Source: Candidatus Aminicenantes bacterium (GTDB lineage Bacteria; Acidobacteriota; Aminicenantia; Aminicenantales; JAFGBC01). Taken from it: DNA of 64,000 nt. The position numbers and the translations under genes were made by a program. The first letter of the stretch is position 1. The number at the start of each line of letters is the position of its first letter. The stretch is from assembly GCA_963702005.1 (NCBI GenBank), contig OY969696.1:1664001-1728000 (forward strand), read 5' to 3'. The notes under the pieces were generated by a model. It did not search any database. It was not told the origin of the DNA and saw nothing but the letters and a program-made list of their open reading frames with translations. Positions 1-64,000 of this stretch are shown here, piece after piece.

Positions 1-41
1 AAGAGCGCGATCAGAGAAGCCTGTCGTTGTCGTTTGATCAT
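1..41 (-). CDS. 5' end of a gene running off the window (MIKRQRQASLIAL..., signal-peptide-like)
   Basis: GGAGG SD 4 nt before ATG at 41 on the minus strand; open to the window edge. Confidence 0.55.
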   Translation of the reverse strand, partial: MIKRQRQASLIAL

Positions 42-255
42 GAAGCCTCCTTGCCGGTTTCTCCGGTCCGCCATCGAAACGGCGGAATTTTCGGGCGCCG
101 TAAGCCTGTTATTCGCGGTATCCCTTCTTTTGATATCACGCGATTTCCCGACAAGTCAATCTTGGAGGGTGGACGGACAAGCGCCTTGACCCGTTCGCCG
201 AGGCTCAGGGTTACCCCTATACAAGCCCGCGCCTGATGGCTGGGGTGTTGAGGGG

Positions 256-285
256 TTGACAGTCTCTTGCTCAAGAACGTAAGAT
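256..285 (+). promoter_or_regulatory. candidate sigma70 promoter
   Basis: TTGACA-N18-TAAGAT upstream of the 351 ORF. Confidence 0.45.
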
Positions 286-350
286 GTCTCCCTCGATCCT
301 TCCCATCGGACGGAAATGGAACCTGAACGCTCTGGCCGCGGGGGACGGAG

Positions 351-2975
351 GTGAGTCGGAACATGAGCGGGAAAGCGAAACCGACCGGGAAGCCCGGGCT
401 GAGGGCGCTGGCTCTGGCCGTGGCGGCGATCTTGTTCTGGGTCGGAGCCGGCCTCGCCGCGACGCGTCTGCCCTCCTATTACGCCCATCCGACCGTGGAA
501 GACGCCCACGGCGTTATCGCCCCCTGGTACCGGGGTTTGAACGGCCAGTTGGACGAACGCGTCCTGATTGCGGTCAACGTCCTGAAACGATACCCCTGGG
601 TGGACAAGCCCAAGGCCGTCCTGGCCGCACCCGACCTGATCTACAATTCCCACTGGAGCATCGCGCCCGACGGAACCATCCGGATTCCGCCCACCAACGA
701 CTGGATGTGCGGGGATCTCTGCCAGCGGGCCTGGAGCATCATCAAGGGATTGACCGCTTACTATCAGTACAGCGGCGATCCGATCGCTTTCATCTATATC
801 CCGCTCACGGTCGATTACATCCTCGATTACGGGCTGACCGACGAGCGGGCCGATTGGCCGCTGTTCCCGATCAGCACGCCGACGCTGGGCAAGGCCTACG
901 GGAAGTGCGACCCTCGAGGGCGCAACCAGCTCGACCTGTGCGCCATCATCGGCATCGAGGTCCTGCGAGCCCATAAGCTGACCGGGAATCCGCGCTACTT
1001 GACGATGGCCAGGCACTGGGGGGATGTCTTCGCCGCCCACGCCCAATTCGCCGAGGCGGATCTCTCTCCCTGGAATCGCTACGTCGATCCCTCGGTCGTC
1101 GGATGGTCCGATGTCCTGACCGGGACGACCTCGATCATCGTCGACTTCCTGGAGGAGCTGATCGCCTGCGGCGGACGGGGAAGGGACGGCCTATGGGTCA
1201 AGGCCCGGGACGCCGGCCGCCGCTTTCTCAACGAGAAGATGTTTCCGGCCTGGTGGCTGAACGACACTTGGGGCCGCACCTACTGGGACTGGGACAACCC
1301 GATGATGTGCGGAATGGTCTCCATGTGCGCCGATCACTTCATGACCTACCCCCGGGTCTATCCCGGCTGGCGGAACGATCTTCGCAACATGCTCTCCCTT
1401 CTCTGGAATCGAAACGGAGCCGACCCGGCCTCGCGGGGCGACGCCTACAGCGGGGCCTGGGCGTTCCCGGAATCCTCGGTCTGCTGCGGAACGTCGCTCT
1501 CCTACAACCAATACACCGCGGGCCCGACCCTGATCCGCTACGGCGTCCTGGCCGACAGCGAATGGGCGCGGGAGATCGGCCGCCGGATGATGATCATGGC
1601 CAGCTACGACAGCTTACCCAACGGAGTCGTCAAGGACGGGCTGCTGGGCGAGCAGGTCGCCACGGGAGATTGGTCGAACCTCGCACACCCCTGGCCGTTA
1701 TGCCGGACCCTGGATGCCATCGCCTGGCTGCCGCGGGAGTTCGGGCCGAACCGGGAAAACCATATTATGCGCTCCGCTTCGGTCGTCAACGAAGTCCTCT
1801 ACGAAAAAGGCCGCATCGCCTACTCGACCTTCGACGCTCCTCAGGGCGGTCGCGATGTCCTGCGGCTGGCCTTCCGCCCCGCCTCGATACGCGCCGACGG
1901 CGTCCGGCTGCGGGAGCGGGTCGACCTCGAAGGCGATGGCTACATCGTGGATCCTCTTCCCAACGGGGACTGCCTGGTCACGATCCGGCACGACGGCCGG
2001 ACCGGACTTGTGGTGGAGGGCGACGATCCTCAGGATGTCGCCGATGATGCGTTCTTCGCCGTGACCGGCTCCTGGATGAGCGTCGAAGATGCGGCGGCAT
2101 GGGGAGGCTCCTATCGCGCGGCCGACCAGGCCGACGCCGCCCTGACCTTCGTGTTCAACGGCAACCGGGTGTGCCTGACGGGCATCGTCGGACCCGAGGG
2201 CGGCTGGGCGGATGCCTACGTCGACGGCGTCAAGGAGCCCACCGTGGTCGAATGCTGGAATCCCACCGTCCGCCGCCGCCAGCCGATCTTCGTCAAGAAG
2301 GGACTGGAGAACGGATCCCATGAGCTGAAGATCGTTCTGCGGGGAGCGGGGAATCCTCTGGCGCGGGGGATGCGGATCATGGTCGACTCGGCCCAGGTCT
2401 CGGCGGCGAGCGGAGAGGCGGGAACGGGTTCGGGCGGAGGCCCCCGGGAAGCCCAACGGCTCATCTTCGGCACGACCGAACGGCGGGACTACGTCGACGG
2501 CGGCGGCAACGCTTGGCGGCCGGGCACAGAGTTCGTGACCCGTTCCGGTAACGGAGCGGACACCGTCGCCCGCTGCTGGTGGAACTGCCGCCGGAGCATG
2601 TACATCGGCGGGACCAAGGATGAAGAGATCTACCGCTACGGGGTCCATGCGCCCGAATTCTGGGTGAACCTCACCGTGGCGCCCGGCACCTACTTAGTGC
2701 GGCTGCACTGGGCCGACACGCCCGAGACGCCCTGGATGGAACGAGAGGGCGAATGGGAATCCGTCTCCCGCCCGACGACCGTCGCGATCAACGGCGTTAC
2801 CGTCGTCGAGAACCTGAATGTCCGGAAAGAGGTCGGGACGTTCCGCGCCTACGTCCGGGATTTCCCCGGCATCGTCCCCCAGAACGGTGTCATCGAGCTC
2901 CGCTTCACATCCACGCCCGGCCACGAGGCGATGATCCAGGCCGTCGAGGTCCTTCCGGCCGGCGCCGAACGCTGA
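351..2975 (+). CDS. secreted multidomain protein: putative helical-barrel glycosidase-like N-terminus, CBM-like middle, malectin-like C-terminus
   Basis: 874-aa ORF with signal peptide; C-terminus (EEIYRYG...YLVRLHWAD...VAING...IELRF...AMIQAVEVL) resembles malectin; start may be ATG 363. Confidence 0.65.
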   Translation: MSRNMSGKAKPTGKPGLRALALAVAAILFWVGAGLAATRLPSYYAHPTVEDAHGVIAPWYRGLNGQLDERVLIAVNVLKRYPWVDKPKAVLAAPDLIYNSHWSIAPDGTIRIPPTNDWMCGDLCQRAWSIIKGLTAYYQYSGDPIAFIYIPLTVDYILDYGLTDERADWPLFPISTPTLGKAYGKCDPRGRNQLDLCAIIGIEVLRAHKLTGNPRYLTMARHWGDVFAAHAQFAEADLSPWNRYVDPSVVGWSDVLTGTTSIIVDFLEELIACGGRGRDGLWVKARDAGRRFLNEKMFPAWWLNDTWGRTYWDWDNPMMCGMVSMCADHFMTYPRVYPGWRNDLRNMLSLLWNRNGADPASRGDAYSGAWAFPESSVCCGTSLSYNQYTAGPTLIRYGVLADSEWAREIGRRMMIMASYDSLPNGVVKDGLLGEQVATGDWSNLAHPWPLCRTLDAIAWLPREFGPNRENHIMRSASVVNEVLYEKGRIAYSTFDAPQGGRDVLRLAFRPASIRADGVRLRERVDLEGDGYIVDPLPNGDCLVTIRHDGRTGLVVEGDDPQDVADDAFFAVTGSWMSVEDAAAWGGSYRAADQADAALTFVFNGNRVCLTGIVGPEGGWADAYVDGVKEPTVVECWNPTVRRRQPIFVKKGLENGSHELKIVLRGAGNPLARGMRIMVDSAQVSAASGEAGTGSGGGPREAQRLIFGTTERRDYVDGGGNAWRPGTEFVTRSGNGADTVARCWWNCRRSMYIGGTKDEEIYRYGVHAPEFWVNLTVAPGTYLVRLHWADTPETPWMEREGEWESVSRPTTVAINGVTVVENLNVRKEVGTFRAYVRDFPGIVPQNGVIELRFTSTPGHEAMIQAVEVLPAGAER

Positions 2976-3012
2976 GGATGATCGGAACGGTCTCCATCGC
3001 GTCAAGAGAGTC

Positions 3013-4251
3013 ATGTCCGCCGATAAGCTTCGGGGCATCCAAGACTTATGGGAGAGACACGCCCGGCAGGACCCCCTCTGGGCCATCCTGTCCGACCCCG
3101 CCAAGAAAGGCCGGAAATGGGGGTTGGCCGAGTTTTTCGAGACGGGGCGGCGCGAAATCTCAATCCTTCTTTATCGGCTGGAGAGCCTGGCCATTCTTTT
3201 CGGCAGGGAAGGGGCGCTCGATTTTGGCTGCGGCATCGGCCGCCTGACGTTGGCGCTGGCGCCTCACTTTGAGCGGGTGGCCGGCGTCGACGTCTCGGAG
3301 ACCATGATCCGACTCGCCGAGAAGTTCAACCGGTTTCCGGACAAGGTCCGCTACCATGTCAATCCGGAAGCCCACCTGAAAATTTTCCCGGACGAGACTT
3401 TCGACTTCGTCTACACGAACATCGTCCTTCAACACATCCAGCCGGAGTTGTCTTTGGCCTACCTGGGAGAATTTCTCAGGGTCCTGCGGCCCGAAGGGCT
3501 CCTGGTCTTCCAAGTGCCGTCTCACCTCCGCGACAAGAGCTCCCTGCCCCTCGACGTCGGGCCGATGAGCGACGCGGCCTATGCCTCCGCAATCAGGCTG
3601 GAGGATGTGCCGGCGGCGCCGCTCAAGCCGTCCGCCGAGTTCGTCCTCAAGGTCTACATCCGGAACGCGAGCCGCGAGGACTGGGTCCGGAACGAGGCGG
3701 CCCCGATCCGCGCCGGCAACCATTGGCTGACGCGGGACGGAGAGACCATGCTCATCCAGGACGACGGCCGGACGCTCTTGCCGAGGGTTCTCGCCGCCGG
3801 CGATGAATGCCTCGTCTATTTGGCCGTCCGGGCGCCCGGCCGGCCGGGCGTGTATCTCTGCGAGGTGGATCTCGCCCATGAGTCCATATCCTGGTTCAAG
3901 GACAAGGGCGCCGCGGCCGTCCGCTTCCCCGTCGAGATCGGGGGAGACGATAGCCGGGCGATCGACCGGGCGTCGCTGCCTTCCGGAACTCAAGATCTTT
4001 TTGATCTCACGCCGTTCCCATCTTCGTCCCCCGACGAGGCCGCCCTCGGGGCGCTGGACGAACTCTATCGAGAAGAACCGGGCGCGGCCCCTGAACCCGG
4101 GGATTTTCCGATGCACGGCATCCCCAAGGACCGAGTCGTGGATTTTCTGGTTTCGAAGGGGGCTTTCATCATTCGCATCGAAGAGGACGAACACGGAGGC
4201 CGGGAGTGGGTCGGCTTCCGGTATTTCGTCCGCCGTCGTTCGGCCGATTGA
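3013..4251 (+). CDS. class I SAM-dependent methyltransferase with an inserted Ig-like domain
   Basis: motif I ALDFGCGIGR, GVDVSETM, FDFVYTNIVLQH, RVLRPEG. Confidence 0.85.
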   Translation: MSADKLRGIQDLWERHARQDPLWAILSDPAKKGRKWGLAEFFETGRREISILLYRLESLAILFGREGALDFGCGIGRLTLALAPHFERVAGVDVSETMIRLAEKFNRFPDKVRYHVNPEAHLKIFPDETFDFVYTNIVLQHIQPELSLAYLGEFLRVLRPEGLLVFQVPSHLRDKSSLPLDVGPMSDAAYASAIRLEDVPAAPLKPSAEFVLKVYIRNASREDWVRNEAAPIRAGNHWLTRDGETMLIQDDGRTLLPRVLAAGDECLVYLAVRAPGRPGVYLCEVDLAHESISWFKDKGAAAVRFPVEIGGDDSRAIDRASLPSGTQDLFDLTPFPSSSPDEAALGALDELYREEPGAAPEPGDFPMHGIPKDRVVDFLVSKGAFIIRIEEDEHGGREWVGFRYFVRRRSAD

Positions 4252-4283
4252 CCGGCCCATGCTATACTCATCACGGATAATAA

Positions 4284-4448
4284 AGGCAGCAGAATATTTG
4301 GCCGATTTCGCCCACCTATTGTTACTGCACCCAGGGGTGGACCAAGGCCGTCTACGCGGCGCTGACCGGAAAGCCGGTCCGCGTCGCGCTCCGCGCCTCG
4401 ATCAAGCGCGGCGACCCCAAGTGCCTCGTCGAGGTCGATCTCGCCTGA
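4284..4448 (+). pseudogene. 3' remnant of a Cys-containing protein (DUF6144/V4R-like C-terminus, tentative)
   Basis: frame reads PISPTYCYCTQGWTKAVYAALTGKPVRVALRASIKRGDPKCLVEVDLA* with GC3-rich codons, preceded by TAA TAA and no start codon. Confidence 0.55.
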
Positions 4449-4468
4449 GGGCCGCCCGCGCCGCTCGA

Positions 4469-6886
4469 TCACCGAGAGCGGGCCCGGTTTTTCTTCCAGC
4501 GGAGGCGCTGGGCTATCCCCATTAAAATGTAGAGCGGGCCGTATAAGCCGGCCGCGACGGCCGTGGCCCCGATGTTGCCGCCCTGGAGGAGCGAAACCCA
4601 CAGCCCGAACTGCTGGTCGCTGATGAGGTAGGTCCAGGTCGAGGATGGCCCGCGCAGGCCCATTCGGTCCAGGTCGAGCCGGTCCGGATCGGCGGGAAGC
4701 GATCGGAATGATCTCAGGATTCCGGTTTCGATCTTGGGCTCCAGCTTGACGAATTCCTCGTTGGCGATCCTTTGGAATTCGGCGATCGGAGACCGTCCCC
4801 CCACGCTCTCCAGGTGGATGCCCTCGCGGACATAGGCCAGGACGGCCAAGTGCTCCATCCAGGCGCGGTCGATCTCGCGGAGGGCGATCCGCCGCTCGAT
4901 CTCGGCCCAGGCGTCCGGAGTCATCCGTGAGCGATGGCCAGCCCCGATCCGGCGGACTTTGGCCTCCAGCGGATCCGGCAATCCGTCACCGCCCAGGATC
5001 TCCTCGCGCCAGCCCTGGATGATTTGGCGCTGCTTCTCAATAAGGTAGGCGTATTTCCAGAGGGTTTTGCGGATTTCGAAGTTTTGACCCTCGATGATCC
5101 GCTGGCCCCGAGCGATCTCGCGGGCGACCAGGGGATTTTCAAGCGGGCCATTCCGCCGTAGCGAGCGAAGGCTTTTGGGCAGGAGGTTCCGGAGACCGTA
5201 CTTCTCGACGAGCGGATCTTCGAGGCTGACGAAAAAGCGGGACGAACCGGGATCGCCTTGGCGCCCCGCCCGCCCCCGGAGCTGCCGGTCGATCCGCAGG
5301 TTTTCGTGCCGGTTCGTGCCGATGACGTAAAGGCCGCCCCTGCCGACGACCTTGTCCCGCTCCTGCTCTTTGTCTCCGCCGAGTTTAATGTCAGTCCCCC
5401 GGCCGGCCATGTTCGTCGAAATGGTCACGGCGCCGGGGCGGCCCGCCTGGGCGATGATCTCGGCCTCGAGCTCGTCGTTCTTGGCGTTGAGGACCCGGCA
5501 GTCGATGTCTTTCCCCTGCAGGGCGGCCGCCAGCTCCTCGGACTCCTTGATGCTGGCCGTGCCGACCAGGACCGGCCGGCCGACGGCATGCAGGCATCCG
5601 ATCTCCTCGATCAGGGCCTCGGCCTTGGCCGCCTTGTGCGTGAAGACCGCGTCCGGCAGATCCTTCCGGATGCAGGGACGGTGCGGGGGAATGACGACGG
5701 TCCTCAGCCCGTAGAACTCGTGGATCTCGCCGGCGGCGCTTTGCGCGGTTGCGGTCATTCCGCCGACCTTGGGGTAGAGGCGGATGAAGTGCTGAAGGGT
5801 GATCGAGCCCAGGATGGATCCGCCAGCGCCCGGCCCGAGCCGTTCCTTGGCCTCGACCGCGGCCTGGAGGCCGTCGGGCCAGTGGCGGTCTTCGACGACG
5901 CGGCCCGTGAATTCGTCGACGATCTCGGCCTTTCCGTCGCGGACGATATAGTCCACGTCGCGCCGCAGGAGATACTCGGCATGGAGGGCCTGATGAACGC
6001 CGGTCAGGATATCGATGGCCCCGGGCGCGTGGAGGTCCAGACCGCCCAGCCTGCCCTCGATTCTCCCCAAACCCTGGTCGGTCAGGACAAGGTTGCGCTC
6101 CCCTTCGTCCGTCTCGAAGTCGAGGCCGGACCGGAGCCCTTTGACGACCTCGGCCAATCCGACCGGGACGGCCGTCTCCGCCTCCAGCCGGCCGGCGATG
6201 ACGAGCGGGACGCGGGCCTCGTCGATGAGGATGGAATCGGCTTCGTCGACGACCGCGCAATGAAACGGCCTTTGGACGAGGTCGGCCCGGGCGTAGCAGA
6301 GATGATCGCGGAGGTAATCGAAGCCGGCCTCCTTGGCCGTCGCGTAGGTGATGTCCGAAGCGTAAGCCCTTTTCCGGTCCGTCTGAGGCATCCCTTCCTG
6401 TACGCAGCCGACGCTCAGGCCAAGGAATTCGTAGATGGGCCCCATCCAGGCGGCATCCCGGCGGGCCAGGTAATCGTTGAAGGTCAGGATGTGGACCCCT
6501 CGTCCGGTCAGAGCGTTTAGGGCGCCCGGAAAGACCGCGGCCAGCGTTTTACCCTCGCCGGTGTTCATCTCGACGACGCGGCCTTGATGAAGGGCGATCC
6601 CGGCCATGACCTGCTCGTCGAACGGCTTGAGCCCGATTCTCCGCCAGGCCGCTTCCCGGACGAGGCCGAACGCCTCGACCAAGAGAACGTCCGCAGCCTC
6701 GCCTCGGCAGGCCCGCTCCCTCAACCGCGCCGCTCTTTCTTGAAGCTCGCCGTCCGCCGAGCGGCCGAAGTCGAGGCGGCCGATCGCCGCCAGCGTTTTT
6801 CGATAGCCGGCCAGATCATATTGAATGGGAATGCCGCGCGTCCTGTTCCAGAAATCCTTAATCCGGGTCTTGGCGGGTAAAATCAT
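4469..6886 (-). CDS. secA2: accessory protein translocase ATPase SecA2
   Basis: MNTGEGKT Walker A, VDEADSILIDEARVPLVI, STNMAGRGTDIKLG, QLRGRAGRQGDPG; short, no C-terminal Zn finger, GPSSTWTYL tail; SD GGAGAGGAG 5 nt before ATG 6886. Confidence 0.88.
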   Translation of the reverse strand: MILPAKTRIKDFWNRTRGIPIQYDLAGYRKTLAAIGRLDFGRSADGELQERAARLRERACRGEAADVLLVEAFGLVREAAWRRIGLKPFDEQVMAGIALHQGRVVEMNTGEGKTLAAVFPGALNALTGRGVHILTFNDYLARRDAAWMGPIYEFLGLSVGCVQEGMPQTDRKRAYASDITYATAKEAGFDYLRDHLCYARADLVQRPFHCAVVDEADSILIDEARVPLVIAGRLEAETAVPVGLAEVVKGLRSGLDFETDEGERNLVLTDQGLGRIEGRLGGLDLHAPGAIDILTGVHQALHAEYLLRRDVDYIVRDGKAEIVDEFTGRVVEDRHWPDGLQAAVEAKERLGPGAGGSILGSITLQHFIRLYPKVGGMTATAQSAAGEIHEFYGLRTVVIPPHRPCIRKDLPDAVFTHKAAKAEALIEEIGCLHAVGRPVLVGTASIKESEELAAALQGKDIDCRVLNAKNDELEAEIIAQAGRPGAVTISTNMAGRGTDIKLGGDKEQERDKVVGRGGLYVIGTNRHENLRIDRQLRGRAGRQGDPGSSRFFVSLEDPLVEKYGLRNLLPKSLRSLRRNGPLENPLVAREIARGQRIIEGQNFEIRKTLWKYAYLIEKQRQIIQGWREEILGGDGLPDPLEAKVRRIGAGHRSRMTPDAWAEIERRIALREIDRAWMEHLAVLAYVREGIHLESVGGRSPIAEFQRIANEEFVKLEPKIETGILRSFRSLPADPDRLDLDRMGLRGPSSTWTYLISDQQFGLWVSLLQGGNIGATAVAAGLYGPLYILMGIAQRLRWKKNRARSR

Positions 6887-6891
6887 CTTGA

Positions 6892-6960
6892 CTCCTCTCC
6901 GGTTCATAAACCCGATGACGATTCGAACAGACTTCAGGGGAAATAGTTAGAGGAGAGGAG
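6892..6960 (-). promoter_or_regulatory. anti-SD/SD pairing able to occlude the secA2 ribosome-binding site
   Basis: mRNA CUCCUCUCC (6960-6952, inside the leader ORF's Pro-Pro-Leu-Leu codons) is the exact reverse complement of GGAGAGGAG (6900-6892). Confidence 0.7.
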
Positions 6961-7189
6961 GGCTTCTGGGCGAGGTAGTTCCCAGAACGTATTGCGGGAC
7001 TAAAAAAGAGCGTCGCTTGGATGAAACGGGCGCGCCGGCAAGATTTATGCTAAGAACCCATACCAAAAGCAAGAGCAGGGGAGGGACGATCAGCCCGACG
7101 AGGAACAGAAGCGGCAGCCAGAGGGCCAAGAACCCCCCCCGATCGGGCGCGGTCATTTTCGTCCAAGCCGTCCGGGATGTTTCGATCAT
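6947..7189 (-). CDS. candidate secA2 leader / ribosome-arrest peptide (hydrophobic segment plus C-terminal RSPP)
   Basis: 80-aa ORF with a long hydrophobic stretch, ending GTTSPRSPPLL*, 60 nt upstream of secA2 and behind a consensus promoter. Confidence 0.7.
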   Translation of the reverse strand: MIETSRTAWTKMTAPDRGGFLALWLPLLFLVGLIVPPLLLLLVWVLSINLAGAPVSSKRRSFLVPQYVLGTTSPRSPPLL

Positions 7190-7219
7190 TATTTACGGCG
7201 TTTCCTGCTTCAAGAGGAA

Positions 7220-7248
7220 ATAATAAGCCGCCGCCTCGGCGTTGTCAA
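7220..7248 (-). promoter_or_regulatory. sigma70 promoter for leader ORF-secA2
   Basis: TTGACA (7248-7243)-N17-TATTAT (7225-7220). Confidence 0.65.
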
Positions 7249-7360
7249 TGAACGGGGGAGCCGAGATCTCGTCGCCGCCGCGAAGCCGGAGGCTGAGCCT
7301 CGGTTCCATTTGCGGCGGCCCCGCCTTCCGGGGTATGATCTTCCTGAAAAGGAGGACGCC

Positions 7361-8647
7361 ATGCCCACCCGAAAGCGGCTTCTCGTTTTCATCGCCGTTC
7401 TCACCTTAACTTTCGTTTTGGCCGCCGCGGCGGATTTTCCTCAAGGAAATTCCCGGGAGCTCGGATTCGACCCGGTACGGCTGGGGCGGGTTGACGCCCT
7501 GTTCGAAGGATTCATCGCCCAGGGGAAGCTCTCCGGCGCCGTCGCCCTCGTCTTGAAGGACGGCAAAGCCGTTCTTTATAAATCCTACGGCAAGATGGAC
7601 CGGGAGGCCGGGATTCCCATGCCCAAGGACGCCGTCTTCCGGATCGCCTCTATGTCAAAAGCCCTGACCGCGGCTGCGGTCATGATACTTTACGAGGAGG
7701 GCCGATTCCTCCTCCAGGACCCCGTCGTTAAATTTATCCCGGAATTCGCCGAGCCATCCGTGGCCGTGCCCCTTCCGGTCGGCGTTCAATCCGCGGCCAA
7801 ATACTACCTGGAAAAAGCGCATCGGCCCATGACCATCCATCAGCTTTTGACCCATACCTCGGGCTTAACCTACGGCTACGACATCTCCCAGGACGCTTGG
7901 AAGGAAGCGGGCATCCAGGGCTGGTACCTGGCGGCCCGTAATGAGACCATCGGCGACGTCGTCAAACGGATGGCCAAGCTCCCCCTCGACGGCCACCCCG
8001 GCGAGAAATGGCTCTACGGCTATTCGTCCGACGTCCTGGGATATCTCGTCGAGGTTGCCTCGGGGATGCCGTTCGACCGCTTCTTGGAGGAGCGCCTCTT
8101 TAGGCCGCTCCGGATGACCGACACATCCTTCTGGATGACCAACGGCAAGGCCGCCCGCTTCGCGCCCGTCTACGGCCTTTCCCCGGAGGGCGTCCTGACC
8201 AAGAACGAGGACAACGCCAAGACCGATTACCTCAAAGGCCCCAAGAAGTGTCTCTCGGGGGGAGCCGGGATCCTGTCGACGGCCGTCGATTACGGCCGAT
8301 TCCTCCAGATGCTCCTTAACGGCGGGGTCCTCGACGGCGTCCGCGTCCTCAGCCCCAAGTCGGTGGAGCTCATGCATGTCAACGCGACACGCGACCTCTA
8401 CCGCCGCGACGGCTGGGGACGGGGGGAGACCTTCGGATTGGGCTTCTGGGTCAGGGAGGATATCGGGACCTACGGCGAGCTCGGCTCGAAAGGAGCCTTC
8501 GGCTGGGGGTCGGCCTATTATCCCATCTACTGGGTCGATCCCGAGCAAAGGCTGGTCGGCCTGTTCATGACGCAGCTCATGCCGGCCGCGGATCTTCCCC
8601 TCAGCCGGCAGTTCCCGGTCATGGTCTACCAGGCCCTGGTCCGCTGA
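7361..8647 (+). CDS. secreted serine hydrolase, beta-lactamase class C-like family
   Basis: FRIASMSK (SxxK), LLTHTSGL, PGEKWLYG; GGAGG SD before ATG 7361; signal peptide. Confidence 0.9.
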   Translation: MPTRKRLLVFIAVLTLTFVLAAAADFPQGNSRELGFDPVRLGRVDALFEGFIAQGKLSGAVALVLKDGKAVLYKSYGKMDREAGIPMPKDAVFRIASMSKALTAAAVMILYEEGRFLLQDPVVKFIPEFAEPSVAVPLPVGVQSAAKYYLEKAHRPMTIHQLLTHTSGLTYGYDISQDAWKEAGIQGWYLAARNETIGDVVKRMAKLPLDGHPGEKWLYGYSSDVLGYLVEVASGMPFDRFLEERLFRPLRMTDTSFWMTNGKAARFAPVYGLSPEGVLTKNEDNAKTDYLKGPKKCLSGGAGILSTAVDYGRFLQMLLNGGVLDGVRVLSPKSVELMHVNATRDLYRRDGWGRGETFGLGFWVREDIGTYGELGSKGAFGWGSAYYPIYWVDPEQRLVGLFMTQLMPAADLPLSRQFPVMVYQALVR

Positions 8648-8685
8648 TGATGGGCCGGAATGTTCCAAATTCAAAGGGGGTTCCG

Positions 8686-9465
8686 ATGACCTTTGACCTC
8701 AAAAAGTGTTCATGGGTTCTGATCTTTCTGGCCTTCGTCTCATGGGGCCGCGCTTTCGCGCAGGCCGCCGCGGAGATCCCCGATGATCAGGCGAAGGAAC
8801 GGTTGGGCTATATCGAGAACGCCCTCGGCACGGCCCAGCCGCGCGCCAGAACCTGGTGGTACGGTTGGCTGGCCGGCTATGCGACCGCGACCGCGGCGCA
8901 GTGGGGCCTTTCCGCCGCCCATTGGAACGACGTCAAGCCGGCCGATGATTCGCCGAATGCTCCCAAAGTCCGCGACCGCGAGTTCGCCCAGGATATGCTC
9001 GTGGGCGGGGCGACCACGGCCCTCGGCGTCGGCGGCCTGTTGATGGACTCCTTCCTGCCGGCTTACGGCGTCAAAAAATTGAAATCCTTTCCGGACGGCA
9101 CGCCCGAAGAGCGCCGAGTCAAGCTCGCTGAGGCCGAGGAGCTTCTTCGCCGCTGCGCCGAGCGGGAGAAAGCGGGGCGAGGCTGGACCACCCATCTCCT
9201 CAACCTAGGCGCCAACGCGGCGGCCGGGATCGTGACCGCGGCCGCCTTCAAACGGCCTTGGAGCGACGGGCTTATCACCTTCGCCATCGGAGAAGCCGTC
9301 TCCCTGGCCAATATCTTCATCCAGCCGCGCCGGGCGATCCGCGATTGGAATAATTATCAAGTCCGCTACCTGGGCAAGGAAGGAGCGCTCCTTCCCGCGC
9401 CCGCCGAAAGCCGCTGGTCGCTCAGCGTCTTTCCGGGCGGGCTGAGCCTCTCCCTTCAATTTTAA
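8686..9465 (+). CDS. hypothetical exported/membrane protein
   Basis: signal peptide, several hydrophobic helices, C-terminal LSLQF. Confidence 0.65.
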   Translation: MTFDLKKCSWVLIFLAFVSWGRAFAQAAAEIPDDQAKERLGYIENALGTAQPRARTWWYGWLAGYATATAAQWGLSAAHWNDVKPADDSPNAPKVRDREFAQDMLVGGATTALGVGGLLMDSFLPAYGVKKLKSFPDGTPEERRVKLAEAEELLRRCAEREKAGRGWTTHLLNLGANAAAGIVTAAAFKRPWSDGLITFAIGEAVSLANIFIQPRRAIRDWNNYQVRYLGKEGALLPAPAESRWSLSVFPGGLSLSLQF

Positions 9466-9476
9466 CTTGCCGCAGC

Positions 9477-11195
9477 TCAGTCGCTGAGTAGCTTGAGAAC
9501 GGTTTTTCTCTTTTCTCGAAAGGCGGGGACGTTGATATCGTATTCGGTGAAGCTGTAGACGACCTGCCGCGCCAGCTCTTTCGCCTCCTCGGGGAGCTTT
9601 TCCGCCAGCCGGCAGAGGAGCTCGTGGTCGACGATCCCGTCCCGCATCGTCTCGAGCCGGATCGAGGGGAGGACCCGGCCCTGGGCCGGATAGACGATCC
9701 AGGAGTCGCCGGCCGGTAGGACCAGCCCGGATTCGGTCTGGATCCGGGTCGTCTCGTAGAAGGGGTCGTCCGTCCACCAGTTGAATCCCCAATGAAGGTA
9801 GCCGGGTGAGCCGTAGCGGAAATTGATCCAGTGGAGGAGGCGGGCCTTGATCAGGGGCTGCTCGATGAAGCGGTTCGCGTATTCCCCCTGGGGAAATACG
9901 CACGTGTAGAACCAGACTTCACCGCCCTTGGCCGCGGTCTCGGCATAGAAGGCGTTGTCGGTGTCGAAGAAGTTGAGCTGGGGCACCCAGATGTCGAGCA
10001 GGTCGGCCAGGTTCCGGGTGTGGCAGGCTTCGATGATTTTCAAGCCGGGGGCGTATTGCTTGACGAAGCGGGCGATCTCGACATAGGAAGCGAAATTCTC
10101 CTCGATCGGCTCGTCGGCCAGATGCTGCATGTAGATGCCCGTCCAGCCTTTCTCGTTGAGGTGGGCGACCAGGGCCGGCAGGAACTGAGAATAAAAACGG
10201 ACGGCCCGTTCGTCCGAGATCGGATATCTCCGAAATTCGACCGCGCCGGCGCCCACGACCTCGGGGACCGAGACGACAAACGGCGTGAGCCAGGTGCCCT
10301 CCCTTCCTCCGATATGGCCGCCCTCGATCCGGCCGATGACGCCCTCCTCGATGAAGATCCCGACCATCCGGTCGAACCGGGCGAAATCGAAGCCGTAGCG
10401 GCCGTTTTCCAGGGTATAAGTCGCGAGCTCGAGCGGGGAAATGAGCGCGACGTTTTGGCGGTACTCGGCCATGGCCCGGGCCAGCGCCCGGATGAGCTCC
10501 CAGTAGCGTTCCGAGTAAGGCTCGACCGGCCGGCCCCCGTTCATCAGCTTCAGCTTTTCAGGGTCCGTGGCGAACCAGTTGGTGACCCACAGCCGGGTCC
10601 GGTCGATGACGGGCGGGTAGACGCGGACCGCGCACTCCCGGGCCGTTCGGAACCTCCGGCCTTCCAGGGTGCCGGTCAGGGCGATCGTTCCTTTATAGAG
10701 ACCGGGCGCCGCGTCCTTGGGCACCGGCACGCTGACCCAGATCGGCTGAGTGGTCAGGGGCGGAAGCTCGGCCGGGGGCGCGGGCAGGATCGGGTCGGGA
10801 TAGAATCCGGACGGCGAGCAAAGCCTGTCCCGGCCCGACTCGGCGATCGTCCGGCCCATCCTGATATAGCCGACATAGCCGATCCAGGCCGTGCCGAGCC
10901 GGCCCTGTTCCGACTTGAATTCGGTCGCCTCGGCCCGAAGGTCCCTGAGGGCTCCGGACGAGCGGAGCGCGAATTGGAAGCTGGCGTGTTCGCCGCGGGC
11001 GACGTCGGCCTCGGCCGCGGAGCGCGGGAAAAAAGCGGTCTCACGGAAGATCTTTTCGAGGGGATCGACCGCATCGAAGACGAGACGGCCCGGCAGGTTT
11101 TCGCTCCGGACCCGCAGCTGGGAACATCCCGAAAGCAATATGAAGGCGGCAGCGAGCAAACCGGCCGGGATTGATAACGAACGATGAGCTTTCAT
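9477..11195 (-). CDS. DUF4091 / GH123-like glycoside hydrolase lipoprotein
   Basis: lipobox LSGC; HLADEP, VWFYTC, GYLHWGFNWW, SIRLETMRDGIVDHE. Confidence 0.8.
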   Translation of the reverse strand: MKAHRSLSIPAGLLAAAFILLSGCSQLRVRSENLPGRLVFDAVDPLEKIFRETAFFPRSAAEADVARGEHASFQFALRSSGALRDLRAEATEFKSEQGRLGTAWIGYVGYIRMGRTIAESGRDRLCSPSGFYPDPILPAPPAELPPLTTQPIWVSVPVPKDAAPGLYKGTIALTGTLEGRRFRTARECAVRVYPPVIDRTRLWVTNWFATDPEKLKLMNGGRPVEPYSERYWELIRALARAMAEYRQNVALISPLELATYTLENGRYGFDFARFDRMVGIFIEEGVIGRIEGGHIGGREGTWLTPFVVSVPEVVGAGAVEFRRYPISDERAVRFYSQFLPALVAHLNEKGWTGIYMQHLADEPIEENFASYVEIARFVKQYAPGLKIIEACHTRNLADLLDIWVPQLNFFDTDNAFYAETAAKGGEVWFYTCVFPQGEYANRFIEQPLIKARLLHWINFRYGSPGYLHWGFNWWTDDPFYETTRIQTESGLVLPAGDSWIVYPAQGRVLPSIRLETMRDGIVDHELLCRLAEKLPEEAKELARQVVYSFTEYDINVPAFREKRKTVLKLLSD

Positions 11196-11203
11196 GCGAA
11201 TCC

Positions 11204-12850
11204 TCACCCGCCCAGGATGGAAAGATCGGCGACGGGCAGGAACTTGGGCGGCCGGCGGGCTTTGACGGCCTGCTCGAAGGCGTAGGCGATTGCGATCAGG
11301 GTCGGCTCGCTCCAAGCCTTGCCGAAAAAGGACAGGCCGACCGGAAGCCCGAAGACGAACCCGGCCGGGACCGTGATGTGGGGATAACCCGCGACGGCGG
11401 GGGGCGTCGAACAGCCGCCCCCTACGAAGTGATCGCCGTTGACGAGGTCGGTCGTCCAGGCCGGGCCTCCGGTCGGGGCCACCAGCGCGTCGAGCCGATG
11501 CTTGTCCATGAGGGCGTCGATCCCTTCCTTCCGGGTGAGGCGATGGTTCTTGGCCAGGGCGTCCAGGTAGGCTTTGTCCGTCAAGGGGCCCTTGGCCTCG
11601 GCCTGGAGGAAGAGCTCCTGACCGAAGTAGGGCATTTCCTTGTCGCGGAGCCTCTCGTTGAATGCGATGATCTCCTTGAGGCTATGGACCGGCGCGGACG
11701 GATCGAGCCGGGCCAGGTAGGCGTTGAGGTCGGCCTTGAATTCGTAAAGGAGCACCTCGAACTCCGAATCGTCCACTCGCTTTTTCTTGTCGAAATCGGC
11801 CGGGTCGATGAGGACGGCGCCGAGCTTCTTGAGGTCTTCGAGCCGAGCTTCCATGATTTTATCAACCATGTCATGGAACTTGAAGAAGCCGCGGACGACG
11901 CCGATCCGGGCCCCCTTGAGGCCGTTCGGGTCCAGGGCCTTCGTGAAGTCCGGGGAAAGGGGGGCGCGGGCGTCCCGGGTCGCGGGGTCGTTGGGGTCGG
12001 GGCCCGCCAACGCCAACAACAGGGCCGCCGCGTCGGCCACCGTCCGGGCCATCGGGCCGGCCGTGTCCTGGCTGTGGGCGATCGGGACGACGCCGGACCG
12101 GCTGACGAGTCCGAGCGTGGGCTTGATCCCGACGATCCCGTTGGTCGCCGAGGGGCAGACGATCGAGCCGTCCGTCTCGGTCCCGACCGCGGCCGCGCAG
12201 AGGCTGGCCGCGGCGGCGGCGCCCGAGCCGGAGCTCGAGCCGCAGGGATTCCGGTCCAGGGCGTAAGGGTTTTTGGTCTGGCCGCCCCGCCCGCTCCAAC
12301 CGCTCGTCGATCGGGAGGACCGGAAGTTGGCCCACTCGCTCAAGTTCGTCTTCCCCAGGAGGACGGCCCCGGCCTCGCGAAGTCTCCGGACCAGGAAGGC
12401 GTCCTCGGGCGGCACCGACCCTACCAGGGCGAGCGAACCGGCCGTCGTCTGCATCAGGTCGCGGGTGGCGATGTTGTCCTTGATCAGGACCGGGATGCCG
12501 TGAAGAGGGCCGCGCGGACCCTTGGCCTTCCGTTCGGCGTCCAGGGCGTCTGCGATCGTCCGCGCTTCGGGATTGACCTCGATGACCGAGTTGAGGCCGG
12601 GTCCCTTCTTGTCGACCTCCTCGATCCGGGCGAGGTACAGGTCGGTCAGGGCGCGGGCCGTATACCGTCCCGAGCCCAGACCGGCTTGGAGGTCGGCGAT
12701 GGTCGCCTCCTCGAGTTCGAATGGTCGGGCCGGGGCAGACCCGGGCGGGGGAGGGGCCGAAGGGGATTCCCCGGACCGGCAGGCCGTGTTTCCGGCGGCG
12801 GCCAAGGCGCTCCCCGCCAAACCGTAATGCAGGAATTGTCTTCGTTTCAT
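11204..12850 (-). CDS. amidase (amidase-signature family), Tat lipoprotein
   Basis: KRRQFL Tat motif; GPLHGIPVLIKDN, CGSSSGSG, GTETDGSIVCPS. Confidence 0.92.
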   Translation of the reverse strand: MKRRQFLHYGLAGSALAAAGNTACRSGESPSAPPPPGSAPARPFELEEATIADLQAGLGSGRYTARALTDLYLARIEEVDKKGPGLNSVIEVNPEARTIADALDAERKAKGPRGPLHGIPVLIKDNIATRDLMQTTAGSLALVGSVPPEDAFLVRRLREAGAVLLGKTNLSEWANFRSSRSTSGWSGRGGQTKNPYALDRNPCGSSSGSGAAAAASLCAAAVGTETDGSIVCPSATNGIVGIKPTLGLVSRSGVVPIAHSQDTAGPMARTVADAAALLLALAGPDPNDPATRDARAPLSPDFTKALDPNGLKGARIGVVRGFFKFHDMVDKIMEARLEDLKKLGAVLIDPADFDKKKRVDDSEFEVLLYEFKADLNAYLARLDPSAPVHSLKEIIAFNERLRDKEMPYFGQELFLQAEAKGPLTDKAYLDALAKNHRLTRKEGIDALMDKHRLDALVAPTGGPAWTTDLVNGDHFVGGGCSTPPAVAGYPHITVPAGFVFGLPVGLSFFGKAWSEPTLIAIAYAFEQAVKARRPPKFLPVADLSILGG

Positions 12851-12930
12851 GATACCTCCTCGCTTCGGGATGAACGTATCACGCCCCCCAATTCCGGTCA
12901 AGCCGACGGCTCGGGGCGATGGATTGAGTT

Positions 12931-12958
12931 AAAAAACGAAGGACGGTTCCCGCCGTCC
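12931..12958 (-). terminator. intrinsic terminator
   Basis: GGACGG-N6-CCGTCC followed by UUCGUUUUUU just after the stop at 12962. Confidence 0.6.
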
Positions 12959-12961
12959 GCT

Positions 12962-13465
12962 TCAGCTGTTGCCCATTTTGGCGCCGACGCTGTTGAAGAT
13001 GATCTTCAATTCCTGGGTCTTGCTCGTGTTATAGACGGCGATGGAGACGTTGAGGCCCCGGTAGATCAGGTAGCTCTTGCCGAGGTTGAGCGTCACGGTC
13101 TTGTTGGCGCCGTACCATTTCCCCTTGACGTCCTTGACGAAAGCGCCGCCGTCCCAGAGAGCGACGTCATCAAAGTAGGCATTCGCGTTGGGAGTGTTGA
13201 AGACGATCTGGATCTGGCTGACCGAGTAACCGTCCAAGGCCTTGTTGGGGATCGGGAAGTGGATCCAGGCCGACTTCCCGCGCTTGAGCTGAAATTCGAG
13301 GCCCCAACCCAGGTGGGCGTATTAGACGCAATTGGCGACGGCGTCCTCCTGGAGGACGGCCGCGGTTCCATGGGCGAAGAACCACTCGGCCCGGGCCGGC
13401 GCCGCCGTCAGGACCAGGACCGTGGAGACCGTTAGGATGGAGAATACGCGGAGCGGGACTCTCAT
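12962..13465 (-). pseudogene. secreted small beta-rich protein, paralogue of 13695..14189, interrupted by an in-frame TAA
   Basis: ATG 13465 with signal peptide; TAA at 13324-13322; the same frame continues and aligns with the neighbour (PIPN, WDG, GKW.G, LNLG, IYRGLN). Confidence 0.8.
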
Positions 13466-13694
13466 GGGAATGGCTCCTTGTTTCTAACTTGAAGCCAAGC
13501 TAGCACGGCAGGCGGGCCGTGTCAATGTAGACCCCTCCCCATGAAGAGGTCTTTTCGATTTGCGGTCGGGCCCGGCTCAGGCCGGACGCCGAGGGATTAA
13601 TTTGCCCGCCGAGCCGGGCGGGCGGCCGCCTACCGGCTTCCTTCACTCGCGGCGGCGGCGAGCCCGCTCGAAAAAGTGTTCAGAACGATTTCAC

Positions 13695-14189
13695 CTATTT
13701 GTCGGTCATATTGGCGCCGACACAGTCGATGCCAAAGAATAAATCTGACCCGCCGGTCACGACCGTCGTCATGGTGATGTTAAGACCTCGATAGATCTTC
13801 CATTTTGCTCCCAGGTTGAGCTTGATGAGCTTGGCATGTCCGGACCACTTGCCGGTGATCGTTTTAAATTTAGTGGCGCCGTCCCAGACATCAACCTGAG
13901 TGATCTTGGCGTTGGCGCCGCCGGTCGAACAGTAGATCCAGATCTCAGAAACCGTCCAGTTGTTGTTGGCGGGGTTGGGGATAGGGACTTGAAGATAGCT
14001 GGTCGTGCCTTTTTTCTGCGTGAAGACGAGTCCGTTTCCGAAATATCCGGAGCTGACAATGTTGGTCATCTCCTGAATATGGCCGCCGGCCCCATGCATG
14101 TAAAACCAATCAGCTTGGGCGGGCGCGGCCGCCAAAGCTAAAATCCCGAGAAAAGCGAAAGCCAGAAAACCCTTCGACAAACGATTCAT
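13695..14189 (-). CDS. secreted small beta-rich protein (DUF6623-like, tentative)
   Basis: 164 aa, AQA signal-peptide cleavage site, GGAGG SD. Confidence 0.75.
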   Translation of the reverse strand: MNRLSKGFLAFAFLGILALAAAPAQADWFYMHGAGGHIQEMTNIVSSGYFGNGLVFTQKKGTTSYLQVPIPNPANNNWTVSEIWIYCSTGGANAKITQVDVWDGATKFKTITGKWSGHAKLIKLNLGAKWKIYRGLNITMTTVVTGGSDLFFGIDCVGANMTDK

Positions 14190-14311
14190 TGTATATCCCT
14201 CCCGGATATTGAAGTTGACCTCAGGTTAGCACGGAACCGGTCTGAAGTCAACCGGGAATGAAATCCGAGGGGAGGAGCGCGTTTGCGGCCCGCCGGCTCG
14301 GGCCCGGGGGA

Positions 14312-15175
14312 TCAGCGGCTCTTGATATCGCGGCCGACGGCCCGGAGGCGGTCTCCGGCGAAGGTCAGTTTGATGAAGGAGCCGTCCAGCCAGAAATAGA
14401 GGAAATGCCGCCCCCCGCCGTCTCCCGCGAGGATCAGGTTGGGCGTTCCCATGACCTTGACGGTCTCGGCGACCGGAAGCCCGGCCGCGCCCGTCCGCAG
14501 TCCGTTGATTCGCGCTTCGAGGCCGGACGGGGAGGAGGCCGCGACCGCGCCGCGTAGCTCGGACCACTTCGGCCGGGGGACCTCCGCGATCAGGGCGTCG
14601 GGGGCGAGGACGTAGGCGAGGCTGGCCACCCGCTCCGACTGTTCGGCGCCGGCCGGGGCGGTTTCCCAGGCGACTTTGAGCAGGACGCATTCGGCCGGCC
14701 TGAAGATTTCGCAGGCGGGCGGGCGGCAATTCAGCGGGGCGGACAGGACGGGATCGGCCAGGGGGTGGCCGTAGAGAGAAACGAGCTCCGCTCGAAATTC
14801 ATTTTTGGCCCGAGGCTCGGCCGGGGTCAGGATTATTGCCGTCAGGAACTCATAGGGCCGATCGTCCCCCGAAGCGCGGGCGGCTTCGGGCTGGATGTTC
14901 TTGGAAACCGGGACGCTCTTGAACAGGAGCTGGACATTGGTGAAGGCGCCCCGGTTTGCGTATTCGAGGCTTCGTGCCCCCTCAAGGCCGGGCGGACCCC
15001 AGGCATCCACGACGGCCTCTTTGGCCATGCCCAGGGTGAGGCCTTCGAACTCGAACCCGAGAGGGTGGGGAGGGGGGCCCGCGTCCAAGGAAGGAGACGA
15101 CCCGCTGTCTCCGGATGAGCAGGACGCCATCGCGACGGCGATGACGCCCGCCAAAGCCAGAGCGCGAGCCTTCAT
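14312..15175 (-). CDS. hypothetical lipoprotein
   Basis: MKARALALAGVIAVAMASC lipobox; GGAGG SD. Confidence 0.65.
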   Translation of the reverse strand: MKARALALAGVIAVAMASCSSGDSGSSPSLDAGPPPHPLGFEFEGLTLGMAKEAVVDAWGPPGLEGARSLEYANRGAFTNVQLLFKSVPVSKNIQPEAARASGDDRPYEFLTAIILTPAEPRAKNEFRAELVSLYGHPLADPVLSAPLNCRPPACEIFRPAECVLLKVAWETAPAGAEQSERVASLAYVLAPDALIAEVPRPKWSELRGAVAASSPSGLEARINGLRTGAAGLPVAETVKVMGTPNLILAGDGGGRHFLYFWLDGSFIKLTFAGDRLRAVGRDIKSR

Positions 15176-15369
15176 ACTCCCTCCTTCTCTCATCGCGAAC
15201 GAACCGGGGCGTCGAGACGGACCGCCGAAACTTCAACGAGTGGCTCTTATATCTTGGCGGCGCCCTGTCCGACCCCTCTCGGTTACTTTTACTTTATACC
15301 AGACCGAATCGATGATGTCAACCGGCCCCCGCTTCAGGCGCGGCCGTCCTTAGTAATTACCAACTCATC

Positions 15370-15397
15370 TTGACGCGGGGTTCGTTCCTGATAGAAT
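15370..15397 (+). promoter_or_regulatory. candidate promoter of the membrane protein-dmsABC unit
   Basis: TTGACG-N16-TAGAAT with an extended -10 TG. Confidence 0.5.
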
Positions 15398-15409
15398 GAA
15401 TTATCGAGC

Positions 15410-16072
15410 ATGGCTAAAACCCGATCTCGAGCGATTTTGGTCGTTCTGTTCTGGGGCGGGCTATGGGGGCTTGCTGAAGCCATGCTGGGGCACGCCCTTC
15501 ATCTCCTCCGTATCCCCGGCCTGGCCGGCTGGATTATGTTTCCGGTCGGTTTCTGGACGATTAGGCGCGCTTACCGGCAATCTGGCCGGGCCGTCGTTTT
15601 AGCCGGGGTTCCGGCCGCGGCGGCGGCCGTCAAACTGGCGGATTTCTTGCTCCCCATATCGGATCCCTTCATCGTCATCAATCCGGCCGCGGCCATCCTG
15701 TTGGAAGGATGCGCCGTCGCCGTACTGTTCCTCCGGCTCAAGGGGCGGACGCCTTCGTTGGCCTCACTCCTCGCGGCCGCGGCGGCGTGGCGGGCCGCCT
15801 ATTTCGGCTGGGGCATAGCCGCCTCGGCTTTTCTCCAAGCTTCGAATCGATTCGGCCTGGCCGGCTTCGACCCCTGGAGCTATTTCGCCGCCGATTCGTT
15901 GATTAACGCGGCGCTTATTCGAGCTCCTTTCGAAGTCGCGAAGCGCGGGGCGTCGGGCAAGCTCCGCCCCCGGTCGCTCGGATGGCTGGATCTGATGGCG
16001 GCGAACCCGGCGCTGGCCGTTTCGGCCGTCCTCTTGGCCGCCGCGGCCGAGATCCTGCTGAGGCGAGGTTGA
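15410..16072 (+). CDS. integral membrane protein, ECF S-component-like
   Basis: 220 aa, about 6 hydrophobic segments, N-terminal FWGGLWGLAEAMLGH. Confidence 0.6.
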   Translation: MAKTRSRAILVVLFWGGLWGLAEAMLGHALHLLRIPGLAGWIMFPVGFWTIRRAYRQSGRAVVLAGVPAAAAAVKLADFLLPISDPFIVINPAAAILLEGCAVAVLFLRLKGRTPSLASLLAAAAAWRAAYFGWGIAASAFLQASNRFGLAGFDPWSYFAADSLINAALIRAPFEVAKRGASGKLRPRSLGWLDLMAANPALAVSAVLLAAAAEILLRRG

Positions 16073-16085
16073 CGGTCCAACGTCC

Positions 16086-18527
16086 ATGACCGTAGATAAA
16101 AGGATCAAGAAAAAGATCGAGACATCCTCGATGTCCAGGCGGAGCTTCCTCCATTGGAGTTCGCTCGTCGGAGGCTCCGCCTTCGCCGGGCGCAAGCTGG
16201 CGGGAAGGGTTAAGAGCGTCCTTGCCGGCGCCCGGACTTCCTTCCGAAAGCATCAAGCCGCCGCCGACGCCGCCGGGTCGGTCCGGATCGTCAGGACCGG
16301 ATGTCCGTCCCACAACTGCGGCGGACGCTGCCTGCTCAAGGTCACCGTGAGCGACGGCCGCATCGTCCGAATCGAGGGCGACGACCGGCCCCTTGACTCC
16401 GTCGAGGATCCTCAGCTCAGGCCCTGCGTTCGGGGACGGTCCTATTTGCGCCGGCAGTACCATCCCGATCGGCTCAAATACCCGATGAAGAGGGTCGGGA
16501 AGAGGGGCGAGGGCCGGTTCGTCCGCATCTCCTGGGATGAGGCCGTCGGCATCTTGGCCGCCGGATTGACCAGGATCAAGAACGCCCACGGAAACGCGGC
16601 GATCTATATTCCCTACGGCACCGGGAGCTACAACCAACTCAACGGCCGGCAGACAGCCCAGCGCCTTCTCAACCTGTTCGGCGGCTCGCTCGGCTTCTAC
16701 AATTCCTACTCCTGGGCCGCCATCTCGAACGCGACGCCGACCGTCTACGGGACCGCGGTCACCGGGAACCAGCGCCAGGATTGGCTCAACGCACGCTGCA
16801 TCCTGATGTGGAGCTGGAACCCGGCCGAGATGAGGGACGGGACGAACTCCGAGTACTTCGTGCGCATGGCCCGCGAGAAGGGCGCCCGGGTCGTCTGCGT
16901 CGACCCGCGAATGACGCTGAGCGCCGTCGCCCTGGCCGACGAATGGATACCGATCCGGCCGGGGACGGACGCGGCTATGATGACGGCCATGGCCCATGTC
17001 ATGATCAGCGAGAACCTTTATGACGCCGCCTTTGTCCGAAGCCACTGCATAGGTTTCGATGAGAGCCAGATGCCGGACGGCTGCGAGGGCGCCGAATCAT
17101 ATAAAGATTACATCCTGGGGACGAGGGATGGGACGCCCAAGACGCCCGCCTGGGCCGAGAGGATCACGGGCGTCCCGGCCGAGACCATCGCCCGGATCGC
17201 CCGCGAATATGCGACGATTAAACCCGGCGTCCTTTACCAAGGGTATGGGATGCAGCGGCGCGCCTACGGCGAGCAGGTCGTCCGGGCCGGCTGCGTCCTG
17301 GCCGCCCTGACCGGGAACGTCGGCGTCCCGGGCGGCTGGGCGAGCGGGATCGCGCTTCAGGCGCCGGACGGAGGCCCCTTCTGGCTCGTCTTCCCGACCG
17401 GGAAGAATCCGGTCAAGGCCGCCATCCCTTCGTTCTTATGGACCGAGGCCGTGCTCCGCGGCAAGGAGATGGGGCCGGCCGACGGGGTCGTCGGCGTCGA
17501 GAAGCTCGGGACGAATATCAAGCTCATCTGGGCGGTTGCTTCGAACGCCCTCATCAACCAGCATGGCAACATCAACCGGACGGCCCGCATCCTGGCCGAC
17601 GAAAGCCTCGTCGAGCTTCTGGTCGTTCAGGACAATTTCCTGACGCCGACAGGCCGCTTCGCCGACCTCCTCCTCCCGGCCTGCACGCAGTTCGAGACCT
17701 GGGGGCTCGAGGACGGCTGGAAATACGGGGACGAGGTCCTTCTGATGCCCAAGATCGTCGAGCCGCCCCACGAGACGTTGAGCGATTACGCCATCTGCGC
17801 CAAGGTCGCCGAACGGCTCGGCCTGGGCGAGGCCTACACCGAAGGCCGCTCCGAGCGGGATTGGGTCTCCTGGGCGATCGAGGAATACCGGAAGACGCGT
17901 TTCCCGAACATCCCGGCTCTGGACGAGTTTGAAGCCTCGAACGCCGGCGTCTACAGCCTTCCGGTCACGACGCCGGCCGTGGCCTTCGCCGATTTCCGGC
18001 GCGATCCGGTCCGCCACCCGCTCCCGACGCCCTCGGGCCGGATCGAGATTTTCTCCAAGTGCCTCCATGACCTCGGCCGCCCCGACGAGATCCCGGCGGT
18101 TCCCAAATACGTCCAGGAATGGGAGAGTCCGTTCGGGCCGGAGGCGGCCCGATTCCCGCTCTCGGTCATCGGACATCATTACCTGGCCCGGGTCCATTCG
18201 ACGATGGACAACGTCGATTGGCTTATGGAGGCGTTCCCCCAGCGCGTGTTCATCAACCCGGCCGACGCCGAAGCGCGCGGCCTCCGGGACGGGGACGAGG
18301 TCCGGGTCTTCAACGAGCGGGGGGCGACCGTCCTTCCCTGCCGCGTCAGCAAGCGGATCATGCCCGGCGTCATCGCCATTCCCCAGGGCGCCTGGTGGCG
18401 GCCCGACGCCGGCGGCATCGACCGGGGCGGTTCGGTCAACGTCCTGAGTTCGGAGCGCTGGACGCCGCTCGCCTTCGGGAACGCCCAGCATACGATCATG
18501 GCCCAGGTGGAGAAGGCCCGGCCATGA
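16086..18527 (+). CDS. dmsA: DMSO/selenate reductase family molybdopterin subunit A
   Basis: Tat motif SRRSFL; FS0 motif CPSHNCGGRC; HPDRLKYPMKRVGKRGEG; YNSYS ligand region; IRPGTDAA; RVHST. Confidence 0.88.
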   Translation: MTVDKRIKKKIETSSMSRRSFLHWSSLVGGSAFAGRKLAGRVKSVLAGARTSFRKHQAAADAAGSVRIVRTGCPSHNCGGRCLLKVTVSDGRIVRIEGDDRPLDSVEDPQLRPCVRGRSYLRRQYHPDRLKYPMKRVGKRGEGRFVRISWDEAVGILAAGLTRIKNAHGNAAIYIPYGTGSYNQLNGRQTAQRLLNLFGGSLGFYNSYSWAAISNATPTVYGTAVTGNQRQDWLNARCILMWSWNPAEMRDGTNSEYFVRMAREKGARVVCVDPRMTLSAVALADEWIPIRPGTDAAMMTAMAHVMISENLYDAAFVRSHCIGFDESQMPDGCEGAESYKDYILGTRDGTPKTPAWAERITGVPAETIARIAREYATIKPGVLYQGYGMQRRAYGEQVVRAGCVLAALTGNVGVPGGWASGIALQAPDGGPFWLVFPTGKNPVKAAIPSFLWTEAVLRGKEMGPADGVVGVEKLGTNIKLIWAVASNALINQHGNINRTARILADESLVELLVVQDNFLTPTGRFADLLLPACTQFETWGLEDGWKYGDEVLLMPKIVEPPHETLSDYAICAKVAERLGLGEAYTEGRSERDWVSWAIEEYRKTRFPNIPALDEFEASNAGVYSLPVTTPAVAFADFRRDPVRHPLPTPSGRIEIFSKCLHDLGRPDEIPAVPKYVQEWESPFGPEAARFPLSVIGHHYLARVHSTMDNVDWLMEAFPQRVFINPADAEARGLRDGDEVRVFNERGATVLPCRVSKRIMPGVIAIPQGAWWRPDAGGIDRGGSVNVLSSERWTPLAFGNAQHTIMAQVEKARP

Positions 18528-19138
18528 GCCGCCTGGGATTTTTCTTGGACGCAAGCGCTTGCTCGGGCTGCAAAGCCTGCCAGGCCGCCTGCAAGGACAA
18601 GAACGGCCTTCCGGTCGGGGTCCTCTGGCGCAGGGTCTATGAGGTCCAGGGCGGGGCCTGGCGGAAGGAGGGCGAGCTCTGGCGGCCGGCCGTTTTTGCC
18701 TACAACGTCTCAATCGCCTGCAATCACTGCGAGGAGCCCGTCTGCCGCACGGTCTGCCCGACGGCCGCCGTCGTCCAGCGCGAGGACGGGATCGTGACGA
18801 TCGACCGGGCGCGCTGCATGGGCTGTCGCTACTGCGAATGGGCCTGCCCCTACGGCGCCCTTCAGTTCGACGAGCCCCAAGGCCAGATGACGAAATGCGA
18901 CTTCTGTCTGGATGATCTCGAAGCGGGGCGGCCCCCCGCCTGCGTAGCGAGCTGCCCGATGCGGGCGCTCGACTTCGGCGAGGTCGATGAGCTCCGCGCC
19001 AAGCACGGGACCACGGCCGCGATTTTCCCCCTTCCCAAACCCGACATCACGAAGCCGGCCCTCGTCATCAAGCCCCACCGGGATGCGGCGCGGGCCGAGT
19101 CCGAGGGCGCCGAGGTCGCCAACTGGGAGGAGATCTGA
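18524..19138 (+). CDS. dmsB: Fe-S subunit B
   Basis: ATGA overlap with dmsA; CSGCKACQAAC, CNHCEEPVC, CMGCRYCEWACPY, KCDFC...CVASCP. Confidence 0.92.
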   Translation: MSRLGFFLDASACSGCKACQAACKDKNGLPVGVLWRRVYEVQGGAWRKEGELWRPAVFAYNVSIACNHCEEPVCRTVCPTAAVVQREDGIVTIDRARCMGCRYCEWACPYGALQFDEPQGQMTKCDFCLDDLEAGRPPACVASCPMRALDFGEVDELRAKHGTTAAIFPLPKPDITKPALVIKPHRDAARAESEGAEVANWEEI

Positions 19139-20029
19139 GTGGCGCGGCGGGAGTGGCCCCTCGTCGCCTTCACGCTTCTGGGACAGACCGCCGTCGGCGC
19201 GTTTTGGCTGACGGCTGTTCCGCTGTCCCTCTCGCCGCGGCGCGCTCTCGAGGCGGGCGATCTGTCGGCCGGATTCTTGGTCTATGGCGGGATCGCGGCT
19301 CTTCTGGGAATCGCGGCCGCCATTTCCTTCTTTCATCTGGGTCGGCCCTGGCGGGCCATCCACGCCTTGCGCAATATCGGGGATTCCTGGCTAAGCCGCG
19401 AAATCTTCGGCGAGCTCGTCTTTCTGTTCCTGACCGCGAACCTCGCCTTCCTGGAATGGATCATGCCGGGCTGCACGGGCCGGGCCGCCATCCTCCAGGC
19501 CGCCGTCCTCTTCACCGGCGCGAGCGGTCTGCTGTTCCTCTACGGGATGGCCCGTCTCTATATGCTCAAAACGATTCCGGCCTGGCGCGATCCGTATACC
19601 CCGGCTTCGTTCTTGGCTACGGCGCTCCTGCTCGGGGCCTTGGCCTCGGCGGCGTTCCTGAGCTCGGCTGGGATGGGCCGGGAGGGGCAAGGATTCCCCT
19701 CGATCCGCTCTCTGACCCTGATCGCGTTCGCGGGCACGGTCGTGGGGCTCGTCGTATCCGTTTTATTGACCCCTCAGGTCGGGATCTTCGGGACGAGGGT
19801 CGCGACGCTCTTGGCGCCCTCGGCGCGGAAGGTCATCCCCTTCCTTGTGGCTCGGGGATTCCTTCTGGCCGGGGCAGGAGCGGCCGTCTTGATGTACGGG
19901 GCTCGCCTGAAGGCCGTTCCCGCGGCGACGGGCAATCCTTTCCTCGGGTTGGCCCTCGCTGGGGGAGCGGCCGCCGAACTCGCGGGCCGCTGGCTGTTCT
20001 ATACCCTCTACAGCCGCTTGGGCGTCTGA
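19139..20029 (+). CDS. dmsC: membrane anchor subunit C
   Basis: EWPLVAFTLLGQ, SFFHLGRPWRA, SWLSREI, ELAGRWLFY. Confidence 0.9.
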   Translation: MARREWPLVAFTLLGQTAVGAFWLTAVPLSLSPRRALEAGDLSAGFLVYGGIAALLGIAAAISFFHLGRPWRAIHALRNIGDSWLSREIFGELVFLFLTANLAFLEWIMPGCTGRAAILQAAVLFTGASGLLFLYGMARLYMLKTIPAWRDPYTPASFLATALLLGALASAAFLSSAGMGREGQGFPSIRSLTLIAFAGTVVGLVVSVLLTPQVGIFGTRVATLLAPSARKVIPFLVARGFLLAGAGAAVLMYGARLKAVPAATGNPFLGLALAGGAAAELAGRWLFYTLYSRLGV

Positions 20030-20069
20030 ACGCCGGAGGATGAATGCCGCGCGGCGCCGGTCCGGTTTT

Positions 20070-20567
20070 TTATTCGGCGTATTTAAGCTCGAGGACGACT
20101 TTGAAGAAATCCGCGGCGAGCAGGTTGGTCCAGTCCGTTTCCTCGATGAGCTTGCGGGTCGTCGCGAACGAGCAATAGGGCTTCCATTCCTGGAGCGACG
20201 TCGGATGGGCGACCTGCACGGAGAAGACAATCCGGTCGATGGTCTTGAATGTCCTGTAGAGCTCCCGGATCTTGGGGGCCATCTCGACGCCGATGTCGTC
20301 GTTGATCTCGGACATCTGGTCCGTGTAGAAATGATAGGAGATCTGAAGTTCACCTTCGGCTTGGTCCAGGTCGAAGAGCCCCGATGTTTGATCTTCGGCC
20401 CTGCCGAGGACGGCGGACACGGCGGCGAGGTCGACGACCTCGGCGGCCGGGGCCGCGGTTTCTTCCTTGGGGCTCGATTTGCAGGCGGATATGAACGCAA
20501 GCGCCAGGAACGCTAAGGCGATCACCCCGAAAAGAGCCATTGTCTTGAGTCTGAGTTTTTGATTCAT
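20070..20567 (-). CDS. hypothetical lipoprotein
   Basis: hydrophobic N-terminus with ISAC lipobox; GGAGG SD. Confidence 0.7.
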   Translation of the reverse strand: MNQKLRLKTMALFGVIALAFLALAFISACKSSPKEETAAPAAEVVDLAAVSAVLGRAEDQTSGLFDLDQAEGELQISYHFYTDQMSEINDDIGVEMAPKIRELYRTFKTIDRIVFSVQVAHPTSLQEWKPYCSFATTRKLIEETDWTNLLAADFFKVVLELKYAE

Positions 20568-20645
20568 ACCGACCTCCATCGCTACAAGGAAATATTCCAC
20601 AGCTTTCCGCCCTTGTCAAGGACGGCCCGCCGCCCCTTGCTTGAA

Positions 20646-21251
20646 CTATTTGCGGTTTCCGCCGCGCGCCTTGAGCGACCCCAGGAAACGGGCGTAATCC
20701 TCGGGCGTGTTGAGATTCTTGAGCCAGGATGGATCTTCGAGGGGAATCGTCCGCGTCTTGCACATGGAGAAGAGAGGGATGAGACCGTTCTCCCCCGACG
20801 CGACCAGCCGCTCGACGGCGGGCAGGACGGATTTCTTATAAACGGCGAAGAGCGGTTCGAATTCGCCCCGGACCGTTACGGGGACGGCGATCTCGTGCCC
20901 GGCGGCGGCCCGGATCAGGCGCCCCAGAAAGCCGAGGTCGATGTCGGGGATGTCGCAGGCGATAACGGCCGAGGCTTCGTTGGACGCGGCGCCGAGTCCG
21001 CGCCGGATGCCCTCGATCGGACCGCGGCCGTCGATCTCATCCTCGACCTGCCGGCAGGGGAGGCCGGGAAGGGTCCGCCCCCTCGAGACGGAGATCAGGA
21101 CTTCGTCGAAGCGGCCCTTGAGCTGGGCCAGGACGCGGTCGATCAGGGGACGGTCGGGGGCGGGGAGGAGGGCTTTGGCCGTTTTCATCCGCCGGCTTTG
21201 GCCTCCCGCTAGGACAACGAGGCTGACCGGTTCTCCGTCGTAACGAAACAT
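20646..21251 (-). CDS. mobA: molybdenum cofactor guanylyltransferase
   Basis: VVLAGGQSRRMKTAKALL, GPIEGI, ACDIP, EPLFAVY, NLNTPED. Confidence 0.92.
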   Translation of the reverse strand: MFRYDGEPVSLVVLAGGQSRRMKTAKALLPAPDRPLIDRVLAQLKGRFDEVLISVSRGRTLPGLPCRQVEDEIDGRGPIEGIRRGLGAASNEASAVIACDIPDIDLGFLGRLIRAAAGHEIAVPVTVRGEFEPLFAVYKKSVLPAVERLVASGENGLIPLFSMCKTRTIPLEDPSWLKNLNTPEDYARFLGSLKARGGNRK

Positions 21252-21257
21252 AACCAC

Positions 21258-21266
21258 ATTATATCA
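21258..21266 (-). promoter_or_regulatory. extended -10 promoter, probably giving a leaderless mobA mRNA
   Basis: TGATATAAT with only 6 nt before ATG 21251; no SD. Confidence 0.55.
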
Positions 21267-21340
21267 GGGTCAAACCTACACTTTGTCACTAAGTGTAAAA
21301 CCGTTGGTTTGAATTTGTGACAAAGTGTAGGTTTGACCCT
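21266..21340. repeat. REP-like perfect 24-bp inverted repeat
   Basis: AGGGTCAAACCTACACTTTGTCAC (21266-21289) and its reverse complement (21317-21340), 27-nt spacer. Confidence 0.9.
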
Positions 21341-22628
21341 AATCCTCGAGGGTTTCCTGGATGATGTCCTTGAGGGTGATGATTCCCTGGAGCCGGTTGT
21401 CCCGGTCCACGACGGGCAGGGCCATGAATTTGTATTTCTTGAAGAGCTTGACCACGTCCTCGATGTCCTGGTCGGGCTCGACCGTGATCAAGCGCGGGTT
21501 CATGAACTCGGCCACCGGCGTGCTCTTGTCGCAGATGATCAGGTGGCGCAGGGTGGACACGCCCAGCAGGCGCCGGTCCTTGTCCGTGACATAAATGTAG
21601 GCCACGGAGTCCATGGGATAAGTCGTTTTGCGGAATTCCTCGATGGCCTGGCCGATGGTCTGATCGCGATCCAGGGAGATATAATCCTTGGTCATCAGGC
21701 TTCCGGCCGTGCCCTCCTTGTGCCGGAGCAGCTCGACCAGGGCGTCCCGGGAGGGCTTCTCCATGGTCCGGATCAGGCTCTGTTTTTGCTCCTCGGGCAG
21801 GTCGGACAGAAGGTCGGTGGCCTCGTCCGGGGCCATCTCCTCCAGGATGTCCGAGGCACTCTCGGCCGGAGCCGCTTCGAGCAGCCGGATCTGCAGCTCG
21901 GGGTCGACTTCCTCCAGAGTTTCGGCCGCGGTCTCCACGTCCAGGGACTTGAACAGGCGGTCGCGGTTGACCCGGTCCAGATCCTCCAGGATATCCGCCA
22001 GCTCCGAGGGATGGAGGTCGCGGATGTTGCTGCCGGCGACGTTCAACTTAAGGTCCTGGTTGTGCACGTCGCTGAGCAGGGGCTGGACGTTTTTCCAGGA
22101 GATCAGCTTTTCCTTGATCTGGAAGGAGAAAAAGAATCCGGTGAAGGCATCCACGGCCTTCAGCCATCCCAGCCGGCGGATGAGCCCCCGCAAGCCGAAA
22201 TCGACGTGGACGACGTGGAGGTCCTTGTTGACGACCAGGAGATGGATGTCATTAACCCTTTCGATCTTGGCCCCGAAGGTATCGACCACCTGCCTGTCCA
22301 GGAGCTCCTCGCGGAGGAGAATCTCGTCGGCGCCGACCTCGAGGGTATGGAAATGCTCCTCGGCGCCGGGCTGAAGGCTGATGCGGTTGCCGGTGACGGA
22401 ATCGACCTGGGCCCAATCCAGCTCCACCGGCCTTTTCTTCCTCCTGGGCTTGATGACCAGAGACGACATCTTGGGGAAGAGCTCGCTCAGCCGAACCTTC
22501 ATGTCGGCCAGCTTGCCCACGGACCGGCCCCGGGCGTTCATGACCGGCCGGTCCAGAAACCGGGAGAGGTAGACGAACATCTTCAGCCCGGGCTCCTGAA
22601 GGACTTTTTCCGGCTGGATACTGGCCAT
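21339..22628 (-). CDS. PRC-barrel + MgtE N-terminal + CBS-pair cytoplasmic protein
   Basis: LHPSELADILEDL, EEMAPDEATDLL, TAGSLMT, ALPVVD...GIITLKDI; no membrane domain. Confidence 0.88.
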   Translation of the reverse strand: MASIQPEKVLQEPGLKMFVYLSRFLDRPVMNARGRSVGKLADMKVRLSELFPKMSSLVIKPRRKKRPVELDWAQVDSVTGNRISLQPGAEEHFHTLEVGADEILLREELLDRQVVDTFGAKIERVNDIHLLVVNKDLHVVHVDFGLRGLIRRLGWLKAVDAFTGFFFSFQIKEKLISWKNVQPLLSDVHNQDLKLNVAGSNIRDLHPSELADILEDLDRVNRDRLFKSLDVETAAETLEEVDPELQIRLLEAAPAESASDILEEMAPDEATDLLSDLPEEQKQSLIRTMEKPSRDALVELLRHKEGTAGSLMTKDYISLDRDQTIGQAIEEFRKTTYPMDSVAYIYVTDKDRRLLGVSTLRHLIICDKSTPVAEFMNPRLITVEPDQDIEDVVKLFKKYKFMALPVVDRDNRLQGIITLKDIIQETLED

Positions 22629-22639
22629 GATCTCTGCGG

Positions 22640-23905
22640 TTACCTCTTAAGGGCGCTCAGCAGCGAATCCAGGAGCAGCACCGCCGTCAGGGTGAACAGG
22701 ACGATCGTCCCGGTCCAACCGACGACGTTCTGGAACGTGTTGTTGACGTGTTCGCCCATGATCTTCCGGTTGTTGACCATGCGGATCATAGAGTAGAGGA
22801 CGACGGGCAGGAGCATGGCGTTGAGGACCTGCGTCCAGATGGTGATGGCGATCAGGGGCGCGCCGGGAATGAGGATGATCAGGACCGAGACGGTCATGAT
22901 GAAGGCGAACAGGGCGTAGAATTGGGGGGCTTCCTGGATTTTCTTATTGATGCCGGCCTCGAAGCCGAAGGCCTCGCAGACAAAAAAGGCCGTGGCCAGG
23001 GGGAGGATGGTCGCCGAAAAAACGGAAGCGATAAACAACCCGAAGGCGAACAGCTGGGCGGCGAAGGCCCCGGCAAAGGGCTTGAGGGCCAGGGCCGCGT
23101 CCTTGGCTTCGTTGATCACCAGCCCGTTTTTGTTCAGGGTCGCGGCGCAGGCGACCATGATGAAGAAGGCCACGACCACGGTGGCCGTGCATCCGATGAT
23201 GACATCCCACAGGGCGAATTTGTAATCCTGGATCTTGATCCGTTTCTCGATGACGGCCGATTGCATGTAGAACTGCATCCAGGGGGCGACGGTCGTTCCG
23301 ATGATACCCAGGACCATGCTCAAGTACGCTGTGTCGAAATGCATCTCGGGCCGGATGACGGCTTGGCCGATCTCTCGCCAATCCGGCTTGGCCAGGGCGG
23401 CCGAGATGATGTAGGACAGGAGGCAGAAGCTGAAGAAGAGGAAGATGCGCTCGGCGGTCTTGTAATCCCTTTTGGTCACCAGCAGCCAGACGCCGACCGC
23501 CACCAGCGGGACCGAGATGTATTTGCTGACGCCGAAGATCATCAGACTGCCGGCCACCCCGGCAAATTCAGTGGCCGTATTGCCGATATTGGCGGTTACC
23601 AGCCCGATGAAGATGAACAGGGTTACCTTGACCCCGAAGTTTTCCCTGATCAGGTCGGCCAGGCCCTTGCCGGTGACGATCCCCATCCGGGCGTTCATCT
23701 CCTGGACGATGATCAGAAGCAGGAACGAGGGGAGAAGCGTCCAGATGAGCCTGTAACCGTAGGAGGCGCCGGCCACCGAATAGGTCGTGATCCCGCCCGC
23801 GTCGTTGTCCACGCTTCCGGTGATGATGCCGGGGCCGAGGACGGCCAGGAAAAGGAGGAAACTCCTGACGCGGGGATTCTGCTTGATGGCGGTGAAGACG
23901 CTCAT
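22640..23905 (-). CDS. Nramp-related divalent metal (probably Mg2+) transporter
   Basis: LGPGIITGSVDNDAGGITTYS, QEMNARMG, GTTVAPWMQFY; GGAG SD before ATG 23905. Confidence 0.88.
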   Translation of the reverse strand: MSVFTAIKQNPRVRSFLLFLAVLGPGIITGSVDNDAGGITTYSVAGASYGYRLIWTLLPSFLLLIIVQEMNARMGIVTGKGLADLIRENFGVKVTLFIFIGLVTANIGNTATEFAGVAGSLMIFGVSKYISVPLVAVGVWLLVTKRDYKTAERIFLFFSFCLLSYIISAALAKPDWREIGQAVIRPEMHFDTAYLSMVLGIIGTTVAPWMQFYMQSAVIEKRIKIQDYKFALWDVIIGCTATVVVAFFIMVACAATLNKNGLVINEAKDAALALKPFAGAFAAQLFAFGLFIASVFSATILPLATAFFVCEAFGFEAGINKKIQEAPQFYALFAFIMTVSVLIILIPGAPLIAITIWTQVLNAMLLPVVLYSMIRMVNNRKIMGEHVNNTFQNVVGWTGTIVLFTLTAVLLLDSLLSALKR

Positions 23906-24060
23906 GATATTACGCTTCTCTCCGGTCGTTCTCCGGATGGCCGGCCAAAGAACGGCAAGGGTGCTTATAGCACAGGCGGAAATTCGTGTCAAAAGATTTC
24001 GGCGGTTGTCGCTGAAAGGCTTCGGGACTATAATCCCGTTCGCGAGCATGCGGTGATTCC

Positions 24061-24984
24061 ATGACCGGCGAACCTAGTCACCCGGACGCCCTGAGCGGGG
24101 TCGAGGCCCGCTTTCCCGGCCTGGTCGACCGGGTCCGCCGCCTGATCGAGGAATCCGAGCGGGCCTACAACGGCAAAACGCGGGACGAGGGCTCGAGCTT
24201 CCTCTGGGAGCATACCGTCCACGTCGCGTCCTATGCCCAGCGAATCGCCCTCGCCGAAAAGCGGGACCCCGTCCCGGACGTCCTGGCGGCGCTCTTTCAT
24301 GACGCCGGCAAGTTCCGGGGCGGACGGTATCATCCCGGCCAAGAGCCGGAGGAAGAAGCGGCCGCGGCCGCCGCCCGGATGATCCTCCCCGAGTTCGCCG
24401 TCCCCACGGGCCTGATCGAGGACATCGTCTCGGGCCTGAGAACCCTCTACAAAGAGAAACGGCCCGCTCATCCTCTGGCGGCGGTCGTCCACGACGCGGA
24501 CTTCCTCTCCAAGTCCGGGTCGCTCGGCGTCGCCCATTTCTTCGTCAAGTCCACGCTCCGGGGCCGGACCCTGCGCGACGCGGTCATGAACACCCTGAGC
24601 AAGGAGCTGACCTACGCCGCAGTCCTTCCGCTCAACATGAGGACCGGCGCCGGCCGCGCCCTGGCCCGGATCAAGTCCCGGGACGCGCTCCGCTTCTTCG
24701 ACCGCTTCCTGGTCGAGCTCAACGAGGCCTCTCCGCCCGGCTTCCGAGTCGAAACGTTAAGAATTCGGGGGACACATGACTTAATTCGGGAATTAAGTCA
24801 TGTGTCCCCCGAATTCATCAAGGTACGGCTGGTCGTTCCGACGGCCTGCGAGCGATGCGGAGGGCCGTGGGCATTTGAGCCGTCGGTCGCCGAGGGCGTC
24901 AAGTGCCGCGAGCTCCGCGTCCTTATCCACTGCCGAAGTTGCGATAACAGGTCCGAGATCTCCTTCTGCCTGCCCGAGCTGTAA
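24061..24984 (+). CDS. HD-domain protein with C-terminal Cys-rich zinc-ribbon-like region
   Basis: EHTVHV, ALFHDAGK, HDADFL; CERC...CRSC. Confidence 0.8.
   Translation: MTGEPSHPDALSGVEARFPGLVDRVRRLIEESERAYNGKTRDEGSSFLWEHTVHVASYAQRIALAEKRDPVPDVLAALFHDAGKFRGGRYHPGQEPEEEAAAAAARMILPEFAVPTGLIEDIVSGLRTLYKEKRPAHPLAAVVHDADFLSKSGSLGVAHFFVKSTLRGRTLRDAVMNTLSKELTYAAVLPLNMRTGAGRALARIKSRDALRFFDRFLVELNEASPPGFRVETLRIRGTHDLIRELSHVSPEFIKVRLVVPTACERCGGPWAFEPSVAEGVKCRELRVLIHCRSCDNRSEISFCLPEL
24761..24816. repeat. palindromic element in frame inside the HD gene
   Basis: perfect 27-bp arms GAATTCGGGGGACACATGACTTAATTC with a 2-nt centre. Confidence 0.95.
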
Positions 24985-25176
24985 CGAATAAAATTCATTA
25001 TGGAAACATCGCGAGTTCTGTGATTTCCGGAACGATGGAGCGAGGACCGCTTTTAAAACCCTCCCATCACATAAAAAGAGATGCTTACATCCATTATATG
25101 GATCTTGTTTCCCCCCGCTAGATGGACGATAATGAACCTTCATGGCTGAGCCGCCAAGGTTCTGAAAGGAGTCCTC

Positions 25177-26475
25177 ATGTCTATATCCCGCCGCAAGTTC
25201 ATTCGGAACGGAGCGCTAAGTGTGGCCTCCCTCGGCCTCGCTTCGAAAAAAATTCTGGGGACACACGACTTAATTCCTGAATTAAGTCGTGTGTCCCCAG
25301 AATTACGGTCCGGAGAGAGCTCTCTTCAGAACATGGTCGCGGGCGTCGTCCCGATCGCTCCCGAGGATTACGAGAAGCGTCTCGAAAGGGCCCGGCGTCT
25401 CATGGCCGACAACGCCATCGACGCCCTGTTCGTGGGCGGCGGCATGAACCTCGTCTACTTCACTAAGGTTTCCTGGTGGCTGAGCGAGCGCCCGTTCGGG
25501 ATGGTCCTCGGCCGTAAGAAGCCGCCCATCTGGATCTCGCCCGCCTTCGAGTTGCCGCGGGCCCAGGAGCTCATCCCCTCCGGCCAAGAAATTCGCGTTT
25601 GGGAAGAGCACGAAAATCCTTACAAGTTAGTTGCCGGGATCTTAGCCGACTTAGGCGCGGGATCGGGCCGGTTCGCCCTGGCCCCCGACCTCCGCTCCTT
25701 CGAAGTCTTCGGCCTGCGGACGAACTGCGCCCCAACCGAAGTCGTCAACGGGGCGGTCGTCACCGAGGGATGCCGCGGCGTCAAATCCGAGAAAGAAATC
25801 GCCTTCATGGACCTTGCCAACAGGATCACCAAAATCGCCTACCGGGAAGGATTCAAGAGCCTCCGCGGGGGAATGAGCCCGCGCGACCTGGCCGGCGCGA
25901 TCGCGGCCGCCCACCAGACGCTCGGGGTTTCGGGCGGCGGCGGGCCCCAATTCGGGCCCAACACGGCCTACCCCCACGGCTCCCAAGTGGCGCGGACGCT
26001 CCAGCCCGGCGACGCCGTCCTTGTCGACGGCGGCTGTTCCGTCGAGGGCTATCGATCGGACATCACGCGGACCGTCGTCTTCGGAGCGCCCTCGGACAAG
26101 CACCGCCGCGTCTGGGACGTCGTCAAGCGGGCCCAGACGGCCGCCCTCCAGGCCGTCCGTCCGGGCGCGACCTGCGAATCCGTGGACCGGGCCGCCCGCA
26201 AGGTCGTCGAGGACGCGGGGTTCGGCCCCGATTATAAGTTTTTCACGCATCGGCTCGGCCACGGGATCGGGATGGAGGGGCACGAATACCCCTACCTCGT
26301 CCGCGGCAATACGCTCAAGCTCGAGCCGGGGATGACCTTTTCCAACGAGCCCGGGATCTACATCTACGGCGAATTCGGGATCAGGATCGAGGACTGCATG
26401 GTCGTCACCGAAGACGGGGGCCGCATCCTGGGCGGCATGTCGGCCGTCTCCCTCGAACAGCCCTTCGGCGACTGA
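25177..26475 (+). CDS. Tat-exported Xaa-Pro peptidase (M24)
   Basis: SRRKFI; YPHG, VDGGC..GYRSDITRT, HRLGHGIGMEGHE, SNEPGIY, GIRIED. Confidence 0.92.
   Translation: MSISRRKFIRNGALSVASLGLASKKILGTHDLIPELSRVSPELRSGESSLQNMVAGVVPIAPEDYEKRLERARRLMADNAIDALFVGGGMNLVYFTKVSWWLSERPFGMVLGRKKPPIWISPAFELPRAQELIPSGQEIRVWEEHENPYKLVAGILADLGAGSGRFALAPDLRSFEVFGLRTNCAPTEVVNGAVVTEGCRGVKSEKEIAFMDLANRITKIAYREGFKSLRGGMSPRDLAGAIAAAHQTLGVSGGGGPQFGPNTAYPHGSQVARTLQPGDAVLVDGGCSVEGYRSDITRTVVFGAPSDKHRRVWDVVKRAQTAALQAVRPGATCESVDRAARKVVEDAGFGPDYKFFTHRLGHGIGMEGHEYPYLVRGNTLKLEPGMTFSNEPGIYIYGEFGIRIEDCMVVTEDGGRILGGMSAVSLEQPFGD
25251..25304. repeat. palindromic element in frame inside the M24 peptidase gene
   Basis: perfect 26-bp arms AATTCTGGGGACACACGACTTAATTC with a 2-nt centre; 54 nt. 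Confidence 0.95.
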
Positions 26476-26491
26476 GCGGTCGGTTTCTTCG

Positions 26492-29194
26492 ATGAGGACC
26501 GGGCGGCCGTTTGAGCGATCCGGCACCCGACTCCCGGCGCGTTTCCTCGGATTTCTTGTGGCAGCCTTCTGCGCGGCCGGCCTGCTCGCGGCCGTTCCCC
26601 TTGCGGCCGTCGAGATCCCGCCGCCCAAAACGGTCGCGGCCGTCCGGGCCGCGGGCCCGATCCGAATCGACGGCGTCCTGTCCGAACCGGCCTGGAAACG
26701 TCCCGGCGACGACGCCTTCACCCAGACCGACCCGAACGACGGGGCGGTGCCCAGCGAGCGGACGACGATCTGGATCGCCTACGACGACGACAATCTCTAC
26801 GTCGCGGCCCGTCTCGACGATTCCCGGCCGGCCGGGATCATCGGCCTCCTCGGCCGGCGCGACGACGGAGTCGATTCGGATTGGTTTTACTTCGGGATCG
26901 ATCCCTACCTCGACCGGAGGAGCGGCTTTTTCTTCGGCATCAACCCGGCCGGCTCGATCATCGATGGAACCCTCTACAACGACGTGAGCACGGACGCGAC
27001 CTGGGACGGCATCTGGGAGAGCGCGGCCGGCCGGGACGATCGCGGCTGGACCGTCGAGCTCCGCATCCCCTTCGACCAGCTCCGTTTCAAAAAGCGGAGC
27101 GAGTATGTCTGGGGCGTCAACTTCGAGCGGATCATCAAACGCAAGAACGAAGACGACTTCTTCGCCTGGAAGCCCAAGGAGGAGAGCGGCCTGGTCTCCC
27201 GGTTCGCGACGCTGACCGGTGTGCGGGGAATCAATGCGGGCCGGCCCGTCGAGATCTGGCCCTACGGCATGGCCGGCGCCGGTTTCAGCCCCGAAGAGCC
27301 GGGGAATCCCTTCCGGACGGGGCGCGAGCTTTCGGCCAACGCCGGACTCGACCTTAAAGCCGGCCTGCGGAGCAACCTGACCCTCGACGCCTCGATCAAC
27401 CCCGACTTCGGCCAGGTCGAGGTCGACCCGGCCGTCATCAATATCTCCGATCAGGAAACGTACTACAAGGAAAAGAGGCCTTTCTTCATCGAAGGCGCGG
27501 ACATTTTCCGCTTCGGGACGGGCGGCGCCACGAGCGACATCAGCTTGGGCTGGACTCCGCCCGGCTTTTTCTACAGCCGGCGCATCGGCCGCCAGCCTCA
27601 GGGGAGCGTCAACGCGCCCGGCTTCGCGGACAGTCCCGACTGGACGACTATTCTGGCCGCCGCCAAGATAACGGGCAAAGTCGGCCGGGATTTCAACCTC
27701 GGATTCGTGAGCGCGTTCACCGGCCGGGAATCGGCCGAGCTAGATCTGGCGGGAGTCCGTTCCTCGCGGGAGGTCGAACCCTTCACGTACTACGGCATCC
27801 TCCGCGGTCTTAAGGAGTTCGGCGGAGGCAAGCGCGGGCTGGGATTCATCGCGACCTCCGTCCTCAGGGACCTGGACGGCGGGGAGCTTGAGGCCATGCT
27901 CAGCCGGAGCGCCTTCGCCCTCGGCTTTGACGGGTGGACGGCTCTCGATAAGGCCAACGGCTGGGCTTTGACCGGCTGGCTGGGAGGAACGTTGGTGGCG
28001 GGGAGCACCGAGGCTATGACTAGGCTCCAAACGTCGGCCCTCCACTACTTCCAGCGGCCCGACCAGGATTACGTCCGGGTCGACGAAAGCGCGACCTCGC
28101 TCTCCGGCTGGGCGGGACGGCTTTACCTTAATAAACAAAAAGGGAACGTTGTTTTCAACGCCGAGCTCGGGGCGCAGTCGCCCGGGTTCGAGGCCAACGA
28201 CCTCGGCTACCACGGCCGCGGCGATCTCATCAACGGGCATGTCCAGCTGGGCTACCAGACTTTCCACCCCGGCCGTCTGTTCCGGCGCTGGGTCGGCCTG
28301 CTCAGCTACTACCGGACCCTCGATTTCGGGGGGAATCGGATCGGCGAATACTGGTACCTGGACGGCGAGGCCCAGCTCCTCAACTACTGGACACTCGGCC
28401 TCCATCTGGATTACGAGCCGCCCAAGTACAGCCATTACCTGACCCGGGGCGGTCCGATGGCTTATTATCCCTGGGGACAGACCGAGCAGATCATGATCGA
28501 GAGCGACAACCGGAAGCCCCTGGTCGCTGCATTCCAGGGTCACTACCGGACCCATCCCGATGGCGGCTACAACTGGTCCTTAAGCCTATCTCTGACCTGG
28601 AAGCCGGGGGAGAGGATCAGCCTATCCCTGGCATCCGGCTATACGTTCCGCTACTCCCAAGGGCAATGGGTGACGAAGGTCCAAGACGAGTTGAAGACCG
28701 AGACCTACGGCGTACGTTACGTCCTGTCCGACATCATCGAGAAGACGTTCCCGATCGAGATCCGCGCCAACTGGACCTTCACGCCCCGCCTCAGCCTTCA
28801 GGCCTATCTTTAGCCCTACATCGGGACGGGAGATTACCGGCTGTTCAAAGAGCTGGCCGCAGCCCGGACTTTCCGGTTCAACGTCTTCGGACAGGCCGAC
28901 GGATCGACATTGGATTTCAAGAATGGGGTTTATACGGCGGACCCGGACGGCCCCGGCCCGGCCCGCCCGTTTTCGTTCGCCGATCCCGACTTCAGCCTCA
29001 AGTCGCTCAGGGGAACGATCGTCCTGCGCTGGGAGTACCGGCCGGGCTCGATGCTCTACCTGGTCTGGACCCAGAGGAGGGCCGACGGGAGCGATCCCGG
29101 CGATTTCAGCCTGTGGCGCGATCTCGAGGATCTCTGGGACGCGCCCGGCGACAACATCGTCCTCCTTAAATTCTCCTACCGGTTCCAGATTTGA
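26492..29194 (+). pseudogene. CBM9-like/DUF5916 outer-membrane protein interrupted by an in-frame TAG
   Basis: INPDFGQVEVDPAVIN, EKRPFFIEG, FYSRRIGR; TAG at 28811-28813 where the paralogue at 61435 has Gln; frame continues to KFSYRFQI*. Confidence 0.8.
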
Positions 29195-29318
29195 TGAGTG
29201 GCTGCCGGGCCGGCGACCATCGACCGGCACCGATTCCATTAGCCGATCCGATTGCCGTCGCGGGAGAAATTGAGTACAATAATTCCGGGTGACAGGTCGT
29301 CCGGGAGGTGAGCGTCCT

Positions 29319-30197
29319 ATGAAGAAGGCGCGCTGTTTTCACGTCGTTGGCGCCTCCCTGGCGGCCGGGACGGCCTTGACCTTGCTTTCGGGCGCGGGCC
29401 CCCGGCAATCCGTTCCCGACCAGAGACTGGCCAGAATTCTGGCCATGACGAAAGTCTATTGCCAGCGGCTGGAAAAGGCGGCCCTGGATTTCGTCTGCAT
29501 CGAGGATATCAAGGAAGAGATCTTCAATCTTCCCCAGATCGAACCCGACGTCATCCTGCCCGGCGGGCAGACGACGAGCTGGTCGTTCTCCTACCGGGCT
29601 CCCAGGCGGGGATTCGTCAGGACTTACGTCCATGACTATCAATTTATCCGCAAGGCGGGCCGGAGTGTCGAGAGACGGACGCTCATCAAGGAGGACGGGA
29701 TTCCCAGGAAGGAGGAGAACGCCCAGCTGACGACCCTGACGGTCCGGGTTGAGAACGCCCTGTTCGGCCCGGTCGGCCTGCTCGGAGGGGAGCGGCAGTC
29801 CCAGTACGACTACAAGATCGTCGACGAGGAAACCATCAAGGGCCAAAAAGCCTTCCTTATCGACGCCGTCCCCGGGCCGTCGTTAGCGGGAGCACACTGC
29901 AACGGCCGGATCTGGGTCCTTGAGGAGGACGCCGGCATCATTAAGATCGAGTGGAATCAGACTTCGGTCGGGAATTTCCAGATCATCCGCGAGATCGCCG
30001 AGAAACTGAAGGCCGAGCCGGCCCTGGTCTCGATCACGGAGTACGATGTCGTCAAAAACGGGATCCGGTTCCCGAGCCGCGACACGACGGAAGAATCCTA
30101 TCTCTTAAAAAAGAATAAAAAGTTCGTCCGCTCGATGACGACGATCGTCTACAAGGACTATAAGTTCTTCACCGTCGAAACGGACGTTCGGTTTTAA
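29319..30197 (+). CDS. hypothetical exported protein
   Basis: GGAGGTG SD, signal peptide, C-terminal YKDYKFFTVET. Confidence 0.75.
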   Translation: MKKARCFHVVGASLAAGTALTLLSGAGPRQSVPDQRLARILAMTKVYCQRLEKAALDFVCIEDIKEEIFNLPQIEPDVILPGGQTTSWSFSYRAPRRGFVRTYVHDYQFIRKAGRSVERRTLIKEDGIPRKEENAQLTTLTVRVENALFGPVGLLGGERQSQYDYKIVDEETIKGQKAFLIDAVPGPSLAGAHCNGRIWVLEEDAGIIKIEWNQTSVGNFQIIREIAEKLKAEPALVSITEYDVVKNGIRFPSRDTTEESYLLKKNKKFVRSMTTIVYKDYKFFTVETDVRF

Positions 30198-30221
30198 CGC
30201 AAGCGGATAAGAGGCTGAGGC

Positions 30222-31322
30222 TTATTTTAGGGTAAGGGAAAAATCGTTACGTCTGAGATATTCGTTTCCCGAATCGTCGGTTTCGACAAAATACATCATC
30301 TTCCCGGAGATAAAGAGCGGAATCTGCACCAGAGTCGTTGAGCCGAAGAACTTGCCTTGAGAGGAAAAGACATCGACGGGGACGGCGCTATCTTCGCGGG
30401 TGATATCCTGGGCGAAGCGAAAAACAAAAACATATTGTGGCGAGATCCGGACAGCCCTGATGAGCGTTTTGACCTCCGGGATTTTTTTTGTGAATTCCCG
30501 GGCGATCGGCCCGGGCCAGCCTCGGGCGGCGACGATATCTCGAATTTCCCGTTCCAGATAGGCCTTCTCCGCGCCGCTGATCTTTCCCGGCCTCACGTCT
30601 CTTTGAACGGACCCGACGATCCGTCCGCTTTCGTCCAGCAGGGTCAGGTCATAAAGGTCGCTGATTCCGACCAGGGCCATTCCTCCGCCATAGCCGAATA
30701 GGAGTTCGGGGACATAGACATCGGAAGAATAGTTGAACCCCACGGCCTGGCCGGTCTCGTCGCTAAGGGTTGTCATGAAGGTATCCATCGGCTGAGTGTG
30801 GAATGTCGCTTTGATATTGTTTTGTCCGTCGACCATCATCTGTCGCCGGCCGGCGGGCTGCCAATCCCAGCATAAAAACCGATCGGGGCCGATATAGCTG
30901 AGTCCTAAACGATCGCCGAGGTTGAGCCGCCTGATAAATGTCCCGGCGGTTTTAAAAAAGGAAACATAGAAATTTTCGAGGACCGCGATTTCGGCCCGAG
31001 TCGTAAAGACGATAAAACTTGGGGACTGGAAATCGCCCGGTCCTTGCCCTTTCCCTCCGAATTTATGGAGCAGCCGGCCTTCGGGGGAAAATTTAACAAC
31101 CTTGAATTCCTTGTCGTCCAGGACGTAGAAAGATCCTTCGCTATCTTCGCAAATCGAGGCGATGGATCCGAAGAATGATTCTTGACGGCCGATTTCGAGC
31201 GACTTCCCGAGATTAATTTCGACCCGTCTTTCCGCCGGAGCGAGGGCGGCCATGAGCCCGAGGAGCGAAAAAATAACAGCCATCACGAATCGACTATATC
31301 GTCGGCCGCGGATCTTTGTCAA
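30222..31322 (-). CDS. exported 6-bladed beta-propeller protein
   Basis: DSEGSFYVLD, FSPEG, FGGKGQGPGDFQSP, DVFSSQGKF; lower GC. Confidence 0.8.
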   Translation of the reverse strand: MTKIRGRRYSRFVMAVIFSLLGLMAALAPAERRVEINLGKSLEIGRQESFFGSIASICEDSEGSFYVLDDKEFKVVKFSPEGRLLHKFGGKGQGPGDFQSPSFIVFTTRAEIAVLENFYVSFFKTAGTFIRRLNLGDRLGLSYIGPDRFLCWDWQPAGRRQMMVDGQNNIKATFHTQPMDTFMTTLSDETGQAVGFNYSSDVYVPELLFGYGGGMALVGISDLYDLTLLDESGRIVGSVQRDVRPGKISGAEKAYLEREIRDIVAARGWPGPIAREFTKKIPEVKTLIRAVRISPQYVFVFRFAQDITREDSAVPVDVFSSQGKFFGSTTLVQIPLFISGKMMYFVETDDSGNEYLRRNDFSLTLK

Positions 31323-31448
31323 TAAACGCGCCCGGAATTATTCTCCAATCTCGTCCCGGGTCCGGAACCCCGGGACCGGACGGCTTGAGGTTTGACGCCG
31401 GATATGCTCAGATAAGGATATCGTGGAAATCCTAACGAGGAGGCGGCC

Positions 31449-31781
31449 ATGATAATTAAGGATGTCCCCTTTACGGTCACCGATTGGAGCCGTCTCCCGG
31501 CCGTCGAGCATAAGGGGGAGACGGGGGTGTCGGTCTGGAAGACGGTCGAGGCGAGCGGAATCCGGGTCCGGATGGTCGAATACTCGCGCGGATTCAAGGC
31601 CGATCATTGGTGCGGCCGCGGCCATATACTTCTCGTCCTGGACGGAGAAGTTGAAATCATCGTCCTGGGCGGCGACGCCCACATCCTGAGATCGGGTATG
31701 GGGTTCGAAGCCGGGGACGACAACTCCCGCCCCCATCTCGTCCTGAGCTCGAAAGGCGCCCGGGTTTTTATCGTCGACTAG
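31449..31781 (+). CDS. DHCW-motif cupin fold protein
   Basis: HKGETG, RMVEYSRGFKADHWCGRGHI, FIVD. Confidence 0.85.
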   Translation: MIIKDVPFTVTDWSRLPAVEHKGETGVSVWKTVEASGIRVRMVEYSRGFKADHWCGRGHILLVLDGEVEIIVLGGDAHILRSGMGFEAGDDNSRPHLVLSSKGARVFIVD

Positions 31782-31788
31782 CCCGCTT

Positions 31789-32841
31789 TCAATCCCGGGC
31801 TGCCGCCTCCATGAGCAGAAAAAAGGCCTGGCCTTCGGTGGCGACGCCGGGCGCCTCGAACGTCGGCGAACCGCAGACGTTGCGGACGTAGCCGCGATCG
31901 TCGACTTTGGTTTCCGCGGCCGCGCGCATCCTGTCCGCCCGGGGTCGATACGAGACGTCCAGCCAGCCGGCCTTGATGCCGCGGTAGATCGAGTAGGCAA
32001 GCATCTGGGCCAGGTTGGTCTCGACGAAGCTCCGCGGATCGTCCACGATGTCGTGAAAAAGCCCGTCCGTTCGCTGGCGGGCGAGGCATCCGTCGATGAC
32101 GTCTTTGATATAGCCCGCCAGCTTGCGTTTGTCTTTGGCCATGGCGCCGGGCAGGGCGTTCGCGACCCGCGTCATGCCGGCCGCGGCCCAGCCGTTCCCG
32201 ACGCCCCAGAAGGCCTTGCGCTCGAAATCGCTCCGGCCGTCGTCCCAGATGTGTGAGAAGAGCTTCGCCGCCGGGTTCCAGAGGAGGTGCCGAAATCCTT
32301 CGACCTGTTTGACGGCCTCGTCGGGCCGGCCGGCGACGGCCAGAAAGGGCGGGGCCATGTACATGGAGTCGATCCAGACCTGGGATTTGTCGTCGATGTG
32401 ATGGAGGGTTCCGTCCTTGGTCTTGGGGGCCTTATGGATCAGGTAGTCCAGCATCTTGTCCGCTCCGGCCTTGAGCTTGGGATCGCCGGTGAGTTTGGCG
32501 GCGAGGAGCACGGCCTCTCCGTTCGCAGCCGGGTCCGTAACGCCGTGGTTGTCGCAGATCTGGCCCAGCCGGCCGTCGTCCCATTGGCGAAGGACCGCCT
32601 CGTTGGCCATGAGGATGACGAGGTCCGTATCGCCCCTTTCGAGAAGGGCTTGGGCCGCGACGCCCTGCTCCCAGGCATGGCGCTGCATCGAAAGCATGGC
32701 CTGGCGGACTTTGAGACAGGTCGCCTCAATATCAGTCTCCGCTTCCCTCGATCTGTCCCGTGACTCGGGCTTTAACAGCATCGATGCTCCAGCCGCCGAG
32801 CCGGCCGCGAAACCCCGCTTTATGAATTGGCGTCTGTCCAT
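31789..32841 (-). CDS. GH88/GH105 family glycoside hydrolase, Tat signal
   Basis: DRRQFI; WIDSMYMAPPFLA, FWGVGNGWAAAG, DGLFHD..DDP.SFVET. Confidence 0.85.
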   Translation of the reverse strand: MDRRQFIKRGFAAGSAAGASMLLKPESRDRSREAETDIEATCLKVRQAMLSMQRHAWEQGVAAQALLERGDTDLVILMANEAVLRQWDDGRLGQICDNHGVTDPAANGEAVLLAAKLTGDPKLKAGADKMLDYLIHKAPKTKDGTLHHIDDKSQVWIDSMYMAPPFLAVAGRPDEAVKQVEGFRHLLWNPAAKLFSHIWDDGRSDFERKAFWGVGNGWAAAGMTRVANALPGAMAKDKRKLAGYIKDVIDGCLARQRTDGLFHDIVDDPRSFVETNLAQMLAYSIYRGIKAGWLDVSYRPRADRMRAAAETKVDDRGYVRNVCGSPTFEAPGVATEGQAFFLLMEAAARD

Positions 32842-32873
32842 GGCTCCTCCTCGTCGCCGAATTCTTATGACGC

Positions 32874-34301
32874 TCAGCGGATGCCGACGGTTCCCCGGAC
32901 GGCCTCGATCAACTTGGCCGAGTCGTAGCCGATTCCATTCTTGAAGACGATTTCGACCTTTTCGATGTCGGCGATCGTCTGAACCGGATTGCCTTTGATC
33001 AGCACCATATCCGCCTGCTTACCGGCGGCCAGGGTTCCGATCCGGTCCAGTTCGCCCAGATACAGCGCGCCGTTGTACGTTGCGATCTTGATGGCCTCGA
33101 CCGGAGTGAATCCCGCCTCGACCAGGAGCTCCACTTCGCGCTGGTCGCCGAAGCCCGGCACGACTCCGCCGTAGCCGGTCGGGTCGGGTCCCGCGATGAG
33201 CAGCCCTCCTGCCTTGACGAAGGCCAGCTCGAACTCCATCTCTTTCTTGAGCAGGGCGGGCATGGGGGGATCTTTAAGCTCGCCCACGCGCGCCCTCTGG
33301 GTGAGGTAGAGAATCCTCGTTTCCGGCGCCATGGCGTCCAGGACGCACTGTTGAAGCGGGGGCCGGCCGGGCACGGAGATCTCAAAGACCGGCAGCGTCG
33401 AGGTCACGGCCACCTTGTGGGCCACGAGCTCTCGGATCGTCCCTTGGACTTGCGGGTCGGCGATGTCCAGCTTGAGAAGCGTGTCCCGTGCCTCCCGCGA
33501 AGGAGGGCAGCTGTCAGGCTTTTTCCCGGGGACGAACTCCGTGTCCACTAAAATTCCATGCTCCAGGTCGTCGATGCCGAGAGCCGCGGCTTCGCGGAAA
33601 CCGATCGAGCACAGATGGCCCGTGATTTTCTTGCCGCGCTTGTGGGCTTCTTCGATGGCAGCCGCCAGCTCGGCCCGGGTGATATTTGTGTAGGCTTTGA
33701 AGTCGTCCACGCCCTGGTCCGCCCAGTATTGGACCATCCGGCGCGCCTCCTCCGGATCGCCGAGTTCGTGCATCTGCAACGTGAAAGCCCCCGGGCCCTC
33801 CAGGTAGGGACTGGTGACGTGGATCTTAGGGCCCGGCGCCCGGCCTTCATCGATGGCCTTCTTCAAGTTGAGTTCCGTGAACGGCTCCAGGCTTCCGGTC
33901 GTGCGGATGGTCGTCGCGCCGCAGGCCAAGTACAGCCGCGGAGCGCTGAACTCCAGCGTGTTGTAGTGGGCGGGGCCGGCGGGATAGAAGATGTGATCAT
34001 GCATGCCCACCAAACCGGGGATAACGGAGTAATCCCGCATCTCCATGACCTTGGCGTCCGGCGGAACCGGGACCGCCGCCGCATCCCCGATCGCCCGGAT
34101 TTGGCCCCCTGAAACGATTATGGTCTGGTCTTCGCGCGCCGGGGCGCCGGTCCCGTCGATCACCCGGACATGGGTCAGTGCGATCAGGGGGGCATCGACG
34201 GCAACAAAGGCTTGAACGGCGGGCGACAGCGCCGCAGGGGTTTGAGCCTGGGGAGCGAATAATGTCAGGATAAAGGGGACGATTAAAAACATTTTACGCA
34301 A
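32874..34301 (-). CDS. secreted metal-dependent amidohydrolase
   Basis: VIPGLVGMHDH, DDLEHG, IGTLAAGKQADMV. Confidence 0.88.
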   Translation of the reverse strand: MRKMFLIVPFILTLFAPQAQTPAALSPAVQAFVAVDAPLIALTHVRVIDGTGAPAREDQTIIVSGGQIRAIGDAAAVPVPPDAKVMEMRDYSVIPGLVGMHDHIFYPAGPAHYNTLEFSAPRLYLACGATTIRTTGSLEPFTELNLKKAIDEGRAPGPKIHVTSPYLEGPGAFTLQMHELGDPEEARRMVQYWADQGVDDFKAYTNITRAELAAAIEEAHKRGKKITGHLCSIGFREAAALGIDDLEHGILVDTEFVPGKKPDSCPPSREARDTLLKLDIADPQVQGTIRELVAHKVAVTSTLPVFEISVPGRPPLQQCVLDAMAPETRILYLTQRARVGELKDPPMPALLKKEMEFELAFVKAGGLLIAGPDPTGYGGVVPGFGDQREVELLVEAGFTPVEAIKIATYNGALYLGELDRIGTLAAGKQADMVLIKGNPVQTIADIEKVEIVFKNGIGYDSAKLIEAVRGTVGIR

Positions 34302-34316
34302 AGGGCACCTCCCTTT

Positions 34317-36458
34317 TTATTTAATGAAGCCTTTTCGCCGCAGAAGCGCGTCGACCTTGGGCTCGCGACCCCGGAAGCGCTTGTAGAGGACCATGGGATC
34401 CTCGCTGCCGCCCTTGGAGAGGATGTTCGTCCGGAACGAAAGGGCCGTGGCCGGGTCGAACAGGCTCGTCTCCTTGAAGGCCTCGAAGGCGTCCGCGTCC
34501 AGGACCTCGGACCAGATGTAGCTGTAATATCCGGCCTCGTAGCCTCCGGAGAAGATATGCCGGAAATAAGGGCTCCGGTAGCGGACCACGATCTCGGGGA
34601 TGAGGCCGATTTTTTTCATGGCGTCGGCTTCGAAGGTCAGCGGGTCCCGTTCGGCCGGATCGGAGAGCGTGTGCCAATCCATATCCAGATAGCAGGCGGC
34701 CATGTACTCGACGGTGGCGAAGCCCTGATTGAAAAGGCCGGCCCGCTTGATCTTGGCCAGGAGCTCGTCGGGGATGGGCTCGCCGGTCCGGTAGTGGCGC
34801 GCATAGGACTTGATGACGTCCGACTGCTGGGCCCAGTTCTCCATGATCTGCGAGGGGAGCTCCACGAAATCGCTCGGAACCGAGGTGCCCGACAGCCTTT
34901 CGTAGGTGCATCGGGAGAGAAGCCCGTGAAGACCGTGGCCGAACTCATGGAAGAGGGACAGGGCGTCCTCGAAGCTGATGAGGGAGGGAAGGTCGCCGGT
35001 CGGCCGCGAGAAATTCCCGTTGCTGGTGACGAGGGGCGTCACGAATTTCCCACCCCGCGCGGACTGCTGGCGGAGCTCGTTCATCCAGGCCCCGCCCACC
35101 TTGCTCGACCGGGGAAAATAGTCCGTGTAGAGGACCCCGACGTGGCGGCCGTCGGCCTCCTGGACCTCGAAGACCTTGACCTCGGGATTGTAGACGGGGA
35201 TATCGGTCCGTTCGATGAACTTCAGGCCCCAGAGCTTCCCGGCCACGGCGAACGCGCCGTCCCGCACGTTCTCGAGCTTGAAGTAGGGCCGGAGGGCCTC
35301 GTCGTCGAGGTCGTACTTGGCCTTTTTAACCTTTTCGGCGTAATACCACCAGTCCCAGGGCTCGAGCTTGAAGTCCTTGCCGTCTTTCCGGATCATCTCC
35401 TGGAGGTCCCGGGCTTCCTTCTTGGCCATGGCCAGGGCGGGCGGCCAGAGTTGATCGAGGAGCTTGGCGACGCCGGCGGGCGTCTTGGCCATGTTCTCCT
35501 CGAGGACGAAATCGGCGTAGGTTTTATAGCCGAGAAGCCCGGCTTTCTTGACGCGAAGCGACGCGATCTTGGCCAGGATCGCTTTATTGTCGAATTTGTT
35601 GTTGTTGTCGCCGCGGTGGATATAAGCCTTGAAGAGCTTCTCGCGCAGGTCGCGTTTCTCAGAGTAGGTCAGGAAGGGGATCAGGCTCGGCTTATGGAGG
35701 GTGAAAACCCATTGACCGACAAGACCTTTCTCGCCGGCGGCGTCGACGGCCGCCGCGACCACGGCGTCGGGGAGGCCGGCCAGATCCTCCTTTTTATCGA
35801 TGGCGAGGAAAAAGCCGTTGTCCTCCTTGAGGACGTTCTCGTCGAACCGTAAGGACAGGACGGCCAGTTCTTTGTTGATCTCCCGGAGCTCGGCTTTCTT
35901 GGTTTCATCGAGGTTGGCTCCGCCCCGTATAAAGTCCTTGTAGGTCTTATCGAGGAGTGTCGCCTGCTCGGGGCTGAGGCCCAATTCGTCTTTATGTCCG
36001 TAGATGGCCTTGACCCGGCCGAAGAGCTTCGCGTTGAGCAGGATGTCGTCCTGGAGCTGGGAGAGGAGGGGAGCGACCTCCTGAGCGATAGCTTGCATCC
36101 GGTCGTTCGTTTCAGCCGACATCAGGGGGTTGAAGACATTGTTGACGCGATTGAGAAGGCTCCCGCTCGCCTCGAGGGCTTCGACCGTGTTGGCGAAGGT
36201 CGCGGCCTCGGAATTATTGACGACGGCTTCGATCTCACGGCGCTCGTCCTCGATTCCCTTTTTATATGCCGGCAGGTAATGGTCGTCCTTGATCTTGTCG
36301 AAGGGCGGGGTCCCGAAGGGCGTCGTCCAGGCGGCGAGCAGGGGATTTTCTTCCCGGGGCTGAGTTGCCTTAGTCTCTTTGATCGTGCATCCGGGGAAGA
36401 GGACAAGGATCGAAAGGGCCGTCAGGATTGTCAGGATCGGAAGGGTTGTCCGTTTCAT
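34317..36458 (-). CDS. dcp: M3 family peptidyl-dipeptidase, lipoprotein
   Basis: FHEFGHGLHG, DFVELPSQIMENW, GYYSYIWSEVLDADAF. Confidence 0.9.
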   Translation of the reverse strand: MKRTTLPILTILTALSILVLFPGCTIKETKATQPREENPLLAAWTTPFGTPPFDKIKDDHYLPAYKKGIEDERREIEAVVNNSEAATFANTVEALEASGSLLNRVNNVFNPLMSAETNDRMQAIAQEVAPLLSQLQDDILLNAKLFGRVKAIYGHKDELGLSPEQATLLDKTYKDFIRGGANLDETKKAELREINKELAVLSLRFDENVLKEDNGFFLAIDKKEDLAGLPDAVVAAAVDAAGEKGLVGQWVFTLHKPSLIPFLTYSEKRDLREKLFKAYIHRGDNNNKFDNKAILAKIASLRVKKAGLLGYKTYADFVLEENMAKTPAGVAKLLDQLWPPALAMAKKEARDLQEMIRKDGKDFKLEPWDWWYYAEKVKKAKYDLDDEALRPYFKLENVRDGAFAVAGKLWGLKFIERTDIPVYNPEVKVFEVQEADGRHVGVLYTDYFPRSSKVGGAWMNELRQQSARGGKFVTPLVTSNGNFSRPTGDLPSLISFEDALSLFHEFGHGLHGLLSRCTYERLSGTSVPSDFVELPSQIMENWAQQSDVIKSYARHYRTGEPIPDELLAKIKRAGLFNQGFATVEYMAACYLDMDWHTLSDPAERDPLTFEADAMKKIGLIPEIVVRYRSPYFRHIFSGGYEAGYYSYIWSEVLDADAFEAFKETSLFDPATALSFRTNILSKGGSEDPMVLYKRFRGREPKVDALLRRKGFIK

Positions 36459-36548
36459 GAGCATCACCTCCATGGCGTCGGAAGCCGCTATTGTTCCTCA
36501 GATCGGAGCTTTTTTCAAGGGCAGGCCGCGTTTGATGATGGCTTACGT

Positions 36549-36577
36549 TTGACTTTGTCATGTTACGGTTCTAAGAT
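36549..36577 (+). promoter_or_regulatory. candidate promoter for the small-gene run
   Basis: TTGACT-N17-TAAGAT. Confidence 0.45.
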
Positions 36578-36677
36578 TTCATAGAAAGAACGAGGGAAAA
36601 TTAGCGAGCGAAACGGCCCGTAAGAACGGCATCACTAAGAATTTTCTAGCGGCGAGATATCGTATTAGGAGCAAGCT

Positions 36678-37292
36678 GTGCATCTAGTCGATCAAAGGCT
36701 ATTGGGAATAGCCATTCTTGTTTTGTTGGTCATGCTTGTCATCGTCAAACGAACGGCTACGGGTTCCATCCTGGACAAGCCCCAAGGCAGCTTTATGGTT
36801 CGGCTCGTCAATATCTTCAACCTTTTTTTCTTACTGGTTGTGAATCCCTTGGCCGCGATATTTCTGTTCACTCGCCGGCTCGAGACGATCGATCCAATCC
36901 ACATGACTATTGAGCTGCCATGGATTTTAATGGTTTTAGAAATCGCAGGGTTGGCAATGTATTTAACAGGGTTTCTCCTCATGGCCTGGGCATTGATAAG
37001 GCTGGGCCGCAACTACCAACTAGGGGGAAGCACTCCTCGATCTGAAGATGAAATGATCAGGGACGGACCCTACAGGCTCGTCAGGCATCCTATGTATACG
37101 GCGGCGTTGAGCATTTCCCTGGGACTTACCTGCCTGATCCAGTCTTGGGCTTTCTTTGGCGTATTTTGCATCTATCTTGCGTTGATCCTCCCCCTGATTG
37201 CCATGGAGGAAGACGGGTTGCAGAAAGCCTACGGCGAGCGGTATGATGCTTACCGCCGTAAAACAAAAAGAATCATTCCCTTTGTTTACTGA
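36678..37292 (+). CDS. ICMT/PEMT family membrane methyltransferase
   Basis: GPYRLVRHPMY, EE...YGERY..Y......IIPF. Confidence 0.85.
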   Translation: MHLVDQRLLGIAILVLLVMLVIVKRTATGSILDKPQGSFMVRLVNIFNLFFLLVVNPLAAIFLFTRRLETIDPIHMTIELPWILMVLEIAGLAMYLTGFLLMAWALIRLGRNYQLGGSTPRSEDEMIRDGPYRLVRHPMYTAALSISLGLTCLIQSWAFFGVFCIYLALILPLIAMEEDGLQKAYGERYDAYRRKTKRIIPFVY

Positions 37293-37323
37293 TTCGGATG
37301 GATGTCGTCGCGGGAGATAAGAT

Positions 37324-37611
37324 ATGTCGTTTAGAAACCTGAAGATTACCTGTGTCAAAGCTGAGGGAAAATGCAGCCGAACCTCCGTGGGCGCGACTTT
37401 CTACATCAGAAATGCAAAATTGGAAATCCCGCCGGGGGAAAGCGTTTGTATTTTCGCCCTGGGGAGTCTCTTGCAGCCTATCACGGGGGCGATTATCAAA
37501 AACAAGAGGGGAGAGGGCCTTTTGGATATCTTGGCGGAATGGCAGTGTCCCGATCCTTTGGCCAAAATCATCTTTAAGATTGAAGAGGAGAAATCTTTTC
37601 CCAAGACTTAA
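37324..37611 (+). CDS. small Cys-containing protein, TIGR04076-like
   Basis: GKC, VCIFALGSL, QCPDP...IIFKIE. Confidence 0.7.
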   Translation: MSFRNLKITCVKAEGKCSRTSVGATFYIRNAKLEIPPGESVCIFALGSLLQPITGAIIKNKRGEGLLDILAEWQCPDPLAKIIFKIEEEKSFPKT

Positions 37612-37653
37612 GAATGAAGATGCGCCGCTTGTTCGTGATATTGTGAATAGCGC

Positions 37654-38178
37654 ATGAATGAAACCGCGATTCGGGCGCTCGTCGGCGATCTCAGCCGCGC
37701 CTGGAACGATCGAGATCTTGATCGGTTCATCGGCTTTCTGGACGAGTCTGTCGTTTGGGATGATCCCGCCCTGCTCATGGGTCCGGCCATCGGGCGGACG
37801 GGCGTCCGGAGATTCGCCGAGAGCCTATTGAGGGCTTTCCCGGACTTCTCATACTCGATAAGAGAGCCGATCTGCATCGCCCCGTCCTGCGAGCGCTGCA
37901 TCGTGCCCTGGGAGATCACCGCCACGCACACGGGCTCCTTCGATCCCCCCGGTTTTGCCCCCACGAATCAAACTATAAAAATTCAGGGAACGGATGTGCT
38001 CGAGCTGAAAGGCTTGAAAATCACCAGGATAGATACGTATTTCAACGTGATAAAGGCGGCGGAGCAGGCGTTGCGGATTCGGCCTTTCCCGAAAGGGGGA
38101 ATGCGCAAGAGGATCATACTCTGGCTCCAAAGGCGCCGGGCCCGCCGGCTTCGGCGCATGACGAAGGTCAAAAAATGA
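37654..38178 (+). CDS. SnoaL-like / ester cyclase (NTF2 fold) protein
   Basis: AWNDRDLD, RAFPDF, THTG.F...APTNQ. Confidence 0.82.
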   Translation: MNETAIRALVGDLSRAWNDRDLDRFIGFLDESVVWDDPALLMGPAIGRTGVRRFAESLLRAFPDFSYSIREPICIAPSCERCIVPWEITATHTGSFDPPGFAPTNQTIKIQGTDVLELKGLKITRIDTYFNVIKAAEQALRIRPFPKGGMRKRIILWLQRRRARRLRRMTKVKK

Positions 38179-38663
38179 ATGCGCTGGCCGGGAGAAATGA
38201 GATGCCCCAAACCATGACTCTAAAACCCGTCGGTCACGTCGTTTCCTCCGTTGAGAATATGGTGGATGAAGAATGGGGCAGCGTAATCTCAAAGATAGTT
38301 CTTCTCCCGGAATATGCGGGGGGACTTGACGGCCTCGACGGGTTTTCACATGCCATCGTCGTAACATATCTGCACAAGGCGAAATATGATCGGTCCCTGC
38401 ATTTGAAAAGACGTCCCCGAGGGCTCGAAAGCATGCCTTTGGTGGGCATCTTTTCGCAGAGAGCCAAAGACCGCCCCAACCCCATCGGCATAACAGCTGT
38501 GAAATTGGTCCGGGTCGGGGCTGAATATCTTGAAGTGCAGGGCCTGGATGCGATCAACGGAACGCCCGTTTTGGACATAAAGCCGTACTTTCCTCAATAT
38601 GACAGAATCGCCGTGCCCCGGACTCCGGAATGGGTGGACGAACTCATGAAAGGCTATTTTTAA
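38175..38663 (+). CDS. tsaA: TsaA/TrmO-like SAM-binding methyltransferase
   Basis: LKPVG, LDGFSH, GIFSQRAKDRPNPIG, GLDAINGTPVLDIKPY; start may be 38202. Confidence 0.8.
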   Translation: MNALAGRNEMPQTMTLKPVGHVVSSVENMVDEEWGSVISKIVLLPEYAGGLDGLDGFSHAIVVTYLHKAKYDRSLHLKRRPRGLESMPLVGIFSQRAKDRPNPIGITAVKLVRVGAEYLEVQGLDAINGTPVLDIKPYFPQYDRIAVPRTPEWVDELMKGYF

Positions 38664-38686
38664 TCGGACCCGAAGGGCAGAAAGAA

Positions 38687-39754
38687 ATGGGGAAAAGGAA
38701 ACGCTTGCTCCGCTTGTTCGTTGGCCTGGTGGGCCTTGGGTTGGTCGGGTTTGCGCTGGTGGTCATTGAGTTTATTCTCATGCGCGGTGACACGCCCAAG
38801 ATAGGCGGTGTCCGAAGCATCGCGTCGCTGGAGAAGATCGATCTGGGCGGGGCCGCACAGTGGGTGCTCATTCGAGGTTATGACTCTACAAAGCCCGTCA
38901 TTCTCTTTCTTCATGGGGGTCCGGGGATGCCCGCCATGTTCCTGGCGCACGCCTGCCAATCGGGCCTGGAACGCGATTTCGTCGTCGTGCACTGGGATCG
39001 ACGCGGGGCGGGCAAGTCCTTCAAAGCCGCTCGTAAGGGGGGATCCTTGACCGTCAGCCGGACGCTTGAGGATACTTACGAACTCACTCGCCTTCTCCGC
39101 GAACGCTTCGGCCGGAAGCGCATCTATCTGGTCGGTCATTCGTGGGGAAGTTATCTTGGGCTCCACGCTATTCGCGATCACCCCGAATATTTCGATGCGT
39201 TCATTGGTATGGGACAGCTCGCCGGGACCCTGGCCGAGGTCCGCGAGATCCGGCGCGAGTTCATCGCCCGCGCGGCAAGGGAAGCGGGTGATCGGGAGTT
39301 CTCCTCCCGGCTCCTGAACAGAGACGTTGAGGTGAATGAGAATGACCTCTTTCGGTACGGAGGGGAATTGTATGGCGCTCGGAACTTTTGGCCGATCTTG
39401 AGAACGGGCCTTTTCGCCCCGGAATACACGCTATGGGATGCCCTGAACGTTAAAAGGGGGGTGGATCTTGTAAACCGTGAAATGAACTATGATGTGCTTC
39501 CGAAAATGTTCGAAGGAGAGATTCCCGGCTTTAATGTGCCGATTTTCTTCTTCCTGGGACGGCGCGACTTCAACACTCCATCCCAGCTGGCGGCAGCCTA
39601 CTTGGATCGGCTGGACGCTCCCCTTAAGGGCCTCGTTTGGTTTGAAAAATCGGCACACTTCCCGTTCTTCGAGGAGCCTGATCGATTCCATGTAGAAATG
39701 GTCCGGCTCGATAAGACCGTTAGCGAGTTTTGGGCCGGCCGTTCCGACCGGTGA
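38687..39754 (+). CDS. alpha/beta hydrolase (proline iminopeptidase-like) with N-terminal anchor
   Basis: FLHGGPG, WDRRGAGKS, GHSWG, SAHFPFFEEP. Confidence 0.88.
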   Translation: MGKRKRLLRLFVGLVGLGLVGFALVVIEFILMRGDTPKIGGVRSIASLEKIDLGGAAQWVLIRGYDSTKPVILFLHGGPGMPAMFLAHACQSGLERDFVVVHWDRRGAGKSFKAARKGGSLTVSRTLEDTYELTRLLRERFGRKRIYLVGHSWGSYLGLHAIRDHPEYFDAFIGMGQLAGTLAEVREIRREFIARAAREAGDREFSSRLLNRDVEVNENDLFRYGGELYGARNFWPILRTGLFAPEYTLWDALNVKRGVDLVNREMNYDVLPKMFEGEIPGFNVPIFFFLGRRDFNTPSQLAAAYLDRLDAPLKGLVWFEKSAHFPFFEEPDRFHVEMVRLDKTVSEFWAGRSDR

Positions 39755-39813
39755 GTCTGCGCTGTTGACGACCAAAAAGATCTGATCCCGCTCTTGGATA
39801 GGAGAAAACGTAC

Positions 39814-40185
39814 ATGATAAAAGTCGTGAATATCGAGAGATGTTTCAGCCGATTCAGCGATACGTTCTCGCCCAAGATCGTGGCGGAGCTCAACGGCCAG
39901 CATGTCAAACTCGTCCGGGCCGAGGGCGACAAGGTCCCTTGGCATACCCATGAGGTCGAGGATGAGTTGTTCCTGGTGCTCGACGGATCGCTCGAAGTCC
40001 ATGAGAGAGGCGGCTCGGTGCGCTTGAATCGGGGAGAATTCTGCGTGGTAGGGCGGGGCATTGAGCATAAAGTCGTTCCCATCGGTAAGGTTAAGCTGCT
40101 CCTGTTCGAGCCGGCGGGCATTGCTCACACGGGCAAGGTGCGTTCCGAAATCACCAAGGACCACTACGATCGCCTTGAGACTTAG
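39814..40185 (+). CDS. cupin domain protein
   Basis: WHTHEVEDELFLV, GIEH, LLFEP. Confidence 0.88.
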   Translation: MIKVVNIERCFSRFSDTFSPKIVAELNGQHVKLVRAEGDKVPWHTHEVEDELFLVLDGSLEVHERGGSVRLNRGEFCVVGRGIEHKVVPIGKVKLLLFEPAGIAHTGKVRSEITKDHYDRLET

Positions 40186-40197
40186 GAGAAAGACTTT

Positions 40198-40779
40198 TTG
40201 AAATACCCCATAAACGAGGTTGCCGCGTTCGTCGCCAAACATGCCGGCCGGGAGCGGTCTACGACCGTCAAAATAGTTTCCCTCATCCTGGGCTCCTTTC
40301 TTTTCTTTTTCCTTGCGCCCATCGCATTGGGTTTGATAGGTCGTGCGATCGCAAAGTACATGCCGATTCATCTTCCGGGAATCGTCGAAGTGTCAATAGG
40401 TCTAGCCGGCATTTCAGGCGGCCTCGCCTTTCTTCTCTGGTCCGTCTCGACATTTTGGCGCGTCGGCCGCGGCACGCCCGTTCCGATGGCCTCACCAGTT
40501 AAGTTAGTGACCGTCGGTCCGTTCAAGTACACCCGAAATCCCATCAAGCTGGGGGCTTTCCTGTTCTACTTCGGTCTCGGCGTCATCTGGGACGGTCTTA
40601 TGACGGGCCTGGTTATGGCGGCGATAGCCGTGATGCTGGGCACTCTCTATCATAAGAGCGTCGAGGAAAAGGAATTGGCCTTGAGATTCGGCGACGAATA
40701 CGAGCGGTATCGAAAGCGCACCTCGTTTCTCATCCCTTGGCCTCCGAAAAAAACCAATCCGGCTCGGCAATTTCGCTGA
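40198..40779 (+). CDS. ICMT/PEMT family membrane methyltransferase
   Basis: GRGTPVP, GPFKYTRNP, EEKELALRFGDEY; TTG start after AGGAG. Confidence 0.82.
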   Translation: MKYPINEVAAFVAKHAGRERSTTVKIVSLILGSFLFFFLAPIALGLIGRAIAKYMPIHLPGIVEVSIGLAGISGGLAFLLWSVSTFWRVGRGTPVPMASPVKLVTVGPFKYTRNPIKLGAFLFYFGLGVIWDGLMTGLVMAAIAVMLGTLYHKSVEEKELALRFGDEYERYRKRTSFLIPWPPKKTNPARQFR

Positions 40780-40803
40780 AGCCTCGATATCAGGGAGGGC
40801 GGC

Positions 40804-41364
40804 ATGTTCAACCTTCTCAAGCTAATCGCCTTCGCCGCGCTGTCCGCCGGGCTCCTTTATGTGTCCCGCGCGTCCCTGCGCGCGCCGCGTTCGCACGGCT
40901 TCTATCGTTTCTTCGCCTGGGAACTTATCCTCGCTCTGGCTCTTCTCAACGTTGATATTTGGTTCCGCGCTCCCCTGTCCTGGCATCAGCTTATTTCCTG
41001 GTTCTTGCTTATCGTATCCATCGTCCCGCTCACATTCGGGGTTCGCTCTCTGGTGACCCATGGGAAACCCGTCAAGCATCGGGACGCTGAACCTCAGCTC
41101 TTTGCTATTGAAAAGACCTCCTCGCTGGTGACCACGGGGATCTATCGCTATATCCGTCATCCTCTTTATGCGTCTCTTTTATTCCTGACCTGGGGGGTGT
41201 TTTTCAAGGCTCCCGCCTGGCTCGGAGGGCTGCTGGCGCTGGCGGCGACTTTATTTCTGATCGCCACGGCCAAGGCGGATGAAGCCGAATGCATTCGCTT
41301 CTTCGGTCCATCCTATCAAACCTATATGAAACGGACCAAGATGTTCGTGCCGTTAATATTCTGA
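40804..41364 (+). CDS. ICMT/PEMT family membrane methyltransferase
   Basis: LVTTGIYRYIRHPLY, FG.SY..YMKRTKMFVP. Confidence 0.85.
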   Translation: MFNLLKLIAFAALSAGLLYVSRASLRAPRSHGFYRFFAWELILALALLNVDIWFRAPLSWHQLISWFLLIVSIVPLTFGVRSLVTHGKPVKHRDAEPQLFAIEKTSSLVTTGIYRYIRHPLYASLLFLTWGVFFKAPAWLGGLLALAATLFLIATAKADEAECIRFFGPSYQTYMKRTKMFVPLIF

Positions 41365-41501
41365 ACCGCTCCCGGTCGTCGGGTAGCAGGCGAGGGCCTC
41401 CATTTCGGGGAAATATTTCGTCTTCTAAATTGGGATATTATTCGCTCCTCGTCGTCTGTTAAGAAGAAAAGGTTAAAAAGAGAAATCGAGAAAAAGCCTG
41501 T

Positions 41502-41546
41502 TTGACATATCTCTGCTATGCATATAAAATATGTATCGGAGATATG
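41502..41546 (+). promoter_or_regulatory. vapBC promoter with overlapping operator palindrome
   Basis: TTGACA-N17-TAAAAT; CATATCTC...GAGATATG and ATGCATAT..ATATGTAT inverted repeats. Confidence 0.75.
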
Positions 41547-41547
41547 C

Positions 41548-41748
41548 ATGAGGACCACTTTGAATATTCCCGACGAACTGATGAACGCCCTGATGGCTGA
41601 AACTGGGGAGAGAAACAAAACCCTCCTCATCCGCCGTTCCCTTGAGGATTTACTCCTGAAAATCCGCCGCGAAAATCTGAAGCGTTTGCGGGGAAAAATG
41701 GACTTGGAGGTCGACCTCGAAGCGTTGCGGAAGAAAGATCTCATATGA
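41548..41748 (+). CDS. vapB: VapB-family antitoxin
   Basis: MRTTLNIPDELM, RHH-like; ATGA overlap with the PIN gene. Confidence 0.85.
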   Translation: MRTTLNIPDELMNALMAETGERNKTLLIRRSLEDLLLKIRRENLKRLRGKMDLEVDLEALRKKDLI

Positions 41749-42155
41749 AGCCGGACTATTTCGTTGACACGAGTGTCTGGATTTCCTATTTCCGCCGGGA
41801 GGGCGGCTCGGATTTCGGGGATCTCGTCGATAATCTCATCGACGAAAACCGCGTTCACATCAACGGCATCGTCCTCGCCGAGATCCTGACGGGGGCTCGA
41901 AACCCGGCCGAGTCCGACCGGCTGTCATCGGCCCTTGCCGGCTTGAAGTTCGTTCCCTGCGACCGGCCGTCTTTCGAGTCGGCCGGCCGCAACGGTTATG
42001 CCCTGAAGAGGAAAGGGATATCGGTCCCCCTGAGCGACGTGATCATCGCCACGGACTGCATCGAGCACAATTTAGTCCTGATCGACAGGGACAGCCATTT
42101 TGGCGCGATTTCCGGCCATCTCCCTCTCAAGAGGCACGCGTCGACCGGAAAATAA
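41745..42155 (+). CDS. vapC: VapC PIN-domain toxin
   Basis: VDTSVWI, LAEIL.GA, SDVIIA, DSHF. Confidence 0.9.
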   Translation: MKPDYFVDTSVWISYFRREGGSDFGDLVDNLIDENRVHINGIVLAEILTGARNPAESDRLSSALAGLKFVPCDRPSFESAGRNGYALKRKGISVPLSDVIIATDCIEHNLVLIDRDSHFGAISGHLPLKRHASTGK

Positions 42156-42250
42156 AACACGGATATCGCGGCAGAAAAGTTGATTTCGAAGGATGTTCCA
42201 AGTGACAGGAAAGACCCGGCTGTAGGATAATAGCCCTTCAAGGAGGACGC

Positions 42251-43468
42251 ATGGCGAAGCAGCGCGGATATCGATCTCTGGGGACGACGTTTCCATTCAA
42301 CCGGAGAGAATTTATAAAGCTGGGCGGAGCGGCCGGGGTCGGGCTCCTCGCCGCGGGCCGGTCGCTTCTCGCGGCCCAGGCTCAACAGCCGACTCCGCCT
42401 CCCAGGCCCAGGACGAACATCGATGAGGCCCTCAAGGTCCCCCGGACAATATATTCTCTTCCGGGTCTCTTCCCGGGCAAGGTCGCCGAAGTTCACGACG
42501 AGAAAGCCATGGCCGGCAATGTCCCCAACCGGGACGTCATCAAGGCCATGTTCGAGTCGGGGCTCCAGGCGCTGACCGGAAAGACGACCGACGCGAGTTT
42601 CCCGCTCCTGTTCACGACCTCGGACGTCGTCGGGATCAAGGTCAACCCGGTCGGCCCCGGGCTGATCAGCACGCGGCTCGAGCTCGTCGACGCCGTCGTC
42701 GATTGGCTGGCCCGGAACGGCATTCCGAAAAAGAACATCGTTATCTGGGACCGCTTCGACTACATGCTGGCCGACGCCGGGTTCACCAAGGAGCGCTACC
42801 CCGGCTGCCGGATCGAAGGGCTCCAGACCATGGATGATGCGGCGGCCGAGGGCAAGACCCAGGACAACAGCCGCTGGCTGCGTCCGGACGGGACCCACGT
42901 CTCGGCCGGGAACTTCGACCTCGACGCCTATTACTGGGCGGACGTCGAGGGCCCCAAGGACCTCGCCTATCTCAATCAGCATGTCTACAACGGGAAATAC
43001 TCCTACTTCGGCAAGCTCCTGACCAAGGATCTGACCAAGTTCATCAACATTCCGGTTTTCAAGAACACCGGGAACGCGATCTCGATGGCGACCAAGAACA
43101 TTGGCTACGGCGCCGTCTGCAACACGAACCGCCTCCACGCGCCCCTCTTTCTCGACGTCTGCGTTGAAGTCCCGGCTTTTCCCGCCGTCCGCGACAAAAT
43201 GGTCCTCAACATCACGGACGGGCTCCGGGCTCAATATGAGGGCGGTCCCGGTCCCGAGGCCAAGTTCAGTTACCTCTACAATACGCTGTTCCTGGCGACC
43301 GATCCCTTCGCCCTCGACCTCGTCTGCCACAACATCCTGGTCGAGAAACGCAAGAGCATGGGTGTCCGAGTCAACGAGCATCCCAAATTCACCGAATATT
43401 TCCGGTACGCCCAGAAGCTCGGCTTGGGGATCGGCGATCCGGCGGTCATCAACCACGTAAGAGCCTGA
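42251..43468 (+). CDS. Tat-exported DUF362 domain protein
   Basis: NRREFIK; VVGIKVN, INIPVFKN..SMATKN, ATDPFALD. Confidence 0.8.
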   Translation: MAKQRGYRSLGTTFPFNRREFIKLGGAAGVGLLAAGRSLLAAQAQQPTPPPRPRTNIDEALKVPRTIYSLPGLFPGKVAEVHDEKAMAGNVPNRDVIKAMFESGLQALTGKTTDASFPLLFTTSDVVGIKVNPVGPGLISTRLELVDAVVDWLARNGIPKKNIVIWDRFDYMLADAGFTKERYPGCRIEGLQTMDDAAAEGKTQDNSRWLRPDGTHVSAGNFDLDAYYWADVEGPKDLAYLNQHVYNGKYSYFGKLLTKDLTKFINIPVFKNTGNAISMATKNIGYGAVCNTNRLHAPLFLDVCVEVPAFPAVRDKMVLNITDGLRAQYEGGPGPEAKFSYLYNTLFLATDPFALDLVCHNILVEKRKSMGVRVNEHPKFTEYFRYAQKLGLGIGDPAVINHVRA

Positions 43469-43491
43469 CGAACGGAGGGTTTTTATTAGTT

Positions 43492-44358
43492 ATGGCATTT
43501 AAGAAGGGGTGGCTCCTCGCGGGGACCGTCCTGCTGGCGGCCGCGGCCTGGGGGCAGGGGAGGGGCCTCCCGCCGGCGGCCGATTTCGCCCCGGGCTGGA
43601 GCCTGGGAGAGAAGCTCGTTTTCGAAAAGGGCAACCTTTATGACTTCATCGACGGCGGTGCCGACCTTTACCTCGAGTTCGGGTTCGAGCGGATCCTCGT
43701 CCAGCGCTACGGGAAAGGCGATGCCGAGCTGACCCTCGAAGCCTATGAGATGACGGACGCGGACGCCGCCCTGGGCATCTATCTTATGAAATGCGGCGCC
43801 GAGACGCCGGTCGCGGACATCCCGGCCCGGAACACCGGAGAGGCGGCCCAGCTGACAATCCTCAAGGGCCGCTACTTTCTGCACGTCAACAGCTTCGGCG
43901 CCGGAGCGGATTTACTTCCCGATATGGTCCGCCTGGCTCGGCGCGCCCTGGAGTCCATTCCGGATGAGCGTCCCCGCCGCAATCTCGACCTGCTGCCCGC
44001 CGAGGGTCTCGTCCCGGGGTCGGAGCGGACCATTAGGGGTCCCATTGCTCTCCAGTCCATCTATACGCTCGGCGAAGCCGACATCCTGCTCTTAGGCGGC
44101 CGGCTGATTGGGGTCGCCGGGGATTATCGGGCCGAGAGCGGTCCCTGGACGCTCATCATCGTTCCTTATCCGGACGAGGCCGCAGCCTCATCCGCTCTCG
44201 CAAATCTCCGCGCCCGTCTTGATCCTTATCTTAAAGTCACCGGGGAACGGGCTGACGGCTTTGTCTTCGAGGATTTCAAGAAGAAGTTCGGGGCCGCCCT
44301 GCGGAAAGGGGCTACACTCGAGATCAGGCTGAACCTGGTTCGCCCGCCCGAGAAGTAG
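43492..44358 (+). CDS. exported protein, DUF6599-like
   Basis: signal peptide; NLYDFIDGGADLYLEFGF, YEM...AALGIY. Confidence 0.72.
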   Translation: MAFKKGWLLAGTVLLAAAAWGQGRGLPPAADFAPGWSLGEKLVFEKGNLYDFIDGGADLYLEFGFERILVQRYGKGDAELTLEAYEMTDADAALGIYLMKCGAETPVADIPARNTGEAAQLTILKGRYFLHVNSFGAGADLLPDMVRLARRALESIPDERPRRNLDLLPAEGLVPGSERTIRGPIALQSIYTLGEADILLLGGRLIGVAGDYRAESGPWTLIIVPYPDEAAASSALANLRARLDPYLKVTGERADGFVFEDFKKKFGAALRKGATLEIRLNLVRPPEK

Positions 44359-44362
44359 TCCA

Positions 44363-45445
44363 TTGGAATTAGGACCGGTGTTTTTTAACCCGTTCGCGAT
44401 CGCTCGGGACATCCAGGACCTCGTCAAGGCCGAGGAGTCCTTGCGCGGGAGCGAGGAGCGCTACCGCCAGATCGTGGAGACGGCCGAGGAGGGCGTCTGG
44501 GTCATCGACGCCGAGAGCCGGACCGTGTTTGTCAACCGGAAAATGGCCGCGATCTTCGGCTATGGACCGGATGAGATGATCGGCAAATCCCTGTTCGATT
44601 TCGTGGACGAGGAGGCAGAAAAAGCCGCCCATTCTCTGATCGATCGCAAAAAAGAAGGCATTAGCGAACAGCACGATTTCAGATTCCGCCGCAAGGACGG
44701 AACACCGGTCTGGACGATCGTCTCCGCGAATCCCATCTACGCTCCCGACGGCGGCTATGCCGGGAGTCTCGGGATGATTACCGATATCACGGATCGGAAA
44801 CGGACGGAGGATGCCCTGGCGACCGCCCTTAAGGAGAAGGAAGTCCTGCTCCGCGAGATCTATCACAGGTCCAAGAACAACATGCAGGTCGTTTCCAGCC
44901 TCCTCAACCTTCAGGCGGGACGGATCGCCGATCCCGCCTTCCGGGAGATCCTCAAGCAGAGCCAGAGCCGCATCCGCTCGATGGCCCTCGTCCACGAAAA
45001 ACTCTATCGATCCAAGGACCTGACCCGGATTGACTTCAGGGATTATATCGAAAGCCTGGCCTCGCAGCTGTTCGCGTCGGTCGGAACGGATCCCGACGAA
45101 GTCGCCTTGCGCTTGGATATCGAGGCGGTCGCCCTCAACGTCAATACGGCCATCCCCTGCGGACTGATCCTCAACGAGCTCCTCATGAACGCCCTTAAGC
45201 ATGCCTTCCCGGGGGGCCGGAGAGGAGAGATCGACGTTTCGCTCCGCTCGGCCGACGGCGGGAAATTCATCCTGAAGGTTTCCGACAACGGCGTGGGCTT
45301 CCCCCCGGATCTCGATTTCCGCGAGACGCGAACGTTGGGCCTGGAAATTGTCGCCACCCTAGTCGACCAGATCGAAGGGACGATCGCGCTCGACCGGACC
45401 AATGGGACGGCCTTCAGGATCGAATTCAAAGAACAAACCTCTTAG
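44363..45445 (+). CDS. PAS + HisKA_2-type sensor histidine kinase, apparently 5'-truncated
   Basis: SEERYRQIVE, DITDRK, EIYHRSKNNMQ, NELLMNALKHAF, DNGVG; begins at the tail of an earlier PAC motif. Confidence 0.8.
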   Translation: MELGPVFFNPFAIARDIQDLVKAEESLRGSEERYRQIVETAEEGVWVIDAESRTVFVNRKMAAIFGYGPDEMIGKSLFDFVDEEAEKAAHSLIDRKKEGISEQHDFRFRRKDGTPVWTIVSANPIYAPDGGYAGSLGMITDITDRKRTEDALATALKEKEVLLREIYHRSKNNMQVVSSLLNLQAGRIADPAFREILKQSQSRIRSMALVHEKLYRSKDLTRIDFRDYIESLASQLFASVGTDPDEVALRLDIEAVALNVNTAIPCGLILNELLMNALKHAFPGGRRGEIDVSLRSADGGKFILKVSDNGVGFPPDLDFRETRTLGLEIVATLVDQIEGTIALDRTNGTAFRIEFKEQTS

Positions 45446-45481
45446 CCGGTCCGCCTCATCCGGGTGGGGGTCAAATCTTCG

Positions 45482-47272
45482 TCAGGATTTAAGGGCGCGG
45501 GCCATCCGCTCGTATTCCTGGTTGATTTCGTAGGGGAGGTGACGGCCGAAGGTATCCAGGAACGCCTTGATCTCGGCGAGCTCATCGTCCCATTCCCCGC
45601 GTTTGATCTCGAACAGGGACTCGACCTTGTTGGGGGGGATATCGAGGCCGTCGAGGACGAGATCCTTGACGTGGGGGACGAGCCCGAACGGGGTTTCCTT
45701 GGCCCCGACCTTCCCGTCGACCCGGTCCAGGATCCATTTAATGACGCGGGCGTTGTCCCCGAAGCCGGGCCAGATGAACTGGCCCCGCTCGTCCGTCCGG
45801 AACCAGTTCACGGAGTAAATCCGGGGCGGCCGGGAGCAGAGGCTTCCGATGTCGATCCAGTGCCGGAAGTAGTCGCCCATGTTGTAGCCGCAAAAGGGGA
45901 GCATGGCGAAGGGGTCTCGCCGGAGCACTCCGACTTTTCCGGCGGCGGCCGCGGTCGTCTCGGAACCGGTCCGGGCGCCCATGAACACGCCGTGGGGCCA
46001 GTTGAAGGATTCGGTCACGAGCGGGATGAGTCTTGAGCGCCGGCCGCCCAGGAGGACGGCCGAAATGGGGACTCCGAGCGGATTGTCGAAATCTTTGGAC
46101 AGGGTCGGGCAGTTGTAGAGGGAAACGGTGAACCGCGAGTTGGGATGGGCCGCCTTAGTGCCCTTGGAAGGATCCCAGGGCTGGCTCTGCCAGTCGAGGA
46201 GGTCTTTACCGGCCGGGTCGCCGAAGCCCTCCCACCAGGGTTCGTTGGCCGTCCGGTCGAGCGCGACGTTGGTGAACAGGGTCGGATAGGACTTGGCCGC
46301 CCGCAGCGTCCGGACCATGTTGGGGTTCGTCTTCATCGAGGTGCCGGGGGCGACGCCGAAGAAGCCGGCCTCGGGGTTGATGGCGTAGAGGCGGCCGTCC
46401 GGGCCGATGTTGAGCCAGGCGATGTCGTCGCCGACCGTCCAGACCCGGTATTCGGGCAGGGCCGACTCGAGCATGGCCAGGTTGGTCTTGCCGCAGGCCG
46501 AGGGCATGGCGGCCGTCACGTAGCGGACGTTGCCCTTGATGTCCTCGATGCCCATGATGACCATGTGCTCGGCCAGCCAGCCGTAGCGGTAGCCCTGCCA
46601 GGAGGCGATCCGGAGCGAGAAGCATTTCTTGCCGAGGAGGGCGTTCCCGCCGTAGCCCGAGCCGACGCTCCAGACGAAATCCTCGTCCGGAAAATGCATG
46701 ATGAAGCGGCGGTTGGGGTCGAAGTCGCCGACCGAATGGAAGCCGCGGGTGAAACTCTCGCCGGTTCCGATCTTGGTGAGGACGTGTCGGCCCATGCGGG
46801 TCATGATCCGCATCGAGATGGCCACATAGGAGACATCCGTGATCTGGACGCAGGCCTTCGCGTAGGGGGAGTCGGGATGGCCCATCATGTAGGGGAGGAC
46901 GTACATCGTCTTGCCCCGCATGCAGCCGCGGCTGAGCCCGGTCATGACGTCCTTGGCCTCGCGGGGATCCATCCAGTTATTGTTGGGGCCGGACCGCTCC
47001 TTCTCGGGCTGGCAGACAAAGGTCAGCTGCTCGGTCCGGGCGACGTCGGTCGGATGGCTGCGGTGGAGATAGGCCTTGGGCCAGGTCTTCTGGTTGAGCT
47101 CGTGGAAGATGTCGTGGGCGCCGATCCGCTCCTCGCGCATCCCCGTCTCAATCAGGCGGCGGGCCTCGCCCTCGGAGCCGTCGCACCACATAATGGATTT
47201 GGGGAGGGTGAGGGCGGCCACCTCCTCGACCCATTTCTCAACGGCTGTCGCCATGGGACTATTGAATATCAT
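45482..47272 (-). CDS. pckG: GTP-dependent phosphoenolpyruvate carboxykinase
   Basis: SGYGGNALLGKKC, AMPSACGKTNLAM, VGDDIAW, HPNSRF, RRDPFAMLPFCGY; start may be 47254. Confidence 0.96.
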   Translation of the reverse strand: MIFNSPMATAVEKWVEEVAALTLPKSIMWCDGSEGEARRLIETGMREERIGAHDIFHELNQKTWPKAYLHRSHPTDVARTEQLTFVCQPEKERSGPNNNWMDPREAKDVMTGLSRGCMRGKTMYVLPYMMGHPDSPYAKACVQITDVSYVAISMRIMTRMGRHVLTKIGTGESFTRGFHSVGDFDPNRRFIMHFPDEDFVWSVGSGYGGNALLGKKCFSLRIASWQGYRYGWLAEHMVIMGIEDIKGNVRYVTAAMPSACGKTNLAMLESALPEYRVWTVGDDIAWLNIGPDGRLYAINPEAGFFGVAPGTSMKTNPNMVRTLRAAKSYPTLFTNVALDRTANEPWWEGFGDPAGKDLLDWQSQPWDPSKGTKAAHPNSRFTVSLYNCPTLSKDFDNPLGVPISAVLLGGRRSRLIPLVTESFNWPHGVFMGARTGSETTAAAAGKVGVLRRDPFAMLPFCGYNMGDYFRHWIDIGSLCSRPPRIYSVNWFRTDERGQFIWPGFGDNARVIKWILDRVDGKVGAKETPFGLVPHVKDLVLDGLDIPPNKVESLFEIKRGEWDDELAEIKAFLDTFGRHLPYEINQEYERMARALKS

Positions 47273-47318
47273 AGGGACGTGGGCTTGTCAAAACGCGAAT
47301 CAGCGGCGCTCGTCAATT

Positions 47319-47385
47319 GGTGACGCTAAACCATTTCCCTTTCTCGGGGGGAAGTTGTTCAAGAGTGACACGGTTAAGCGTCACC
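47319..47385. repeat. REP-like inverted repeat left of the SBBP gene
   Basis: GGTGACGCTAAACC (47319-47332) ... GGTTAAGCGTCACC (47372-47385), 13/14 paired. Confidence 0.75.
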
Positions 47386-47399
47386 TGATGGGCTGCATC

Positions 47400-49490
47400 T
47401 TACTTAAGTTTCGAGACGAAGACGTCTTCCCCGTAATTGAAGGAATTATCGAAGGGATTCTTTCTGGGGAAATCAGCCGAGACCGTCGTCCCCGTGACGA
47501 AGACCTCTCCGTTGGGCCTGATGGCGACGGCATACCCTTCCTCCCAGCTTCCTCCTCCCAGGTAGGTCGAGAAGAGGAGGGCTTTTCCCGTTTTGGCGAA
47601 CTTGGTCACGAAAACGTCCGAAGACCCGCCTATGACCTTGTCAAAGGCGTTCTTCATCGGGAAATCCTTGGAAGTCGTCTCGCCGGTCAAGCAGGCGATA
47701 CCGTCGCCGGTCACGGCAAGTGCATAAGCTCGATCGTCGCCCTTTCCGCCCAGGTAGGTCGAGTACGTCAGGGTTTTTCCGGTCGGCGCGAACTTTGTCA
47801 GGAAGCATTCCATTTCCTTGCTCGCGTTGAATGTGGGATCGAAGGCGTTGAGGACCGGGAAGTCGGGGGAATCGGTCTGTCCCCCGACATAGGCGGAGCC
47901 CGTTTTATCGACGCCGATCCCCCAGCCGTACTCGTTGATTCCGTCTCCGCCGAGGTAGGTCGAGTAGGCCAGGGTTTTGCCGGAAGGATTGAACTTGGTG
48001 ACGAAGGCGTCGATCATGCTGCCCAGCGTCGTGTCGAAGGCGTTCTTCATCGGAAAATCGTACGAACCGGTAAACCCGGTGACATAAGCGGAGCCGTACT
48101 GATCCACGGCAATGGCGTTGCCGTCCTCTCCGCCCGTTCCTCCGAGGAAGGTCGAGTAAGCGAGGGACGATCCCGACGGGTCGAGCTTGGTCACAAAGGC
48201 ATCTCCGGTGCCGCCTAACGAGTTGTCGAACGCGTTCTTCCTCGGGAAATCGGACGAGTTCGTCATCCCGACGATATAAGCGGCCTTGTTTTTGTCGAGG
48301 GCGATGCCCCTGCCGATTTCTCCGCTGGCCCCCCCCAGGTACGTTGAAAAAACGAGGCTGTTGCCGGCCGGCGACAGCTTAGTGACGAAGACGTCCAGAA
48401 AGCCGTTGAGCGAATGATCGAAGCCGGCCTTGACCGGGAAGTCGGCGGAGCTCGTCTTTCCGGTTACATAGGCGCATCCGGCCGCGTCGACGGCGATGGC
48501 ATAGCCGTAATCCGATTCCCCGCCCCCCAGGAAGGTTGAATAGACCAGGGCGTTTCCGGCCGGGGTCAGCTTGGAAATAAAAACGTCGAACGAGCCGTTC
48601 CGAGTGCTGTCATAGGCGTTTTTAACCGGGAATCCGGATGACGACGTATATCCGGTGACATAGGCCGAGCCGGCGCTGTCCACGGCGATGCCCTGGCCGT
48701 AATCAAAGCCGTTCCCTCCCAAGAACGTGGAGTAGATGAGGGGGTCGATGACGAGGTCATGCTCGCGGTCATAGGCGCCGACCCGGAAGCCGAAGGCGTC
48801 GGGACACCGCCGCTCGAAGGACGTCGCGACATCGACCCTCCGCCCGTCGATCCGTTGATAGGCGACGGGCTTTCGATGGACGAGGTTGCCGAAGGCGGTG
48901 GAGACGACCAGATTGCCATTAACGTCCAGCCGGACTCCATCCCCGTTCTTGAAGCGGATGGTTTTCGGGTCGCCCCCGGGCCGGACGATCCAATCGTATT
49001 CGATCGTCTTTTCGACGCCGTAGACCTTGAGGTCGATGTCCGGGTAGAGATCCTTGTAGTCCACGGCCTTCCAGGTCGGGATATCTGTCCGCCACTCGGC
49101 CGGGTCGGAGCCGATGAAAGAATTCACCCGGTGGCCGTCGGACTCGAAAGCCCGGACCTCGGTCCCGGGATTCGTCTCGAGAAAGACGAGCCGTGAGGTT
49201 TGTTCTTCCCATCCGCCCTTCGGATTTTCCCGAAGAACGGACATGGTGAGGCTTTCCTTTGTCAGAGACAAGGAATAGCGCGAAGCCTTGACCGTGAAGA
49301 GGACTTCGGGAGAGGCTTGTCCCTGATTGGGGATGAAGTAGAGAGGAATGCGTCCGAAGTCCGGGCTCGGAGAGACGGCCTGGAGATGTTCTCCGGTCGC
49401 CCGGGCAGAAACGGCCTCGATTCTGCCTGAACTGGCCCCGGCCAGAAGGGCTCCCAGAAGAAAGAAAGATAAAAAGACTTTGATTCTCAC
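47400..49490 (-). CDS. secreted SBBP-repeat beta-propeller protein
   Basis: FIPNQGQ N-domain; seven YST(F/Y)LGG...IAVD..G.AYVTG.T.S.DFP...D.FVTK repeats. Confidence 0.9.
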   Translation of the reverse strand: MRIKVFLSFFLLGALLAGASSGRIEAVSARATGEHLQAVSPSPDFGRIPLYFIPNQGQASPEVLFTVKASRYSLSLTKESLTMSVLRENPKGGWEEQTSRLVFLETNPGTEVRAFESDGHRVNSFIGSDPAEWRTDIPTWKAVDYKDLYPDIDLKVYGVEKTIEYDWIVRPGGDPKTIRFKNGDGVRLDVNGNLVVSTAFGNLVHRKPVAYQRIDGRRVDVATSFERRCPDAFGFRVGAYDREHDLVIDPLIYSTFLGGNGFDYGQGIAVDSAGSAYVTGYTSSSGFPVKNAYDSTRNGSFDVFISKLTPAGNALVYSTFLGGGESDYGYAIAVDAAGCAYVTGKTSSADFPVKAGFDHSLNGFLDVFVTKLSPAGNSLVFSTYLGGASGEIGRGIALDKNKAAYIVGMTNSSDFPRKNAFDNSLGGTGDAFVTKLDPSGSSLAYSTFLGGTGGEDGNAIAVDQYGSAYVTGFTGSYDFPMKNAFDTTLGSMIDAFVTKFNPSGKTLAYSTYLGGDGINEYGWGIGVDKTGSAYVGGQTDSPDFPVLNAFDPTFNASKEMECFLTKFAPTGKTLTYSTYLGGKGDDRAYALAVTGDGIACLTGETTSKDFPMKNAFDKVIGGSSDVFVTKFAKTGKALLFSTYLGGGSWEEGYAVAIRPNGEVFVTGTTVSADFPRKNPFDNSFNYGEDVFVSKLK

Positions 49491-49586
49491 CTTCCCTCCT
49501 TAATTGCTAATGAATATAGGATTCAAAAATCCTACAATGCAAATCCGGTCCGAAGATATCGCGAAAACCATTTTTTGTCAATCAGG

Positions 49587-49626
49587 TCGGTGACGCTTAA
49601 CCCGTTCGTCGACTGAGCGTCACCGA
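49587..49626. repeat. REP-like inverted repeat right of the SBBP gene
   Basis: TCGGTGACGCT ... AGCGTCACCGA; 49589-49602 is the exact reverse complement of 47372-47385. Confidence 0.75.
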
Positions 49627-49684
49627 TTGATTTTTGACTGCGGATGGGACGTGTGCTATATAAACTCCATTCGGAGGTAAACCC

Positions 49685-51730
49685 ATGCGACGTCATTTCA
49701 TCGTCATGATCATCGCCCTTCTCGTCATCGGCGGGCCGTCGGCCCGGTCCTGGGCAGCCGACAGCCATCCCTTTTCGGTCCACGACATGCTGGCCATGGA
49801 CCGGATCTCGGACTCCCAGGTTTCGCCCGACGGAAAGTGGATCGTCTTCAACCTCAGGGAGACCGACTTGGCCGCGAACCGGGGCCGGACCGACCTTTGG
49901 CTGGTCGGAACTGACGGCCAAGGCCTGCGCCGCCTGACAAGCAACCCGGCGGCCGACTTCAACGGCCGCTGGTCGTCCTGCGGCAAATGCGTCTTTTTCC
50001 TCTCTACGCGCTCCGGATCTTCCCAGGTCTGGCGGATCAAAGTTGACGGGGGGGAGGCTCAGCAGGTCACTAAATTCCCGCTCGATGTGGGGAACCTGAT
50101 CGTGGCTCCGGCCGGCGACATGATCGCCGTGACCATGGAGGTCTTTCCCGGCATGACGGTCGAGGCCACCGCTAAAAAGCTCGAGGACATCGCCAACCGA
50201 AAAGCCACCGGACGGATATACGACAGGCTTTTCGTCCGCCACTGGGATACCTGGAGCGACGGCCGCCGCTCCCATCTTTTCGTCCTCCCCAAGCAGGGCG
50301 GCGAGGCCAAGGACCTCATGCCGGCCATGGACGCCGACACGCCCCATAAGCCCTTCGGCGGACCGGAGGAGATCGCCTTTACCGCCGACGGCAAAGGCCT
50401 TGTTTTTACGGCGCGCGGCCTGGGCAAGGACGAAGCCTGGTCTACGAACATGGATCTTTATTATGCCCCCGTCGACGGGTCCCAGGCGCCCAAGTGCCTG
50501 ACCGAGGCCAACAAGGCCTGGGACGCGACGCCCGTCTTTTCGCCCGACGGGAAAACCCTGGCCTATTTGGCCATGGCCCGGCCCGGCTACGAGGCCGACC
50601 GCTTCCGGATCATCCTCAAGGATTGGCCGGACGGCAAGGAACGGGTCCTGGCCGAGCCCTGGGACTTTTCGGTGGCGTCGCTCGGCTGGTCGGAGGATGG
50701 GACGAAAATCCTGGCTACGGCCGGCAACAAGGGGCAAACGTCGCTCTTCGCGATCGACGTCAAGACGGGAGAGGCTAAGACTGCAGTCGAGATGGGAACC
50801 ATAAACGGATTCGCTCCGGCCGCGGGGCGGGTCATCTTCGAACGGCACACCCTGCGCGCCCCGGTCGAGATCTACTCCGTCAAACCCGACGGAAGCGACG
50901 AGAAGGCCGTCACTTCCATCAACGCCGCCAAGGTCGCCGCCGCCCGGATGGGCGAGCCCGAGCAGTTCTCGTTCAAGGGCTGGAATAACGAGACGGTCTA
51001 CGGCTACATCGTCAAGCCCGTGGACTTCAACGCCGCCAAGAAGTATCCGGTCGCTTTCCTCATCCATGGCGGGCCTCAGGGTTCGTTCGGAAACGACTTT
51101 CACTATCGTTGGAATCCCCAAGCCTACGCCGGCGCCGGCTATGCGGCCGTCATGGTCGATTTCCACGGCTCGACCGGCTACGGCCAGGCCTTCTGCGATT
51201 CGATCCGCGGCGATTGGGGCGGGAAGCCCCTCGTCGACCTCCAGAAGGGTCTCGAGGCCGCCCTCAAGCGCTATCCCTGGATGGACGGGACGCGGGTCGG
51301 CGCGCTGGGCGCATCGTTCGGCGGATACATGATCAACTGGATCGCCGGGGCCTGGCCGGACCGCTTCAAATGCCTGGTCAGCCACGACGGGAACCTGGAC
51401 GAGCTGGCGGCCTACTACGACACCGAGGAGCTTTGGTTCCCGGAGTGGGATCACCTCGGCACGCCCTGGGACAATCCCAAGGGCTACGAGAAACACAACC
51501 CCGTCAACCTCGTCAAGAACTGGAAGACGCCCTGGCTCGTCGTCCACGGCGGACAGGACTTCCGGGTCGTCGAGACCCAGGGGCTGTCGGCCTTCAACGC
51601 CCTCCAGCGGCGCGGCGTCCCCAGCAAGTTCCTCTATTTCCCCGACGAGAACCACTGGGTTCTCAAGCCGGCCAACTCCATCCTCTGGCACGAGACGGTC
51701 ATCGGCTGGCTCGACCAGTGGCTGAAGTAA
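49685..51730 (+). CDS. secreted S9 family peptidase
   Basis: IHGGPQ, GASFGG nucleophile elbow, DFRV, FPDENHW. Confidence 0.93.
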   Translation: MRRHFIVMIIALLVIGGPSARSWAADSHPFSVHDMLAMDRISDSQVSPDGKWIVFNLRETDLAANRGRTDLWLVGTDGQGLRRLTSNPAADFNGRWSSCGKCVFFLSTRSGSSQVWRIKVDGGEAQQVTKFPLDVGNLIVAPAGDMIAVTMEVFPGMTVEATAKKLEDIANRKATGRIYDRLFVRHWDTWSDGRRSHLFVLPKQGGEAKDLMPAMDADTPHKPFGGPEEIAFTADGKGLVFTARGLGKDEAWSTNMDLYYAPVDGSQAPKCLTEANKAWDATPVFSPDGKTLAYLAMARPGYEADRFRIILKDWPDGKERVLAEPWDFSVASLGWSEDGTKILATAGNKGQTSLFAIDVKTGEAKTAVEMGTINGFAPAAGRVIFERHTLRAPVEIYSVKPDGSDEKAVTSINAAKVAAARMGEPEQFSFKGWNNETVYGYIVKPVDFNAAKKYPVAFLIHGGPQGSFGNDFHYRWNPQAYAGAGYAAVMVDFHGSTGYGQAFCDSIRGDWGGKPLVDLQKGLEAALKRYPWMDGTRVGALGASFGGYMINWIAGAWPDRFKCLVSHDGNLDELAAYYDTEELWFPEWDHLGTPWDNPKGYEKHNPVNLVKNWKTPWLVVHGGQDFRVVETQGLSAFNALQRRGVPSKFLYFPDENHWVLKPANSILWHETVIGWLDQWLK

Positions 51731-51805
51731 TCGTATTTGCGGCTCAAGGTTACGATATTTTCAGTCGAGCTCTTGCATGAATTGGATGATGTTACCGGTG
51801 TCGAG

Positions 51806-52168
51806 TCAGGCTTTCCTGAACAGCTGGATCGTCTCGTCCCGCATCAGGATGATGATGGAGTAAATGGCCAGGGCCGTCCCGAGCGGGAATTCGAGCAGGC
51901 TCAGGAAAGCCACGACCAGGGTCAGGACCCGGCCCCATTCCTTCATTTTCAGCATCCCGATCCCGGCGACGATCTTGGGGACGGCCAGGACGAGTAAGAA
52001 AGACCCGACGCCGAAGCCGATCCACCTCAGGATTCCCGGCGCCTCCGGCTCGATGGCGGGAATAAAGGACAGGCCGAACAAGAGCCCGGCGACCAGGAAA
52101 GCGGCGAACAGCCCCAGAACCCCCGACACGATCCAAAGGATGCCGATCAGGTTGACGTGTTTTTCCAT
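51806..52168 (-). CDS. small membrane protein
   Basis: AGGAG SD, 3-4 hydrophobic helices, FPLGTAL motif. Confidence 0.75.
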   Translation of the reverse strand: MEKHVNLIGILWIVSGVLGLFAAFLVAGLLFGLSFIPAIEPEAPGILRWIGFGVGSFLLVLAVPKIVAGIGMLKMKEWGRVLTLVVAFLSLLEFPLGTALAIYSIIILMRDETIQLFRKA

Positions 52169-52221
52169 CCTTGATCTCCTTTGTCTTATTATATTATACG
52201 GACAGGCGAGAGGGTGGTTGA

Positions 52222-52274
52222 AATTCCGGGGACACGATACCAAATCAAGAGATTTAGTTCATGTCTCCGGAATT
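52222..52274. repeat. diverged intergenic copy of the AATTC-GGGGACAC palindromic element
   Basis: AATTCCGGGGACACGATACCAAATC ... GATTTAGTTCATGTCTCCGGAATT, 53 nt. Confidence 0.75.
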
Positions 52275-52363
52275 CAGCGTACGTCGGGAGCGGGCCGTAG
52301 CCGGTCGTTTGATAAACCCCCCGGGATATGATAAAAAAGAGTGCGAAAAGGACCGATCGATTC

Positions 52364-55300
52364 ATGCCAGAAGAGCTGCCCAAGCATTACGAGCCGGCGC
52401 CGTACGAGGCCTCCGTCACCAAGCTGTGGCTGGAAGCCGACGCCTTCGCCGCCGTCCCCGGACGGCCGGCCCGGCCGCTACGTCATCATGATGCCCCTCC
52501 CCAACGTGACCGGCGCCCTGCACATGGGCCACGCCATGGACAACGTCATGCAGGACCTTCTCATCCGCTGGCATCGGATGATGGGGGACAATACGCTCTG
52601 GATGCCGGGGACGGACCACGCCGGGATCGGGACCCAGGCCGTCGTCGAGAAACGCCTGTTCGAGCTCGAGGGCAAGACGCGCCTCGACCTCGGCCGCGAA
52701 GGGCTGGTCGCCCGCATCCAGGCCTGGAAGGACGAATACCGGGAGCGGATCATCCGCCAGCAGCAGAGCATGGGCTGTTCCTGCGATTGGAAGCGGCAGC
52801 GCTTCACCATGGACGCGGTCTGCGCCCGGGCGGTGCGCGAGGCGTTCTTCCGGCTCTTCCGCGACGGCCTCATCTTCCGCGGCAACCGCCTGGTCAACTG
52901 GGACTGCCAGCTCCAGACGGCCGTCTCCGACGACGAGATCGTCTATGAGAAGGTCCAAGGCCACTTCTGGCACATCAAGTATCCGATCGTCGACCGCCCG
53001 GCCGGGAGAGCCCGCCTTCGTCGTCGTGGCCACGACGCGGCCCGAGACCATGCTCGGCGACACGGCCGTGGCCGTCCATCCCGACCCCGCCGGCGAGCTC
53101 GAGCGGCAGATCCGGCCTTCTCAAGGATAGGTTGGCGGCCGCCTCCAAGAAGGAACGGGCCGAGCTTGAGGCCGAGATCGAACGGATCGAGGAGCCGCAA
53201 GGCCGAGGTCCTTCCGGTCCTCATCAAGCTTCACGATATGGCCGGGAAGGGCCGTAAGGTTCTGCTTCCGCTCCTCGACCGAGAGATTCCGCTCATCCTC
53301 GACGAATGGGCCGACCCGGCCCTCGGCTCGGGTTGCGTCAAGATCACGCCCGGCCATGACCCGAACGACTATGACGTCTGGGACCGCCATCAGTGACCGG
53401 ATCGGGATCGTCAACATCCTCAATCCCGACGGCACGCTCAACGCCGCCGCTGGCCCTTACGCCGGGCTCGATCGCTTCGAGGCGCGCAGGAAAGTCGTCG
53501 CCGACCTCAGGGCGCGCGGGCTCCTCGAGTCGCGTCGAGGACCGCGAGATCGAGATCGGCCATTCCGACCGGTCCAAGACGCCGATCGAGCCCTACCTCT
53601 CCAAGCAGTGGTTCGTCCGGATGGGCGACATCGAAGGCGGCATCCTCTGCGGCGCGCGGGACGGGCAAGGAGTTTCGGGCGCGTCGGGTTGGCCCAGGCC
53701 GCCATCGACGGCGTCCGCGCGGACTGGGCCTCCCCGAGCGGCCGGCGCCTGACCTTCCATCCCGATCATGCCCGCTACGGCGGGACTTATCACGTCCTGG
53801 CTGGCCGAGAAGCGTGACTGGTGCATCAGCCGCCAGCTCTGGTGGGGCCACCGCATCCCGATCTGGCACGCCGAATTCGCGGGCGCCGAGGTCGCGGGCG
53901 CCGTAGCCCGACTCCCCAAGGCCGATGCCGCGGAGATGGCGGTCTGGATCGCCGACGCGCGAGGGCCGCTCGTTCGAGCCCGGCGAGGTCCGAAAGCTCG
54001 ACCCGGCCAAGCCCGCTACAGTCTGCTTGTCTCTCTCCGCGACGAGACGGCCGAGAAAAAGCACGCGCGCCTCGCTCGAAGCCGCCGGACTCGTCCAGGA
54101 CCCCGACGTCCTCGACACCTGGTTCAGCTCCGCCCTTTGGCCGTTCAGCACGCTCGGCTGGCCCGACCCGGCCACGGCGGCGCTCGATCCGGGGCAGCGG
54201 CCGCTGGCCGCGGCCGAGCGGCCGCGCGGACTGCCTGAGCTACTATTATCCCGGCTCCTGCCTGGTCACGGCCCGCGACATCATCACCCTCTGGGTCGCC
54301 CGGATGCAGGTCATGGGACTCTATCTGCTGGGCGACGTCCCGTTCACGGACTGCTTCATCCACGCCAACATCCAGGACGGGAAGGGCGAGCGGATGAGCA
54401 AGAGCAAAGGGCAACGGGATCGATCCCGAGGACATCATCGAGAAATACGGGGCGGACGCCATGCGCTACGTCCTCTGCGATATGCAGACCGGGACCCAGG
54501 ATATCCGGCTCCCCGTCCAGGCCATTTCGCCGTTTAGCGGAGAGATGGTCGACCTGGCCACGGCCAAGCACGGCCGTACCATTTTCACTTACCTCTGACC
54601 CAAAGACCGGAAAGGAATTCGACGTCCTGGGGACGATGCCCGACCTTCCCGTCGCCAAGATCATCAGCGAGCGCTTCGAGACCGGCCGCGCATTCTGCAC
54701 CAAGCTCTGGAACGCGGTCCGCTTCGCCCTGCTCAATCTCGGCGAGCATCGCTTCACGCCCCTCAAGGCCGGATCGTCTCGCGGCCGAGGACCGTTGGAT
54801 TCTGTCCCGTCTCGGCGCGGGTCATCGACCGGGTGACGGGTGAACTCCGCGCTTACAATCCTTCGGCGGCGATCGGCGCGGCCCGCGACTTTTTCTGGGG
54901 CGAGCTCTGCGACTGGTATCTGGAGATCATCAAGCCCCGCCTCAAGGACGAAGCCTCGGCGCCCGCGGCCCGCTCGGTCCTGGCGCTGGCCCTGGACCAG
55001 GTCCTCCGCCTCTTCCATCCCTTCGTCCCGTTCATCAGCGAAGTCCTCTGGGAGAAGCTCGGCGCCCAGTGTCCGGCCCGCGGGCTCGAAGAGCCGCTGG
55101 CTTCCTCCCGGCTCCTCATCAACGCGGCCTGGCCCGGGCCGCGGCCCGAGTGGCTCGACGAAGCCGTCGAGGCGGAGATGGGCTTCCTCCAGGACGTCGT
55201 CCGCGGGATCCGCGACCTGCGCTCCCGGCACGGTCTCGCGCCCGGCCGGAAGCTCGAAGCCCTCGTTAAAGCCGACGGCCGGAACGCCGAGATCCTTAGG

Positions 55301-55633
55301 CGCATGGAGTCCCACGTCGTCCATCTCGCCGGGCTCGCGTCTCTCCGGGTGAGCGCGGATCTGGAGAAGCCCGCCACGGCCGCCGCCCAGGTCCTGGCCG
55401 GGGCGGAAATCTATCTGGCCGGGCTCGTCGATCCCGGAAAGGAAAAAGCGAGCCTAGCCTCCCAGCGCGCCAAGCTCCTCGAGGACGTCCGCAAGACGGC
55501 GGCGAAGCTGGCCAACCCGGGTTTCGTCGAGCGGGCGCCGGCCGAAGTCGTCGAGAAAGAGCGGCGGCGGCTCGAGGAGCTGACGGCCCGGATCGAAGTC
55601 GTCGAGTCGAACCTCAAGGCCCTCGGCGGCTGA
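52364..55633 (+). CDS. valS: valine--tRNA ligase, broken by many frameshifts in this sequence
   Basis: [78 protein letters not shown] and C-terminal coiled coil, spread over all three frames. Confidence 0.93.
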
Positions 55634-55792
55634 TCGTATTTAGAAAAGGACAAGGCCTTCGAATGGCTGGGGAAAGCCCTCGAGGAACGGGCCTACGACA
55701 TGGTCATGCTCAAGGTCGAGCCTCGGTTCGCCCCCCTCCGTTCCGATCCCCGTTTTAAAATTCTGCTCCGGCGGATGGGGCTCGAGGACTGA
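55634..55792 (+). pseudogene. C-terminal remnant of a TPR-containing protein (kinase/TolB-like-associated type)
   Basis: EKDKAFEWLGKALEERAYDMVMLKVEPRFAPLRSDPRFKILLRRMGLED*; no own start for the N-terminal part. Confidence 0.7.
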
Positions 55793-55805
55793 TTGCGGCC
55801 CAGAA

Positions 55806-55834
55806 TTGACAATACCAGACATTCTATTTAGTAT
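55806..55834 (+). promoter_or_regulatory. candidate sigma70 promoter
   Basis: TTGACA-N17-TAGTAT. Confidence 0.55.
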
Positions 55835-55883
55835 TTTACTTCCGCTTGATTTCTGATTGGTTCCCACAAGAGGAAGGAGGAAC

Positions 55884-57206
55884 ATGATCCTGAAGGCGAA
55901 AACTACAATCATCATTGGGCTCGGGTTCATTCTCATCGCCTGCGCTGCCGCCGTCTGGGCGCGCTGGGCCGGTTCCGTGAAGCAGACGCCGTCCTTGACG
56001 GCGTTGAGGATGCGAGATATCGCCAAGGAACGGATGTTCAGCTCTCGGGCTTTGAGTCCCCAGCCGGGCCCAATGGGGAAGCCGCTTGATTCTGCTTCTC
56101 TGCCCGTGGACAAAGATGACGACGGAATGCCGGATTCCTGGGAGAAGGCCAAGGGTTTCAATCCTTCCGACCCGAACGACGCCTGGCTCGACGCCGATAG
56201 CGATAATGTCGTGAACCTGTTCGAGTATCAGCTCGGCAGCAATCCCAAGAGCGCCACATCCCCTCCGGTTGTGACCGTAGGGACGTCCTCCGCTGCGGAT
56301 TATGAAAGCCTGGCCGATGCCCTGGACGGCTGCGAGTCGGGGAGCGTCATCCGCGTCGCTAAGGGGACCTATAAAGTCAACTACATGACGTTTGATCCCA
56401 AGACCGTCATGATCCAGGGCGGCTGGAGCGCGGATTTCCAGAAGAGGGACTTGAAGCTTTACCCGGTGACACTCGACGGCGCCAACAAGGATGAAGTTCT
56501 CTACTTCAGCTACACCTCCGGCACGAACGGGATCATCCTGGACGGCCTCAAGATCGTCCGGGGCAAAGGGCATTTCGGGGCCGTGAATTTACTCGCTCAG
56601 AATACGGCGTTCATGAAGACGAGTATCGTGAACTGCTTCATCATCCAAAGCTTGAACACGTCAGATTACGGTGCTGCCCTTCACACGAACAACTGGGATA
56701 CCAGCTTGTCCGACCGGACCGTCGCCAATGCCGTGATCTGCGGGAACAAGGCGAGCGGAATCTATGCCCAAGTCACCGATTCTACGAAGGCCCGCTGGAG
56801 GATCATCAACAGCGCGATTTACGGCAACAAGAATGGCGGCGGGTACAACGGATACGGCATCGAATCCTTCACGCTCGATGACGGCGTCCTGAATGCCCAT
56901 GTTTTCAACAGCATCCTGTGGGGGAACGCGCAGGAAGATATCAGCATCAGGTGGAACATCGCCTTCAATGTCGACCACACCGATCTGGCCAGGGCGTTAG
57001 CCGAATACGGCGCAGAATGCAACCTGGGCGCCGGGAATCTCGACGCCAATCCCGGCTTCGTGGCTCCAGGTAGCGGCAACTACCATTTGAAAAGTTCGTC
57101 TCCCCTCATCAACAAAGGGATTAACAAGGGTATCCCGAAGATCGATTTCGAGGGGGACAAGCGCGTGAAAGGCGCCGCCCCCGACATCGGCCCCGACGAG
57201 CGCTGA
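55884..57206 (+). CDS. secreted right-handed beta-helix protein with TSP3-like Ca-binding motif
   Basis: DKDDDGMPDSWE...DADSDNVVNLFEY..GSNP; RVAKGTY, IQGGWSADF, NSILWGN, YHLKSSSPLINKG, PDIGPDE. Confidence 0.8.
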   Translation: MILKAKTTIIIGLGFILIACAAAVWARWAGSVKQTPSLTALRMRDIAKERMFSSRALSPQPGPMGKPLDSASLPVDKDDDGMPDSWEKAKGFNPSDPNDAWLDADSDNVVNLFEYQLGSNPKSATSPPVVTVGTSSAADYESLADALDGCESGSVIRVAKGTYKVNYMTFDPKTVMIQGGWSADFQKRDLKLYPVTLDGANKDEVLYFSYTSGTNGIILDGLKIVRGKGHFGAVNLLAQNTAFMKTSIVNCFIIQSLNTSDYGAALHTNNWDTSLSDRTVANAVICGNKASGIYAQVTDSTKARWRIINSAIYGNKNGGGYNGYGIESFTLDDGVLNAHVFNSILWGNAQEDISIRWNIAFNVDHTDLARALAEYGAECNLGAGNLDANPGFVAPGSGNYHLKSSSPLINKGINKGIPKIDFEGDKRVKGAAPDIGPDER

Positions 57207-57284
57207 GACGGCGCGCTTCGCCTTATCCGGTCCGGAAGTCCGTAAGGGACGGTCGGATCTCCTCCGCTCAGAGAAGAATCCGGC

Positions 57285-57482
57285 TCACCGGCGCTTCGGC
57301 CGCCGGTCCTTGACCGGCCGGCCCGAAGACGAGGCCGAACCGAGCGAGTACTCGGCCACGAAACTGTCCGCTTCGCCTCCTTGAAAGACTTCCTGGACGG
57401 AATCGGCCAACGGGAAGTCGGTCGAGTTCGTATCGCCGACGACGGCTTGCTCCAGGGAGCCGCCAATAAAACTTGAGCACAT
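57285..57482 (-). pseudogene. degraded SBBP-repeat fragment
   Basis: SSFIGGS...VVGDTNSTDFPLADSVQ...GG.ADSFVAEY resembles one internally deleted SBBP repeat. Confidence 0.55.
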
Positions 57483-57561
57483 GATTTAGCTGCCCTGGGG
57501 CGCGAGCGCGGTTGAATTGAAGGCGGCTATGAGGTATGTTTTTCATCGAGAGGTGATGATC

Positions 57562-59781
57562 ATGCTCAAGAATCCAATAATGCGGATAAGTGTCCTAATC
57601 GTTTGGGCCGGCTTTATGGGTTTGTCCTTCCAAGGCTGGGGCCAGACGGATGCCCGTCGGCCCGACGAGAGGCACGAGGTCACCGTCCGGCTCGTCCTGG
57701 TCGACCTGGTCGCGATCGGCCGGGACGGTCAGTTCGCGACCGGCCTCGGGAAGGCCGATTTCGAGATCTTCGAGGACGGGAAGAAGATGGACCTGGCCTC
57801 GGCGGATCTCATCCGCCTCAAGCGGAGCGACGCCGCGATTCCCGCGCCGGCGGCCCCGGCCGGGCCGGCCGCGGCCAGGGACAGCCGCTTCGTCGTCGTC
57901 TTCGATTCCATCAACACGATCCAGCGGATGCTCAACCGGAGCAAGCCGGAGATCCTGTCCAAGCTTGTCTCGCTCATCGAGCTCGGCCGGGAGATCATAG
58001 TCTTCGAGCTGGCCGAGGACGGCCGGATGAAGCTTCTCCAGCCCCTGACCCGGGACCGGACTCTCGTCGCCCGGGCCGTCGACAAGGCGACCGGGAGCAT
58101 CTGGGTCGAAAAGGCCGGCGACAGCCTCGCCGTCCCCGGCATCCTGGACCGGCCCGAAGCGGGTCGGAACATGTTGGGCGAATCGGGAGTTGCGGCGTCG
58201 TCCTATCAACAGTCGAGCCAGGCCGCCTTCGAGGCCGAGTCGCGGCGGCGCTTCGAAAAGACCATCAACGGACTCCTCGCCGTCATGAACTTCGTCAAGG
58301 ATTTCGACGGACGCAAATCCTTCCTCTTTGTCAGCGGCGGCATCCCCTCGCTTTCCTTCATCCGCTTCTTCGAGGGCCGGGGGGGAGCCATCGAAGATTC
58401 GACGGCCGTCCAGTCCCAGGTGGCGGCGGCCAAGGTCCAGGATCCCTTCAAGGTCCTCGGCAACAAAAGCTTCCGGACCGGCTCGGAGATCTTCGACGAC
58501 CTCGTCCGGTTCGCGAATTCCCACAACATCAGCTTTTACGCCCTGGATCCGGACAATTATCTTCGCTATGTCCTGGGCGACATGGCTTCGGATAATTTTC
58601 CGCGGGCGATCGGGATGAGAGGAATGCAAACGGCGGGCGTCCAGCGACCGGACGAGATGGCCGAGCTCAAGAGGAGTGAGCTGGCCAGCCTCCAAGCTCT
58701 GACGGGCGATACCGGCGGAGCCTCGTTCCTGGGCGGGAACAAGTTCGAGGAGTTCGCCAAGGTCATCGAGCGCGACTTCAGCCAATATTACGAGCTGAGC
58801 TACACGCCGAAGCGGAAGAAGGCCGACGGAAAATACCATAAGATCGACGTCAAAAGCCTCAGGCCGGGGATCGACATCCGCTACCGGCAGGGTTTCCTGG
58901 ACTACACGGACGAACAGAAGGAGTCCCTCGTCTTCGCCTCGGCCGCCTACAATCCGGGGCTCTTCAAGGACATCCCCTTCGAGGCCCAGATCATTCCCTT
59001 CGCCAGGGGCCGGGACAAGTTCCATCTCTGGATCCAGACCGCGCTCCCGGTCCGGAAGATCCTCGCCGGGCAGCCCGCCGAGGACAAGCCGGTAAGCCTC
59101 AAGTTCAAGATCACCCTCGACGATCCCTCCGGCGAGTCCGGGTTCCTATCCGATGTCGCCATCCCCTTGGCCTTGACCCCGGCCTTCCAGCAAAGGATTC
59201 GGAACGCCGAATATTTCGGGTGGAGCTTCGCGTCCCAGGAGACCGAACTCAAGCCCCAATCCTACCGGGCGACGCTCGCCCTCTACAATCGCGGGCTGGA
59301 CGAGATGGGGACTGCGGAGCGTTTCATCGAGGTTCCGAAAATCAAGGAAGGGATGGAGAGCAGGCTCCTGACCACGGTCGTCGGGAACATCCTCAAGACC
59401 GATCAAGGCATGGTCATTCCCTTCACGATCGCGAACGACGACGGGACGCTCGATATCCCGGGATACAAGTTCTACCCGATGGCGGTCGCCCACGTTCAGC
59501 GCGGGCGGCGGGCCGCCCTTCTCGTCCAGATTTATTCGGCCCTGAAACCCGAGAAGACGGCGCTGGGCGCCGCCCTGACCCGGGCCGGCGCGGGACCGTC
59601 GGGCGGCGTCCCGGCGGTCCTCATCTATGAAGAGTGGAATAAAAAAACGGGAATCTGGAACGTTATCTACGAACTGGGTTTGGAGACTTTTTTGCCGGGC
59701 GACTACGGCCTCGCCCTTCGCTGGACCGACGCGTCCGGGGCGGCCTGGGTCGAGACGTCCCTCCCGGTCCGGATCCTGTGA
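57562..59781 (+). CDS. VWA-domain (acidobacterial VWFA-related) exported protein
   Basis: VTVRLVLVDLVA...DFEIFEDGK, GRKSFLFVSGG, LTGDTGG, YYELSYTP..DGKYHKIDVK, RYRQG. Confidence 0.85.
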   Translation: MLKNPIMRISVLIVWAGFMGLSFQGWGQTDARRPDERHEVTVRLVLVDLVAIGRDGQFATGLGKADFEIFEDGKKMDLASADLIRLKRSDAAIPAPAAPAGPAAARDSRFVVVFDSINTIQRMLNRSKPEILSKLVSLIELGREIIVFELAEDGRMKLLQPLTRDRTLVARAVDKATGSIWVEKAGDSLAVPGILDRPEAGRNMLGESGVAASSYQQSSQAAFEAESRRRFEKTINGLLAVMNFVKDFDGRKSFLFVSGGIPSLSFIRFFEGRGGAIEDSTAVQSQVAAAKVQDPFKVLGNKSFRTGSEIFDDLVRFANSHNISFYALDPDNYLRYVLGDMASDNFPRAIGMRGMQTAGVQRPDEMAELKRSELASLQALTGDTGGASFLGGNKFEEFAKVIERDFSQYYELSYTPKRKKADGKYHKIDVKSLRPGIDIRYRQGFLDYTDEQKESLVFASAAYNPGLFKDIPFEAQIIPFARGRDKFHLWIQTALPVRKILAGQPAEDKPVSLKFKITLDDPSGESGFLSDVAIPLALTPAFQQRIRNAEYFGWSFASQETELKPQSYRATLALYNRGLDEMGTAERFIEVPKIKEGMESRLLTTVVGNILKTDQGMVIPFTIANDDGTLDIPGYKFYPMAVAHVQRGRRAALLVQIYSALKPEKTALGAALTRAGAGPSGGVPAVLIYEEWNKKTGIWNVIYELGLETFLPGDYGLALRWTDASGAAWVETSLPVRIL

Positions 59782-59794
59782 GCCGCGGCGAGTT

Positions 59795-60397
59795 TTAGTT
59801 TTTCTTGTCCGAGGCGCCCGGCTTGGTCAGAGGCCGTCCCGCCTTGCAGAAGGGGCACGCCTCCGGCTCGAAAGCCTCGACCTTGAGGGCCAGCAGGCTT
59901 CCGACCGGCTTGCCTTCGATGAGGACGGCGCCGGCGCTCCGGTCGACCAGGCAGTAGACCCCGGCGACGGGGACGTTCCGCGCCTTGAGGCAGTCGACGG
60001 TCTCCTGGATCGAGCCGCCCGTCGTCAGGATGTCCTCGACGATGATCGCCCGGGCGCCGTCGATCCCCGCGAATCCCGAGCGGAGCGACATCTTCTCGTC
60101 CGCCCGCTGGCTAAAGGCGAACTTCTTGCCGAGCTTGAGGGCCGTTAAAAACCCGATGGCGATGGCCCCGTAGGCGGGTCCCACGACGTATTCGAAGTCC
60201 AGGCGGTCGGCCTTGATCCGTTCGACGAGCATATCGACGATCTTTTCCAGGGAGGCCGGCTTTTCGATGAGCCGGATCTTCTCGAAATACCATTCGGAGT
60301 GCTTGCCCGAGGTCAGCTTGAAATGGCCCTGGAGCAGGGCGTCGCAGTCCTTGAACAGGGCCAGGACTTTATCGGAGGCGGGCTGCGTCATGAGCAT
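59795..60397 (-). CDS. pyrE: orotate phosphoribosyltransferase
   Basis: GHFKLTSGKHS, IVEDILTTGGS, VDRS, CPFC...KPG. Confidence 0.92.
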   Translation of the reverse strand: MLMTQPASDKVLALFKDCDALLQGHFKLTSGKHSEWYFEKIRLIEKPASLEKIVDMLVERIKADRLDFEYVVGPAYGAIAIGFLTALKLGKKFAFSQRADEKMSLRSGFAGIDGARAIIVEDILTTGGSIQETVDCLKARNVPVAGVYCLVDRSAGAVLIEGKPVGSLLALKVEAFEPEACPFCKAGRPLTKPGASDKKN

Positions 60398-60467
60398 TCT
60401 CCTTGGTGAAGAGCCAACCCATTATATAAAAGACGTCCTTTCGCCTCAAGGCCGCGGCGCGGCCCAA

Positions 60468-61247
60468 TCAGACTTCGATCGAGCCCTGGAGATAGGTCAC
60501 GGTCCGGCCCCCGATAAGGACTCGGGCGCCGCGATGTTCGCAGAAAATCTCGCCGCGCCTTTTCGAGACCTGATAGGCATGAAGCACGGCCTTCCCCAGG
60601 CGTTCGGCCCAGTAGGGGATGAGCAGCGTGTGGGCGGAGCCCGTGACCGGGTCCTCGAGGATGCCGGCCCGCGGGGCGAAGAAGCGGGAGACGAAATCGG
60701 AACGGTCGCCCGGCGCGGTGACGATGATCCCCAGGCAATCGAGCTTGGCCAGCTCGTTGAAATCGGGTTCGAGGGCGAGGACGTCGGCTTCGCTGCTATA
60801 GACGGCCATGAAGTCCCGTCCCTTGAGGACTTTGAGAGGCTTCTTCCGAAGTCCCTTGATCAGCGCTTCGGGGGCTCGGACCGCCTCCGCGATATAGGCG
60901 GGAAAGTCGAGGCGGATGAGGTCGCCCTGCCGGCCGGCCCGGAGCTCTCCGCTCTTGGACAGGAAAACGATCTCGGGCTTGTCGTAGCCGAGATGACGGA
61001 AGATGACGTGAGCCGTCGCCAGGGTCGGATGGCCGGCCAGCTGGATCTCGATCTTGGGCGTGAACCAGCGGATCTCGAAACGGTCGCCCGCCCGGACGAA
61101 AAAGGCCGTCTCGGACAGGTTGTTTTCTTCGGCGATCGCCTGCATGGTCGCGTCGGGGAGCCAGGCTTCGAGAGGGCAGACGGCCGCGGCGTTCCCGCCG
61201 AACATTTTATCCGTGAAAGCGTCGACCTGATAAAGGGGAATTCGCAT
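60468..61247 (-). CDS. PhzF family isomerase
   Basis: YQVDAF..GGNAAAV, NLSETAF, IRWFTP, GHPTLA, EDPVTGSAH. Confidence 0.92.
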   Translation of the reverse strand: MRIPLYQVDAFTDKMFGGNAAAVCPLEAWLPDATMQAIAEENNLSETAFFVRAGDRFEIRWFTPKIEIQLAGHPTLATAHVIFRHLGYDKPEIVFLSKSGELRAGRQGDLIRLDFPAYIAEAVRAPEALIKGLRKKPLKVLKGRDFMAVYSSEADVLALEPDFNELAKLDCLGIIVTAPGDRSDFVSRFFAPRAGILEDPVTGSAHTLLIPYWAERLGKAVLHAYQVSKRRGEIFCEHRGARVLIGGRTVTYLQGSIEV

Positions 61248-61385
61248 CGGACCTCCAGTCGATCCTATCTTGCTGCAGATCGAACCGGAGATCAAGCCGC
61301 GACTTCGATTCGTTCGGTCGCTGGGGCGAGGGGAGGATGGCGAAGAAGGCCGTCGAAGGGTCGGGCGGGCATGATGCGAAGGCGG

Positions 61386-61418
61386 AAGAGGGCCTTCCTT
61401 TTTCAGGAAGGCCCTCTT
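61386..61418 (-). terminator. strong hairpin after the DUF5916 gene
   Basis: perfect 14-bp stem AAGAGGGCCTTCCT/AGGAAGGCCCTCTT, 5-nt loop; weak U tract. Confidence 0.55.
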
Positions 61419-61434
61419 TGTCCCCAGCCTTCTA

Positions 61435-64000
61435 TCATAAACTCCACCGATAGGAGACTTTGAGAAGAAAGATGTTGTCGCCGGGGGCGGTCAGCAGATC
61501 GCCCAGGTCGCGGCGGAGCTGAAAATCGCCGGGGTGGGCGTAGTCCGCCCTGTTCTGGGTCCAGACGAAGTAGAGGAGGGAGCCGGGCAGGTACTCCCAT
61601 CTCAGGACGGCCGTTCCCCGCAGCGACTTGACGTTGAAGTCGGGGTTTCCGAAAGTGAACGGCGCGGCGGGACCGGCTCCATCGGGATCGACCGTGTAGA
61701 GCTCGCCGTCCCGGGAGATCGTCGAGCCGTTTTCGCCGAACACGTTATAGGCGAAAGCCTTGGGCCGGGCGAGCTCCTTGAACTGACCGTACTTGCCCAC
61801 GGCGATGAAGGGCTGAAGGTACAGCTGGAGGCTCAGCCGCGGCGTGAATATCCAGTCCAGCCGGATATCGCTCGAGAGGACTCGCTGCTGGATGCGGCCG
61901 AAGACGTAGCGGGCGCCGAAGGTCGATGTCATCAGCGGATCCGGAACCTGGGTCACCCACATGAGCTGAGAATCCTCGTAGCTGTAGCCGGGTCCGAAAG
62001 ATAGGTTGAAGTTGCTCCTGGGTTTCCAACGCAGGCCGACCTTGGCATCCCACTCCGTGCTTTCGGTCGGCCGCTGATAAGTCATGGCGCTGCCTTCGAG
62101 GACGACGGCCTTGCGGTTATCGCTGTAAAGGTTGAGGTTGACTTGGTAGCCGGGCGGGATGGCGGCCAAGGGGCCGCCCCGGGTCAGCCGGTTGCTGACG
62201 GTTTCGGGATTATAGGCGAGCATGACAGACCCCCCCCAGTAATTCAAGAGCTCGGCCTCGAATTCGGCGAGGTAACCCTCCCAGGTTTTATTCCCGCCGA
62301 AATCGTAGTTCCGAAAGGGTCCGCCGATAATCAAGGCGTTCCGAAAAACCTTGCCCGGCTTGGTCCACTGAATGCCGGGGATAATGCTGATGTTGATGAT
62401 ATCGGAACTCCCGTACTGGAAGCCCGCGTCGTTGGGGTCGAAGCCGGGCGACAGGACGCCGACGTTAACCAGGAACAGATACTTCCCCTGTTGCTTGGCC
62501 AGGGCAAAGCGGCCCCCCAGGCCGCTGAGCGAAGTCGCCAGAGGGTCGACCTCGACGTGATCGGCGTCGGGGCGCTGAAAGTAGTGCATCGACGAATATT
62601 GAAGCCGAAGGATGTCCTCGCGGCTTCCCTCGATCCGGGTCCCTCCGAACCAGCCGCCGAAGACCCAGACTCTTTTTTTATCCAGGAAGGTCCAGCCGTC
62701 GAAGGCGAGGCTGAAGGCTCTTTGATTGAGAAGGGACTTAAGGCCTTCGTCGCCGAGGTCTCGGCTGACTCCGGTCGCCATGAGCCCGAAGCCCTGCTGA
62801 CCCTTATTGATGTCTTTCTGGACGCGGACGGCCCCGTAGTAGGAAAAGGGCTCGACCTCGTCCCGGAACCGAGTCCCCAGCGAGTCGACCTGGGCGTATT
62901 CGCGCGCCGTCAGGGCGTTGATGAACCCGATGTTCCAGCTGTTTCCCAGCTTGCCGGTCAGCTTGAACGCGCCCAAGATGGTCGAGCGATCCGGATAGTC
63001 CACGAACCCGTCATGGCTGATCGGGCCCTCGGGGGAGCGTCCGATGCGGCGGCTGTAGAAGAAGGTCGGGCTGGGCCAGTTGAGGTTGGCGTTGATATAG
63101 ACGCCGCCCCGTCCGAAGCCGTTGAAGATAGAGGCGCCCTCGATGAAGAAGGGCCGCTTTTCCTGATAATAGGTCTCGTAGGCGGAGAGGTTGATGACGG
63201 CCGGATCGACTTCGACCTGGCCGAAGTCGGGGTTGACGGTCGCGTCCAGCGTCAGGTTGCTCTTGAGCCCGACCTTGAAGTCGAGCCCGGCGTTGCCCAG
63301 GGCCTTGCGGCCGGTCTGGAAGGGATTGCCCGTTTCGGCCGGCTTGAACTGGGCCCGGCCGACGCTGTAGGGCATAATCTCGACATGGGGGCCGGGATGG
63401 ATGTTTTTGATTCCCTCGAGCCGGGCGAAGCGCGAGACGTAGGCGATCTGGTCTTTGGGGACCCAAGCGTAACGGTCTCGCTCCTGTTTGCGGAGGATGT
63501 GACGGCCGAAGTTGACGCCCCAGACATACTCATCCTTCTTGGGAAAGCGGAGCTGGTTGAGGGGGATCCGCATCTCGACGATCCAGCCCTCGCCGTTGAC
63601 CTGGGCCTTCGATTCCCAGACGCCGTCCCAGGTCGTGTCCTCGCTGACGTCGTTGGAGAGGACCTGGTCGATGACGGAGCCGGCCGGATTCACGCAAAAT
63701 TCGTAGCCGCTCCTCCGGTCGAAATAGGGGTCCACGGAGAAGACGAACCAGTCCGAATCCAACTGGGAATCGCGCCGTCCCAGGAGCCTCTTGATTCCGT
63801 CGGGCTGGGAGTCATAGAGGTAGGCGGCGACGTAGATGTTGGCGTCGTCGTAGGCGACCCAAACCTTCGTTTTTTCGCTGGGCGGAGCGCCGTCGACGGG
63901 GTCGGACTGGAGGAATTCGTCATAGCCGCGGGTCTGCCAGATCTTTTCGCTCAGGACGCCGTCGATGGCGACCGATTCCTCGGTCCGCACGGCGACGACC
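61435..64000 (-). CDS. CBM9-like/DUF5916 outer-membrane protein (5' end outside the window)
   Basis: VNPDFGQVEVDPAVIN, EKRPFFIEG, FYSRRIGR, C-terminal KVSYRWSL; paralogue of 26492..29194. Confidence 0.88.
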   Translation of the reverse strand, partial: VVAVRTEESVAIDGVLSEKIWQTRGYDEFLQSDPVDGAPPSEKTKVWVAYDDANIYVAAYLYDSQPDGIKRLLGRRDSQLDSDWFVFSVDPYFDRRSGYEFCVNPAGSVIDQVLSNDVSEDTTWDGVWESKAQVNGEGWIVEMRIPLNQLRFPKKDEYVWGVNFGRHILRKQERDRYAWVPKDQIAYVSRFARLEGIKNIHPGPHVEIMPYSVGRAQFKPAETGNPFQTGRKALGNAGLDFKVGLKSNLTLDATVNPDFGQVEVDPAVINLSAYETYYQEKRPFFIEGASIFNGFGRGGVYINANLNWPSPTFFYSRRIGRSPEGPISHDGFVDYPDRSTILGAFKLTGKLGNSWNIGFINALTAREYAQVDSLGTRFRDEVEPFSYYGAVRVQKDINKGQQGFGLMATGVSRDLGDEGLKSLLNQRAFSLAFDGWTFLDKKRVWVFGGWFGGTRIEGSREDILRLQYSSMHYFQRPDADHVEVDPLATSLSGLGGRFALAKQQGKYLFLVNVGVLSPGFDPNDAGFQYGSSDIINISIIPGIQWTKPGKVFRNALIIGGPFRNYDFGGNKTWEGYLAEFEAELLNYWGGSVMLAYNPETVSNRLTRGGPLAAIPPGYQVNLNLYSDNRKAVVLEGSAMTYQRPTESTEWDAKVGLRWKPRSNFNLSFGPGYSYEDSQLMWVTQVPDPLMTSTFGARYVFGRIQQRVLSSDIRLDWIFTPRLSLQLYLQPFIAVGKYGQFKELARPKAFAYNVFGENGSTISRDGELYTVDPDGAGPAAPFTFGNPDFNVKSLRGTAVLRWEYLPGSLLYFVWTQNRADYAHPGDFQLRRDLGDLLTAPGDNIFLLKVSYRWSL

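What the first reader, a model, noticed from the sequence alone, without database searches (positions are those of the whole stretch)
6884..7248. Candidate arrest-peptide sensor (SecM/MifM-like) controlling secA2
Seen, in order on the minus strand: a consensus promoter (TTGACA-N17-TATTAT); an 80-codon ORF with a hydrophobic stretch of about 30 aa, a spacer of about 25 aa and the ending TSPRSPPLL*; then secA2 60 nt later. The Pro-Pro-Leu-Leu codons contain CUCCUCUCC, a perfect 9-nt complement of the secA2 SD GGAGAGGAG, which lies 5 nt from ATG 6886. Known: SecM, MifM, VemP and ApdA/ApdP are leader peptides upstream of secA, yidC2 or secDF. They carry an N-terminal targeting segment and a C-terminal stall motif (RAGP in SecM, RAPP in ApdA/ApdP), and in the characterised cases stalling frees the downstream SD. 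Inference: a ribosome paused at RSPP would cover the anti-SD and switch on SecA2 when membrane targeting of the leader fails. I do not recognise this leader family, and control of an accessory SecA2 would be unusual.
Basis: partly seen in the sequence, partly recalled or inferred. Interest (0 to 1): 0.88.

Follow-up and report, generated by a model that had tools for sequence, protein, structure and literature searches.

The report
Arrest-peptide leader controlling accessory secA2
A small conserved membrane-peptide gene ending in Arg-Ser-Pro-Pro sits just ahead of a second SecA gene in an uncultured Aminicenantes bacterium and most likely acts as a ribosome-stalling sensor that switches that gene on, a known kind of switch here found in a new lineage and on an accessory SecA.

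Summary
Of 54 secA2 loci with upstream DNA in the same order (Aminicenantes), 51 carry a co-oriented small ORF (one frameshifted). It has a long hydrophobic segment and an invariant R-x-P-P (RSPP 35, RGPP 9, RAPP 6, RDPP 1) 1-6 codons before the stop. Arg uses four codons from two codon families, and pN<pS in 82/82 pairs, so the peptide is under selection. A conserved Leu in the hydrophobic segment lies 39-41 residues from the P-site Pro in 50/50 peptides. The secA2 SD is predicted to pair with an anti-SD in the Pro-Pro codons or at the stop codon. Positions flanking this helix covary, and the rare CCU codon is enriched at Pro-Pro. This matches the published RAPP-like class of Sec-associated arrest peptides (Fujiwara 2024). 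I found no mention of Aminicenantes or SecA2 in the main texts searched; the supplements were closed. Stalling, its release and induction of secA2 are inferred, not shown. Verdict: a real feature, a new member of a known kind, of moderate interest.

The parts
7220..7248 (-). sigma-70-like promoter TTGACA-N17-TATTAT
   Evidence: 11/12 matches. It is conserved in congener G001 while the flanking sequence diverges.
6947..7189 (-). 80-codon leader ORF (uORF), the candidate arrest peptide
   Evidence: Orthologues are present in 51 of 54 secA2 loci of the order. pN<pS in 82/82 pairs.
7046..7135 (-). hydrophobic segment, residues 19-48
   Evidence: Hydropathy window. The family median length is 31.5 aa.
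7076..7087 (-). V-P-P-L motif (family consensus F-P-P-L) inside the hydrophobic segment
   Evidence: The Leu is present in 47 of 50 and lies 39-41 residues before the P-site Pro in 50 of 50. Its codons vary, so selection acts on the amino acid.
6956..6967 (-). R75-S76-P77-P78 codons (AGA AGC CCT CCT), the presumed stall site with P77 in the P site and P78 in the A site
   Evidence: R, P and P are invariant in 50 of 50. The P/A-site assignment is by analogy to RAPP (PMC10951233 abstract; PMC12992588 passage).
6952..6960 (-). anti-SD CUCCUCUCC within codons 77-80
   Evidence: It pairs with the SD in the MFE and centroid folds.
6892..6900 (-). secA2 Shine-Dalgarno GGAGAGGAG
   Evidence: Predicted unpaired probability is 0.00 in the free leader and 0.25 with a ribosome at P77.
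4469..6886 (-). secA2 (805 aa)
   Evidence: TIGR04221 807 bits, above the cut-off of 725. SecA Pfam domains are present.

Best explanation
A two-gene transcription unit (promoter, leader ORF, secA2) in which the leader is a RAPP-like translation-arrest peptide. In the free mRNA the secA2 SD is locked in a helix with an anti-SD that lies in the Pro-Pro-Leu-Leu codons of the leader (predicted). [quoted passage not shown] While it sits there the anti-SD is inside the ribosome, the SD is freed and SecA2 is made (inferred). The 30-residue hydrophobic segment starts 58 residues before the stall point in this peptide (53-60 across the family), and its conserved Leu is held 39-41 residues before it. 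This segment is then emerging from the exit tunnel. Its engagement with the membrane-insertion or targeting machinery pulls on the chain, ends the stall and lets the hairpin close again (inferred by analogy to SecM, MifM and VemP). SecA2 synthesis would therefore rise when insertion of this peptide is slow. Which machinery is monitored (SRP/SecYEG, YidC or SecA2 itself) is open.
For: Conservation: SecA2 scores over the family cut-off in 55 of 151 genomes of the order. 54 of these loci have upstream DNA, and 51 of them carry the ORF (50 intact, 1 frameshifted). The motif is RSPP 35, RGPP 9, RAPP 6, RDPP 1, and lies 1-3 codons before the stop in 48 of 51.

Selection on the peptide: Arg is encoded by AGA 17, CGC 15, CGA 12 and CGG 7. 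pN<pS in 82 of 82 pairs of 50-97% identity. R, P and P are the only invariant columns at 25% mean column identity.

Fixed distance: the conserved Leu to the P-site Pro is 39, 40 or 41 residues in 25, 17 and 8 of 50 peptides, while the N-terminal part varies from 18 to 57 residues.

RNA: the uORF stop to secA2 start distance is 43-66 nt in 43 of 51 loci. The stall window is the best SD partner among all leader windows in 21 of 43 loci, about 0.7 expected (my estimate's window counts). Own stall/SD duplexes average -17.1 kcal/mol against -14.0 for swapped partners (0 of 5000 permutations reach this). The position two bases beyond the 5-bp core alternates U-A (13) with C-G (12), 27 of 35 paired against 20.3 expected (0 of 5000). 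CCU fills 30 of 54 Pro-Pro codons against 7.6 expected from secA2 codon usage. The mean SD unpaired probability is 0.03 in the free leader and 0.02 with a ribosome 10 codons earlier. It is 0.14, 0.19 and 0.26 with a ribosome at Pro-Pro, for three assumed leading edges.

Literature: RAPP-like uORFs upstream of secA or secDF stall ribosomes, and one of them induces secDF through an SD-masking stem (PMC10987492). [quoted passage not shown]
Against: No experiment exists, and no RNA run holds the locus. In ApdA and ApdP the RSPP form arrests less well than RAPP, yet RSPP is the majority form here. In the equilibrium model a ribosome at Pro-Pro opens the SD only partly: mean 0.12 with a footprint-only mask and 0.14-0.26 with everything 5' also masked. 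It exceeds 0.5 in none of 43 loci with the footprint-only mask and in at most 2 of 43 with the 5' side also masked. A terminating ribosome opens it at least as well (0.31). In 16 of 35 anchored loci the anti-SD starts 12 or 15 nt after the first base of the P-site codon, at or beyond the ribosome's leading edge. RNAalifold found no consensus structure on the 42-sequence alignment. Three secA2 loci (L032, L052, L142) lack the ORF. Related genomes are not independent, so the permutation counts overstate significance. Topology cannot be read from the charges (K+R 2.2 on the N side against 2.1 on the C side).
Confidence: 0.7

Rival explanations
1. Plain translational coupling. Every ribosome that finishes the leader transiently melts the anti-SD/SD helix, so secA2 translation simply follows leader translation. 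There is no regulated arrest and no sensing. Pro-Pro only lengthens the dwell time near the stop.
For: In the folding model a terminating ribosome opens the SD at least as well as one at Pro-Pro (0.31 against 0.14-0.26). In 16 of 35 loci the anti-SD begins right after the stop codon. The stop-to-start distance is short and constant.
Against: Coupling needs neither an invariant Arg three residues before the second Pro nor a hydrophobic segment at a fixed 39-41-residue distance. R-x-P-P is the motif shown to arrest ribosomes in other leaders (PMC10987492, PMC10951233). R[SAGD]PP motifs occur at about half the expected frequency in this genome's long ORFs, though that ORF set is rough.
Confidence: 0.12
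2. The ORF encodes a stable small membrane protein that works with SecA2, for example as a membrane receptor or partner of its hydrophobic C-terminal tail. In this reading the RxPP tail is a protein-protein motif.
For: The hydrophobic segment is conserved in sequence (F-P-P-L, Leu in 47 of 50) more than a mere targeting signal would need. SecA2 orthologues carry a conserved hydrophobic and polybasic C-terminus (21 of 26). The peptide is under purifying selection throughout.
Against: This does not explain the anti-SD placed at the motif or stop codon, the flank covariation with the SD, or the CCU enrichment. It does not explain why the motif must sit 1-3 codons from the stop. It is not exclusive of an arrest function. 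No binding test was run.
Confidence: 0.1
3. A sensor of translation capacity for proline (EF-P activity or Pro-tRNA supply) rather than of membrane insertion. Slow Pro-Pro bond formation alone sets secA2 output.
For: Pro-Pro is the invariant core, and rare CCU and AGA codons are enriched at the motif (30 of 54 against 7.6; 11 of 27 against 2.1).
Against: It does not explain the conserved hydrophobic segment or the fixed distance. RAPP and RGPP arrests are reported as refractory to EF-P (PMC12992588 abstract). The CCU enrichment is equally explained by the CCUCC anti-SD.
Confidence: 0.05

Closest known systems
RAPP-like 'RQH family' uORFs upstream of secA (uA_RQH groups; Fujiwara et al. 2024, PMC10987492)
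   Same: A small unannotated ORF lies directly upstream of and co-oriented with a secA homologue. It has an N-terminal hydrophobic signal and a C-terminal R-x-P-P conserved within one bacterial order but with little other similarity. RSPP was one of that study's query motifs.
   Different: The lineage (Aminicenantes, Acidobacteriota) is not named in that paper's main text (0 hits for 'Aminicenant' and 'Acidobacteri'). The downstream gene here is the SecA2 paralogue, not the housekeeping SecA. The spacer is short and fixed, whereas that paper reports long and variable spacers for secA and secDF leaders. RSPP rather than RAPP or RGPP is the majority motif.
SecM (E. coli secM-secA)
   Same: A leader upstream of a secA gene, an N-terminal export signal and a C-terminal arrest motif ending in Pro. 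An SD-sequestering stem is opened by the stalled ribosome (PMC10987492 introduction).
   Different: There is no FxxxxWIxxxxGIRAGP sequence and no Pfam family match. SecM spacers have medians of 71 or 131.5 residues. SecM carries a cleavable signal peptide rather than a roughly 30-residue hydrophobic segment.
MifM (B. subtilis mifM-yidC2)
   Same: An N-terminal TM segment and a short, narrowly distributed distance to the arrest site. Fujiwara 2024 ties this layout to insertion-dependent release of N-out/C-in segments. There is also an SD-masking stem.
   Different: The target is yidC2, not a SecA. The arrest sequence RIxxWIxxxxxMNxxxxDEED (quoted in PMC12992588) is absent here. The MifM median spacer is 54 residues, against 25 here from the end of the hydrophobic core.
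ApdA / ApdP (RAPP leaders of secDF)
   Same: [quoted passage not shown] 6 of 51 relatives here carry RAPP itself.
   Different: They lie upstream of secDF and occur in Actinobacteriota and Alphaproteobacteria. Sequence homology to them was not tested, because no reference sequence was at hand.

Membership tests
RAPP-like Sec-associated arrest peptides (criteria of Fujiwara 2024, PMC10987492 section 6) | Small ORF of no annotated function directly upstream of and co-oriented with secA, secDF or yidC | tested here: met
   Database relatives are all 'hypothetical protein' with no Pfam domain.
RAPP-like Sec-associated arrest peptides (criteria of Fujiwara 2024, PMC10987492 section 6) | N-terminal secretion signal or transmembrane segment | tested here: met
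   Hydropathy only: an uncharged hydrophobic core of 25-42 aa in 50 of 50. No SignalP or TMHMM was available, and topology is unresolved.
RAPP-like Sec-associated arrest peptides (criteria of Fujiwara 2024, PMC10987492 section 6) | C-terminal RAPP-like motif conserved among homologues | tested here: met
   R, P and P are invariant in 50 of 50. The motif is RSPP, RGPP, RAPP or RDPP in 51 of 51.
RAPP-like Sec-associated arrest peptides (criteria of Fujiwara 2024, PMC10987492 section 6) | Spacer of more than 30 residues between the localisation signal and the end of the conserved motif | tested here: inconclusive
   By my definition of the hydrophobic-core end, the median is 25 residues (range 15-32) to the P-site Pro. 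It is 39-41 residues from the conserved Leu. The result depends on where a TM predictor ends the segment.
RAPP-like Sec-associated arrest peptides (criteria of Fujiwara 2024, PMC10987492 section 6) | Ribosome stalls at the motif (peptidyl-tRNA accumulation, toeprint), abolished by R-to-A or P-to-A mutation | not testable with these tools
   Needs in vitro translation or a reporter assay.
Monitoring substrates (SecM, MifM, VemP type regulation) | The downstream SD is sequestered in a stem that the stalled ribosome disrupts | tested here: inconclusive
   Sequestration is predicted in 41 of 43 loci (unpaired probability below 0.2), against a shuffled mean of 0.13. The position is specific and the flanks covary. 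Predicted opening by a ribosome at Pro-Pro is only partial.
Monitoring substrates (SecM, MifM, VemP type regulation) | Arrest is released by export or insertion of the nascent chain | not testable with these tools
   Only the fixed 39-41-residue distance speaks for a length-tuned release.
SecM | Sequence family with the arrest sequence FxxxxWIxxxxGIRAGP | tested here: not met
   No Pfam family at E<=0.01. The C-terminus is TSPRSPPLL.
SecA2 (NCBIfam TIGR04221), for the downstream gene | Scores over the curated cut-off, and a separate canonical SecA exists in the same genome | tested here: met
   807 bits against 725. The second SecA of 912 aa scores 1246 bits on NF009538, cut-off 814. Whether it acts as an accessory translocase is not tested.

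The most novel reading that the evidence does not exclude
This would be the first arrest-peptide circuit described for an accessory SecA2, and it would work as a direct autoregulatory loop. The fixed 39-41-residue distance would place the conserved F-P-P-L motif of the hydrophobic segment at the mouth of the exit tunnel exactly when the ribosome stalls at RSPP. There SecA2 itself would recognise and pull the nascent segment, releasing the stall; that SecA proteins bind ribosomes near the exit is recalled, not checked here. The leader would then be a dedicated SecA2 substrate. That would offer a handle on what SecA2 recognises in an uncultured phylum, and would combine a MifM-like length-tuned design with a SecA target.
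Probability: 0.25. Interest if true: 0.7.

Novelty: new member of a known kind. Interest (0 to 1): 0.55.

Why it matters
RAPP-like arrest peptides are known to be scattered patchily across bacteria upstream of secA, secDF and yidC. This locus adds a large, order-wide family in Aminicenantes: at least 200 database clusters matched the profile, and every listed one that carries a name is a 'hypothetical protein'. The family has three unusual features. Its target is the second, SecA2-type paralogue. RSPP, not RAPP or RGPP, is the preferred motif. An almost invariant 39-41-residue distance separates a conserved motif in the hydrophobic segment from the stall site. If confirmed, it would give a functional clue about when an accessory SecA2 is needed in organisms that cannot be cultured. 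It would also provide a compact 61-80-residue natural force sensor with two interchangeable anti-SD layouts, useful for studying how arrest is coupled to SD unmasking.

Tried and rejected
A chance ORF is rejected: it is conserved in 51 of 54 loci, pN<pS in 82 of 82 pairs, and it is the only such ORF among 21,044 in the genome.

Transcription attenuation is rejected as the main mode. No terminator-like site lies on the minus strand between the leader stop (6947) and the secA2 start (6886). The two minus-strand sites found are at 7241-7229 and 7370-7354.

RNAalifold on the MAFFT alignment of 42 of the 43 leader 3' segments (L045 was left out) gave no consensus structure. The anti-SD sits in two different registers and the SD columns were not aligned. 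I replaced this with duplex and anchored-flank tests in scripts.

The whole-segment folding energy of 6870-6990 is not unusual (z = -1.10; 29 of 200 shuffles fold at least as well).

A single-sequence search with the 80-aa peptide in 41 genomes (G000 plus 40 relatives) found only the congener convincingly (E 1e-24). The hits next to secA2 in G011 (E 0.013) and G010 (E 3.5) were too weak to count on their own.

Closest secA2-like loci labelled as other phyla, and farther Acidobacteriota (L062, L064-L068, L108), show no such ORF. In the phylum sample 9 SecA2 loci over the cut-off (L160-L162, L164, L166-L170) also lack it.

No RNA holder was listed for the locus, and read laying was not used. No structure, complex or atlas job was sent: I make no binding claim, and an 80-residue membrane peptide would not fold informatively.

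The motif under-representation figures rest on all ORFs of at least 300 aa, including shadow frames, and are only rough.

Literature: I found no main-text link between SecA2 or Aminicenantes/Acidobacteriota and arrest peptides. The apparent 'secA2' hits in PMC10987492 and PMC10951299 are 'secA' followed by reference superscripts. PMC13721041, PMC12190922, PMC13178939 and PMC12427647 were seen only in listings.
Full report
WHAT IS THERE. On the minus strand the window holds a sigma-70-like promoter TTGACA-N17-TATTAT at 7248..7220 (11 of 12 consensus positions). It is followed by an 80-codon ORF at 7189..6947, MIETSRTAWTKMTAPDRGGFLALWLPLLFLVGLIVPPLLLLLVWVLSINLAGAPVSSKRRSFLVPQYVLGTTSPRSPPLL*. After a 60-nt gap comes an 805-codon SecA gene starting at ATG 6886. 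GGAGAGGAG lies 5 nt upstream of that ATG, at 6900..6892. Its exact complement lies at 6960..6952, inside codons P77-P78-L79-L80. The downstream protein has the SecA domains. It scores 807 bits on NCBIfam TIGR04221 'SecA2_Mycobac', whose cut-off is 725, and stays below the canonical SecA cut-offs. The same genome (4.31 Mb, one contig) holds a separate 912-aa SecA that scores 1246 bits on NF009538, cut-off 814. Titles of the closest related records name Candidatus Aminicenantes (SecA2 85% identical).

IS THE SMALL ORF REAL? The SecA2 model scores over its cut-off in 55 of 151 genomes sampled from the same order. I read the DNA upstream of all 55. One locus (L042) has no upstream DNA. Of the other 54, 50 have an intact co-oriented ORF of 61-104 codons (143 in L044 if read from the first start codon). 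Each has a long hydrophobic segment and R-x-P-P near the stop. One more (L030) has the same ORF split by a frameshift. Three loci (L032, L052, L142) have none.

The motif is RSPP in 35, RGPP in 9, RAPP in 6 and RDPP in 1. It lies 1, 2, 3 or 6 codons before the stop in 26, 10, 12 and 3 loci. In the 50-sequence protein alignment the only invariant columns are R, P and P, at a mean column identity of 25%. Arg is written AGA (17), CGC (15), CGA (12) or CGG (7), and the Pro codons also vary. In all 82 pairs of 50-97% identity pN is below pS, with ratios of 0.23-0.96. The peptide, not just the DNA, is therefore under selection. In the window's own genome this is the only one of 21,044 small ORFs that combines a TM-like window with R[SAGD]PP in its last 11 residues. 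The 120 listed have no Pfam domain. Wherever a source gives a name it is 'hypothetical protein', and the organism names given are Aminicenantes or Acidobacteriota.

ARCHITECTURE OF THE PEPTIDE. The hydrophobic core is 25-42 residues long (median 31.5) and contains a conserved F-P-P-L (V-P-P-L here); the Leu is present in 47 of 50. The codons of this motif vary freely. From the end of the core to the Pro that would occupy the P site there are 15-32 residues, median 25. The most striking number is the distance from the conserved Leu to that Pro. It is 39, 40 or 41 residues in 25, 17 and 8 of 50 peptides, although the part N-terminal of the Leu ranges from 18 to 57 residues. Basic residues are balanced on both sides of the core (2.2 against 2.1), so I cannot assign a topology.

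THE RNA SWITCH. The distance from the leader stop to the secA2 start is 43-66 nt in 43 of 51 loci. In minimum-energy folds of those 43 segments, the SD in most is paired with a pyrimidine tract that lies in one of two places. One place is the Pro-Pro codons plus the following codons (CCUCCUUU and similar). The other starts at or directly after the stop codon (UGACCUCCUC and similar).

Several tests bear on whether this pairing is more than chance:
- Position: the 24-nt window at the stall site is a better SD partner than every non-overlapping window of the whole leader in 21 of 43 loci, each with 51-134 alternatives. The mean is -15.8 kcal/mol against -10.0.
- Partner swap: each locus's own stall window and SD window pair at -17.1 kcal/mol on average, against -14.0 when partners are swapped between loci (0 of 5000 permutations reach the observed value).
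- Flank covariation: the helix was anchored only on the CCUCC:GGAGG core in 35 loci. The next two positions are paired in 29 and 27 of 35, against 23.7 and 20.3 expected. The second position alternates U-A (13) with C-G (12). The mean contiguous extension is 2.66 against 1.54 (0 of 5000).
- Codon choice: the rare CCU codon fills 30 of 54 Pro-Pro positions against 7.6 expected from the neighbouring secA2 genes. AGA fills 11 of 27 Arg positions against 2.1.
- Congener: in G001 the promoter hexamers, the SD and the RSPP are kept. The anti-SD in the Pro-Pro codons is lost (CCG CCU), and its own stall window still pairs well with its SD.

These genomes are related, so the permutation counts overstate independence. 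RNAalifold on one global alignment found nothing.

DOES A STALLED RIBOSOME OPEN THE SD? In a partition-function model the mean probability that the SD core is unpaired is 0.03 in the free leader and 0.02 with a ribosome 10 codons upstream. With a ribosome whose P site is on the first Pro it is 0.14, 0.19 and 0.26, for a leading edge at +12, +15 and +18 and with everything 5' also masked. With a terminating ribosome it is 0.31. With only the footprint masked it is 0.12. For the window itself it goes from 0.00 to 0.25. The opening is therefore specific to the last few codons, but it is only partial in silico. The model also cannot separate a long stall from ordinary termination. In 16 of 35 loci the anti-SD begins 12 or 15 nt after the first base of the P-site codon, at the ribosome's leading edge.

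COMPARISON WITH WHAT IS KNOWN. Fujiwara et al. 2024 (PMC10987492; I read the outline, sections 6, 12 and 16, and passages found by term search) screened 30,175 genomes. They looked for small unannotated ORFs upstream of secA, secDF or yidC with an N-terminal signal, a conserved C-terminus and a spacer of more than 30 residues. They defined an 'RQH family' of RAPP-like leaders in nine phyla: 19 order-level groups, 8 of them upstream of secA. RSPP was one of their query motifs. [quoted passage not shown] RSPP and RDPP variants of ApdA and ApdP keep partial arrest, and these motifs are depleted from proteomes (PMC7897499, passage; PMC12992588, passages). The present leader meets three of the four screening criteria. 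The spacer criterion depends on where the hydrophobic segment is taken to end.

I therefore file it as a member of this known kind, not of SecM (no Pfam match, different motif), MifM or ApdA/ApdP. It differs in three ways. The target gene is the SecA2 paralogue. RSPP is the majority motif. The spacer is short and nearly invariant. Fujiwara et al. report long, variable spacers for secA and secDF leaders, and they tie short, constant ones to insertion-dependent release of N-out/C-in segments, as in MifM (median 54).

The main texts I searched do not mention Aminicenantes, Acidobacteriota, 'accessory' or a SecA paralogue in this connection. Only 6 of the 8 secA groups are named in the main text and the supplements were closed. 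The family may therefore already be listed there.

WIDER DISTRIBUTION. In a phylum-wide sample of 301 genomes SecA2 scores over the cut-off in 16 (the sample includes one genome flagged unpublished, on which nothing here rests). Outside the order, one genome of the same class has the same leader family (L173, ending RAPPF*). Two genomes of other classes have unrelated hydrophobic leaders with RAPP (L163, L165). Nine have none. Terriglobia records carry signal-peptide leaders with RAPP or QRPP ahead of a SecA paralogue of about 705 aa that reaches no NCBIfam cut-off. RAPP-like leaders in front of second SecA genes thus recur in Acidobacteriota with different N-terminal parts.

VERDICT. My confidence is about 0.95 that this is a real, translated, conserved leader with a selected RxPP. 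It is about 0.7 that the leader regulates secA2 translation by arrest-dependent SD unmasking. It is lower, about 0.5, that release is by membrane insertion. Novelty: a new member of a known kind.

Noticed in passing
window 4511-4576 (-), SecA2 residues 771-792: SecA2 ends in a moderately hydrophobic stretch (NIGATAVAAGLYGPLYILMGIA) followed by a polybasic tail, beyond the end of the TIGR04221 match. The same layout is conserved in orthologues (19-residue hydropathy above 1.6 in 21 of 26). It may be a C-terminal membrane anchor.
   Followed up: partly
L188 (G023:C1) 1000-3706: In a single-contig relative the leader ORF is intact (78 aa...RSPPLAG*), but the secA2 behind it is split into three frames (239, 416 and 161 aa). 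It is either decaying or carries assembly indels. This genome was therefore missed by the SecA2 census.
   Followed up: partly
L030 (G124:C69), upstream of secA2: The leader is split by a frameshift: the hydrophobic segment is in one frame and the RSPPF* tail in another.
   Followed up: no
L070, L071, L078 (RAPP); L084, L086 (QRPP): Terriglobia-type records carry a signal-peptide leader of about 90 aa with RAPP or QRPP near the stop. It precedes a SecA paralogue (704 and 706 aa in the two measured, L070 and L084) that scores below every NCBIfam SecA and SecA2 cut-off. The N-terminal parts are unrelated to the Aminicenantes family.
   Followed up: partly
L163, L165: Two Acidobacteriota of other classes have hydrophobic leaders with RAPP (12 residues and 1 residue before the stop) upstream of SecA2 genes that pass the cut-off.
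   Followed up: no
L033, L034, L037, L038, L040, L139, L145 and L152, L153, L155: between leader stop and secA2 SD: A small nested hairpin sits between the anti-SD and the SD (for example UGAUUCUC...GAGAAUC, or GACGAUCUCUUGAUCGUC). It starts at the stop codon and is kept within families.
   Followed up: no
family-wide, second position of the R-x-P-P motif: Ser is always AGC or AGU (35 of 35), never UCN. The variants Gly (GGC/GGU), Ala (GCC) and Asp (GAU) are reachable from one another by single-base steps. This suggests shared descent of the motif rather than repeated invention within the order.
   Followed up: no
leader codons of the F-P-P-L-L region, for example 90-160 nt upstream of the stall site in L144, L140, L154, L051: In several loci the Pro/Leu codons of the hydrophobic segment are as good an SD partner, or a better one, than the stall-site window. 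They are a possible second anti-SD, or merely a by-product of CU-rich codons.
   Followed up: no
window 7310-8647 (+) and 3013-4251 (+): The unit is flanked by a divergent beta-lactamase-family serine hydrolase gene and a convergent SAM-methyltransferase gene. The leader and secA2 therefore form a two-gene unit with no other secretion genes beside it.
   Followed up: no

Follow-up and report, generated by a model that had tools for sequence, protein, structure and literature searches.

The described systems closest to the one reported here are the TIRtrons, in which RAYT-like genes, the TIR-associated tyrosine transposases (TIRYTs), lie between long inverted repeats that bear the motif GGGGWSAS (Di Nocera et al. 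2013, BMC Genomics 14:522, PMC3733652). In the available portions of these papers an Acidobacteria-specific TIRYT group is described (PMC3733652), the TIRYTs are equated with subclass 2.1 of TnpA-REP (Quentin et al. 2018, PMC6006769), and the GGGGWSAS motif is defined (PMC3733652, PMC6006769). Palindromic repeats within coding sequences are also on record. According to the excerpts at hand, Rickettsia palindromic elements (RPEs) are in-frame palindromic repeats in unrelated genes, to which they add a family-specific, tolerated peptide (PMC10969869, PMC3733652), and REPs of the GTAG/CGTC type have been described inside open reading frames (Di Nocera et al. 2013, PMC3733652). The first-pass annotation of the DNA analysed here had been aware of no description of its repeats in their lineage. 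This holds insofar as our literature search found no paper linking Aminicenantes with such repeats, but the kind itself is in print, as the accessible text on TIRYTs, the Acidobacteria group included, and on REPs inside ORFs attests. The elements are of a known kind, here in a genus of the little-studied Aminicenantes-like lineage.

The window, that is, the whole stretch of DNA analysed, comprises 64,000 nt. Two adjacent genes in it each contain a perfect 54-nt palindrome. The product of the first gene (24061..24984, plus strand) is an HD-domain phosphohydrolase-like protein, 307 aa in length, that ends in a Cys-rich beta domain (Pfam HD, 35 bits). The product of the second (25177..26475, plus strand), 432 aa long, belongs to the M24 Xaa-Pro peptidase family and has a twin-arginine-like signal at its N-terminus (Pfam Peptidase_M24, 203 bits; Creatinase_N, 40 bits). 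The hairpin in the HD gene (24762-24815) reads AATTCGGGGGACACATGACTTAATTC-GG-GAATTAAGTCATGTGTCCCCCGAATT and the hairpin in the M24 gene (25251-25304) reads AATTCTGGGGACACACGACTTAATTC-CT-GAATTAAGTCGTGTGTCCCCAGAATT; their starts are 489 nt apart. Both consist of 26-nt arms, 100% complementary, around a 2-nt centre. The copies differ in this centre and at two arm positions, each of which is changed on both sides (G..C vs T..A and T..A vs C..G). Their GC content is 0.44 and 0.43 as compared to 0.67 and 0.65 in the remainder of the two host genes, and RNA folding gave -45.6 and -42.3 kcal/mol (z -10.5 and -9.0, with 0 of 200 shuffles as good). Stops are present in two of the three plus-strand frames of each copy. 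The remaining frame, which is that of the host ORF in both cases, is open and translates to IRGTHDLIRELSHVSPE(F) or ILGTHDLIPELSRVSPE(L). The first-pass annotation had listed two perfect 54-nt hairpins about 490 nt apart, more AT-rich than their hosts, differing by compensatory changes plus the centre and inserted in the sole open frame, and our analysis agrees on all of these points.

In the HD protein the hairpin encodes residues 235-252 (IRGTHDLIRELSHVSPEF). The AlphaFold model (mean pLDDT 81.9) places the insert in a loop between the strands 228-236 and 252-260, with a pLDDT of 57 for the block 241-250. The residues C263, C266, C282, C291, and C294, encoded 3' of the insert, are invariant in the alignment of eleven orthologues; therefore the reading frame runs on through the element. 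In the M24 peptidase, whose orthologues are usually 420 aa long, the hairpin encodes ILGTHDLIPELSRVSPEL immediately past the N-terminal RR-motif hydrophobic stretch. This stretch had been called a Tat signal. The protein does contain an SRRKFI motif, and RRxF is kept in the orthologues, but the motif was seen in the sequence only and no signal HMM matched.

For each of the two proteins an alignment of this genome's sequence with 11 relatives was made. The insert is absent from all ten orthologues of other families in the order, for M24 as well as for HD. An orthologue gap of about 18 aa had been expected. A gap was found at both sites, but it measures 13 columns for M24 and 8 columns for HD instead of exactly 18, since linkers of variable length occupy both sites. 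Within the genus, the M24 insert is shared between the genome under study (G000) and the congener G001, and the HD insert between G000 and the congener G002. The orthologous M24 copy of G001 is a perfect palindrome too, but with ATCAC arms, while the HD copy of G002 has lost its left arm and the gene is still open. Metagenome orthologues of the M24 protein at 78-80% identity contain remnants only, e.g. GRVSPEL and SRVSAEL. The copies are of sufficient age for their perfect, half-decayed, and nearly erased forms to be followed among relatives. The 18 residues are probably tolerated but unneeded by both proteins, and in some relatives the peptide decays like a neutral linker.

Independent DNA supports the in-gene hairpins as well: their sequence occurs in two further assemblies and in the metagenome contigs of three studies, the latter carrying both hairpins. 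Among the Logan contigs from wetland metagenomes there are some that read through the HD hairpin; at the M24 hairpin the Logan contigs end near its centre, with both halves attached to the proper flanks. No contig joined the flanks of either hairpin as an empty site, a search made in contigs, to which rare empty sites are invisible. One 200-nt skip (25077 to 25278) in the contigs was rejected as an empty site, as it contains 18 foreign letters and derives from another repeat copy.

The two hairpins belong to a genome-wide family. Counted over both strands, the 4.31-Mb genome has 133 occurrences of the motif AATTC.GGGGACA (AATTCNGGGGACA), whereas 0.39 are expected from base composition, and the exact arm GGGGACACACGACTTAATT was found 84 times. 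The further copies that had been anticipated thus exist: AATTCNGGGGACA arms form 59 hairpin pairs genome-wide, and there are solo arms and clusters besides. By itself, an arm (AATTCNGGGGACACACGACTTAATTC) lacks both an internal complement and a tag, and two arms are needed for a hairpin. In each of the in-gene copies two 26-nt family-A arms form a minimal dimer. The arms of the HD copy are of the ATGAC variant and those of the M24 copy of the ACGAC variant, which is the majority variant of G000. A third copy in the window (52222..52274) is an apparently non-coding, imperfect hairpin of 53 nt that belongs to sub-family B; it shares the outer terminus AATTCNGGGGACA, has different inner arms and folds with -32 kcal/mol (z -6.7).

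The family is overwhelmingly extragenic and most copies adjoin gene ends or starts. Of the 59 pairs, just 2 have a genuine in-gene position, as classified for the pairs with a home-made codon log-odds gene model and no gene caller. An ORF spanning the pair was listed for 40 of 58 pairs, and the 11 longest beyond the two host ORFs were inspected. None was accepted as an in-gene copy: they were judged to be shadow ORFs (e.g. 1303481-1304737), or the copy was upstream of a visible real start, recognisable by a signal peptide or an ATPase N-terminus. The idea of an element family that creates new protein sequence is borne out by the two in-frame inserts, but these are the exception.

The arm types differ between the species. 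ACGAC arms number 84 in G000, 1 in G001, and 5 in G002, and ATCAC arms number 2, 41, and 0, respectively. At 17 orthologous loci, among which are the M24 copy within its gene and the arms flanking the RAYT, 27 of 29 arms of G000 are ACGAC and 33 of 35 arms of G001 are ATCAC; the loci of G001 were chosen from its list of ATCAC arms, which makes that side ATCAC by construction, and the unbiased evidence consists of the G000 side and the genome-wide counts. At two loci a single arm of the pair has switched type. The arm type at the M24 site is the majority type of each genome and equals the sequence flanking the RAYT gene of that species, and the peptide reads GTHDLI..LSRVSPE in G000 vs GTHHLI..LSDVSPE in G001. 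Arms are species-specific at orthologous sites, the in-frame M24 copy included, and therefore the coded peptide follows the master sequence of the repeat family. At some of these loci independent insertions at the same site may have occurred in each species.

We considered whether the host could maintain the hairpins for some function that they themselves serve (mRNA or DNA pause, stability, protein-binding site), in which case perfect palindromy would reflect selection at each locus. The very stable RNA hairpins, the compensatory differences between copies, the palindrome at the M24 site that is perfect in both G000 and G001, and the majority of copies beside gene ends or starts would suit such a function. 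However, G002 has an HD copy without its left arm in a gene that is open, and the M24 orthologues at 78-80% identity have only remnants. The paired changes at the M24 site, moreover, correspond to the majority arm type of each genome, a pattern that agrees with renewal across the family rather than with selection at the single locus. We therefore consider a function for the host an unlikely explanation. The compensatory changes had been taken to mean preservation of the hairpin itself; replacement or conversion of whole arms to the family master sequence fits them better.

A Y1/RAYT gene flanked by the same hairpin arms had been proposed, and a RAYT-like Y1/HUH tyrosine transposase gene bracketed by arms of the family sequence was indeed found at genome positions 2326404-2327203. 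The ORF comprises 217-219 aa. Pfam matched Y1_Tnp only, with 55 bits over residues 13-125, and gave no match on residues 126-217. The best NCBIfam match is REP_Tyr_transpos (NF047646) with 61.1 bits and an E of 1e-16, the curated cut-off being 80 bits; the IS200 model reached 23.8 bits. Motifs are HVH at residue 60, WQ at 99, and YVERNP at 119. The gene is flanked by a perfect 28-nt inverted repeat with GGGGACAC in both arms, and its stop codon lies within one arm. It is the sole gene of its RAYT subfamily in the genome, the next match being 33% identical. Its orthologue in G001 shows 61% identity. Across the order, inverted repeats of at least 16 nt flank the gene at 9 of 14 loci with this RAYT-like gene or a homologue; four Achromobacter loci from the RAYT search of genome contigs (28% identical) were left out of the comparison. 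Besides, an IS200-type TnpA is present in 11 copies, and two more Y1 genes (714331 and 3854866) occur singly in the genome. GGGGACA is absent within about 500-700 nt of these two single genes.

Long terminal inverted repeats and variable interiors are also what one would expect of classical MITEs, derived from an internally deleted DDE-type insertion sequence and moved by cut-and-paste with target-site duplication. AATT is present at both outer ends and can be read as a palindromic 4-nt duplication, but it belongs to the palindrome, so the two are indistinguishable. When all arms in the genome were listed, no DDE transposase was found between arms; the widely spaced inverted pairs enclose, across 788 nt, the RAYT gene and, across 2245 nt, an ABC transporter unit of two genes. 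Homologous RAYT genes of other genomes have their own flanking repeats. The spacers between the arms, from 1 to about 70 nt long, are mutually unrelated: for the eighteen of at least 18 nt the mean best local score was 6.33 vs 5.93 for shuffles, and one spacer pair scored 13 vs a null maximum of 12. They share no sequence with the ends of the RAYT element either, and the possibility that they are remnants of this element or of one another was dismissed. All in all, a MITE origin appears very improbable. A further reading, with the 18 residues as an ancient peptide motif shared by the proteins or with the hairpins as artefacts of assembly, is hardly credible, for nothing more than the shared peptide itself speaks for it, while M24 and HD orthologues of other families alike lack the insert, identical DNA stands at dozens of non-coding sites, and the other assemblies and metagenome contigs carry the hairpins.

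Like in a TIRtron, the RAYT-like Y1/HUH gene is situated between long, non-self-complementary inverted repeats, GGGGWSAS is present in the repeat as GGGGACAC, the gene overlaps one repeat at its 3' end, and the repeats form a moderately abundant dispersed family of singles, dimers, and clusters. A C-terminal HTH (DnaA-C-like) is reported in the accessible text on subclass 2.1 (Quentin et al. 2018), whereas Pfam found none in the RAYT of this genome. Compared with the TIRtrons and TIRYTs as far as the available descriptions go, the system differs in its lineage, which the names of homologues indicate to be Aminicenantes-like, in its perfect back-to-back dimers in frame within genes, and in arm types that are species-specific at orthologous sites.

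REPIN-RAYT systems, which Bertels and Rainey reportedly dealt with in 2011, are a second point of comparison. In the parts available, REPINs at orthologous positions are said to change to match the predominant RAYT (REPORTH preprint, 10.1101/2024.10.14.618302), and the systems are also treated by Nunvar et al. (2013, PMC3686654). As far as these sources describe them, the likeness comprises a single, vertically inherited, syntenic RAYT, inverted doublets forming hairpins, mostly extragenic and clustered copies, a shift of elements at orthologous positions to the RAYT type of the genome, and orthologous RAYTs flanked by different repeat classes in related strains. Unlike there, the individual arm is not a palindrome and has no GTAG tag, and the spacers are unrelated, so doublet plus spacer is not the copied unit. 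The arm likewise differs from a classical REP, which is itself an imperfect palindrome, 20-40 nt long and tagged at the 5' end with GTAG or CGTC. With the RPEs, to judge from the excerpts, the family has in common that a family peptide is added in frame to unrelated proteins. However, RPEs measure about 100-150 bp with a large share in genes, as opposed to a 54-nt unit rarely found in genes, and in those excerpts no transposase is linked to them, whereas the elements here are tied to a RAYT-like gene; the likeness is one of description. The GTAG/CGTC REPs inside ORFs, again in the text available, resemble the two hairpins as short palindromic repeats wholly within still-open genes, where related species may bear them in the same gene at roughly corresponding positions, but the present class is tagless and long-armed.

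Taken together, the two palindromes are most probably minimal dimers of a genus-restricted inverted-repeat family serviced by one chromosomal RAYT of the TIRYT/TIRtron type, inserted ancestrally and with renewed arms. In the ancestor of the genus, copies would have entered linker- or loop-coding parts of the two adjacent genes. A 54-nt unit would preserve the frame and has one stop-free frame of three, so that each protein would receive the same 18 residues from its surviving copy. The arms would since have been renewed from the family master sequence in this genome and a congener, and owing to this renewal the hairpin DNA would stay perfect in both. The RAYT may cut and rejoin single-stranded arms during replication and would be the agent of arm replacement. 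Points against this explanation include the RAYT model match below the cut-off (61 vs 80 bits), arms unlike those of a classical REP, the choice of the G001 loci by their ATCAC arms, the chance of independent insertions, the IS200-type TnpA copies and the two single Y1 genes, which may also act on the arms, and the unrelated spacers, which simple copy-and-paste of whole hairpins does not explain.

More tentatively, the RAYT might be a site-directed editor of short DNA segments, coding ones included, that renews the 26-nt arm and not the hairpin; the M24 peptide would then have been rewritten in place. A single arm is suggested as the unit of renewal because the spacers are unrelated, one-arm switches are seen at two loci, and solo arms exist.

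The locus is a natural case in which a transposase-linked repeat family wrote the same peptide into two unrelated enzymes. With it, the range of RAYT systems of the TIR type grows to include a lineage that is uncultured and common in the environment. A current question in REPIN biology is whether resident repeats are replaced or converted in situ by RAYTs. The unrelated spacers next to identical arms point to the arm as the renewal unit, and the in-gene copies offer a coding-sequence read-out for that question, as every conversion here alters amino acids and can be traced in protein alignments.

The gene for an HD-domain protein (24061-24984, 307 aa) and the neighbouring gene for an M24 peptidase with a Creatinase_N domain (25177-26475, 432 aa) each contain a perfect 54-nt palindrome, situated at 24762-24815 and 25251-25304, respectively, and consisting of two 26-nt arms and a 2-nt centre. 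The palindromes start 489 nt apart and differ from each other at two arm positions, each time on both arms, as well as in the centre. In each copy only one of the three plus-strand frames is free of stop codons, and this is the frame of the enclosing open reading frame. The GC content is 0.44 (HD) and 0.43 (M24) versus 0.67 and 0.65 in the remainder of the host genes; the predicted RNA folding energies are -45.6 and -42.3 kcal/mol, and none of 200 shuffled sequences folded equally well. Thus the checks of sequence, frame and GC content verified the first-pass annotation, which had described perfect hairpins using the sole open frame and more AT-rich than their hosts. The two genes are separated by an AT-rich gap of 192 nt (24985-25176). 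In the other families searched they lie on different contigs, so their adjacency may be genus-specific.

Support from independent assemblies was obtained in full for the HD hairpin, which is crossed end to end by independent wetland metagenome contigs from other runs. The M24 hairpin is covered only as two halves, each attached to the correct flank, with contigs that stop near the palindrome centre. No wetland metagenome contig bridging an empty site was found for either hairpin. In four metagenome runs the summed contig depth over the M24 hairpin (25218-25319) was 24-196 versus approximately 3-8 alongside, which reflects a multi-copy repeat together with a de Bruijn break and is not a signal of gene copy number.

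Further copies had been predicted, and 133 occurrences of AATTC.GGGGACA were found on both strands of the genome (4.31 Mb, single contig, 60.4% GC) versus 0.39 expected. Allowing one mismatch, the termini define 119 loci, 59 of which were scored as pairs, with termini in facing orientation no more than 200 nt apart (a spurious 4-nt self-overlap among them), the remainder being solo arms. The arm pattern of sub-family A, AATTCNGGGGACACACGACTTAATTC, fits 36 pairs, whose lengths form two groups, 53-56 nt (n = 12) and about 63-98 nt, plus one pair of 123 nt; a length of exactly 54 nt, which keeps the frame, is found in six of the 12 minimal dimers. The smaller sub-families B (53 nt, imperfect, including window 52222-52274), C and D (both 56 nt) share only the outer 13 nt with A. 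The arms of sub-family A are nearly always identical, the 19-mer GGGGACACACGACTTAATT being present 84 times. The spacers between them are unrelated, with a mean best local alignment score of 6.33 versus 5.93 for shuffled sequences (18 spacers of at least 18 nt); one spacer pair scored 13 versus a null maximum of 12.

Two other arrangements of the termini were seen on the same contig. At genome positions 676644-676772 about five units of 16-21 nt, each beginning with AATTC[CT]AGGGACA, form a head-to-tail array of truncated termini that closes with a 56-nt hairpin of sub-family C. At 1171849-1174105 inverted arms 2245 nt apart surround a gene pair for an ABC-transporter permease and ATPase; in the congener G001 an arm is present at the position syntenic to the left end of this unit.

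Each pair was scored with a home-made codon model for a spanning open reading frame with coding potential on both sides, and the 11 best other candidates were read individually. All 11 were judged to be shadow reading frames or to have the element just upstream of the evident real start. Consequently, 2 of the 59 pairs, the HD and M24 copies, lie inside genes. The remaining family members are extragenic and clustered, as are REP-like elements. The suggestion of a non-autonomous family that creates new protein sequence therefore holds for the two in-frame copies but not for the family at large.

Each protein was aligned with 11 relatives. Both inserts are absent from all ten aligned relatives of other families in the order, as anticipated; the gap was narrower than the expected 18 aa or so, at 13 columns in M24 and 8 in HD, and the surrounding regions vary in length and sequence. 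The M24 insert is located after the RR-motif signal. The HD insert (residues 235-252) appears in an AlphaFold model of the protein (mean pLDDT 81.9) as a loop that connects two strands of the Cys-rich domain at the C-terminus, and it is the least confident part of that protein half (pLDDT 57). G001 carries the M24 insert as a perfect palindrome, and a second congener, G002, carries the HD insert with an intact right arm, a decayed left arm and the frame kept. Metagenome M24 orthologues read IPGTHNLIRELSDVSPEL at the insert site at 87% and 85% identity to the present genome, RFGPEF..GRVSPEL at 80%, ..GVSPQL at 79% and ..SRVSAEL at 78%, and show nothing recognisable at 72% and below. These orthologues form a decay series of the insert. 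From this series and the congener copies it follows that the insertions are old and that the proteins are independent of the peptide.

The first-pass annotation had also predicted a Y1/RAYT gene flanked by the same hairpin arms. Such a gene is present at genome 2326404-2327203 (minus strand), between two inverted arms 788 nt apart; it is flanked by a perfect 28-mer repeat, and one of the arms contains its stop codon. The encoded protein scores 55 bits against Pfam Y1_Tnp, and its best NCBIfam model is the REP-associated tyrosine transposase (61 bits, under the model's cut-off of 80 bits), the IS200 model scoring 24 bits. It contains the motifs HVH at residue 60, WQ at 99 and YVERNP at 119. Among the 14 Y1_Tnp matches in the genome three are single genes, of which only the RAYT is flanked by arms; the next most similar protein within the genome is 33% identical to it. 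The other 11 are near-identical copies of a 150-aa IS200-type TnpA (Pfam Y1_Tnp, about 137 bits), a separate multi-copy insertion sequence located at 717274, 1259993, 1524908, 1832480, 1845480, 2083742, 2579953, 2614818, 3162563, 3577622 and 3781633. RAYT homologues of 50-56% identity are common across the order, and hits at 49-62% identity were obtained in 13 of 30 relatives, including the G001 orthologue. In 9 of 14 fetched loci (counting the present one) the RAYT-type gene lies between inverted repeats of 16-32 nt, several of which have related motifs, e.g. GGTGACACAC and GGGGGACACC.

RAYT-like genes with long flanking inverted repeats instead of REP hairpins have been named TIRYTs or TIRtrons (Di Nocera et al. 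2013, PMC3733652). According to that account many of the repeats share GGGGWSAS, some overlap the 3' end of the gene, some are members of families of moderate abundance that comprise singles, dimers and clusters, and one sharply defined TIRYT group is restricted to Acidobacteria. The GGGGACAC motif, the bracketed gene and the dispersed family are features shared with these elements. Quentin et al. (2018, PMC6006769) have equated most TIRYTs with TnpA-REP subclass 2.1; in the present protein Pfam gave no match for the C-terminal HTH described for that subclass. The repeats are not classical REPs, because single arms are non-palindromic and without the GTAG tag, nor strictly speaking REPINs, as the arms are copied without the spacer. 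By the names that close homologues of the M24 protein and the RAYT bear in their sources, the lineage is Aminicenantes-like; a literature search for such repeats in it returned nothing relevant. The kind of element is thus already described, and REPs in genes and in-frame palindromic elements are known; the lineage is new. Taken as a whole, the initial observation was real and its interpretation essentially right.

The arm variant is species-specific. The 19-mer of the ACGAC arm, with its 84 copies in the present genome (G000), occurs once in G001 and five times in G002; GGGGACACATCACTTAATT, the ATCAC arm, occurs 2, 41 and 0 times, respectively. Of 20 G001 regions selected for their ATCAC arms, 16 map to syntenic G000 sites that also bear an element, with flanks 77-92% identical. 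At these 16 loci and the M24 site, 27 of the 29 G000 arms are of the ACGAC type, the G000 side being unselected; the two others, at 2277732 and 3762611, are ATCAC and each one arm of a pair. On the G001 side 33 of 35 arms are ATCAC, by choice of loci. In G001 the RAYT is found at the syntenic position, between ATCAC arms; its protein is 61% identical between the two species versus 87% for M24. Spacers at the same site are often wholly different (1 vs 33 nt at 750909, 46 vs 4 nt at 611412) and are partly retained at 2988597 and 2287661.

The in-frame M24 copy has ACGAC on both arms in G000 and ATCAC on both in G001, so that the coded residues are D and R in the former and H and D in the latter; the two arms of the HD copy are of a third type, ATGAC. 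Paired differences between the HD and M24 copies had been read as compensatory, and those changes do fall on both arms. At the M24 site the arms follow the type of each species, so the three paired differences there are explained by a switch of arm type and not by three independent compensatory substitutions. The REPORTH preprint describes Pseudomonas REPINs that persist at one position but come to match the predominant RAYT over time, and states that REPINs may be modified or replaced by RAYTs; the change at fixed positions seen here is of the same kind.

Two loci differ between the species in other ways. In one G001 region (G001:C142:600-3600) two elements, at 967-1082 and 1876-1994 of the region, have nearly the same 116-nt sequence including the spacer and lie on either side of a 794-nt stretch that contains a 188-aa open reading frame; the syntenic G000 site (2294576-2294642) has a single element with a different spacer. 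This is one case of a whole element duplicated together with its spacer. At G000 3687130-3688030 only the right arm of a hairpin complete in G001 is present. The roughly 900 nt before it, which finish with an AT-rich stretch, have no counterpart in G001; this looks like insertion or replacement at an element.

IS200/IS605 TnpA and the E. coli TnpA-REP are reported as Y1/HUH enzymes, which cleave single-stranded DNA at folded ends and join it again (PMC3733652, PMC6006769). By analogy, the RAYT would recognise the conserved outer part of the arm, common to all four sub-families, act on hairpins or single arms exposed in replication, and be responsible for both spread and arm renewal. Renewal may proceed by excision followed by re-insertion in place, by enzyme-mediated arm exchange or by ordinary gene conversion; that the arm is the unit of renewal is favoured by the unrelated spacers, the pairs in which one arm has switched and the existence of solo arms. 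The part worth pursuing is this species-specific rewriting of arms at fixed sites, which is visible in protein sequence.
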